Shown here: in pieces, positions 1 through 64,000 of the stretch | How the letters are laid out: the number at the start of each line of letters is the position of its first letter | Position numbering within the stretch: the stretch's first letter is position 1 | Assembly (NCBI GenBank): GCA_951406725.2 | Contig: OX597816.1 | Location: 162,440,001 to 162,504,000, forward strand | Length of the DNA stretch: 64,000 nucleotides | Direction of reading: 5' to 3' | From: Octopus vulgaris | Lineage: Eukaryota | Notes under the pieces: model-generated | What the model was told of the DNA's origin: nothing | Seen by the model: the letters and a program-made list of their open reading frames with translations, nothing else | Databases searched by the model: none | Position numbers and translations under genes: made by a program

Positions 1-82
1 GTGACATTTGAGGGATACCTGGCTATTATGTCAAGCGGTTCGTATGATCACGTAAAAGCTAATTTGTTGGCATGTCATTATT

Positions 83-264
83 GTTCATTATTTACAATAT
101 TTACATTTGACGGATAATTGTCCTCATCTTGTTTGTTGTAAACACAACGTTTCGGCTGATATACCCTCCAGCCTTCATCAGGTGTTTTGAGGAAATTTCG
201 AACCTGGGTTCTCATTCCTAAGGCATTTTTCGATCTTCTTCTTCTTCTTCTTCTTCTTCTTCTT

Positions 265-346
<82 letters not shown>

Positions 347-369
347 TCACTGCCTGGAATCGAACTCGG
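83..369 (-). mobile_element. Short hammerhead-bearing retroelement (tRNA B-box remnant + (AAT/AAG)n + HHR tail); left arm of an inverted pair
   Basis: Reverse complement matches 372-640. Minus strand begins CCGAGTTCGATTCCAGGCAGTGACCTG (B-box-like GTTCGATTC), followed by the microsatellite and the HHR-containing tail. Confidence 0.7.
141..186 (-). ncRNA. Minimal type I hammerhead ribozyme
   Basis: Minus strand reads AACAC-CTGATGA-A-GGCTG(GAGGGTATAT)CAGCC-GAAAC-GTT-GTGTT: perfect stem I (AACAC/GTGTT), perfect stem II, canonical core, ACGT palindrome in place of stem III, GUU cleavage triplet. Confidence 0.75.
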
Positions 370-371
370 CC

Positions 372-375
372 GTGA

Positions 376-465
<90 letters not shown>

Positions 466-640
466 TAATAATAATAATAATAATAACATCGAAAAATACC
501 TTAGAAATGAGAACCCAGGTTCAAAATTTCCCCAAGACACCTGATGAATGCTGGAGGGTATATCAGCCGAAACGTCGTGTTAACAACACACAAGCTGAGG
601 ACAAATATCTGTCAACTGTAAATAACGTAAATAATGTACA
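372..640 (+). mobile_element. Second, inverted and 5'-truncated copy of the hammerhead-bearing element
   Basis: GTGACCTG-(AAT)n-CATCGAAAAATACCTTAG... is the reverse complement of 83-350. Confidence 0.7.
536..581 (+). ncRNA. Minimal type I hammerhead ribozyme
   Basis: GACAC-CTGATGA-A-TGCTG(GAGGGTATAT)CAGCC-GAAAC-GTC-GTGTT; GUC triplet, predicted cleavage after 576. Confidence 0.78.
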
Positions 641-921
641 TAATTCTTCAGCTCTTAAATGTAGAACTGTCATTAATGTTATTGGTTGCGGTATTTCTGT
701 TTGTGTTGAAGTTGTTGTTGTGGTTGTTGTTGACCACATTACCATTCTTACACAGAAAAAGCAAGTTAGCACTATTATGCTGCTACTTTAATCTCCATTG
801 TAAAATATTATATTTGTTTTGTCGAACAAACGAGCGACACATAAAATTTAAATATCTTCTCCAATGAAAATTAGGTATTCCTCAGAAAAATGTTTCCTCC
901 CTAATTAAATATTTTATAAAT

Positions 922-1270
<349 letters not shown>

Positions 1271-2130
1271 AAATTCTATAAATATATGTAAAAGAATTGT
1301 GAAACATACATAAGGACTCCTACTGCCTAAAAGAACTTCAGATTAAAACGGGCACTTGCCCAATTAAGAAATTTTTAATTAATGAAAATTACATATTTAG
1401 TGATGAGAACATTCATTATTTTAATGACTAATTCTAACGACAAAAAAAAAACGGAGAGGAAAACCAGCACAAAATTTTAATTACTGAAGATTAATTCAAT
1501 ATAGAATGCAATGGTGATTGAATCTATTCTTTAGCAGTATGATGTCAACTCTAAGGAGAATTGTTTCGAGGTTTATTGTAAATTTTATTTCCTATGACTT
1601 AACTTGAGCATGAAGGAGAGTGCCTATCGAATTTTTCAGAAATTCAAAGATGGCTGGAAGGAAGGTTGAATTTTAACTCTGACCGAATTTCTCATTAGAG
1701 TATTCTCTGAGAAATCAAAGGCGACGTAAAGGTTATGTTGTGGTGTTAAACCAGCGACGGATCGAATCTGTCAGAGAAGCATTGTTTAACTAACACTTCG
1801 GAACGCAGATAATTAGGGTGGGTTTTAGGATTTTATAGAATGTATTCTGAATGGCGATATAACCTTGAAAAACCACAAGGGGATGCCTGATGTATTAAAA
1901 TTTAATGGGTAAATGGAAGCTTTACGAACGGTTTTGGACGTAATGATCCAAACAGATCTACACAAACACATATCTTTTATCTTATATTTGTTTCAGACAT
2001 TAGGTTATGGCGATTATGAAGCACGACCTTGAATTTTTAATCGAATGGATCGACCCCTTTACTTACATTTTAAGCCTGTTTGTCAAGCAGTGGTGGAGAC
2101 AGACACAAAAAAACACACACATACACATAC

Positions 2131-2942
<812 letters not shown>

Positions 2943-2945
2943 AAC

Positions 2946-3040
2946 GAGACGCTTCTTTCAGTTTCCGTCTACCAAATCCACTCACAAGACTTCTATTGGC
3001 TCGAAACTATAGAAGAAACTTGCCATGCAGTTGGGAGCCA
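2946..3040 (-). mobile_element. SINE family A, internal fragment
   Basis: CTTCTTTCAGTTTCCGTCTACCAAATCCACTCACAAG is shared with full copies. Confidence 0.75.
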
Positions 3041-3056
3041 AATTTCTTACCGCGCC

Positions 3057-3645
<589 letters not shown>

Positions 3646-4581
3646 CAGATAGATGCGCAAGAACGTGTAGGATTGAACTGTTAGAGACTAGGTAAAAGTT
3701 TCTCAAATCCCATTACATCAATTTCTAAAGGAAGGTTAGATGGATAATGTCCTTTTGAATAATCAGAAAAAGTCTGTGACGGCAAGGCTGGAACGTCTTT
3801 GATCACAGTTCTGCTGGATGAGTGTAAAATTATGCCTAAGCAACAAGAACGAAATTTTGCTATCAAACTTTCAGATAAGTCAAAGTATAGTTTTAAATAA
3901 TAGAGGTCAATGTTGAACTAAAAAAGTAAATATAAAAAGGAAGCAACAGAAAATAAAAAAAAACACAGTAAAGAATGTATATCATGAATTAGAAAAATAA
4001 ACAACATGAAGAAGGACAGCATTAACAAGAACAACAATAATAACTATAAAAAAAATGTAAGCTCTGCGACAATTACTTCAATGGATTAATGTAATTGCTT
4101 GCATCAGAATTTCGACGTCGAAGATAGACTTAGTGAAACCACATACTTGGGTCAGAGGCAGTAATGTAATCTGTTGAAAAAATAAACAAAAAATCAGGAA
4201 AGAAAAAGAAAGAGAGAGAGTAACATAACAAAACCGGCATGATAAATATGTGAATCACGCACATGGAAGAATTAGTTTGGTTTCGGTGTTAAGTTACGAG
4301 TTATTCCTTAACGACGTTGGTGGTCTTGGTGGGTTTAAAATAAAAGGAAATATGTATGAACGAAGCGTAGTGAGGAAGTCTAGCTTAAAGTGACAAAGAG
4401 ATAAGAGGCTGATCTGTAAATGAACCAACAACACGAGATTCATTGTCTGCTGGTTCATGCATGCAATAGCACACGTCACCGCTCAGGTAGACTGGGCTCA
4501 GCACAGTTGTTCTTTCTTTACATATACCGTGTATGTTTACGGCTTCAGGTAGGTTTTATATATACATACATACATACATAA

Positions 4582-4617
<36 letters not shown>

Positions 4618-4949
4618 GCATATATATATAGCTATATATGTATATGTTTATTTATACATACAAACACACACACACAAACACACAAATACATAATTTAATA
4701 AGCGTTTGCACAGCTCCCTGCAATTTAAAGCTTCGTAGATTCGCAGAACGGACCTATCTTGTCAGGCATCTAGAGTAACTCACGAATGTCTATGTATATA
4801 TAATTATACATGCACACACACACACACACATATGTATATATATACATATACATACATATATATATATGCATATGTATAATTATATATATGTATCTATACA
4901 TACACATACATGCATTTATATATATATATGCATGTATGTATATATATAT

Positions 4950-5132
4950 GGTAAATCCAAACAAAGAAGAACAAACAAGAAAAAAGAACAACATGAGGAC
5001 GTGGTACAAGTAGTGTATTATCAAACGCTCAGGGGAGGAAAGAAAGAGGATTTTACGTTTCGAGCAAAGCTCTTCTTCAGAAGTAGAGCAAAGTCCAAAA
5101 GAAGGTAAAATGGAGGAAGAAAATCGCCCACA
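4950..5132 (-). mobile_element. Short Penelope-like terminal-repeat remnant with hammerhead, abutting (TA)n
   Basis: Similar to 13345-13560; contains the HHR at 5050-5084. Confidence 0.6.
5050..5084 (-). ncRNA. Minimal type I hammerhead ribozyme
   Basis: Minus strand reads ACTT-CTGAAGA-A-GAGC(TTT)GCTC-GAAAC-GTA-AAAT; canonical core, weak stem I. Confidence 0.65.
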
Positions 5133-5377
5133 TATATAAGGTCGGAGAGAAAATCCTGTTATATTTCTAGATTAGAAGATTAGAAAGAAACAAATGTTTC
5201 TTTGACCTTAATTGGTATATTTAATCAAGTGAATATTTCCCTTCATTATTTATTGCATAAACCAGTCTATTTTGGTGACAACGGGTTTTGAAGTTCAATC
5301 TCCATACGACTTGGTCGCCTGGATACGCGACGTGTCTGGACATTTAGATAAAGCATCATATCCATACAAGGATCTAA

Positions 5378-5612
5378 TATTTCTTATTTCGTTATTGCCC
5401 ACAAGGGGCTAAACATAGAGGGGACAAACAAGGACACACAAAGGGATTAAGTTAATTACATCGACCCCAGTGCATAACTGGTACTTAATTTATCGATCAC
5501 GAAAGGATTAAAGGCAAAGTCGACCTCGAGGGAATTTGAACTCAGAACGTAGCGGCAGACGAAATACTGCTAGGCATTTCACCCGGCGTGCTACCGTTTT
5601 TGCCAGCTCACC
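5378..5612 (-). mobile_element. tRNA-derived SINE family B (Meta-domain-like)
   Basis: GAGCTGGCA head, GAGTTCAAATTC B-box, GCCTTT.ATCCTTTCG.G.TCGATAAATTAAGTACCAG central motif; matches 30745-30968. Confidence 0.88.
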
Positions 5613-5867
5613 AAGGATTGCCATTGCTGAAGGGACATTTTTTGAATTCCGACAACATGCAATGCCTGGGAGCGGTTTGATTTAATCTCACTTTAAAAGG
5701 GTAAAATCGATAGAATTTAACTACATGGTGTAAGCTAATCTACAGTGAAAGAAAAAGCATTAGAATGAAAAACTTAATGCTTATTTTACCGTAAGTTTTG
5801 AAAAATACCCTGAAAGTGACCATGACAAGAATGTGAATAGGAATGTGTTGTGTAGAGGGTAAAGAGG

Positions 5868-5929
<62 letters not shown>

Positions 5930-5931
<2 letters not shown>

Positions 5932-6032
5932 TAAGGGTAAAAAATTGATTAATTTGATTAATATCAATTTAAACCAGTGGCCTAGCATATTGAAAAAAAT
6001 CTGAAGATTCAGAAAAATTATATTACATACAT
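5930..6032. repeat. Unclassified dispersed repeat next to a (TA)n array
   Basis: Similar to 44843-44942 (ATATCAATTTAAA.CCAGT.G.CTA.CATA...ATCTGAA). Confidence 0.5.
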
Positions 6033-6346
6033 ATAAGAAGGAAGACCACTAGGTGGACATCCAGTATGCTAGATGTAGACCCCACATGGTCTGACCAATA
6101 ATAAAAGATTGTTCTCAAGAAAATTCAGGCCAGAACGTAAGCGAGCAAGACAGATGAAAAGATACAAAATATAATGATTAGTCACATACCACACACACAC
6201 ACACATACGCACGCACGCACGCACACACACAGATCAACTCTTTTTTCGAAGTCTTGTTTTGAGGATGGAATCTCATTTTTGCTCAAGTGTTATTGTCCTC
6301 GTGAGATATGATTATAGAGAATCCACTGTTCACCTGTGATGATTCT

Positions 6347-6414
6347 ACCCAGTGGTCCTGAACTCGGAACCATGTGGTTGATAAGCAAGCAACTTACCAC
6401 ACAGCCACTCCTGC
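6347..6414 (-). mobile_element. SINE A head fragment
   Basis: GGAACCATGTGGTT...CTTACCACACAGCCACTCCTGC. Confidence 0.8.
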
Positions 6415-6419
6415 TTTTA

Positions 6420-6497
6420 TATACAAACCAATGTATAGCAAAGAAACGGTTTCCTACGCCATTTCAAGCGTTCGAAACAGTGAATAAAGTTATGTAA
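6420..6497 (+). repeat. Local direct repeat, copy 1 (copy 2 at about 7178-7256)
   Basis: ATACAAACCA.TGTATAGCA.AGAAACGG...AACAGTGAATAAAGTTATGTAA occurs in both copies. Confidence 0.8.
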
Positions 6498-7177
6498 TGT
6501 TTATCATTATCATATATTTATACTTATGCACGCACATACCTTGTCATAATGTGATTTGTTCTACGCACTACATAAAACCATTTAATATAGAGTTCAATAC
6601 ATAAAGGTCCAGTCGAGTCATTACATCCACACAACTACATTATATTTATGTGTAGACACATCCAACTACATCAGTTGTTGTATATAATGTAATAGATGCA
6701 GAGTACTTCACCTCAGAGAAAACAAAACAAAAAAAACAACAAAACTTTAATATACTCAAGTAGCAGACATTTTACAATTTTTACATTATCATACACCCAG
6801 TTATATTTCACTCGTCCTCGTTTCAAGATAACATGTCACCATTCCACAGATTGGACACCAAAAAAGTATATCAGACAGTACTGATTACTCTGTGCTATGT
6901 TCTTATAGATTTTAGCACGCTCCTGTACTTCAAGACATCTTCACATTTCACGACTGTGAATTTGGAAAGTATTTGAATGATAAATGAAAGAAAGTAATTT
7001 GCTCGGTCAATTATCTGTAAGTCTACTTTCACAAGTATGGCGGTCGGAAACTCTCAAAGTCTATCACAATATCGTTAATGTCTGAGGAGAATGGCTGAGG
7101 GCTAACTGTTCCATTAATTAATTAAATAGTTAATTAATTAATTACTTCATTAATTAGTTGATTAATTAATTATTTAT

Positions 7178-7256
7178 ATATACAAACCAGTGTATAGCAG
7201 AGAAACGGGTTCTATCGCCATTGAAAGCGTCCGGAACAGTGAATAAAGTTATGTAA
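7178..7256 (+). repeat. Local direct repeat, copy 2
   Basis: See 6420-6497. Confidence 0.8.
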
Positions 7257-7285
7257 AAACATAATCTTTGATTTTTGTTATATAC

Positions 7286-7316
<31 letters not shown>

Positions 7317-7365
7317 TGTATGTATGTATGTATACACACACACATATATACACATATATATATAC

Positions 7366-7414
<49 letters not shown>

Positions 7415-7429
7415 CATACATATATATAT

Positions 7430-7470
<41 letters not shown>

Positions 7471-7525
7471 GAGAGAGAGAGAGAGAGAGAAATAGTTAGA
7501 TAGATAGATAGATAGTTTGATAGAC

Positions 7526-7631
<106 letters not shown>

Positions 7632-7673
7632 GCAGGCAGATTGACAGACACACTGACAGACAGACTGTCAGTC

Positions 7674-7704
<31 letters not shown>

Positions 7705-8404
7705 TAGATAGATAATAGATGCATGGATTAATGGATGGATGGATGGATGATATAGATATGCATATACATTATTTGACCAATATTACGCGAGAGAGTACGA
7801 AAAAGAATGAGAAAGTAAATTGTTGGAATATGATAAAGGAGATAGAAACGGTGTGTAAATATATATAATAGACGTAAATGGCCAGAATGAAGTGAAAGGT
7901 AATATCAGGACCACTTCTATGTCATACAAAACAATACAGAGAAAATAAAATGGAAGAGAGAAAAGCAAAGAAACAAAAAAGTGCGCGCAAAAGTGAAGAC
8001 ATTTTAATGAAACGGCAAAGCCATAGACCTCTTCAAAAGAATTATGAATGGGGAATGTAGCGAAAGACTGCTTTTGAAACAAGAGGAAACGAAAGAAGGG
8101 ATGAAAAGTGAGAGTGCAGAAGATGGAAGGCAGAAGGTACTGTGGCGATATAGAAAACGGAGCAGAGTAAAAAATGACACGGAAAAATCGGGGAGAAAAA
8201 AAATGAAAGCAAAAGCGATTTCGGTAGCATTATAAGTTTGTATGTATCTATGTATATTTGTATGTCTGTCTGTATGTATGTATGTATGTATGTATGTATG
8301 TATGTATGTATGTATGTATGTATGTATGTATGTATGTATGTATGTATGTATGTATGTATGTATGTATGTATGTATGTATGTATGTATGTATGTATGTATA
8401 TTTG

Positions 8405-8435
<31 letters not shown>

Positions 8436-8749
8436 TTATGAAGATACATATGTGTGTGTGTGTGTGTGAGTGCGCGTATGTGTGTGTATATAAATGTATA
8501 TATAACTATATACAAATATATGAATACACACACACACGCACACACTCACACGCACGCACACGCACACACAGACACACGCGCGCGCGCACACACACACACA
8601 CATGTATATATATCAGACCATATTAATAATACATATATGTTTAAATGCTACACATGTATATGTATATGTGTGTTTATATGTATGTATATGTGTATATGTT
8701 TGTATATATACATATATACAGGTATATATATATATATGAATGCGTATAT

Positions 8750-8808
<59 letters not shown>

Positions 8809-8855
8809 CATATATATATGTGTGTGTGTCTGCAAATATATATATCCGTAACAAT

Positions 8856-8888
<33 letters not shown>

Positions 8889-9042
8889 AATATATATATA
8901 TATACACACATGCGTTCTTATGTACATAGACAAATAAACACACATTCACACAGAGAGAGAGACACGTGCATACATAAAAATACATGAAATGGCTCAGAAA
9001 CAAAGAGAATGAGAGGGAGAGAGAGAGTGTGTGAGAGAGGGA

Positions 9043-9113
<71 letters not shown>

Positions 9114-9370
9114 AAAATGCGGCCGGGTGTATGTGTGTATAAACGGAAAGAAAATAAGGGCAGAGACAGGATTGAGACAGATGAGAGGAAATATTGGGAA
9201 AACAACAATATGAAATCCTGCAGTTCAAAATGGCGGAACAATCTGTTGAGTAATCAATCAAGGAGAAATATCTGGCTGTCATGTGTTGAGCGATGCTTCT
9301 ATTAAATGTGTTGTTGTGTAGATATATACATACAGACGCGCACACATTCACAAACGGGCATATTCATGTA

Positions 9371-9412
<42 letters not shown>

Positions 9413-10121
9413 TGTATGCTTATATACATACACACACACGCATATATATGTATGTATGTATGTATATAGGTATGTATATTCACGGGGAGATAAAATATTC
9501 GTTGTATATTCATGTATTTCTTTGCGTACGTGTACATAAATACACATCTATGTATGTACGCATATTCTTTATACATTGACGTATGTGTGTATATATTTTA
9601 TGTGTGTGTATGAGTGTGTATGTATATATATACACGTGTATCTATATATATGTAAATCTACGAAGACATGTATGAATAGAAAACATTTTTATGTAGTTAT
9701 CTGCCTTTGCAACTTAGATTTCTTTATAGTAACTGTACATAAATGACTATTCACAGAAGTTTGTGCGCGCGAGCGTTCGTACACACACAACGCACACACA
9801 CACACACACACACATACACACACACATACACACGCAACGCTCACACGTACACACGCATACACACACACGTATACATATTCGCATAAATATATATGTAGAT
9901 ATATATTTATGTATACACATATATACACATGCACACACACACACACACATATATATTCACACACACACATATATATGTACGCTCGCAAAAACACTCGTGT
10001 TTATATATATATTTATATATATATATAAATACATAAAGAAAATAAATAGACGCCATTCTCTATGTCCCTCTCCTTATGTGTGTGCGTGTGTGTTTGAGAG
10101 AGCGTGTGTCTGTACCTATAA

Positions 10122-10164
<43 letters not shown>

Positions 10165-10441
10165 TGTGTGTATGTGTGGGTGTATGTGTGTGCACATATA
10201 CATCTATTTGCGGGCATAAAATGTTGCAGTGAAAGAGTTGTATATAAATATATATAAGTAGATGCACATATAACGACTTTATTTACATATCTATACATAC
10301 ATAAAAGAAACAATCACTCCGAGTTATGCACGTACGTACACACACACAAACACATACACACACATACGCACACAAACACACACAAACGCACATATACATA
10401 TACACACGCACAAGCACACACACCGGCACATATACTCATTA

Positions 10442-10480
<39 letters not shown>

Positions 10481-10529
10481 TGCGTGTATATATGTGTATG
10501 TATTTACACGTAGACATACACGCACATAC

Positions 10530-10582
<53 letters not shown>

Positions 10583-10634
10583 TGTGTATATGCATATATA
10601 TATATATGATATATATATATATATACATACATAC

Positions 10635-11020
10635 AAGAATGGCTGTGTGGTAAGTAGCTTGCTTACCAGCCACATGGTTCCGGGTTCAGTCCCACTGCGT
10701 GGCATCTTGGGCAGGTGTCTTCTACTGTATCTCGGGCTGACCAAACCCTTGTGATTGCATTTGATAAACGGAAACTGAAAGAAGCCCGTCGTATATATAT
10801 ATATATATATGGGTGCGTGTGTGTGTGTGTCTGTTTCTCCCTAAAACATTGCTTGACAACCGATGCTGGTGTGTTTACGTCCCTGAAACTTAGCCGTTCT
10901 GCAAAAGACCGATAGAGTAAGTACTAGGCTTGCAAAGAATTATTCGTGGGATCAATTTGCTCGACTAAAGGCAGTGCTCCGGCATGGCCGCTGTCACAGG
11001 ACTGACACATATAAAAGAAT
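10635..11020 (+). mobile_element. SINE family A, near full length
   Basis: TGGCTGTGTGGTAAGTAGCTTGCTTACC...GGTTCAGTCCCACTGCGTGGCATCTTGGGCAG...CATGGCCGC. Confidence 0.92.
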
Positions 11021-11751
11021 AGAAGAATATATACATAAGTATGTTTACGTATATATATATATATATATATATGCACATATACATGTATGTAAGTATGTTT
11101 ATGCATAGTTTTGTAAGTAGATATAAGTCATATACTTATACATATATATATTCAGGTATACAAACATACATACATAGACACGCATACATACCTACATATA
11201 TATTATATGCTTACGTTTATGTATAAAGAGATAATCCTTTATGAGCCTATACATTTACATATATGTAGATATATATTTATGTACATTTGTCCACACACAT
11301 ACACATAAACCACAGCACACAGCGAGGCACACTCACATAGAAACAGAGGCACTTGTCGATGGATCTGTTTGCGTGCCTCTGTAGGAATGTATGCACGGAT
11401 GTGTGTATTTGTACATGGCGTCCATTTTAATATTCCTTATGCGTTCTCGTATTGTGATTGTATCAGTTTTTCCCAAGTAAAAACAATCTAACATTTTTTC
11501 TTTGTTTCAATATGGCTAAGTCGGCATCGCAATTAATCTGCGGGCTTTTTTACTCGACCGCTCTCTCTTTTCTGCCCCCTTATATGTTCTTCCTTCCTTC
11601 TTTTCTTGTGTATTTCTCTTTATGCTCTCTTTATCTCTTCCTTTCTATATCTCTCCACCACCGCAATCAAAATCGTCATCTCATCCGTATATATATATAT
11701 ATATTCATTTATTTATTTGTGTGTGTGGTTGTGCATATATATATACATAAA

Positions 11752-11860
<109 letters not shown>

Positions 11861-12343
11861 GTATATATATATGTATATATTTCTGTGTATGATTTTGAGT
11901 GATTTTAAGTGTATATGTCAGTGTGTGTCTGTGTGTCCAGGTGCTTGTGCTTACATAGGTATGTATGCATACATGAAACATATATGAATGTATGTATTCA
12001 TGTATGTACGTACATGCGCGTGTGGATTGGATTACTGTGATGTGCTCATCATAAAGCAAACGTTACGAAATATGGAATAGATGCTAATTTGTTTCAATGT
12101 TGACATACAACAAAGAGATGACTCATGATTCTCTGGCTTCATTCCGTTAGATTCTTTCCATTCTGGTTACATGTACTAATCTTGTTTTGCTCTTTTCAAC
12201 GCCTTTTCTACCATTCATATTTCTTTAGCAAGCGATCGTGATTTTTTTCAAAAATGCTAATATTAACTTACAATATTAAATTATCTCACTTTCTCTCTCT
12301 CCCTCTCTCTCTCTCACCCACTGTCAGTTTATCTGTCTGTCTC

Positions 12344-12401
<58 letters not shown>

Positions 12402-12468
12402 AGTCTGTCTATGTGTCTGTCTGTGTACGTATGTATGTATCAGTCCATCCGTCTCTCGTTCCATATAT

Positions 12469-12556
<88 letters not shown>

Positions 12557-12635
12557 CAATATATGTATACATAAATACATATGGAAATATATCTATATCT
12601 ATATATGTATCTATGTCTGTCTGTCTGTCTGTCTG

Positions 12636-12707
<72 letters not shown>

Positions 12708-12709
12708 AA

Positions 12710-12823
12710 ATTGATAGAAAAACAAAAGGCGAAGAAAAAGTGTTAGTTTGACGCTCGGGAAAAAATGAAAAAGTCATCTACGTTTCGAGCCTACGCCCTT
12801 CAACAGAAAGAATAAGAGGAAAT

Positions 12824-12828
<5 letters not shown>
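12710..12828 (-). mobile_element. Penelope-like short repeat with variant hammerhead (12775-12810)
   Basis: Minus strand CTTT-CTGTTGA-A-GGGC(GTAG)GCTC-GAAAC-GTA; flanks match 16745-16912 and 48660-48850. Confidence 0.6.
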
Positions 12829-12886
<58 letters not shown>

Positions 12887-12919
12887 AATGAAAACTTGTA
12901 GAGTTCAATGACACATATG

Positions 12920-12960
<41 letters not shown>

Positions 12961-12961
12961 C

Positions 12962-13000
<39 letters not shown>

Positions 13001-13231
13001 AGAGTGAGTGAGGTAGAGAGAGAGAGAGAGTCAACAACAATTGAAAAGATTGCAAGACGCAATGAAAATTTTATAAAGATAAATAAATAAATGAGTGGCA
13101 ATATTACCGGTGAGTGTGTTAAATAAGAAGGCACTAAAAGACAATAACTATACCCAGGCATAACAGAATATGCTTCAACACACGAACTCACATGAGGAAT
13201 CTTGCAAACCAAATCCAAAAACGAAATATGT

Positions 13232-13317
<86 letters not shown>

Positions 13318-13344
13318 GTATGTATGTATGTATATATGTATGTA

Positions 13345-13559
13345 TAGTTAATCCAAGCATGAACAAGCAAGAAAAAACACGGAAAAACAACAACGCGAGG
13401 ACGTGGAGTAAGTACAGTGTTATTGAACGCTCAGGAAAGGAAAGGAAAGAAAGAGGATTTCATGTATCGAGCGGTTCTCTATGTCAGAAAGGTAGAAAAA
13501 AGTCCAAAGAAAGGAAGACAGAGTAACAAAATCGCCATCGACGCACACGCGATCACATG

Positions 13560-13560
<1 letters not shown>
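13345..13560 (-). mobile_element. Penelope-like short repeat, degenerate hammerhead
   Basis: Homologous to 4950-5132; core decayed to CTGACAT...GCTCGATAC. Confidence 0.55.
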
Positions 13561-13590
<30 letters not shown>

Positions 13591-13631
13591 TTGAGTGTGT
13601 GTGTGTGCTTATATTTATATACATATATATA

Positions 13632-13684
<53 letters not shown>

Positions 13685-13859
13685 TGTTTACAGAATGCAT
13701 GCATATATGAATACATATACATACAATTAGATATCTGTGTCTAAAGCTATGCCTGCATTTTATATCAAACTCTAAAAGCAGTGCTCGAGAGCGACCTGAC
13801 TAGGTACAGTTGAGATGAAATATATGAAAACGTCAATGAGTACTACTCACCACTTCATT

Positions 13860-14230
13860 TTCAAGTTTTCGTTGACCTCACAAAGGCCTTTCATAATGTG
13901 AAATGGATGGCTTTGTGCATATTCTTAGAAATACTTTGACGTCCACCGGAGTTTGTCGTAATGATTCGTAAACTCCATCTCAATATGTGGTCACGTGTTA
14001 ATGGAATCCTATCAGACCTTATGTCAATTGACAACGGTATGAATCAAGGAGACATATTTACCCCTACACTTTTCTCCACCTATTTCTCTCTTGCTATTGC
14101 TTATGCTTTTCAAGAATGTACCATCGGTGTCTATCTAAGGCTCCGATCCTCCGCTAAAGTATTTAATCTGAGTCGGTTGAGATTCAAATTGTTTGTGAAT
14201 TGCTATATAATGACGATAAACGAAATATGC
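13860..14230 (+). mobile_element. RTE-clade (BovB-like) LINE reverse transcriptase fragment, pseudogenised
   Basis: Translation FVDLTKAFHNV...MIRKLH...NGMNQGDIFTPTLFSTYF...GVYLRLRSSAKVFNLSRLR matches RTE RT motifs; in-frame stop present. Confidence 0.85.
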
Positions 14231-14332
14231 AAAATTTGGTGGGAATTTTTTATCTTTTTTATAGAGCTTGCATCACTATTAGTTCATTTTAGTATATCTA
14301 ATTTGAATATCTTTTTCCTGTGTACTCGGAAG

Positions 14333-15971
<1,639 letters not shown>

Positions 15972-15973
15972 TG

Positions 15974-16082
<109 letters not shown>

Positions 16083-16083
16083 T

Positions 16084-16139
<56 letters not shown>

Positions 16140-16412
16140 GCTTTTTCCTTGAGTATGAGTAAGTATCTCATTTACTTCTTTGGCACATATATCACTGACG
16201 AAAGGAGTATCTCATTTACTTCTTTGGTTCTTTTTGAACTAACCCTGAAATCGGTCCGATATGGTAATAAAGGAATTTATTAGAGATTTCTGTCGGCCTT
16301 TTTTCGAGTAGCGTGCGTACTGGGAAAAAAAACTATATGGTAAATGGACAAAATGTCCAATTTTCGGCATATTTGGCATTAGAAATTTATTCGTTTGCCC
16401 TTATCTATAAGT

Positions 16413-16453
<41 letters not shown>

Positions 16454-16522
16454 TTAATAAATAAAATATATGCATACATACATACATGTATGTACGTACC
16501 TACATCTACATGTATATATACA

Positions 16523-16592
<70 letters not shown>

Positions 16593-16744
16593 TACAGGAC
16601 ACCACGAATAGACGTAGAACACAGCGAGAAACGAAAACATAAAAACAAACTAGGAAACGGACATTTTTTAACAACGAAAAAACAGAGTACAAGATAAACA
16701 ATACAAGGAATATACCCCTTTTTTCTAACCTTTTTTCTCTCCTT

Positions 16745-16912
16745 TCTTTCTCTCCTTGTTTCTTCCTTGTTTTTTCTGTGGCCCTTTCTGTAGAAGAGTG
16801 TAGGCTCGAAACGTAAAATACTTTTTTCTATTCGTGAGCGTTATACTAATACATCTGTTTGTTTTGTACACCACCTGTCTTCGTCTTTTGTTTTTTTCGT
16901 AAACTCTCCCTA
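16745..16912 (+). mobile_element. Penelope-like short repeat with variant hammerhead (16785-16818)
   Basis: TTT-CTGTAGA-A-GAGT(GTAG)GCTC-GAAAC-GTA-AAA; ends in (TA)n. Confidence 0.62.
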
Positions 16913-17314
16913 TATATATATATATATATATATATAGACTGTACTGATACGCTGACAGTGTTGTTTGAAAGTATTACAGTTCTAAATAGAATATCTGGAG
17001 ACATCAGTCTACACTCCATGCAACAAAGAAATACAAACAACTCACTTTGTCGTTCTATGCAATATATTTGCGAGTAGTAATATAGGTTTAAATAGATTAT
17101 TAAGGAGATTTCAAGTAAATCGGACAGCTTGATTTGCATATATAAACGCCTTCTTGGAAGCAATTTCGGTTGATAAATTTATGTTTATGAGTAGCGTCTA
17201 ATTGGCCTTAAAAGATGCCCTGGCTGAGGAAATCCCATCGCAAGAATTGAAACTTGTCCTGCTTTGCCGTCTGTTTTTGCGCATGAAGTTATTGTATATA
17301 TTGGTTAAAAATGT

Positions 17315-17515
17315 TGGTACAAGGCCAGCAATTCCGGGGGAGACGGTAAATCGATTACATCGATCTCAGTACTTAACTAATATTTATTTTATCAACCCTG
17401 AAAGGATGAACGGCAAAGATAACCCTGGCAGAATTTGAACTCAGAAAGTAAAGACGGATGAAATGTTGCTAATCATTTTGCCCGATGTGCTAATGATTCT
17501 ATCAGATAACCGCTT
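17315..17515 (-). mobile_element. SINE family B, diverged
   Basis: CCCTGAAAGGATGAACGGCAAAG...GAATTTGAACTCAG. Confidence 0.75.
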
Positions 17516-18147
17516 TAGATATTGTATATATTGGCAGGGTTCTCTTCTTCAACTGTAATTTCTTTTTATGCTACTCAACGATATTACGACTAGTTTGGAA
17601 TGAGGAAATATCCCAAATGGGCACGTCGAAATATTTCGACAGTTACACGTCATCTTTTATTTTTACTTGTTGTATGTGATGCGGGAAATGAGTTTATACA
17701 TGCAGGAATTGTTAAATTTAATGTATGTTTTGACAATTATTGAAGTAGACAACAACATAACTTTTACGAGGGAGAGTCAGTATAAAACTGACTTTATCAG
17801 ATGTACCTGAAAAGCCTGCAGCTTTCTGATGCCTGGAAGATATCAAACAGTAACTTGAAAGCTCCAGGCGTTATGTATTGGTTGCAAGTATTGTCTTAAA
17901 GTGAAAATGTCTATCTACATTCATGTTTCTAAGAGGCACGTCCTGGCATTTATGTAAGTCTCATCACGTATAACCCTTCATTAGAGCACACATAAGGCGT
18001 GTTTTGAGACCTTTCTAAAGCAGTTATTCCACGATGATATTATAAACAGCTTTGATCTTATTTCGTGTCCCATGAATTTATTTTCCAAACATGCATGACA
18101 ACATATCGAGGAACACAAACTACAAATTACACATTCCTCGCATAGAA

Positions 18148-18310
18148 GGCACAAATGACTGTATGGTGAAGAAACTCGCTTCGAAATTATGTGGTTTCGG
18201 GTTCAATTACAGTGCGTGGCACACTGAGTGTCTTCTACTATAGAGCCTAGCCGAACAAAGTCATGTAATGGAATTTGGTGGGGAGAAAGTATGGAGAAGT
18301 CCGTGGTATA
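18148..18310 (+). mobile_element. SINE family A, diverged 5' half
   Basis: GGTTTCGGGTTCAATTACAGTGCGTGGCAC...GTGTCTTCTACTATAG. Confidence 0.65.
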
Positions 18311-18334
18311 TGTATGTGTGTGTGTGCATGTGTA

Positions 18335-18419
<85 letters not shown>

Positions 18420-18438
18420 GTCTGTCTCTTTCTCTCTC

Positions 18439-18477
<39 letters not shown>

Positions 18478-18491
18478 ATATATATATATAC

Positions 18492-18536
<45 letters not shown>

Positions 18537-19271
18537 CATATATATTATATATATTATATACATGTAAATATTTATGTATATAAATATACATATATATATA
18601 CATATATACATATATATATATTTATATATTATATATATTATATATATATGCGTATAAACATTTATGTATATATATATATATGTACATATGTATGTTTGTA
18701 CATATATATATGTATATATATATATACATATATTTGTATTTATATATGTATGTATATTGGTAGAGAGATTAAAGAGATATAGACACACAGACACATATAC
18801 GTATGTATTCATATGCATGTATATGTTTATGTAGTGTATATTAATTTATTATACTTGTTCTTTTTATTGTTGGTCATTTCTTCTTCTTCTTCTTCTTCTT
18901 CTTCTTCTTCTTCTTCTCCTCCTCCTCCTCCTCCTCACCATCATCATCATTTGCAACGCAATTATTTTTCTATTTCGCTTCTTTCTAAACATCTTAAGTA
19001 TAATTTTGAATGAATCCTGCAAAATATTTCCTAAGAGCTCACTTTAAATAACAAGCTACATAATGGAATTGTAGGCGCCAGAGCAATGCGTTTTTCCTAA
19101 TCCTTATTTATGACTGTTGATCTGAGTTGAGTCGGGAATTTCATTAGCATTATTTAAAAATTTATTTTTCTATAATTATACGTATTTATGTGAAAGCCTC
19201 GACTCCGTACTACAATCCTTCACGTCGTCATGTTTGTTTGTTTGTTAGTTGAGGAGACAGAGGCAAACATT

Positions 19272-19332
<61 letters not shown>

Positions 19333-19577
19333 CATATATGTATACATGTGATTATTGTATACACAGACACGCATACAGAGAGAAAGAGAGGGAAAGTTAG
19401 AGAGGAAGAAAGAGAGAGAGAAAAAGAAAGAGAGAGAGAAAAAGAAAGAGAGAGAGAAAAACACATATGTGTGAATATATGTATACGTACGTGTATATTT
19501 GTGTGTGTGTATGGATCTGGATATGTAAATATATGTATATATGTATATTTATCTCTCTCCCTCTCTATCTATCTATG

Positions 19578-19642
<65 letters not shown>

Positions 19643-19737
19643 CTGTATCTCTCTATCTCTCTATCTGTCTATCTATTATATATAGATCCACACGTATATA
19701 TATACACACATACATATATGTTTATATATGTATATAT

Positions 19738-19795
<58 letters not shown>

Positions 19796-20095
19796 GCGCA
19801 TTTAGAGACCAAAATGTTTACTTATAAAGAAATTTCCTTATATGTACTCAATACTTGATAGTGGGAAATGGGCGGCGGTGGGGGTGGGGTGATATATTTT
19901 CATTAATGTACGAGTAGATATGGTGACGTTTATAATTAGATAAGAACAGGGCGGGGGAAAGAATGAAGTTTCATGCAAATGTAAGTGAATACAGCCTCAT
20001 GTGTGCATCAATATGTTGACACATACACACACACACACACAGGGGCACAGACCTATATATATACATGTCAATGATTCTACATAGTATATGTATGT

Positions 20096-20143
<48 letters not shown>

Positions 20144-20152
20144 AAACATAAG

Positions 20153-20847
20153 ATAGAAAAAATTAGTTTGAATTCCGTCATCGGCGCTATATTCGATAGC
20201 TTCACCAAATGCCACCAGCCCTCACTTCTGACCCAGCGACATCAGATAGTGGGGGGAAGAGCGCAGATGTTAAAACTAAGTAGCGACCGGGAACGTAAAT
20301 TTTCCCTCCAAAATTCTGCCATGCGCGCTTTCTGGGTAATCGTAATGGAATGAGGAATCCACATGGTAATGCAATAAAAATGGTAAATAATTTTCCTGTG
20401 GTTTTTCATGTAACCAACAATTATTTACCGGTAAATTTCGGTATGTAAATACGACATTTGGTGAAGCTATCGAATATAGCGCCGATGACGGAATTCAAAC
20501 TAATTTTTTCTATGTTTGCGATCCAGAAACACGTGTTCGCTATTAACGGTAAGTGACTGATTTCGTATATTTGCCACTCCGGTTTTGTGTATGTGAGCCG
20601 TAAGGGCCTTCGTTTTTGGAATCTCCACTTATAGAAAATGGAAAAACGGTCTTTGACTGCCATTTCTAATTCCTTCGGTATGAGGCGAAACAGCCAGCTG
20701 CTAGCCATCTTATTTTTTCTTTACTACATACTGAACCTTACAAAGGTCCTGACAATTAATTTGTCGTATTTACATACAGAAATTTACCGGTAAATAATTG
20801 TTGGTTACATGAAAAACCACAGGAAAATTATTTACCATTTTTATTGC

Positions 20848-20849
<2 letters not shown>
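20153..20849. repeat. Two interleaved inverted repeats (A-X-B-A'-Y-B') flanked by (TA)n
   Basis: 20153-20211 is the exact reverse complement of 20455-20513 (59 bp). 20369-20456 is the reverse complement of 20762-20849 (88 bp, one mismatch seen). Confidence 0.9.
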
Positions 20850-20909
<60 letters not shown>

Positions 20910-21610
20910 ATATATGTATATAAATATATGTATGTGTATATGAATGCATATATGGGTGTGTATATATCAAAGCATATATATGTGTGTGTGTGTGTATGTG
21001 TATGAGTGTGTATATATATGAATACAGACAGACACACACACACACATATATATATGTGCGTGTATATCTATATATATACATATATATATACATGTATATG
21101 CACACATACAAACATATATATATAAAGATCCAAGGTTTTTCCCTTATCCATAGGCTCATAAGATCGATCTTTCAGAAGAACACAATACGTTGCTTGATCT
21201 AGGAATCGAAAGCGCAATATTACGATCCCAAATGTTACACCCCTAATCACTATGCCTCACACCTTCATTCGCGTGCACACACCCACACATACACAAAAAG
21301 TCGCACACACACACACGTATGTATCTACATACGAATGTAGGTATTAATTTTGTGATCATAAATTGACAACAAATAATTGGTAATAAAAGCTCACAATATT
21401 GTCCAGTTTGTTATAAAACGCTCTATATTGTGACATCATCTCTTGTCTCTCTCCAGGTTTATGCAAACGAGGAATGAAAACAGTGATTTCTAAGTATGGT
21501 TAGATATAAACGTTATATAATTTACAGTGGTAAAGTGTAAGATTTTCATCCAATCCTTTCTATTGTAGGCACAAGACCAGAGATTTTGGGGAAGGGATGA
21601 AGACGATTAC

Positions 21611-22047
21611 AGGCATCGTCGAAATAGAAATGTAAACATCCAATGGGATTTTATGATTCAGTGCAACCATGAGATAGAGAATTGGAAGCCGGACATAATT
21701 TTAATTGAGAAAGAAAACAAACTATGCTGGATCAAAGACATAGCATGCCCATCTGTGAACAAGGTATGCGATAAAGAAGAAAGAAAAGTCGAGAGATATG
21801 ACAGGTTAGCTTGGAAAGTTAAGCAGTTGTGGTCAATGTAAAAGGTAGCAGTTGTACCAATAATTGTCGGAGCCCTGGGAACAGGAAGCAAAAATCTTGA
21901 GAAGTACATGGAACAAATAAGGGCTGCAAGAAGGGTGGAGCACTTGCAGAAAACAGTACTGCTTCGAACCGCCCGAATACTCCGGAAGGTGCTCGAAAAA
22001 TAAGAGGTGTTACCTTAGCCTACTGGTAGTGAACTGCTGATACCGTA
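21611..22047 (+). mobile_element. R4/Dong-clade LINE 3' fragment (RLE endonuclease), family K
   Basis: WDFMIQCNHEIENWKPDIILIEKENKLCWIKDIACP (PD..D RLE motif); matches 54120-54560. Confidence 0.88.
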
Positions 22048-22067
22048 TATAAATATATATATATAAA

Positions 22068-22265
22068 TACGTCTTTGTGTTTGTCCCCCAACACCGATTG
22101 ACAACTAATGGTGGTGTGTTTACGTCCCATTTCGGCAATGCAGACTGATAGACTAAGTAACATGCTTAAAAAAAAATAGTTACTGGGGTCGATTTATTCA
22201 ACTAAAAATTCTTCAGGCCAGTGCCCCAGAATGTCCGGAGTCTTATGACAGAAGCAAGTAAAAGA

Positions 22266-22266
<1 letters not shown>
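22068..22266 (+). mobile_element. SINE family A, 3' half
   Basis: TTGACAAC...GGTGTGTTTACGTCCC...GGGGTCGATTTATTCAACTAAA...AAGCAAGTAAAAGA. Confidence 0.75.
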
Positions 22267-22325
<59 letters not shown>

Positions 22326-22823
22326 CATATACCTCTCCGTTTATTCTGCCTGAGTTTAATCTACATTTGAGCGTATGTGTGTGATTATGTAATACAAATA
22401 CTATATATGTAACCATATATATGTAACCAGCACTGAGAAAACCACAATTAAAAGCGAACATGTTGAAACACATGCACATGATGTATAACAGCAAAAGATT
22501 GCCATTTGCTCTGCTATCAAAACGAAAATGCAATCTTTTACCACGACTACATTAAGTAAAACTTGTCATAATTCCTTCTCACATAAAACTGCTGTCATAA
22601 TGCTTTTCGTTGTACATTTAGAGAGCTTGCAACTTAAATTTCCATAAATATTGTTTGCTTATATTGAATGATGTATCAAATTCAATTGATGTAAAGAAGC
22701 AAAGAAGCTGTATGGGAATAAAGAAAGGGAAAAAGGAAACAAGGTAATATACGCGAGAGCTCATGGAACACAGCGGAAAAGAATATATTTATATACGCTC
22801 ATACGTGCATGCATATGTATATA

Positions 22824-22859
<36 letters not shown>

Positions 22860-22991
22860 CGTATGCGTTCATTTATATAGATGTACGTATGGATTCGTCT
22901 ATATATACGTACACGTATGTATGTATATATATACACACATACATATGTACCTTACATATATAAATGGATATATATATATGTATATATATGC

Positions 22992-23027
<36 letters not shown>

Positions 23028-23062
23028 GTACATACGTATATGATCATATATATATATATATA

Positions 23063-23132
<70 letters not shown>

Positions 23133-23217
23133 TACGTATGTATTCGTTTATATATATGTACATCCATATATATGTATATGTTTATATACACGCATGCATA
23201 TATACATATATACATAA

Positions 23218-23256
<39 letters not shown>

Positions 23257-23814
23257 TCTGTATCTACATCTACACAAACACACATATATATCAAGTAATA
23301 TATAATAGGTATATATTTTTAATTTGTTTAATAAAGAGGTTTTTATTAGCGTCTCGGGAGAAGGGGGAAATAAATATAAATATGTTCACGTAGATACACA
23401 CATACACACACATAGACAAGCCCCCCTCCACACACACACAAATACACACACATACACACACGTGCATACATACATACACATACACACGTATACGCACTCA
23501 CGTTCGTACGCACGTATAAAGGCACACATAAACGCATTACATCCACCTCTAAGATATATATACGTATGAATTAATATGCATGTATACATATACATATGAA
23601 CATAGAACTACATATATATATGTGTGTATGAATATAAGTATATGTGTGTGTATATGTGTGTTCGTGTGTGCATTGATGATGTACAATTATATACATAAAA
23701 ATGTGAATACATATTGTATATTTCCTTGTGTCTGAAATGAAGGATAGTATGAAACAAAAATACTTATTGCTCAACATACCACACTTACACACACACATAC
23801 GTACACACATTGAC

Positions 23815-23879
<65 letters not shown>

Positions 23880-23894
23880 CATATGTGTACACAG

Positions 23895-23942
<48 letters not shown>

Positions 23943-24105
23943 ATATATACCTATATATATATATGTATATATGCATGTATTTATATATAAATATATATAT
24001 ATACATTCATATAAGTATATTTATAAATATATATACATGTATATGTATATTTAGCATATATAACAATATATAATATATACAATAAATATATAATAAACAT
24101 AGCTA

Positions 24106-24142
<37 letters not shown>

Positions 24143-24963
24143 TTATATGCATGCATATATACATATATACATATACACACACTCATATATCTATATATAC
24201 ACACACTCATATATCTATATATGTATATATAGATATATGTACATACATATAAACAATGCTATACGAATGAAATTCTTAAAAAAGATGTATATATGGAATA
24301 AGATTGATCACTTTCTTATATTAACTTTCGTCTGAAAAAATAGAGACCTGTTCTATGAATCATATTCAAAATGTTTTTGTCTATTTTGCGGTTTTGATAT
24401 TGGAATTCAATCTGCCATTGAATAAATATTAAAAATATTTTGGACATACTGTTTTGGATTTGGATTAGCAAATTTTTCAATTCAGATGGTATTGAATGTC
24501 GATCTTGGATCCGTATTTTGCCAAAGAATATTACTTCACTATAATAATCTTCGGTTCAGTTCTAGAAAAAAATCGAACGATAATTTTAATTTGACATTCT
24601 TCTGTATAATTACAATTTTTCCATTGTAACAATTGTTTGCATATCCAGACAATGTGACTCTGAATAAACAATAAGATGTCACACTGGCCCTCAGCTCTGG
24701 GTGCACAGTTTCTAATAGCCGAAACAGATGAACGCTATAGAAAGTGATTATATAACTCTTGTTCTTTTGTCATTCATTTAATAATATTACGCTATGTACG
24801 GATCTATTGATTCATATAAATATGGAAAGTGAAGGATATCTAATGATTAATGCCTCCTTGGCACCAGAACTTATCACCGGAACTTGCTAATACTGTCAAG
24901 TGTAAAAAGCCTACGAAATTCTATGTTGCATGGGACCGAACCAAACTGTTTTAAATACTAATA

Positions 24964-25915
24964 TATGAGGGTCAGCTGTAAATTTCATAAGCTGGTCAAA
25001 AGTCCATAAGCTGATGGATTGGTCACTAAATGAGGTTTATTTTTTTACTATAATCCTCCTTGCGGTCCAAACAGTTTTTCTATTTGTGTTGCAGTACTTG
25101 AATCCCGTTGGTGAAGAAACTTTCATTCAGTTGGTTAAAAAAGTCATTAACAACAGACAACTTAGATAACTTAGACATGTTTCGATCAAATATTGGTCCA
25201 GGCCATGTGTAACTTAATAGCACCATCTTATGATTACGTCATCATCACTGCAATACTAGTTCTCAGCCAAGTGTTTATTCATGTTGAGGAACAAATGATA
25301 GTCAGATGGAATCGAATTAGAGGATCAACCATTTCAAAGCCACAGTCACGCACAGCAGCCGTTGAAACCAAGCTTGTGTGCTGAAGCATTATCTTGATGA
25401 AATAAGACAACTTTCGCCAGATTTGTCATACATCAACAAAAATGTCTCCGACAATAGGCTTCGGCGTTTGGTGCGAATTGCTGGCCTCATTTGTTGGTCA
25501 GCAAAGAACTGTATCTTGTCCTCTTGATCGTACACCTCTTTTCCAAGTAGTTTTCCTGTATAGGTCCTTTTGATTCCCCTAAATTTTAAACTTCTCGATC
25601 CACTCATACACACTTCTATGTGGTAGTGTACTGTCCCTGTATTGTGCTAAATGCCTTCGATGAATTTCAGCACCTGACACACATTACGACCAGAGAAAAT
25701 CGGATCATTGCTCTTTGTTCTTCTTTGGTGCACCTTGCTATTGGAGCAGCCATGCTTACTTTGAGAAATCAGAAAAAAAATGGCACGATCAGCCTTAAAC
25801 TTCGATCAGGTGACCACACAAGAGTACCAACTATAAGCACGCGTTCTAAGAATGCAGTGTGACAATAATAGGGATATATTATGGCGAAAGTGCCCATAAT
25901 TTTTCAATTCCACTA

Positions 25916-25918
<3 letters not shown>
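24964..25918 (-). mobile_element. Mariner (Tc1/mariner DD34D) relic, internally deleted and probably a composite of two families
   Basis: Minus-strand pieces: MAAPIARCTKEEQRAMIRF..SGAEIHRR..QYRDSTLPHRSVYEWIEKFK (start about 25753), RPAIRTKRRSLLS, LFHQDNA, PSDYHLFLNMNKHLA and FFTNGIQVLQHK*KNCLDRKEDYS. TIR-like ends adjoin TA. Confidence 0.85.
25160..25228 (-). mobile_element. 3' tail of the CR1-group LINE, inserted in the mariner relic
   Basis: TATTGG.CCAGGCCATGT.TAACTTAATAGCACCA is also at 2261-2296. Confidence 0.7.
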
Positions 25919-25959
<41 letters not shown>

Positions 25960-26172
25960 CATATATGAATTTAGATTCAGATGAATATGGTACTTAAGTT
26001 AAATGAAATAAGTATAAAAATGTACATTGTCCATATAATTAAAAAAATTCTATATGTGGCAGAAAATTGCTTTACATTTTAAAACTGATGTAATGCTTAC
26101 ATTGTTTAATTCAATGAAGTAGCATGAAACGATTGTACTACACTACCTTGGATATCCTTGTTGCATATTTTG

Positions 26173-26221
<49 letters not shown>

Positions 26222-27018
26222 GTGTGTGTGTGTGTATGTGTATGTGTGTGTGCACGATCAGCCTTAAACTTCGATCAGGTGACCACACAAGAGTACCAAC
26301 TATAAGCACGCGTTCTAAGAATGCAGTGTGACAATAATAGGGATATATTATGGCGAAAGTGCCCATAATTTTTCAATTCCACTGGAGTGGCTGTGTGGTA
26401 AGTAGCTTGCTAATAAACCACATGGTTCTGGGTTCAGTCCCACTGCGTGGCATCTTGGGCAAGTGTCTTCTGCTATAGCCCCGGGCCGACCAATGCCTTG
26501 TGAGTGGATTTGGTAGACGGAAACTGAAAGAAGCCTGTCGTATATATGTATATATATATATATATGTGTTTGTTTGTGTGTCTGTGTTTGTTCCCCTAGC
26601 ATTGCTTGACAACCGATGCTGGTGTGTTTACGTCCCCGTCACTTAGCGGTTCGGCAAAAAAGAGACCGATAGAATAAGTACTGGGCTTACAAAGAATAAG
26701 TCCCGGAGTCGAGTTGCTCGATTAAAGGCGGTGCTCCAGCATGGCCGCAGTCAAATGACTGAAACAAGTAAAAGAGAAAAGAGAAAGATATATATATATA
26801 TATATATAGCAAAATTTAGATTCAGATGAATATGGTACTTAAGTTAAATGAAATAAGTATAAAAATGTACATTGTCCATATAATTAAAAAAAATTCTATA
26901 TGTGGCAGAAAATTGCTTTACATTTTAAAACTGATGTAATGCTTACATTGTTTAATTCAATGAAGTAGCATGAAACGATTGTACTACACTACATTGGATA
27001 TCCTTGTTGCATATTTTG

Positions 27019-27051
<33 letters not shown>

Positions 27052-27070
27052 GCGTGTGTGTGTGTATGTG
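25784..27070 (+). repeat. Local tandem duplication (about 470-bp unit x2); the second unit is interrupted by SINE A
   Basis: 25785-25913 matches 26251-26383, and 25968-26175 matches 26813-27022, both near-identically. Confidence 0.9.
26384..26787 (+). mobile_element. SINE family A, full length and young-looking
   Basis: GGAGTGGCTGTGTGGTAAG...CAAATGACTGAAACAAGTAAAAGAGAAAAGAG. Confidence 0.93.
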
Positions 27071-27552
27071 TATGTGTGTGTGCGCGCGCTTGTGTGTTTG
27101 TGTATCGTGATCGTATGTTTGCGTGCGTGTGTACAAACACTAAAATGCATTCAAAAGCTAGAATAAAGAGCGAACGAAGGTGGGAACGAGCCGAGAGAGC
27201 GAAAAGGCTACCAGAAAAGTGAAGGAGAAAGACAGCTAGAGAGACTTAAGAAGCAAGAACTAGATGTATTATAATACAGAGAAAAGTAATTAGCAAATTA
27301 AACATAATAAAACATCTCCTTCGATGGAGTAATCGTAATTAAGGGGACAATGCTACATCTGTATAAAAAGGGTGTGTGGTGAAAATTGAACTCTCATCGT
27401 CTGTGCACTTACCATCAAATTAAATTTTTGTTTTGCGAACGAAGCTTTTCATTATTAATAAAATCATTAGCAAAACCTATTCGAGACGATGTAACAATTA
27501 TACAAACAACAACTACTACAACAACAACAACATCAACGGGAAAATCACTCAC

Positions 27553-27603
27553 GCCATCATAAGCAGAGTCGGAATCAGCACGAGTAGCAAGCAACACCGG
27601 CAA
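27553..27603 (-). other. Candidate 51-nt host exon
   Basis: Minus strand TGTTGTTTTCGTTTGTAG|TTGCCGG...ATGATGGC|GTGAGT has a canonical acceptor and donor. Two frames are open (LPVLLATRADSDSAYDG or CRCCLLLVLIPTLLMM). Confidence 0.3.
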
Positions 27604-27627
27604 CTACAAACGAAAACAACAACGCAA

Positions 27628-27760
<133 letters not shown>

Positions 27761-28331
27761 TAATAATAATAATAATGAAGTATAAAATCGACATTCTAAT
27801 TAGAAAAATGGGCCACCTCCAATATATGTAATTATCGACTTTTGAACTTTGCTTGTTCTTCGTGGCGTGCCCTTTTCTGCCTTGCAGATATATGGTAAAG
27901 ATTGGGAACCGAAAAATACTAAACATTGCTAATTATATTAATTACTAGATTGATATAAATATAATTGTGCAGAATAAATTAGGAACAATAAATTTGAAAA
28001 AGAAATTACAAAAAAAAAAAACCAAACAAAAGTAAAAGAAAATAGTATCATTTTTAAAATAATTATTAAAGTAATTATAATTACGTAATTATTTCAAAAA
28101 GAAAACAAAGCCAAAGAAAAATAATAAATAAATCATAAATACACATATTTCGAAAAAGGTAGATTCTAGAAAACAGAATCGATTTTAGGTTTCATCTGTG
28201 AAAAGTTGAGAATAGTCATATATTTTGATCAGTCAAATATATTTTATTACTTTCTAATATATTTTCTGTTTCAAGATTTTCCATTCTTCGTCAGAGAACT
28301 TGTCTCTTGATGTGGTTTGTATCACATGAGT

Positions 28332-28712
28332 GTGGAGGCTCAATGGCCCAGTGGTTAGGAGAGCGGACTCGTGGTCGTAGGATCGCGGTTTCGATTTCCA
28401 GACCGACTGTTGTGAGTGTTTATTGTGCGAAAACACCTAAAGCTCCACGAGGTTCCGGCAGGTGGTGCTGGCGACCCCTGCTGTACTCTTTCACCACAAC
28501 TTTCTCTCACTCTTTCTTCCTCTTTCTGTTGTACCTGTATTTCAAAGGGCCAGTCTTGTCACATCCTGTCTCACGCTGAATCTCCTCGAGAACTAAATTA
28601 AGGGTATACGTGTCTTTAGATTGCTCAGCCACTTGCATGTTAATTTCACGAGCAGGCTGTTCCGTTGATCGGATCAACTGGAACCCACGTCGTCGAAACC
28701 GACGGAGTGCCA
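28332..28712 (+). mobile_element. tRNA-derived SINE family C, full length
   Basis: GTGGAGG..AATGGCCCAGTGGTTAG (A-box), GGTTTCGATT (B-box), tail CGTCGTCG.AACCGACGGAGTGCCA; copies at 29867 and 48106. Confidence 0.9.
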
Positions 28713-28849
28713 CGATCATAAGAGTATTTCATAGGAATCTTATACCTGTATCATATTCACGAGTCATACATGGTGTACCTCTCCAGAACCACTCAACCAC
28801 TATGAAAATTGAAATCACAACTCTTAACATTGCTACACAACTGGTGAAT

Positions 28850-29162
28850 GTGCCTGGTTTAGTAGTTGGGGGTATTCGGCTTTTAGTCGTCAATATGTTA
28901 GTTCAATTCCAGGCGACGCGTTTTTTCCTTGAGCAACACACTTTATTTCGCGTTGTTCCAACTTGACAACCGATGCTGACAATCGCTTGACAACCGATGC
29001 TGGTGTGTTTACGTTCCCGTAGCTTAGCAGTTCGGTGAAAGAGACCCGATAGAATAAGTAGTAGGCTTACAAAGAATAAGTCCTGGGATCGATTTGTTCG
29101 ATTAAAGGCGGTGCCCACTGTCAAATGACTGAAACAAGTAAAAGAGTAAACGAGTAAAAGAA
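28850..29162 (+). mobile_element. Chimeric SINE: family D-like head joined to a family A 3' half
   Basis: CTTGAGCAACACACTTTATTTCGCGTTGTTCCA, then a duplicated CTTGACAACCGATGCTG and the family A tail. Confidence 0.65.
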
Positions 29163-29199
29163 AATGATATCGATGGGAAATGCAAAAAAAAAAAATGAA

Positions 29200-29440
29200 A
29201 AGGAAACGTTTTCAAAATTGTCAATATTTTCGTAGTCCAAAAATTGCGATTTATGACATAAAATTCCCTCTAGAAATTATCCAGAGCTAATAATGACAAA
29301 CTTTAATTACTAAATACTGTTAAACACACCTCTGCAAATGGAATGTACATAAGCAATTCATTTTAAATACAACGAACAACCGGCTGTGAGACCGTTTTTC
29401 GCAGATCTCCAAATGGAGATTATGGCAAGCAATGGGTTAA
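29200..29440. mobile_element. Possible piggyBac-like (TTAA) non-autonomous element end
   Basis: Ends GCAATGGG|TTAA exactly where the SINE C sequence resumes (TTAAGGGTAC). Confidence 0.4.
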
Positions 29441-29542
29441 GGGTACGTATGTCTGTGGAGTGCTCAGCCATTTTCACGTTAATTTTATGAGCAGGTTGCC
29501 CCGTTGATCGGATCAACTGGGACGGACGTCATCGCAACCGAC
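29437..29542 (+). mobile_element. SINE family C, 3' fragment
   Basis: TTAAGGGTACGTATGTCTGTGGAGTGCTCAGCCA...AACCGACG. Confidence 0.8.
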
Positions 29543-29751
29543 GTAAGACTGGTTACTTAGTAATAAAATCAATCTATCCGTGTCCGACAGGTTGACATAA
29601 AAGCTCGAGTAATTTCAAACGAGAAAAACCGAATGAACTCTTCCCTTAGATAAAATTTTTACTATGATGCAAAAAATGTTTTACACAAGACACAGGCATA
29701 ACATGCGTGTGTGTGTGTGTGTGTGTGTGTGTACATGTGTGTGTGTGTGTG

Positions 29752-29851
29752 TGAAATAAAGTGTCTTTCTCAAAGAGACACAACGTGGCATCGGATATCG
29801 AACTCACGATCATGATTTTAATATCCTAACAACCAAGCAGCATGCTTTCAC
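29752..29851 (-). mobile_element. SINE family D head, diverged
   Basis: GTGAAATAAAGTGT..TCTCAA..ACACAACG..ATCGAACTCACGATC..CCTAAC. Confidence 0.55.
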
Positions 29852-29866
29852 AGATAAATTGTATCG

Positions 29867-30242
29867 TGGCACTCCGTCGGTTGCGACGACGAGCGTTCCA
29901 GTCGATTCAATCAACGGAACAGCCTGCTTGTGAAATTAACGTGCAAGTGGCTGAGCGCTCCACAGACACGTGTACCCTTAACGTAGTTCTCGGGGAGATT
30001 CAGCGTGACACAGAGTGTGACAAGGCTGGCCCTTTGAAATACATGTACAACAGAAACTGGAAGATAGAGTGAAAGTTGTGGGAGAAGAATAGAGCAGGGT
30101 TCGCCACCACCCCTGCTGAAGATTCGTAGAGCTTTGGGTGTTTTCGCTCAATAAACACTCACATTGCTCGGTCTGGGAATCGAAAGCTCGATCCTACGAC
30201 CAGGGGTCCGCTGCCCTAACCACTCGGCCATAGTGGCTCCAC
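29867..30242 (-). mobile_element. SINE family C, full length, with an imperfect TSD of about 14 bp
   Basis: Flanks are GATAAATTGTATCG (29853-29866) and GATAAATTATATAG (30243-30256). Confidence 0.92.
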
Positions 30243-30289
30243 GATAAATTATATAGTGTATCAAAAGGTCAGTAGTTCGGATTATGGGG

Positions 30290-30460
30290 TGGGGGTTAAG
30301 TCGATTACATCAACCCTAGAATTCGACAGGTAATTATTCTATCGACCTCCCCGAGAAGATGAAAGATGAAATTAACCTCGGCAGAATTTGACCTCAGAAT
30401 GTAAAGACGGGACGAAATGTCGCTAAGCATTTTGTCTGGCATGCTAAGGATTTTCTGCCA
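30290..30460 (-). mobile_element. SINE family B, diverged
   Basis: AAGTCGATTACATCAACCC...CCTCGGCAGAATTTGACCTCAGAATG. Confidence 0.75.
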
Positions 30461-30637
30461 TCTTTTATTTTTGATCTTCTATATAAATGAAGGTATTTCC
30501 TCCATCTGGCTGCTTTTCTTTTCTCCAAAATGGGAAGTTACATTGCGGAACTGTTATTTTAATGAGTTGTATTTATTTATCAGCCGACGAGATACATATG
30601 CTCCGCCGGATGCCCCTGAACCAGTTGTTGAGTGTTC

Positions 30638-30682
30638 CACCCATGAGGGATCGATGCTAGATGTATCGAAACAATTGTCGTG
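30638..30682 (+). ncRNA. Degenerate Penelope-type minimal hammerhead
   Basis: CAC-CCATGA...GATGC(TAGAT)GTATC-GAAAC-AATT-GTC-GTG, then AATAAA. Palindromic stem III loop; 5' core damaged. Confidence 0.45.
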
Positions 30683-30744
30683 ATTAATAATAAATTCTCG
30701 TATATTCCATCTTCCGTCTTTCATTTCACGCATACACATATATA

Positions 30745-30968
30745 TATTTCTTTACTACCCACAAGGGGCTAAACACAGAGGGGACAAACAAGGACAGACA
30801 AAGGGATTAAGTCGACTACATCGACCCCAGTGCGTAACTGGTACTTAATTTATCGACCCCGAAAGGATGAAAGGCAAAGTCGACCTCGGCGGAATTTGAA
30901 CTCGGAACGTAACGACAGACGAAATACGGCTACGAATTTCGCCCGGCGTGCTAACGTTTCTACCAGCA
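30745..30968 (-). mobile_element. SINE family B, full length
   Basis: Near-identical to 5378-5612. Confidence 0.92.
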
Positions 30969-31453
30969 CGCATACACATATATAGAAGTGTAAATACGCA
31001 CACACACACACACACACACAAGCATGTATGTGTGTGCATGTGTGTGTATAACTTTAAACATACGTAATAGCACATTATTAATGTTGTCCAATTTCTTCAT
31101 ACATAACCCGAGTCTTGCTTCAGTGTATAATTTGGTCGGCATTTTGAGAAGGTAGCTTTATACGTAAATGGCGCGTTGTGAGTGAGTGAGTGTAACAGTT
31201 CTTATGCATGTATGCATGGACTATATACGTATATGCGTGGATTTGGTGGCTGTTTCAGTGTACGTCTATACACGGATGTATAAGGAATAATGATTTCCAA
31301 TGATTTCCTTAATGTTATTAATGAATGTCTAATACCGTGTTGGCTCCAAGCCAAAGTTTATCTGATCAGTTTGACGATGATATCACCGTTATCATTGATA
31401 TAGCTTCGCCGATTCCTCTCATACCAAACTTTTATTTCCCTAGTCATCCATAG

Positions 31454-31591
<138 letters not shown>

Positions 31592-31677
31592 TCATTTAAC
31601 TACGTATTTGTCATGTATGTACGCATGTTTATATATATATATATATAGCAAGCTAGATAGATAGCTAGCTAGCTAGC

Positions 31678-31715
<38 letters not shown>

Positions 31716-31973
31716 CAGAGACAGAGAGAGAGAGAGAAAGCGAGAAGAGGGAGAGTGAAGTTGCTTTTTCTCAGTGTGTTTGTATATGCGGTTGTCTTGC
31801 GCTTCTGAATACGTATTTGCAATATAACGATATAATAATAATATTATTACATTGTAATTATGTAATGATAATAATGACGATGACGACGATGACAATGAAA
31901 GTGATGATAATGATGATGATGACAACAACAACAGCAATAATAATAAAATATATATCTATATATCTATATATAT

Positions 31974-32006
<33 letters not shown>

Positions 32007-32129
32007 TTGTGTGTGTGTATGTGTGTGTGTTTGCGTGCGTGGGTGTGTGCAAACACGGTATCTTTAAGATAGTATGTACATCGTAATATTTCATTGATAT
32101 CAATTTATCATTTTCGAGAGAGTCGACGT

Positions 32130-32470
32130 ATTAACATATCGCATGGCGAGAACTCGCCAGCTCTCGTCGTCCTCGCAGCAGAAACCGTTCTAAGCCACAG
32201 TCATCTAGTTCTGCTCCAACGGTTTACAATCTCTGCTGGTACCATGCCACATTTAAGGACAAAGCCCGTCGATGCATCCAGCCCTGTTCGGTTAAGCTGG
32301 CGGGAAACTAGTTGCGGGAGATTTGGGCACGTCAGTTTCTTCCCAGCAATTTTTCATCTCATTGTGCATTCTTTGTTAAGGATCGGGTGTCTAGCGAATC
32401 GTTCATGGTTGACACTGGATCCAGCTGTTCTGCTTGGCTTTTGAGTCTTACTTCAGACAAGCCGAAGCAA
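32130..32470 (+). mobile_element. Ty3/Gypsy (CsRN1-like) gag C-terminus + aspartic protease fragment
   Basis: SRRPRSRNRS...LCWYHATFKDKARRCIQPCSVKLAGN* (CHCC-type gag end), followed in the same frame by FFVKDRVSSESFMVDTGSSCS (DTG at 32411-32419). Confidence 0.85.
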
Positions 32471-32694
32471 GCCGAGCAATCTAGAGTGCATATGTGTAAG
32501 TATCCATAAGGTATGCATAGAAAAAAACGCTTGCAAGGCATGCAATATGAAGTATAGTCGAGTGACGATTGCGGAATACCTAAAATACAGCTATGAAATG
32601 TAATTATGTTCAAGGACATGCATTTAAAGGGTAATGAAAAATTACTGCATAAATTATGCCAATAAACTTTAATACACACACACACATGTGTATA

Positions 32695-33109
32695 CTCTTT
32701 TTTACTCTTTTACTTGTTTCAGTCATTTGAACTGCGGTCATGCTGGAACACCGCCTTTAATCGAGCAACTCGACCCCGGGACTTATTCTTTTTGTAAGCC
32801 CAGTACTTATTCTATCGGTCTCTTTTGGCGAACCGCTAAGTAACGGGGACATAAACACACCAGCATCGGTTGTCAAGCAATGCTAGGGGGACAAACGAGA
32901 CACACAAACCCATCCACACACACACACATATATATATATACATATATACAACAGGCTTCTTTCAGTTTGTCTACCAAATCCACTCACAAGGCATTGGTCG
33001 GCCCGGGGCTACAGCAGAAGACACTTGCCCAAGATGCCATGCAGTGGGACTGAACCCGGAACCATGTGTCTGGTTAGCAAGCTACTTACCACACAGCCAC
33101 TCCTGCGCC
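32695..33109 (-). mobile_element. SINE family A, full length
   Basis: Reverse complement of 26384-26787. Confidence 0.93.
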
Positions 33110-33130
33110 TATACATATATAAATATATAA

Positions 33131-33578
33131 AAATGGAACAAAAACGCAATAGAGTATAATAAAACTTTCGGATAGACGATACAAAGGCGGACAGGAGAAA
33201 CAATTAGAAGGACAGGGAAGAAAAGGACGGTTTATTCGTGGCCTGATTTCTTCAGTCAAGTTACCAGATGTCATTACCGTTTCGGGCAGTTACATTTGAG
33301 ACAGTTCGATCTTGTTGCCCCCAAAAAAGTCTAAGCTAAGAGCATTAGATTTTTTGTAAGAAAGCTAGCGAATGCGTAGGGTAACAGGGACAAAAAACGT
33401 TGTTTGTCCCTGTTGCCCGAAACGATAACCACATCTGGTTACTTGGCTAAATAAAGAAGGTCACGAATGACCCGTCCATTTTCCCCCCTGTACTTCTAAT
33501 GGTTGTTTCTCATGTCCACCTTCGTATCGTCTATCTGTCCGAATGTTTTATTGTCCTGTATTGCGTTTTTGATCCAGT
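33131..33578. repeat. Fold-back (head-to-head inverted) element, possibly Penelope-like termini
   Basis: 33131-33289 is the diverged reverse complement of 33413-33578. Central hairpin AACAGGGACAAA...TTTGTCCCTGTT at about 33383-33414. Confidence 0.75.
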
Positions 33579-33689
33579 ATTCGTTACTATACACAATGTC
33601 ATCGTAAATACCGTTTTCCGATGAAAAGCATACAACAGAGAAATATATAAAATTTAAAGAAGATTGTTGTAAGATAAAATATTCTTTTC

Positions 33690-33905
33690 TACAAATGGCA
33701 AAAATCCTGAAATTTCGGGTCGGCCTGTTAGTCGGTTACATCGCCCTCCACCCCGAATGCTCAAATGGTACTTATTCTATCGATCCCGAAAGGATAAAAA
33801 AACAAAGTAGACCTCGGCGAAATTTCTACTTGGAACGTTTAGACGGACGAAATTCTGCTAAGAATTTTTCCCGGCGCACTAACGATTCCGCCAGCTCGCC
33901 ACCGT
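33690..33905 (-). mobile_element. SINE family B, diverged
   Basis: GGTACTTATTCTATCGATCCCGAAAGGATAAA...CTAACGATTCCGCCAGCTCGCC. Confidence 0.75.
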
Positions 33906-34444
33906 TATACGATAAAATATTTCAAAACAGTCGTTAACAGAACGTGCATTTAATATCTTTAAAAAATGATAAATAAATGAGGAATATTGGCTGTAAAAGG
34001 ACAATAAAATAGAAACTGTAAGGATAAGAGCGAATCGTACTCCCAAAAAGGTTTCAACGCAAAACATTGTCAGGAAGTAAAACAGGCTTTAATCAAAATA
34101 TCATTAGTGTTAAGGAAACGGAAAGAAAACACACATTAATGATAATAAATATGTAACAGAAAAGTAAAGTAAACTTTGGAATGGCTTATAACACACAAGA
34201 ATGGCAAATGAAGTTGTAGCGATATTCGAACATGCAATACTCGCCAAATAGCAATTCAATGAGAGATGTCTTGAATTCGCTCATGCGCATAACCTGTAGT
34301 CAGGCCATGAATACTTCATTCGGTCGGGGACAGTATGAAATAGTTTACTTTATATCATTGCAAATACGGTATTGGAGGTCTGTAATAAACATGTTTTTTA
34401 AAAATAATATCAAAGATATGTGTGTGTATGTGTGTGTGTCTATA

Positions 34445-34482
34445 GGTGCAGGAGTAGCTGTAGGGTAAGTAGCTTGCTTACC
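34445..34482 (+). mobile_element. SINE A head, interrupted by insertion
   Basis: GGTGCAGGAGTAGCTGTAGGGTAAGTAGCTTGCTTACC. Confidence 0.85.
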
Positions 34483-35025
34483 TCTTGTATTGACAGTCCA
34501 GAGTTGCCTCCGCAAGTGGCTACTCTGGTACTGGGAGGAAAGGAATGTTTCCACTTAACAGACTCCTTTTCAAGGGAGGATTACAGATTTCTCCGTGGGG
34601 GCCCCGACTTGCTGGTGCAGGATTGCTTGAAGACCGTAAGAGAGTTAAGCGGGGATTAGTATGAGAGGTTTATTGCCTCAAGTATGTGTTAAATTTGTAA
34701 TGGACATTTTAGTCCAAATAAATTGTATGTATTGAAAAATTGTAAGAGGTTTGATACCTCAATGTATATGTTTTAATATTGAAGAATTTTAAGAGGGTTA
34801 ATACTTCAATATATGTTTAAATATTGAAAAATGTAAGAGGTTGAATACCTCAATATATGTTTATGAAAGAACAATGTTATAGAGAAGCAGTGGGTCGGCG
34901 GACGCTTTTTCTCTTCTCCAATCCTTATCATTCTCGTATCATCATCATTCATTTCATTAATGTTTTGTCCAGCCCGCAAAGCTACCTAATCTTTGTACTG
35001 TCTTTATCACAAATACAATAAAATA
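34483..35025 (+). mobile_element. 5'-truncated non-LTR-like insertion (ORF end, 3' UTR with about 45-bp tandem repeats, AATAAAATA) with 16-bp TSD
   Basis: AAGTAGCTTGCTTACC occurs at 34467-34482 and 35026-35041. Open frame ends at TAG 34659. Confidence 0.75.
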
Positions 35026-35041
35026 AAGTAGCTTGCTTACC

Positions 35042-35323
35042 TGGATTCCGGTTACCCAGAGTGCATTTGTTTTGTTGTTTGTGTGCGAGTCGGACGTTTT
35101 TTTTTTCTTTTGCTGCTTTGAGGGCAGACATAATGTACTCAGACTTTAGCGGGTCTGAGTTGTCTTCAACAGAGGAGGAGCTGGTAAGGGCGGTCATAAA
35201 GATGGACGGAGTGTTGGAAAAGGCAAGGAGTTTTGCTGAGACCACGGAGATGAAGCGAAGGGTGTTGGACTTGGCTGGTCTGAAGGAATATGAGAAGATG
35301 GTACAGAAGGTGGGAGGCGACGT
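35042..35323 (+). mobile_element. 5' end of a second element: 5' UTR + ORF1-like start (MYSDFSGSELSSTEEELVRAVIKMDG...), truncated into the SINE A tail
   Basis: GC-richer open frame from ATG at about 35133. Joins GGTCACAGTTTAATGAGTGAAACAAGTAAAAGA (family A tail, about 35324-35358). Confidence 0.55.
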
Positions 35324-36016
35324 GCGGTCACAGTTTAATGAGTGAAACAAGTAAAAGATGAAACATAAAATATAAAAGAATGCACAGATGGATAAACAAG
35401 AAAAACCCAAAATCCCAAACTACAATGTTTGACACTGAGCCAGGGTTTTGAAGATGAGGGATCAATAAAAATGGACGGATTTTGACTGGATTGCTCTTCT
35501 CGTTGCATAGCGGTATTTGCTTCGGTTCGTTGCATTCCTAGAGCAAGAGTACTAATATAAATATTTATACAAAAAATGCATGGTCTGGCAGAAATGCATG
35601 GTCTGGCAGGAGATAGACAAAGTGGGTTTATAGCAATATATAATAACATACTATATGCTAACTGAATTAAAGAGTATACTTTTAGATATCTGTACGTGTA
35701 TGCGTATGTGTATTTAGAAGTGTGTACCTTTCTATATATGCATGTGTATGTAAGCATAAATAAACATATATGTGCAAACACACGCACATACACATAAGAT
35801 TTACACACACTGACATGCGTACACACACGAAAAGACACACGCACAAACACACACACACAAACACATATGTTGGAAGATAACATATTTATCGGGACACAAT
35901 TGTATTTCTGAAAACGGGTTCTATTTATGAAGATACAAACACAAACCGTCGCCAGCCGATTCGGTTTGTGTCTGGCTCTTGCTTTTTCTCCATTTTTCTC
36001 CATGTGTGTATGCGTC

Positions 36017-36084
<68 letters not shown>

Positions 36085-36532
36085 AACGCATATATATGTA
36101 TCTGTGTATATACATACTTATACACACAGATTTCGAGATAGAGAGCACGAGACGTATGTAAGATGTATTATTAGAGGGAGATACAAAGGGAGAACAAAAG
36201 CTTTTTCCCTATCAGATTGTTTGGTTGGCGGCTAACTGTGACATAGAAGCTACTGATAAAGAGCATGTTGAAAACATTACACACCAGTCACACCTTATCG
36301 CTTTGTTTTGTGTTCGCCTGTGAAATTCTGTACGTCATTATACACACATACACACGGCCACTCACACACACACACACACATGCATACATACATACATACA
36401 TACATGCATACATACATACATACATACATACATACATACATACATACATGATATATATGTCAGTCTGTATGTGTCTGTGTGTGCATGTACATATATATAT
36501 ATATACGTATAAATATATATGTATATATATAT

Positions 36533-36641
<109 letters not shown>

Positions 36642-36748
36642 GCATATATATAAGTATATATGCACATATCAGTGTACGCAAGGATATATACATATATATA
36701 TATATTTATATATATATATATGTGTGTGTGTGTTTGTGTGTATGTATT

Positions 36749-36784
<36 letters not shown>

Positions 36785-36880
36785 CATTTACATACTTGTG
36801 TGTGTGTGTCTGTGTGTTTATGCACATATGCATACATACATGTATGTTTTAATGCATATAGATAAATAGCTATATGTATG

Positions 36881-36951
<71 letters not shown>

Positions 36952-37969
36952 TTATGTATATTTTAAAGTAATTCTGTCTAACTTCCTATACCCACACACA
37001 CACACATACATACACACACATGTATATACATATGCATGTGAAAATATGAGTGAATATGCATGTGTGTGTATCTGTTTGCATGTTTAAAGATGTGTATATA
37101 TGCGTATGCATGGATTTCGGGATCTAAGTGTGTATATGTGTGGGCATGTTTGTGTTTACTCTTATGTAATGGTGTGTTGGTATTTGGTATGTAAAAGATT
37201 ACATATGTGTGTGTGTATGTGCATGTTCCTTCGTGTACGTTTGTGTATATAAGAGCTTATTTGCGCTTGTTCGCGTGCGTGTGATTCATATGTGCATTTG
37301 GGTGTATGTGTGTCAACATTTGTTTGTGTGCATGTATATATAGGCGCACGTGTGCTTGTATATATATATGAGCACGCCATTCTATGTATTTGCGTGAGTG
37401 CGTACATGTATCTACGTGTGTGTGTGTGTGTGTACGCTTATATAGTGTATGTTTATATGTGTGTATGTGTGTGTTAGTCTGTTGCTTTACAAATCAAAGA
37501 AGCCATGAATCGTATTGTGAACACCTTGCCCTGTTATGTGTGTATCTGCTTACGCATCTATGTATGTGTGTATGCATGTATGTATGTATATATGTATGCA
37601 TGTATGTATGTGTGTGTGTGCATGTAGTTATGTAAGCGTTTGTTTTTGCTTGTGTGTGTATGTGTGTATGTGTGTATATGTGTATGTGCATCTGTGGTAT
37701 TGCTTGTGTTGGTGTGTATGTTCACGGCATATTCCTGTATACAGGTTGCTGGAAATGAGAAGTGAGTATGCAAATAAGTTTATTTACACACACACACACA
37801 TACACACACATGCACACATCTATATATACATATGTGTGCATGTGCGTGTTCAGATGTTAAATACAAACATATATATGTATACATATGTATATATATATAT
37901 ATACACACATGTGCACACATATAAGCATATATATGTATGTGTACGTCTGTGGAGCATTATATTGCATAC

Positions 37970-38007
<38 letters not shown>

Positions 38008-38298
38008 ATGTGTGTTTGTATGTATGTATATATGTATGTATGAATATATATATGTACATATAAGTATATATATATATGTGTGTATATATATATATATATA
38101 TAAAGTACCTTGTGTATATATAATATATATGTATATGTACAGGTATATATGTGTATGTGTGCGTGTGTATACGTATGTGTGTGTGTGTGTGTGTGTGTGT
38201 TTGTGTGTAGAGTGTTTGATTTTATATGAATATTTGTTAGTGCGTGTGTATACGTAGTTTGTATGCACGAGAGACAGAAACACAAATAAAAGAGATGA

Positions 38299-38342
<44 letters not shown>

Positions 38343-38359
38343 GGAGAAACAGAAGAACC

Positions 38360-38409
<50 letters not shown>

Positions 38410-39297
38410 TGTAATGTGAGAATGGATGTGTGTTAGGTTTGCTTGTGTGGTGTTGTCAATGAGATGAGCTGATAAATATCCTTCAGCTATGAGTTCATAG
38501 AACATGAAGTGTAATCAAGCCGAAAGAACCGATTCTTTACTGCAGATCTCATCTGGTATTTGGCAACGAATCACTAGTATCTCGTGTTCTGCTCCAGCCT
38601 TTTTCTTCTTCATCATATTCTTGTTGTTCTTGTTGCACGTCTATATTTTGTTATGCTTGTTTGTTATTTTTTGCTAGATTTTTTTATGCTGTGTGGTGTA
38701 TCACACCGCCTTTCATTTTAGTTTATATATGTGGTTGTATGTGTGTGTTTGTGTATATGTGTGTGGGATGTATTTGTTTGTGTTTTGTTCGGTGCTGCTT
38801 TTTTTTATACTTTTCGTCTTATGAAGGTAGGCATGTATACTTTGAACATTTCAAATTCCCAAACGATGAAGAGGACAAAATAAATTTTAAAAAATAACAA
38901 ATAAATAGAGTGAGAGATTTTTGAATTTCATTGGAGCTGACCGTAAACAAGTGTACCTTGATCAACACACTCTTGTATATGCTTTGTGTGTGCGTGTGTC
39001 CGTATGTGTGTGTGTGTGTGAGATCGTGATTGTATATATATATATATACATATATACATATATACACATACGCATGTGTGAAAAGTGTATGTGTGCGTAT
39101 ACACATACACACATGTATATATATATATATATACGTGTGCGTGTATGTGTGTATGTAGCTACACTTATATGTGTTTATATATGCATACAAACTTACATAT
39201 ATATATATATATAATTTCTGATTATCTTCACTCAAAACGACAACGACGACGACCATAATGATGATGGTGACGATGATGATGACGACGACGACGACGG

Positions 39298-39335
<38 letters not shown>

Positions 39336-39835
39336 TTCATGACAACGATGATGATGATGATGTTGATGATGATGATGGTGATGATGACGATGATGATTTT
39401 AATGATGAGGATGGTGGTGATGATGATGATGATGGTGATGGTGATGATGATTATGATGACGATGACGATAATGATGACGATGGAATTAAAGAATAGAAAT
39501 AATGCACATGATAAAGTGAAGCTGATGTAACATGCAAACACTATCCGACACTTGCACAACGCAATGCTGTACATAACCGCAAATACAGGGACATTCACCC
39601 GCTAGTGCAGTAGCGTCTCACATGGACATGTCGAAAGCAGAAGCTAACAGCAACAACAACTGCAACAACAGCATCAACAACAACAACAACAACTACAACA
39701 ACAATTATAATCACGGCCAGAATCACCAGGAAAGTATTAGATAGTTGGATAGAGCTGATAGCGGGGTACCATAGCCTGCAGATAGCAAGCCCGGTACACA
39801 TTCAAGACTCTAAGAGCAAAAGAACAACGTGAGTT

Positions 39836-39867
39836 AATAATGATAATAATAATAATAATATTATTAT

Positions 39868-39944
<77 letters not shown>

Positions 39945-39991
39945 CAATAATAATAATAATAATAATAATAGTAATAATAATAATAATGATG

Positions 39992-40022
<31 letters not shown>

Positions 40023-40075
40023 TGATGATGATGATAATAATAATAATAATAATAATAATAGTAATAATAACAACA

Positions 40076-40141
<66 letters not shown>

Positions 40142-40146
40142 TGATG

Positions 40147-40216
<70 letters not shown>
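39836..40216 (+). repeat. (TAA)n array with TGA/CAA variants
   Basis: Direct reading. Confidence 0.95.
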
Positions 40217-40217
<1 letters not shown>

Positions 40218-40659
40218 TCTGCTCAATACCACAGATTTGCTTGTCAGTTGTTTGACCTTAACCAGTTGAGCATGTCCCTTAGTGGCTGACGATATGTGCA
40301 TCTCTGATCACGAGCAGAAGTAGTGGGGGAGCATCATAGCCATGTGTTGAGAGGGATTCTTTGGGGTTTGAATAGTTCACCTCTGGAAACATGGGTGGTT
40401 CTTTCAACATCCTTAAACAACCCTTATTCAGGGACCGTTTGAGCGGGATGGGCTACTCAACCTGAAGAAAATTCTAACTGGGCCCCACCTGCAAGGTCAT
40501 GTGCTGTTTATCTTGATATGAGATCACCATGTCGCGCACATATGGTTGTGATGCATGTGCCTGGTGTACCTTTATCAGACGGGTAGTCATGATGGGTATA
40601 TTGGGCTTCGTATATTTTACCCCAGTGTCACTTTGATGGCATGCACTGCTCTCTCACTC
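40216..40659 (+). mobile_element. Family E copy in a TAA array
   Basis: Near-identical to 15493-15936. Confidence 0.88.
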
Positions 40660-40748
<89 letters not shown>

Positions 40749-41091
40749 GGCATCTCAAGGCGGTTACAATACCAGTGATCGTAGGAGCACTAGGAATGAT
40801 GAAGAAGGGAACCGAAAATTGTATGAGAATGATCTCTGGCTTACCATCCCTGCAAGAAGTGCAAAAGATTGTCTTAACTGGTACATCACACGTATTGAGA
40901 AGAGCATTGTCGATGTGAGAACTATTACTACCTATGTATTTTAATTTAACTTTAAAAAATAAATAAAATAAAATAACGAACTAGTGAGTTTAATTTAATG
41001 GCCTACCAATGTATACTATGAGTTTCTTTGCCCTAGGAGTCGGGAAGACACTCGGCAAGAAATGGAAGCAAATTTAAAAGAAGAAAAAAAA
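40749..41091 (+). mobile_element. R4/Dong 3' end, family F (ORF C-terminus + 3' UTR)
   Basis: HLKAVTIPVIVGALGMMKKG...LQEVQKIVLTGTSHVLRRALSM*; copy at 58478-58799. Confidence 0.88.
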
Positions 41092-41118
41092 ATAATAATA
41101 GCAATAATAATAACAACA

Positions 41119-41193
<75 letters not shown>

Positions 41194-41211
41194 TAATAAT
41201 AATAATAAGTT

Positions 41212-43265
<2,054 letters not shown>

Positions 43266-43506
43266 CATAATAATAATAGAAACAAAAGAGAAGAGTGCCA
43301 TTGTTATCAAGTGAATGATATTTTGACATCTCGTGTGTCTTCTTCAGGTTCAAAAAATGAACTTGTCAATCAGCTTCATTTTGGCAATGTTTAACAAAAA
43401 AAAGGCGTTGTTATCAAGTGAACCTTTTTTGCTTCTATACCTTCTGGAAGAGTAACATCAATCCAATAAATAATAATAATAATAATAATAAATAACAAAA
43501 ATAATA

Positions 43507-43757
43507 AATGCGCCCTTTTAAAAGCCTAGCTATGCTCATGCGCGCGGTATCCCGGTTTCTATGGCGAATGTGTTCCCCAGCTGGACGGGACGCCAGTCCA
43601 TCGAAGCATTACTCATTTTTGCCAGCTGAGGGGACTGGAGCAACGTGAAATGAGGTGTTTTGCTCAAGAACACAACGCGTCGTCCGGTCCAGGAATGGAA
43701 ACCACAATCTTACGATCATGGTGCTGACACTCTAACCACTAAGCCACGCGCCTCCAC
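43507..43757 (-). mobile_element. tRNA-derived SINE family D, full length
   Basis: Minus strand GTGGAGGCGCGTGGCTTAGTGGTTAG...GGTTTCCATTCC...GTTCTTGAGCAAAACAC.TCATTTCACGTTGCTCCAG. Confidence 0.88.
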
Positions 43758-43859
43758 AGATAATAATAATGATGATGATGATAATCTGTCCTCAAATGAA
43801 AAGATAAAACAAATAAAAAATATAAACAAACAAACCAGCTTCCAAGATTCTGAGAAGAA

Positions 43860-44228
43860 ATAGGAGTAAAAATCATTGCATGGCACTGTCTACGGCAACA
43901 GGCAAACAACTGGATGTTATAGCAGGTTTTAAAATACGAAGGTACCCAAAGTTGCACTAAGAGATAAATATCCCATAATACTCCTCTGAGAAATGCATCT
44001 AACCGAACAAATAATGTGTACCTAACTGACGATATAAGACAAATATAAAGAAACAGAGCCAAACAGACAAGCCTGTAATATATTAACGAAAAATGAAGGC
44101 AAATAATCCATCAGAACCAAGGACTCTGATATCGACCAGACACTCAGCCATCAGCAGTTTGCATGATCTGATCTTTAGTCGAAACCTGAAGGGTATATAA
44201 TTGCTGCACAGAATCAGAGCCTTCTAGC
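43860..44228 (+). mobile_element. Highly decayed R4/Dong fragment
   Basis: EGYIIAAQNQSL motif at about 44188-44225; upstream extent uncertain. Confidence 0.45.
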
Positions 44229-44300
44229 GCGCGAGCTCACACACACATACGTATGTATGTATACATGTATATATATACACACACACACAGGCTTATGCGC

Positions 44301-44354
<54 letters not shown>

Positions 44355-44639
44355 ATATGAATACAAACAGCTTATAATATGACCAGGAACATTCTTGACA
44401 GAACGAGAATATACTATGGTAATAGAAGACGTTGCAATCTATGTACGATAGAAATATCGGAAAATTTATTTGTGGAAATCATTCTCATAAGCAGACACAC
44501 TAAACAAATTAAGAACTATAGTTCGATATAAACAAATATAAATACCCTGTCTTCATAGTTTACTGAATGATGTAATCGTTCCCCAAATATATCAATACAT
44601 TTAATTCTGAATATCTAGCAGATAATTACTTCTTTTCCG

Positions 44640-44834
<195 letters not shown>

Positions 44835-44842
44835 ATTTAAAT

Positions 44843-44942
44843 AATAAGGTAGATAAAGTGAATATTAATTTAATTCATATCAATTTAAAACCAGTAGTCT
44901 ATCATATAAATATCTGAAAAATCATAAAAAATTTCAATACAT
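44843..44942. repeat. Second copy of the 5930-6032 repeat
   Basis: Shared ATATCAATTTAAAACCAGT motif. Confidence 0.5.
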
Positions 44943-44954
44943 GTATATACACGT

Positions 44955-45012
<58 letters not shown>

Positions 45013-45992
45013 CATCGTATTTTTACGTACAAAGACCGTCTTGAAGAAAAGGAGCGAAATAATGGATTTTGTTGTATTAGAGACAATGTTAAACTACTTT
45101 ACGCAACAGAAAACACTTTGTGGTCCTATGTTTGAATATACATCTAAAACGCATATCATACTTATGTACATAAATTTCATTTTTCTCTATGCTAGTCATC
45201 AATATATTTTCACATTCGCCTTTCAAGCATATATATGCTGCAAGAAAATAATATCTTGAACTTAGTGTATGTTATGAATACTCTTTTAAGAAAAATTCTT
45301 TCCGTTTTTATATCTCAAACTGCTTAGACAGTATACAGATTACATAATACATAATTCATTTAAAAATTGAGAAAAAAAGGATTAATTCTACAAATATTGA
45401 CAATGAAATATATAGACCACTAACAGATGTTAATTCACATATTGTATTGCAATCGCTTTTCTATATTTGAATATTTATTTCCTATACGTATACACTTATT
45501 TTTTGCAATGTTTCTATATTTCTGTCAATTTTTATTTTGTATTAATTTTTTAGCTACACTTTTCCACGAAGAACGCTCATTGTTTCATGAAATAGCTGTT
45601 TCCTTTTCCTTTTTAATGACACAGTTACTTGTATATTGTATATTGTATATTGACAAGATATTGACGATACTCATTGACCTCATACTTGGCGAGAAAAACA
45701 ATTACGTACTTGTGGCATACGGGTTTTTGATTATCATATGATACATACATACATACATACATACATACATGCATACATACATTCACACACACGCGCAAAC
45801 GCATACACATAATTATACACACACATGTATATAAATGTATATCTGATGAACCCTACAATAGGGTAAAAGCAGAGAAACTTTGCTAAAACAAATCGGTTAT
45901 TAATATACAGCGACCTGTATTACTTCCATTTCATCCTCTTTGCAAACTGATTCAATTATATACCTATGTATGTACATTTGCATACGTTTATA

Positions 45993-46041
<49 letters not shown>

Positions 46042-46050
46042 ATTATTCAT

Positions 46051-46104
<54 letters not shown>

Positions 46105-46977
46105 CATGCACACAAATATTTATGCTTATATATATATATGTACACATATTTACATATATATGTATACATACGCATAAATACATTTGTATATATAATCATA
46201 TATGCAAGTGTGTATGTGTGTATGTATATAGTTATATATATATACTCTGACATATACATAAAGTACTTATGTTTGTATACAGTGTGTATATATAAAAATT
46301 GTGCGTGTAAGTGTGTGTGCGTGTGCGTGAGTGCATGTGTCCATCTACCAGTGAGCGTGTGCAGGTACGTATTGGTGTGTATATGCGTCCGTGTGTGTGT
46401 GTGTATACGTATCGATGTCTGTGTGTATCTATGAGAGTATGTGTGCATGCGTGTGTATAATCAGTACTTCACAAACCCAAGCTGTCCTTCATTATATATA
46501 AATGGACGAGCAGAAAAAAAAAATTGATATATTTTTGTTTTCTTTTTCCTCTTATATTTACTGCTGCGGTAAAGTTCCTCCTTTTATGTCTTAATGGGAT
46601 CTTCTGGAAAATAAAGCACATTCTACCATTTTTTTTCCCTTTCTGCATCGTTTGAATTTGTATCTTTTCTTTTCTTATTTAGTTCGTTCATTTCTTAATT
46701 TCTTTCTACCTTTCTTTCACTCATTCATCATTTATTTCGTTTCATTTTCTGATTCTCTTTGGGGTTTTTTGGTTGTTTTTTTTTGGTTCCGTTCTTTATT
46801 TATCTATTTAGTTTTGGTATGCGGTTTAACCTGAGAAATCAAACATTAGGTTTAGTATCGAAAAGAAGAACAACAGAACGAAATAAATAAATCGAAGAAA
46901 CAGAAGGAGAAGGTAAACAAGAAACAAGTTCGTTTATTTTTTTTTTAAAAAAGAAGACAAGAAACGATCAAGCAATC

Positions 46978-47008
<31 letters not shown>

Positions 47009-47039
47009 GAGAGAGAAGTTCTTGTAATAGGCTCTTTTA

Positions 47040-47290
47040 ATTAAATAGTTTTGCTAGAAAACTTGAATCCGGTCTATTGATTACTTTTGACTTACCTCCC
47101 TCAAATGTATATCGTCTGCAATTGTCATGGTAGAGAAAATAGACGACGTGATGTGTGATGTTCATGCTTTCCCAAAGACTCACGTACATTGTGGTAAAGA
47201 ATGATTGAAGCTGATGGTTGAAACGGTTCGGCATATTCGATTCGTCACAGATCGATCGTTTAAATATTTTAAAGTTCACTTTAGCAGCAC
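47040..47290 (-). mobile_element. Possible decayed mariner fragment
   Basis: VYFLYHDNCRRYT resembles the mariner motif LHDNARPHT; little other support. Confidence 0.3.
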
Positions 47291-47494
47291 GGAGTATGTT
47301 AAGATATGTTTTCGAATATGATTATGTCACAGGAGAGAAATTACTGAGGATGTTGGCAAAGGCTTCCATTATTCCAGATGAATACAAGGCTGGTGATAAG
47401 GGGCATTGGTAAATATGGGATCTGCGGCTGGTTGTCGCTTACATTTCGCAGCATGAATGGACGGCTAAGCCTTAAGCCTATCAAAAGAATGAAG

Positions 47495-47705
47495 GCAGTA
47501 CTCTAAGAGAATCGTTAGCGCGTCAGACAAAATAATAAGAAATTCTACTTGATGTTTACGTTCCGAGTTCAAATCACGACAAAGTCACCTTTACCATCCA
47601 TTCTTTCTGAGAAGATAAAACAAGGCATCAACCAAGTACAGGAGTATATGCAATTGTCTAAGAATCCTACCTTCAAATTTACTGGCATTGTGTCAAAATT
47701 TGAAA
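47495..47705 (+). mobile_element. SINE family B, highly diverged
   Basis: AGAATCGTTAGCGCGTCAGAC...TTTACGTTCCGAGTTCAAATC. Confidence 0.55.
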
Positions 47706-48060
47706 GCCTTATTAAGCTTAAGACAGGAATTAAATGCATCAAGGAATGCAGTAAGTGCTTCTGTCACCATCTGCAAGACACATTACGATATTGATACCAT
47801 CCTTTGGTATGGATGGGAGGAAGAAATCTTTCTGAAACATTCTCGAATATTTAATATTCAATTATCTCTAGATCTAAGAAAAAATTTACAAAATATAAAG
47901 CGGAATTTAAAATTACAGTAAAGAAAGAAATACGCACACATATGTGTATGTATATATATATATATACATATATATATATAAATGGACGAGCAGAAATATA
48001 TATATGCATGTATGTATGTATGTATGTATATGTATATATATATATATGTGTATATATATG

Positions 48061-48103
<43 letters not shown>

Positions 48104-48105
48104 AT

Positions 48106-48482
48106 GTGGAGGCGCAGTGACCCAGGGGTTAGGGCAGCGGACTCGTGGTCGTGGAGTGGCGGTTTTTCGATTCTCAGATCGGGCGTTGTGAGTTTTTATT
48201 GAGCGAAAACACCTAAAGCTCTACGAGGCTCCGGCAGGGGGGGGGGGAAACCCTGCTGTACTCTTTCACCACAACTTTCTCTCACTCTTTCTTCCTGCCT
48301 CTGTTGTACCTGTATTTCGAAAGGTCATCCTTGATACACTCAGTGGCACGCTGAATATCCCCGAGAACTACGTTAAGGGTACACGTGTCTGGAGTACACT
48401 GCCACTGCCATGTTAATTTCACGAGCACGCCGTTCCGATCAGATCAACTCGAACTATCGTCGTCGTAACCGACGGAGTGCCA
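48106..48482 (+). mobile_element. SINE family C, full length
   Basis: Matches 28332-28712. Confidence 0.9.
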
Positions 48483-48598
<116 letters not shown>

Positions 48599-48659
48599 AT
48601 ACATACGCATATATACGGAGATATACGCAATTATATATATGTATATATGCATGCATATA

Positions 48660-48848
48660 GGGATAATTCACAATAAAACAAAAGACGAAGACAGGTGGTA
48701 TAGACAAGAAACAGATGTATTAGTTTAACGCTCGGGAAGTGAAAAAGTCTTTAAGGTTTCGAGCCCTACGCTCTTCCACAGAAAGGAACACAGAAAAAGA
48801 AACAAGGAGAGAAAATAATGTGTAGTGGCTAGCGATCTATCATGGCGA

Positions 48849-48850
<2 letters not shown>
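48660..48850 (-). mobile_element. Penelope-like short repeat with variant hammerhead (48749-48785)
   Basis: Minus strand CTTT-CTGTGGA-A-GAGC(GTAGG)GCTC-GAAAC-CTT-AAAG; reverse complement of 16745-16912. Confidence 0.6.
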
Positions 48851-48899
<49 letters not shown>

Positions 48900-49063
48900 A
48901 AGGTGTATATATAGAAATAGATAGACTGATAGATAAAGAGATAGATAAATAAATAGATAAACAGATAGATAGATATATAATATATATAATGTATATATAT
49001 GAAATATATACAATTATAAAACTCAACTTAGAGAGTAAGAATAAGGCATTCAACAAGAATCCT

Positions 49064-49120
<57 letters not shown>

Positions 49121-49287
49121 GATAGTCACATATATACAAACGCTCGCCTGGATATGTATGTATTATATATGTATGTGCGTGTGTAAATATGCGTTTACAT
49201 ATACATATATATATATATGTGTGTGTGCGTGCGTGTGCGTGTATAAACATTCACACACACTGAAATATATATATATACATATATATA

Positions 49288-49332
<45 letters not shown>

Positions 49333-49736
49333 CATGCACATCTGTACACGACCGCATGTTATTTGCACACAAATGTATGTTGCATACAAGTATAATTCAT
49401 GAGTTATTGAAATTATTTCTACTTCAAGAGAGGATAGACCAAACGCTAAATTGTAATTAGTATTCACTTCGCTAAAAAATAGTGATACTCAAAGACCAGA
49501 ATGGTCCAGAATTGACATATATTAACACAGTGTTATTGCCTGATGACAAACGTCTCCAAAATTCCCTTACAAGTAGAGAAAATATGTTATTAGCTAAAAC
49601 AAGAAGTTAACAATTAGCCTGTGTTCCTGCCAGAGCAGGCGTCATCAGCGCATCTATTTTCCTAATTTTTCTTCAGCACATGCAATACTTGGTCATATGG
49701 AAAAAGCAGGAAGAAACACATCTTGAATAAATAATT

Positions 49737-50052
49737 AATAATTAATGACCCAATGTAGTTCATATATTTAATTTCAAGTGTGAATGTTGCAAACTTTACG
49801 ACTCCCTGTTATAAAGAGCATTTATACGAATTTTACAATTTATTTTGTTTTCAAAACTTTACGAAACCTTAAACCCTAAAACAAAATATTTATTACAAAA
49901 CCAGTAAGGTCAAAACTTTCTTAACATTAAATACAGTAAATACAGCAGTTATTATTTACAGTTAATTAGTAAGCAATAATTAATGACCCAACGTAATTCA
50001 TATGTTTAATTGCAAGCGTGAATGCTGCAAACTTTATGACTCTGACTGTTAT
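49737..50052 (+). repeat. Diverged direct repeat of about 75 bp (49737-49812 and 49975-50052)
   Basis: AATAATTAATGACCCAA.GTA.TTCATAT.TTTAATT.CAAG.GTGAATG.TGCAAACTTTA.GACTC occurs twice. Confidence 0.85.
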
Positions 50053-50629
50053 ATTGACTATACTTAAACGCCGTTTCTTTCCAGCTCATCATACACTTGC
50101 AACAGATGGCAATTTTAGCAAAAACGAATTAAAGTAAGTAAACAATATACGTATATATTCTTAAATGTATCTCCGACGAAAGAATAAGATAAATGACGAA
50201 AACGATATAGATGACAGAGTATAATAAAGGAATATAAGCACAGCTAGCATACGCTAACCAAACGAAAAATAAAATACTTCCACGCAGTTGATATATGACG
50301 TAGAGGTCAGGGTTATAAATGTGAATTCTGTCTATGATATCTGCACGAATGATATTGAACCTGGCCGCTACAGATCTAGAGCAACACGTCAAGATTGCGT
50401 TCGGAATATGAGACCAATAACATCTAAATAGGAACACAAATAATCTGGGAAGTTTAGTGTTCTAATCTAACTGAAAAGTATTCATGCAATAATATTTAAA
50501 AGAAAAAAGTTTTAAAAGAAAAGAGAAAACGAAAATAAGAACAGGGATTAATTATATGTGATAAAGAGTTTTCACCCTATATAAATATATATATATATAT
50601 TTATGTATGTATGTATGTATATATATATA

Positions 50630-50717
<88 letters not shown>

Positions 50718-50734
50718 TTATATAGATATATATA

Positions 50735-50877
<143 letters not shown>

Positions 50878-50892
50878 ATATCTATCTATCTA

Positions 50893-50954
<62 letters not shown>

Positions 50955-51760
50955 CATTCATATATAAAGATATGTATACACACACACATACGAACACACA
51001 TACACACACATATATATATATATCTATATATACTTATACACGACATAGATGCATACGAAAATGTATCTTATTTCTTATCATAGCTACATGCACATATGAT
51101 ATATTTATACCTATATGTCTACATGTATACATACATCGGTGCGTGCGTATGCAACACGTGATAGAGGGATTATAAATATGTGGGTGGGTCTATCAGAGAT
51201 AGGCTGATAAACAGATAGATAGATAGATAGATAAATATAGATAGATGGAACGAGGGAGAAAGTATGAGAGTGAGAGAGAGAGAAGAAGACAGAGCCAGAG
51301 AACACAAGATGTCGTTTTGAAATAAAATCGCTATTTTAATAAATCGAAAGCTTAGCAAATTAAGATGGAATATATTACGAACTCAGAGCTTTATCACGAG
51401 AATGAATTCCGTAAAAATAGCTTATATAAATGTGAAGGGGTAGCGTATAAAGGTTTTAAGTATTTACTATTAACTAACTAAAATAGAGCTGTACAAGAGC
51501 TCTTTATAAACAATCGAAATATATTACTCTTTTTCAAATTATCGTGGCACCATTAACATTTCTGAAATATTTTAAACTGATTGATATCCTGGATCTTAAA
51601 TATAAATCTATCTCGTTTGAAATCTCTATGGAATTTAGATTCGGAAATTCAGGGCTCCGTGGAATATTACGAGAGCTAAAGCAATTTATAGCTACCTCTT
51701 TAAAGGCAGTAAACAAGTATATATATATGTGTGTGTGTGTGTCTGTATGTATCTATGTAT

Positions 51761-51817
<57 letters not shown>

Positions 51818-52067
51818 CATATATTTATATATATGTATATATGTATTTATATATGTGTGTGTGTGTGTGAGTGTATGTATGTACATATATATATATATTA
51901 AATGTAATTGTTGCTAGCCGCCCACATATGCATATGCATATATATATATATATGCACGCAACATTCTCTACACTTTTCGTTCACTAAGTTTTGCATATCC
52001 GTCTAACAAGCTATTTAATTCATTGCTCTGTCTCTTTCACTTATTCTTCATTTCCCCCTCTCTCTCC

Positions 52068-52137
<70 letters not shown>

Positions 52138-52156
52138 CTATCTATCTATCTATCTA

Positions 52157-52209
<53 letters not shown>

Positions 52210-52491
52210 AAAGAGAGAAAGAAAAGATAGGCGAGGAGAGAGATAATAGGCACCTCCGTTATGTTACTTAACAAATATATATGAATGTATGTATGTGTTC
52301 GTGTATGCATGTATGTGTATATATGTATATGTACACAGACACACACAGATACACACACACACACATATATATATATATACATATAACCACATACATATAT
52401 GTGTGTGTGTATGTCTATGCTTTTCCCTACCACCGGTTGACAACCGATGCGGGTTGTCGATGAAGTAATACCAGCTAATACCAGTAGTGTC

Positions 52492-54591
52492 GACCAAGTA
52501 ATACCAGAGTGGTTGACATTGGGTAGGACAGTGCTGTGCTTGAAAAACATCGAAAAAGACAATACGGTAGACAATTACAGGCCGATATCCTGTTTGTCAC
52601 TTATGTGGAAGTTATTGACTGGAATATTCGCAGAGTCAATGTACGAACATTTGGAGAAAATGGAGTCCTGCCATTTGAACAGAAGGGTTGCTAGCGCAAG
52701 TGCAGAGGTACCAAGGATCAACTCCTGATAGACAAAACTGTACTTAGAGACTGCAAGAGGAAGAAAAGTAACTTAGCCATGTCATGAATCGACTATCGTA
52801 AGGCGTACGATATGATACCACAGTCTTAGATTATGGAGTGTGTGAACCTATTTGGTATTGTATCGAATGTTAAGCGATTGCTTTGAAAAAGTATAGTGAA
52901 TTGGAGGACGGACCTGACAGCATACGGGAGAAGCTTAGGGACAGTACAAATTAGGCGAGGCATCATCCAAGCGGACTGCCTGTCCCCACTGATCTTTGTA
53001 CTGTGCTTGATACCACTAACACTGATTCTGAGGAAAGCAAAAGCTAGGTATGTCAAAATGTCAACTATTCGTTATTCATGGATGACCTCAAACTTTATGG
53101 TAAAGGTGAAGCCTAAATCAGTTCCCTCGTTGATACGGTGTACATCATTCAGTGCTGATATTAGAACGGAGTTCGGACAGAGAAAGTGTGGTGTGTTAGT
53201 TTTGAAGAGAGAGGCAAAATCAAATTTATCGACGAGCTAACGATACCGTCGGGGGAGGTTATGAAGTAGATAGAAGAGACGAGCTATAAGTACTTGGGAA
53301 TATTGGAAATGGATAAATTGATGGAAAAAAGAAATGACAGAAACATTTATGGAGGAGTACTTGCGCAGACTGAAACTGATCCTAAAGTCGAAATTAAATG
53401 GGTGGAATAAGATCAGAGCTATCAATACCTGGGCGGTTTCTCTCCTTAGATATGGAGCAGAGGTACTCGCATGGACAGCATACGAACTAAACCGCTGCTA
53501 ACTAGGTATGGGTCACTCCAACCAAAAAGTGACACAGACAGACTATATGTACAAATAAAAAGAGGGGGAAGAGGACTTATTGGATGCGGACACAGCATTA
53601 GATCAGCAGAAAACAACATAGCAGGTATGTAAAAAATGCCACAGAACCGCAATTATTGGACCTAAGAAGGTCAGGCTTGCGTACGATGAAAGGTTGCAAC
53701 GAAAAAGCACCATACAAGAAATTGAAAACGAATAAATCTGAAAATAGGTGGGTAAAGAAAAGAATGCATGGTCAATTTCATAGGAATGTTGAAGATTAAG
53801 ACAGACAGAGAAAAAAGATAGTTGTGGATGACTAAAAGTGATTTAAAACCTGAAACAGAGGCTCTAATCTGTGCTGCCCAAGAGCAAGCACTAAGAACAA
53901 ACTACATAAAATACAGAATAGGTTACACAGCAGAAAGAGATAAGTGCAGAATCTGTGGACAAATCGGTGAAAGCGTATGGCATATTACCAGCCAATGTAC
54001 GCCATTGGCCAAGAAGGAATATAAAAGAAGCCACGATAATATAGCCAGGCTTGTCCATTGGACACTTTGCAACAAGTATGGACTTGACAGAGCAAAAAAT
54101 TGGTACGACTACAAACCTGAAGGCATCGTCGAAAATGGAAATGCAAAGATCCTATGGTATTTTATGATTCAGTGCGACCATAAGATAGTTAAAGGGGGGA
54201 TGGACATAATCTTTATTGAGAAAGAAAACAAACTATGCTGGATCATAGATATAGCATGCCCAGCTGGCAACAAGGTATACTATAAGGAAGAAAGAAAAGT
54301 CGAGAGATATGACAGGTTAGCTTGGGAAGTTAAGCAGTTGTGGTCGATGAAAAAGGTAGCAGTAGTACCAATAATTGTCGGAGGCCTGGGAACAGTGAGC
54401 AAAAATCTTGAGAAATACGTGGAACAAATAGGGGCTGCAATGAGGGTGGAGCACTTGCAGAAAACAGCACTGCCTGGAACCGCTCAAATACTCCAGAAGG
54501 TGCTCGAAAAACAAGAGGTGTTACCTTAGTTCACTGGTAGTGAATAGCGGACACTGTAGTATATCTCCAGCGTTAGAAGGTGTGCAAAGGC
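52492..54591 (+). mobile_element. R4/Dong-clade LINE, family K, about 2.1 kb, 5'-truncated (RT + CCHC + RLE), multiple stops and frameshifts
   Basis: [18 protein letters not shown]; IDYRKAYDMIP; RRGIIQADCLSPLIF; LFMDDLKL; ETEALICAAQEQAL; CRICG..ESVWHITSQC; DIACP; PIIVGGLG. 3' end abuts (AAT)n. Confidence 0.95.
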
Positions 54592-54665
<74 letters not shown>

Positions 54666-54729
54666 TAATAATGATAATAATAATAATAGTAATAATGATG
54701 ATGATGATGATGATGATGATGATAATATA

Positions 54730-54787
<58 letters not shown>

Positions 54788-55644
54788 TATATACATATAT
54801 ACATATATATGTATATATATATATGTACATATATACACACCTATGGAGAAATACACACAGATATGCACAAATGCGCGCAGACACGCGCGCTCGCACCTTG
54901 ATATCACTTATTAACATCATCCAATAGAAAGTGCAACGCAAAAATGTGCATATAAATATACATACATACATATATACATATATATACATACACATAAACT
55001 CGACGATTATATGACGATAATATAAAATTCGATTAAATAGGCTGTTAGCGCGAGTCACGTGTGGTGGGCACCTACTTTATCATTAATGCAGCTATTGTTA
55101 TAGACCGCCAGCTATATACGTTGCCACTACTTTTCGTATCCAGAACAAGTTCCGATTCGTGAAAGTACACCACAGAAAATGGCTGACTTTAACAGTAAAA
55201 ATCTACAATATCCGAGGTTCGTTTATATTGTTCGATGTATTGTTGATTTCATTTAAACGACTTTACCCTGGAGGCTGGCAGAGCACAAATCGTGATTTGC
55301 TCAGAAATTGATCCATTCTCTTGCGTTGAAAATATATTTAAAAATGATAATGATAATGATGATAATAATGATAGTGAGCAGAATAAAAATGATGACGATG
55401 ATGATGATGATGAAGATACTAATAAAGATAATGATAGAAAATGAAGATGACGAAAATGATGATGATGATGATGATTACGGTGCTGCTACAACTACTAATA
55501 CTACTACTGCTAATAATAGTAATAACAATAATGATGATGATAATAATAATGATGCTGATGATGATGATGATGATGAAAATAAAGTTACTGATCATTGTAA
55601 TGATAGGGGTGCTGACGATGATGACGAAGAAGAAGATTACAAGG

Positions 55645-55717
<73 letters not shown>

Positions 55718-55926
55718 AGCGACTGCTACTGCTGCTAATGGTACTACAATTGATATTATTGTTGTGGTTTTCCATTATTTTTGGTATTGTTATTTATCTT
55801 ATTACTGACGAATAAGCTATATAGTTTGTTTTTTTGTCTGTTTTCTACATGACACGAATTCACTCTTGAACGCAAATATACCTGTACGAGCATATATATA
55901 CATACATATATATATATATATGTATG

Positions 55927-55961
<35 letters not shown>

Positions 55962-55979
55962 GTGTGGTTGTATAATATA

Positions 55980-56012
<33 letters not shown>

Positions 56013-56395
56013 TTATGTGTATGTGTGTGTGTGAAGTTATGTATATTGAAACTATAATTCAGCGTACAAATATAAACCTGCTCGTTATTTTACAGTTCAA
56101 ATTAGATTATAAAACTTAAATTCTATATTTCCGTTTCTTTCTCTTCCTGTCTCTCTCTCTTACTCGGTTACTAACTAAATACTTTCTCGGCACTTCTCTC
56201 GCTCTCTCTTTCTCTCTCTCATACTTTCTCTTCCCTTACTCTCCAGTTATGTTGTAGCAGAAAATGTAACAATCACTGACAAATTATAGAGAATAAATAA
56301 AGAAAAACCGGTAAACATCAATTCCAAAATAACGATGTAATTGGTTTTGGAATCTCACAAATTGCGAAGCTATATTTTTCCTTCATTAATTATTT

Positions 56396-56600
56396 GTGGT
56401 GAGCTGGCAGAACCGTTAGAACACCAGACAAATTGCATAGTGGCATTTCGTCCGTCATTGCTTTCTGAGTTCAAATTCTGCCGGGGCCTACTTTCCCTTC
56501 AACCTTTCGGGGTCGAGAAAATAAACACCAGTTGAACACTAGAGTCGATTTAATCGACTTACTCCTATCCCACGAAATTCCTGGCTTTCTGCCAAATTAA
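56396..56600 (+). mobile_element. SINE family B
   Basis: GGTGAGCTGGCAGAACCGTTAG...GAGTTCAAATTC...CCTTTCGGGGTCGA. Confidence 0.8.
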
Positions 56601-56624
56601 AATTTTTTTTATTATTTGCATTCA

Positions 56625-56822
56625 ACTGGCAGAACCATTTGGACGCCGGACAAATTGTTTAATGACATTACGTCCATTTTAACGTCCTGAGTTCAAATTC
56701 CGCAGAGGTCGACTTCACCTTTCATTCTTTCGGGGTCTATAAATTGAATACCAGTAGAACAGTAGAGTCGATTTAATCGACTTAGCTCCTCTCCCAAACC
56801 TGTTGATCTCGTGCCAAATTTT
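56625..56822 (+). mobile_element. SINE family B, second tandem copy
   Basis: CTGGCAGAACC...GAGTTCAAATTCCGCAGAGGTCGACTTCACCTTTCATTCTTTCGGGGTC. Confidence 0.8.
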
Positions 56823-56829
56823 TAGATCA

Positions 56830-56879
<50 letters not shown>

Positions 56880-57219
56880 GAGTGAGAGAGCAGTGCATGC
56901 CATCAAAGTGACACTGGGGTAAAATATACGAAGCCCAATATACCCATCATGACTACCCGTCTGATAAAGGTACACCAGGCACATGCATCACAACCATATG
57001 TGCGCGACATGGTGATCTCATATCAAAATAAACAGCACATGACCTTGCAGGTGGGGCCCAGTTAGAATTTCCTTCAGGTTGAGTAGCCCATCCTGCTCAA
57101 AAGGTCCCTGAATAAGGGTTGTTTAAGGATGCTGAAAGAACCACCCATGTTTCCAGAGGTGAACTATCCAAACCCCAAAGAATCCCCCTCAACACATGGC
57201 CATGATGCTCCCCCACTAC

Positions 57220-57220
<1 letters not shown>
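56880..57220 (-). mobile_element. Family E copy in a TTA array
   Basis: Reverse complement of about 15596-15936. Confidence 0.88.
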
Positions 57221-57277
<57 letters not shown>

Positions 57278-57397
57278 GTTTTTTTCCTTCTTTCAAATTT
57301 GATTCCATTTCTTGCCGAGTGTCTTCCCGACTCCTAGGGCAAAGAAACTCATAGTATACATTGGTAGGCCATTAAACCATACTCAATAGTTCGTTCA
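57278..57397 (-). mobile_element. Dong family F, 3' UTR fragment
   Basis: CCATTTCTTGCCGAGTGTCTTCCCGACTCCTAGGGCAAAGAAACTCATAG. Confidence 0.85.
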
Positions 57398-57440
57398 TTA
57401 TTATTATTACTATTATTATTATTAATATTATTATTATTAC

Positions 57441-57515
<75 letters not shown>

Positions 57516-57522
57516 CATTATT

Positions 57523-58033
57523 GTCTTTGCACAGCTTCTAACGCTGGAGATGTACTACATTGTCAGCTGTTCACTACTAGTGAACTAAGATAACACCTCT
57601 TATTTTTCGAGTACTTTCCGGAGTATTCGAGCGGTTCCAAGCAGTGCTGTTTTCTGCAAGTGCTCGACCCATATTGCAGCCCATATTTGTTCCACGTACT
57701 TCTCGAGATTTTTGCTTACTGTTTCCAGGTCTCCCACAATTATTGGTACTACTGCTACCTTTTACAGTGATCACAACTGCTTAACTTCCCAAGCTAACCT
57801 GTCATATCTCTCGATTTTTCTTTCTTCCTTATCGCATACCTTATTGCCAGCTGGGCATGCTATAGCTATGATCCAGCATCGTGTTTTCTTTCTCAATTAA
57901 GACTATGTCCGGCTTCCTATTCTCTATCTTATGGTCGCACTAAATCATAAAATTCTATAGGGTCTTTGCATTTCTATTTTCGACGATGCCTTCAGGTTTG
58001 TGGTCGTACCAATATTTTGCTCTGTCAAGTCCA
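57523..58033 (-). mobile_element. Dong family K, 3' fragment
   Basis: GLDRAKYWYDHKPEGIVENRNAK; reverse complement of 54079-54591. Confidence 0.9.
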
Positions 58034-58065
58034 ATCCAAACTTGACTCAACAAGTGTGGATTATT

Positions 58066-58136
<71 letters not shown>

Positions 58137-58139
58137 TCA

Positions 58140-58887
<748 letters not shown>

Positions 58888-58994
58888 GTTACTGAATAAC
58901 AGTGGTCAGGCAGTTTTCTTCTGTCGGTAGCTATAGCGAAAGTGAAAAATTGTCCTCATCATCCACTCTTCACTGGCTTTTTCAGCCCCTATTT

Positions 58995-59335
58995 AGGCAC
59001 CTTAGGCACCTGGGGTAAGTACTTCTTCTGTAGCTTCGGGTCGATCAAAGCCTTGCGAGTGAATTTCGTAGATGGAGAGAAGCCCGTCGCGTTTATGTAT
59101 ATGTCGTCTGTGTGTGTGTGCGTGTGTTTTCCTGTCTCTGGTTTTCCTCACCACCGCTTGATAACCTGTTGGTGTATGTATGTCCATGTAACTTATCGGT
59201 TCGGCAAAACAGCCCGAAAGAATAAATATCAAGCTTTAAAAAAATAGATACTGGAGTCAATTTACTCGACTAAAATCTTCAATGCGTTGCCCCAGCATGA
59301 CCACAGTCGGATGAGAGAAACAAAAGATATAAGAT
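58995..59335 (+). mobile_element. SINE family A, diverged, lacking the head
   Basis: CAAAGCCTTGCGAGTGAATTT..GAAGCCCGTCG..CGGTTCGGCAAAA..CCAGCATGACCACAGTC. Confidence 0.75.
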
Positions 59336-59368
59336 GAAAGAAATATAAATTCATCAATAGTCTACTAT

Positions 59369-59840
59369 AAGACATACAGCATCTCGAAAGAGTCCAGAAG
59401 CTGGCTACCCGCATGGTTCATGGTCTCAAAAATTTGTCCTACGAAGAAAGGCTGAGGACGCTCGACCTTTATTCTCTTGAAAAACGCCGCCGCCGTGGTG
59501 ATCTCATTCACGCCCACAACATTATAAGCGGAAAGTGAAACCTCTCGAAAGAGCTGTTCTTCACTCCTGCTCCAGAACGTCGGCTGCGGGGTCATTCCGA
59601 AAAGCTCTACCTGCGACGATTTCATCTCAATCGAAGGAGAGGAGCTTTCTCCGTCCGGGTTGCGGATCCGTGGAACAAGCTGCCAGACGAGATGGTGAAG
59701 ATGCCGACGACCATTTTATTCAAAGCCTCCCTGGACCTCAAGTGGCCTGAACTCTTTACATGAACATCACTCTGTACTTAACTCCATCTCCCCCTACATG
59801 GCCTTGCTATTTGCTTTTGAGCCAAATTAACTAACTAACT
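59369..59840 (+). mobile_element. CR1 LINE 3' fragment with (AACT)n tail
   Basis: + frame not listed in the ORF track: DIQHLERVQKLATRMVHGLKNLSYEERLRTLDLYSLEKRRRRGDLI..*..RGHSEKL..FSVRVADPWNKLP..FKASLD; one in-frame TGA. Confidence 0.93.
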
Positions 59841-60390
59841 ATATAGAATTTCTAAATACCTTGAAATGCAAGGTATGCTATGGTAGAAGCTATTCAGATT
59901 CATGTTACTAGTTTCTAGTTTTCTTATATTATCATCAGAGAAAATATACAAATATACAAATATACTCTCCACAAATGCATTCGCAGATTAACGTTATTTA
60001 TAGTGTATACAAAGTAAAACGCTGCTAAACTAACCAGTCTGATTTGCGTTGACAACATGGTTTCATATCACAGTATATATTAATTGCAAACAAATCTACC
60101 AGCGAATTCGATATTGCATATTCTATATACAGCTACAAGCTACAATTCTCTCTGTGGACATGTATAAGAACACATCAGATAGCTTTTTCTATCCGAGGAG
60201 TAAAACACAGGTAAAGCTTAAACATGTGTGTGGCTCTGCATGTGTGTGTGTGAGAGAGTGAGTGTGTGTGAAACAGTACTGCGCGACCAGGTGTTTGCCA
60301 GAATTAGTATCCATATATCTTTCCACTAATTCAATTATAGAGTCGAATTCATGTTTTCCTATGCATTTAAGAGGTTTACAAGCTCAGTTT

Positions 60391-60792
<402 letters not shown>

Positions 60793-60801
60793 GTCTGTCT
60801 G

Positions 60802-60838
<37 letters not shown>

Positions 60839-60893
60839 ATGTTTGTCTGTCTGTCTATCTATCTATGTATCTATCTATCTATAAGTCTGTGTG

Positions 60894-60927
<34 letters not shown>

Positions 60928-61134
60928 TCTATCTACATATATATATATTTGTTTATGTATCTATCAGTCTATTTATCTATCTATTTATCTGTTTCTCTCT
61001 CTCCCATCTCACTTCAGTTTTGCGTTCTATTCTATATATTAATATCTCTTAACAAATCCATATATAAATATGAACATACATATCTGCATAAATTTATTCG
61101 CGGAGTACTGGACATAGTATTCTATACATACTTA

Positions 61135-61185
<51 letters not shown>

Positions 61186-61449
61186 TCTTACGTACACACA
61201 CACACACACGCAAACACACATACATACACATATATATATGTATTTACATACATAAACATATATACAAATATATGAAACATCCTGGTTGACATCCTGGTAA
61301 AAAGCTGCTCTAATTAGCATTGTGCAGCCTCAAAATGTACGCATCCTACTTATTTATATAACATACACACATACATATTCATTTCACAAATACCTAAGTG
61401 CAAAAACACGCATATACGTATGAACGCAAATACATGCACACACATTTAC

Positions 61450-61480
<31 letters not shown>

Positions 61481-62087
61481 CACGCCATGTATAGTTTTAT
61501 ATATAAAAGACAAGCAACGATATATTTTTAACATCACTCAGTTATTTACTTATTATTATTTTTCCTTTTTTTATTGTCGCCTTACGCATGCAAATAAGTG
61601 AACATGAATGTTAAAAGCAAACAGCTTATTGAGTCTCCATTTGTGGTTAGCAAATCCGCGGGGAAAAGCTCTAACAGGAAACTAGGACGTGCAGAGTTTC
61701 ACAAAGTTCCGAAGAATTTCTTAAGGGATTAGAAATAATTTTGCGCTAGTTGAATCAAATATTATAATATTGTAATGACAGTGAAATATTCGTTCAGTAG
61801 ATAAGTGGGTTCAAATAAGTCTTTGAGACTTGAAATACCAGTAGAGAATACCATAACTTGGTGCCAGTATTTCTTTCAAATATTGGACTAATATTGTGAT
61901 ATTTAGGTAACGTGTCTCTATACAGATGCGCTCCAACACCCATACACGTGTACACTATTACCCCACACATACGCATGTGTGCACATAAATATAAATAAAT
62001 ATATACGTATATGTGTGTGTGTGTGAAATAGCGAGTGAGTGTGTGTGTGTGTCTGTGTGTGTATGTATTTGTATATATATGTATGTA

Positions 62088-62138
<51 letters not shown>

Positions 62139-62189
62139 TTATATATGTATGTATATATATGTGTATGTATGCATGTATGTATGTATACA

Positions 62190-62322
62190 TATACGACTGG
62201 CATCTTTCAGTTTCCGTCAACCAAATTCTCTCATAAGGTTTTGGTTAGCCTGGGGCTCTAGTAGAAGACACGCAGTAGGACTGAACCTGGAACCGTGTCG
62301 TTAGGAATAAGACTTCTTACCG
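62190..62322 (-). mobile_element. SINE family A, diverged 5' half
   Basis: CTTTCAGTTTCCGTCAACCAAAT...GACTGAACCTGGAACC. Confidence 0.7.
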
Positions 62323-62337
62323 CCTATGAATATGTAT

Positions 62338-62389
<52 letters not shown>

Positions 62390-62843
62390 CTAGGCTCAAC
62401 GTATACACACCGTGTACAGGCTAGGTGCAGCAGTATTCGTCCCACGATAACATTTCTTATAGGTGTGTTGTGTCAACAAAACATGTATCAGAGGAAAACG
62501 AAAACTCTCCCCAGTAGCGGCCAGCAAGTACACCAGATGTATTTCAGCCTTATTGGCTTTTCAATAACAAGTACTTGTGACTAACCACATACTCAGAGAA
62601 AAACCACCACGTCTCCAGTTTAGTTGCGAACAGTTGCTGGGCTGAATAAAAGTCGGTTACGATACTGAGTCTTTCCTAAATTTAAATAGCCATCTATGTA
62701 TCATACTTGATGTATATACACTTTTGATGGGCCAGTTACTACGGTATTCAACTTATGACAACATCTCTTATGGACGTGCTATGTCAAAAATGCAATAAAC
62801 CTCGAAGGGAGACAAAAATTACGGCAGTGGTCAAAAGAGCATT

Positions 62844-63050
62844 GTAGAGTTGCGTGGGTTAGTTGTTAAGGTGTTTAGACTCATGATCGTAAGTTTCGAT
62901 AACTGGGCCGGGTGACACGTTATGCTCTTGAGCAAATCACTTCATGTCACGTTGCTCCCGACCACTCAGCGTCCCGTCCAGGAGGAGAATATATACGCCA
63001 TTGAAACCGGGAAACTGGACCTTATGAGTCGATATGGATCAAGAAGGTAA
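62844..63050 (+). mobile_element. SINE family D, diverged
   Basis: CTCATGATCGTAAG...CTTGAGCAAATCACTTCATGTCACGTTGCTC...TACGCCATTGAAACCGGGAAAC. Confidence 0.75.
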
Positions 63051-63251
63051 CTTTACCGTTCCTTTTTTCTTACCTTTTGCCACAAGAACATCAGATCCTC
63101 ATTGTTCTGGGTGCTTTTGTAGTCGCGAGAAGATATAACCTCTTCGACCTTCCACTCCTTAGCTCAGCGAATTGTCGAAGATGTAAATACTAAAAAAGGG
63201 AGCTGCGGCAACACTACGTTGCTAGTTATTTTATAGGGGATTAAACTGCAG

Positions 63252-63380
63252 CGGGAAGGGGCGTGGTCGAGTGATTGGGGTGTTGTACTTAATTAAGTAT
63301 GAATGTCATTTCGATACCAGGACCGGGCGCTGCATTGTGGTCTTAAGCAGTTCACTTCATTTCACATTACTCTAGTCCAT
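63252..63380 (+). mobile_element. SINE family D head, diverged
   Basis: TTTCGATACCAGGACCGGGCG...CACTTCATTTCACATTACTCTAGTCCA. Confidence 0.6.
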
Positions 63381-63715
63381 CATCATCATCACCATAATCA
63401 TCATCAATATCATCATGATTGTCACCATGATCATCATCCTTATCGTCATGATCATTATCCTCATCGTCATCAACTTCATCATTATCATTATCATCATCAT
63501 CATCATTATGATTATCTTCGTATATCATTATCGTCTTCGCTTTCATCATCATCATCATCATCGTCAACATCATCATCAACATAATCATCGTCATCAATAT
63601 GATGATGATCATCATTATCATGATCACCATTGTTATCATGATCATCATCATGGTCATCATGATTATCATCGTCATCATCGTCATTGTCATCGTCATCATC
63701 AACACCATCATCATT
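63378..63715 (+). repeat. Degenerate (CAT)n microsatellite
   Basis: Direct reading. Confidence 0.9.
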
Positions 63716-63904
63716 TAATATCCGTTTCACATGCTTGCATAGCTTGCGCCGTTCACTCTGCCGTAAATGAATTCCAGCAATACCTGGGAAATTAATTCTG
63801 CGGCGTCTCATTCACAGTTGTACCTGTAATCTCAATCCGTTATACGCAATGGAAACCGTGAAAAGCTTCAGCCTTACGAGTCCCATGGCTGAACCCAAAC
63901 CTAA

Positions 63905-64000
63905 GTCTGCGGATAGACTGGAGCAACGTAAAACGAAACACTCAGCTCAAAGATACAATGCGTAACCAAGGCTACAGATCGAACACATGACGTTATGATC
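63905..64000 (-). mobile_element. SINE family D fragment (runs off the window)
   Basis: GACTGGAGCAACGTAAAACG..GCTCAAAGATACAATGCG..ATCGAAC. Confidence 0.6.

Follow-up and report, generated by a model that had tools for sequence, protein, structure and literature searches.

Two ORF1-only retroelements in one SINE head of Octopus vulgaris, and the elements that share their target

Layout of the composite SINE locus

The locus is located in a 64,000-nucleotide stretch of Octopus vulgaris DNA (the window), and its parts follow each other in the order SINE head, 16-bp target, 3' end of one element (piece A), second target, 5' end of another element (piece B), deletion, and SINE tail (Table 1). The initial annotation had read this arrangement as two tandem insertions at one position of the SINE head. 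The SINE head, the two 16-mer targets, the 543-bp insert, the end of one ORF and the start of a second are all found where it had placed them, and a target copy indeed precedes both the A 3' end and the B 5' end. The 16-mer has 6 matches in the window at two or fewer mismatches, with 0 expected from shuffles. The 4 matches other than those at the locus belong to intact SINE heads, each continuous with the SINE body.

Table 1 Features of the composite locus (positions in the window)
Feature	Position	Strand	Basis
tRNA-like SINE head, 5' part (box A region), stops at the insertion point	34445..34466	+	matches intact SINE heads in the window
Target copy 1, AAGTAGCTTGCTTACC	34467..34482	+	sequence match
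ORF1-only family A element, 3' portion (5'-truncated), 543 bp, ends in AATAAAATA	34483..35025	+	
Target copy 2, AAGTAGCTTGCTTACC	35026..35041	+	sequence match
ORF1-only family B element, 5' portion with 5' UTR and ORF1 start (ATG 35133), cut by deletion	35042..35328	+	
Host SINE 3' tail, reached via deletion	35326..35358	+	comparison with an intact window copy of the SINE tail

Piece A contains the last 58 codons of a C-terminal domain, with the stop codon at 34657-34659, and it ends in a 3' tail of the common type described below, without poly(A). Three imperfect repeats of ~45 bp are present in the family A 3' UTR (34736-34867 in the window), and their number varies among copies. Read by eye, B breaks off at ~35328 and the SINE tail takes over at ~35326, the two overlapping by 3 bp at the deletion junction; ~1.1 kb of B and most of the SINE body are gone, and ~287 bp of B are left. 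It had been noted initially that the SINE does not resume after either target copy. This is correct for the window, where no SINE body follows piece B owing to the deletion into the SINE tail, but not for complete B copies elsewhere, after which the SINE resumes from the target. The data favor neither order of insertion of A and B at this locus.

The SINE head is weakly tRNA-like. ARAGORN found a tRNA in 0 of 14 fetched heads at the default score and in 7 of 14 at 80%, and it gave 14 calls at 70%. An Rfam scan of one SINE copy returned low-complexity matches only and no tRNA match. When the junctions are mapped by eye onto this weak tRNA model, the 5' junction falls in the part equivalent to the anticodon arm, as proposed for the insertion position at the outset, but the element 3' end joins the part equivalent to the D-loop. 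Genome-wide, at least 61,929 exact matches to empty target heads were found, together with at least 490 exact junctions between an element end and the SINE body (control, 0). These two counts, both lower bounds obtained with slightly different patterns, place target occupancy near or below 1%.

Two ORF1-only families and their target preference

Both pieces are dispersed repeats of their own genome: for piece A, 1,390 candidates yielded 54 matches, and for piece B, 40 of 187 candidates were scored. The window pieces are 89-93% identical to their nearest copies. They belong to two different, related families rather than to the one consensus that the initial annotation had anticipated. Complete copies of family B are 1.3-1.45 kb in length. 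Family A units are 1.9-2.3 kb and fall into many subfamilies, which are mutually 55-60% alike in DNA. Each complete unit of either family contains one ORF, a 3' UTR, and a common tail of ~45 nt that ends in AAATA, with no poly(A). None of 6 complete A and B units showed ORF2 similarity, consistent with the ORF1-only, non-autonomous form proposed earlier, and neither did any of 12 diverse or 30 young further family A loci. An exception-like case is the locus L165, where a B-type 5' part is joined directly to ORF2 sequence. This copy (L165:479-2445, minus orientation, G000 C1) combines a B-type 5' end with the 3' third of ORF2 (85% to the young autonomous family described below), and the 10-kb stretch around it holds at least five related units. 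It may be a deletion derivative of an autonomous element with a B-type ORF1, or a recombinant, and it hints that a B-type ORF1 may be part of autonomous or recombined elements as well.

The A and B ORFs are homologous to ORF1 of the autonomous element (25-48% identity in tblastn, plus alignment). An intact family A ORF encodes 415 aa; the predictions for it include two RRMs and a CCHC knuckle, together with a disordered linker and a C-terminal domain of ~85 residues. The RRM and the zinc knuckle had both been suspected initially. The two-RRM model gave a best Z of 9.9 (rmsd 2.6, 82 aligned). The ORF end in piece A aligns to the C-terminal domain, which is missing from the autonomous ORF1. The model of this domain is confident (pLDDT 81), and it has no Foldseek match at E 0.001 (best Z 4.5); we assign no fold to it and do not claim novelty. 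Pfam searches with the window peptide and with A and B fragments gave weak zf-CCHC matches and nothing else. In the Atlas, the family A ORF was placed with CCHC-type and ZCCHC3-like clusters at 0.87-0.92, which is a lead only. The dN/dS ratio is 0.11-0.27 in 7 of 10 subfamily pairs, with synonymous sites saturated in the other 3. These ratios show selection on ORF1. Part of the signal could be older than the loss of ORF2, if the subfamilies came separately from unseen autonomous parents.

Two features of the 5' UTRs were observed. In the family A copy nearest to piece A, the 5' UTR contains a degenerate (CCCTAA)n telomere-like tract of ~390 bp (L157:3650-4200 = L002:350-740, G000 C11), and a similar tract flanks L019. 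By eye, the 5' UTRs of L152, L154, L157 and L091 contain a GGTAAG/GGTAGG donor-like motif ~60-110 nt in, and a pyrimidine tract with AG just upstream of the ATG. This arrangement suggests a 5' UTR intron that is kept in transposed copies of several families.

In family B, 27 of 29 non-self copies start at the target. Of these, 17 have a clear SINE head upstream, 5 directly follow the 3' end of a different element, and 5 are at truncated, degraded or displaced targets. A search for the 3'-tail pattern without regard to the flank gave 170 matches (control, 0). Among the 100 listed of these 3' ends, 86 have three or fewer mismatches to the 15-mer target by eye count, 2 are borderline with four mismatches, and 12 are off target. 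The inspected target-matching 3' flanks are SINE body or another element, with no recognizable tRNA gene. For the A copies nearest to piece A, the SINE target is found at 10 of 26 distinct non-self loci that keep the 3' end, a count that leaves out 2 loci without the 3' end, 1 duplicate and the window itself. Nine of the 16 A loci off the SINE target begin with AAGYA only, which suggests a short core motif. The off-target A copies L004, L014 and L030 have duplications of 10-13 bp that start with RWGTAG-like sequences, and these may outline the minimal motif of the endonuclease.

A full-length element at the same target

The end of an ORF2 is found upstream of some junctions between an element and the SINE body. 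It belongs to a 5.45-kb autonomous element inserted at the same target, which is the kind of APE-RT partner that the initial annotation had envisaged. ORF1 of this element contains zf-CCHC, and its separate ORF2 contains Exo_endo_phos, RVT_1 and zf-RVT, that is, an N-terminal APE endonuclease, an RT and a C-terminal zinc finger, with the catalytic motifs present. The best solved relative of ORF2 is human L1 ORF2p (E 1e-66 over residues 6-870), compared with 1e-19 for R2, and this comparison is coarse because the list compared holds no full-length solved ORF2 of other APE clades. Judged by its sequence, the autonomous partner is an L1/Tx1-type APE element with an RT closer to L1 than to the RLE type. 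A homologue search with ORF2 gave 15 proteins among 7,999 scored candidates (the best at 62% and six at 38-43%), and none of the 15 carries an informative name or is a named Tx1 reference. The element is covered by contigs of 4 runs, although such coverage cannot show transcription.

A search with the 5' part of the autonomous element gave 40 copies at 99% (212 candidates). All 30 fetched 5' ends are at the target; the upstream neighbor is a SINE head for 27 of them and an ORF1-only element for 3. The 3' ends of the full copies are also at the target in 22 of 22 cases, 20 before the SINE body and 2 before another element. The 22 full copies have a mean identity of 98.9%. Five of them retain an open ORF2 and two have both ORFs open, one of the two with a short compensated shift in ORF1. 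The 3' tail is common to the autonomous element and the ORF1-only families. Older autonomous families, with ORF2 57-85% identical, are present at the same target. The 5' junction often differs from the downstream target at positions 10-13, which suggests that the element carries a few target-like bases at its own 5' end and that the true duplication is ~9-16 bp. The SINE bodies behind 18 autonomous copies (L139, L150, in which the body is deleted, and L141 and L147, with elements downstream, are omitted from this set) have a mean identity of 92.9% and belong to two subfamilies. Because the SINE bodies are this much more diverged than the elements in front of them, each autonomous insertion hit a different, older SINE.

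A share of more than 20% of flanks at the target has been used as a criterion of specificity (PMC4494074). The autonomous element (30/30 and 22/22), family B and the nearest A copies are all above this value. The earlier proposal of a target-specific retrotransposon on the SINE head thus holds for the autonomous element, for B, and for ~86 of the 100 listed 3' ends, and the expectation that most copies of both pieces are flanked by the target holds for B but not for the nearest A copies.

Stacked insertions, their alternatives and their meaning

Elements are frequently inserted next to other elements. At 12 of 74 counted exact 5' ends of one class, the upstream sequence is another element and not a head; the corresponding figures are 5 of 29 for B and 3 of 30 for the autonomous element. 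Tandem placement is ~20-fold commoner than site occupancy predicts, and young A' units have another element downstream at 14 of 16 independent loci. We mapped five arrays, which mix families and include autonomous elements. Four of them are bounded by a SINE head and a SINE body and contain 8, 9, 7 and 4 units; the fifth contains more than 10 units, and its ends were not reached. The fifth array (G000:C7:13457500-13494000; L164, L208-L210) includes two older autonomous elements and array-specific target variants. A local target variant recurs there in front of different families, a repeat of the kind that sequential duplication predicts. Units within an array are 0.1-1.1% apart (one 3'-ward C10 unit is at 2.2-2.4%), compared with mostly 0.7-3% between arrays, which indicates that local re-insertion or DNA-level duplication also contributes. 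As a guess at why filled sites are favored, Pol III factors that reach from box A to box B, across the target between them, might protect an intact head.

At 8 loci (L172, L173, L177, L178, L180, L182, L183 and L190), A' immediately precedes a member of one other young family, A3, whose first bases resemble the SINE sequence that is normally 3' of the target. Neighboring units at these loci show no congruence (Mantel r 0.08, p 0.29). Over all 11 loci the correlation is higher (r 0.65, p 0.004), an effect of three different families in the downstream position. Co-mobilized dimers are thus unsupported, as the neighbors have no common history across the 8 loci.

We consider it highly probable that the window holds two ORF1-only elements of different families at one SINE-head site, each likely inserted separately by the endonuclease and RT of a full-length L1/Tx1-type relative. 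Since the pieces in the window far exceed the young autonomous family in age, any mobilization in trans would have required an older relative, and older relatives are present at the same target. By analogy with established LINE biology, the ORF2 endonuclease would nick the bottom strand between GTGGT and AAGWAGC, and ORF2p would recognize the common tail in trans and prime reverse transcription at the nick (TPRT). A second nick would occur ~9-16 nt downstream, and the cDNA end would anneal via the target-like 5' end of the element RNA. Each insertion would duplicate the target, leaving a site that can be reused on either side. ORF1p (RRM-RRM-CCHC) may have been retained through a requirement of each RNA for it in cis. 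Most of B and the SINE body would have been lost afterwards through a deletion.

A and B could instead have arrived in one event, through a read-through A-target-B RNA or a template jump, with reverse transcription starting from the B 3' end and stopping 543 bp into A. This predicts that the truncated unit is the upstream one, as is the case in the window and at L162, and the frequent downstream neighbors of young A' units (14 of 16 independent loci) would also fit. However, the upstream partners of the B subfamily differ among the window, L052 and L058, three copies have none, a 5'-truncated unit is found inside the array at L163, and the divergences of neighbors do not covary at the 8 A'-A3 loci. 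We therefore regard a single event as unlikely. Even less credible, and rejected here, is the alternative that the initial annotation had set against its own reading, in which B is a constitutive part of a SINE-headed chimera. The RNA of B would then include the head, or the whole SINE, and carry it along. Such a chimera would account for the clear SINE head directly upstream of 17 of 29 B copies, and the few target-like bases at element 5' ends agree with it, but complete copies resume the SINE from the second target copy, 5 of the 29 have another element in place of the head, and in the young autonomous family the SINEs (92.9%) are more diverged than the elements (98.9%).

Two further alternatives concern the origin of the target and the growth of the arrays. 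The endonuclease may have evolved on a true tRNA gene, with the SINE head as a look-alike secondary sink. The weak tRNA likeness of the head is in line with this, as are the Tx1-clade families that target U2, U5 and 5S (PMC4494074). We find this origin doubtful, since the inspected 3' flanks are SINE body or another element and include no recognizable tRNA gene. It is conceivable, although not the likelier course, that DNA-level duplication or gene conversion is the main source of array growth, in place of re-targeting of filled sites, or that assembly artefacts account for part of the arrays. The closer similarity of units within arrays than between them agrees with duplication, whereas the mixture of families only 55-60% alike, the inclusion of autonomous elements, the non-identity of array units, and the location of most tandem junctions counted genome-wide at separate loci argue against it, and the A-B pair of the window would be left unexplained. 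The separate insertion of A and B by a full-length relative remains our preferred reading.

Mammalian L1 ORF1p has a coiled coil-RRM-CTD architecture. The HAL1 (half-L1) elements of mammals are ORF1-only (PMC5753468), and A and B are similar to them in being non-autonomous, in encoding ORF1p only, and in their derivation from the L1 group. In contrast to HAL1, A and B are target-specific, their ORF1p is predicted to be RRM-RRM-CCHC with an extra domain in family A, and many deeply diverged subfamilies coexist. HAL1 proper, of mammalian L1 descent, was rejected as an identity, as the relatives of their ORF1 are local CCHC-type ORF1s. Among Tx1-clade elements, Xenopus Tx1 inserts into Tx1D, crocodilian Tx1-Mar into Mariner-N4_AMi, Tx1-9_AMi into Harbinger, and Keno into U2 (PMC4494074). 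The octopus system shares with them an APE endonuclease, two ORFs, and a fixed site in a multicopy sequence, which in several cases is another TE. It differs in that the site is a tRNA-like SINE head with at least 61,929 exact empty copies, whereas the TE targets listed in PMC4494074 are DNA transposons and LTR elements. By analogy, it would work like a Tx1 element with half-L1-like riders. Occasional tandem insertion at one position of U2 genes is described for Utopia (PMC4640811), which is likewise a target-specific element in tandem at one spot of a small-RNA-type target. Utopia, however, has a restriction-like endonuclease, and the arrays described here mix autonomous and ORF1-only families at ~20-fold above the occupancy expectation.

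In an octopus repeat annotation, recently active L1-Tx1 comprises 13 families with 421 insertions and 2,288,644 bp (PMC13282606). Division gives a mean of 5.4 kb each, equal to the length of the autonomous element here. The main text of that paper does not contain "target", "nest" or "specific", and it does not describe the site preference, the ORF1-only partners or the arrays. In the literature searched, with Repbase Reports and most subscription papers outside its scope, we found no SINE-head-specific family with such stacking. TE-targeting Tx1 elements, half-L1s and tandem insertion are already known singly.

The HeT-A, TART and TAHRE elements of Drosophila form telomeric head-to-tail mixed arrays of gag-only and RT-encoding non-LTR elements. 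The arrays in the octopus genome differ in being interstitial, nested in SINEs, and separated by a target duplication between units. A tentative reading, which we hold to be possible rather than probable, is that a guild of retrotransposons lives on the SINE, with self-reinforcing re-targeting of filled sites and with RT-less lineages that carry a selected, elaborated ORF1p over deep time. An insertion would part box A of the SINE from box B, disabling the promoter and exposing the duplicated target. Filled sites would be re-targeted ~20-fold over empty ones, giving rise to HeT-A/TART-like mixed arrays, and the RT-less lineages would keep their own ORF1p, with its extra domain.

The genome thus contains a three-level system of parasites, consisting of a SINE, an autonomous LINE, and ORF1-only riders. 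With tens of thousands of empty sites and hundreds of filled ones, target choice, trans-mobilization and the need for ORF1p in cis become measurable from sequence. The arrays are a pitfall for repeat annotation. For work on endonuclease specificity, the APE-type site-specific element, which is young and apparently intact, offers a candidate model. For a specialist, the surprising parts are the stacking bias and the long-lived ORF1-only lineages; the strong excess re-use of filled sites shows that the target sequence alone does not fix the landing place of a site-specific element.
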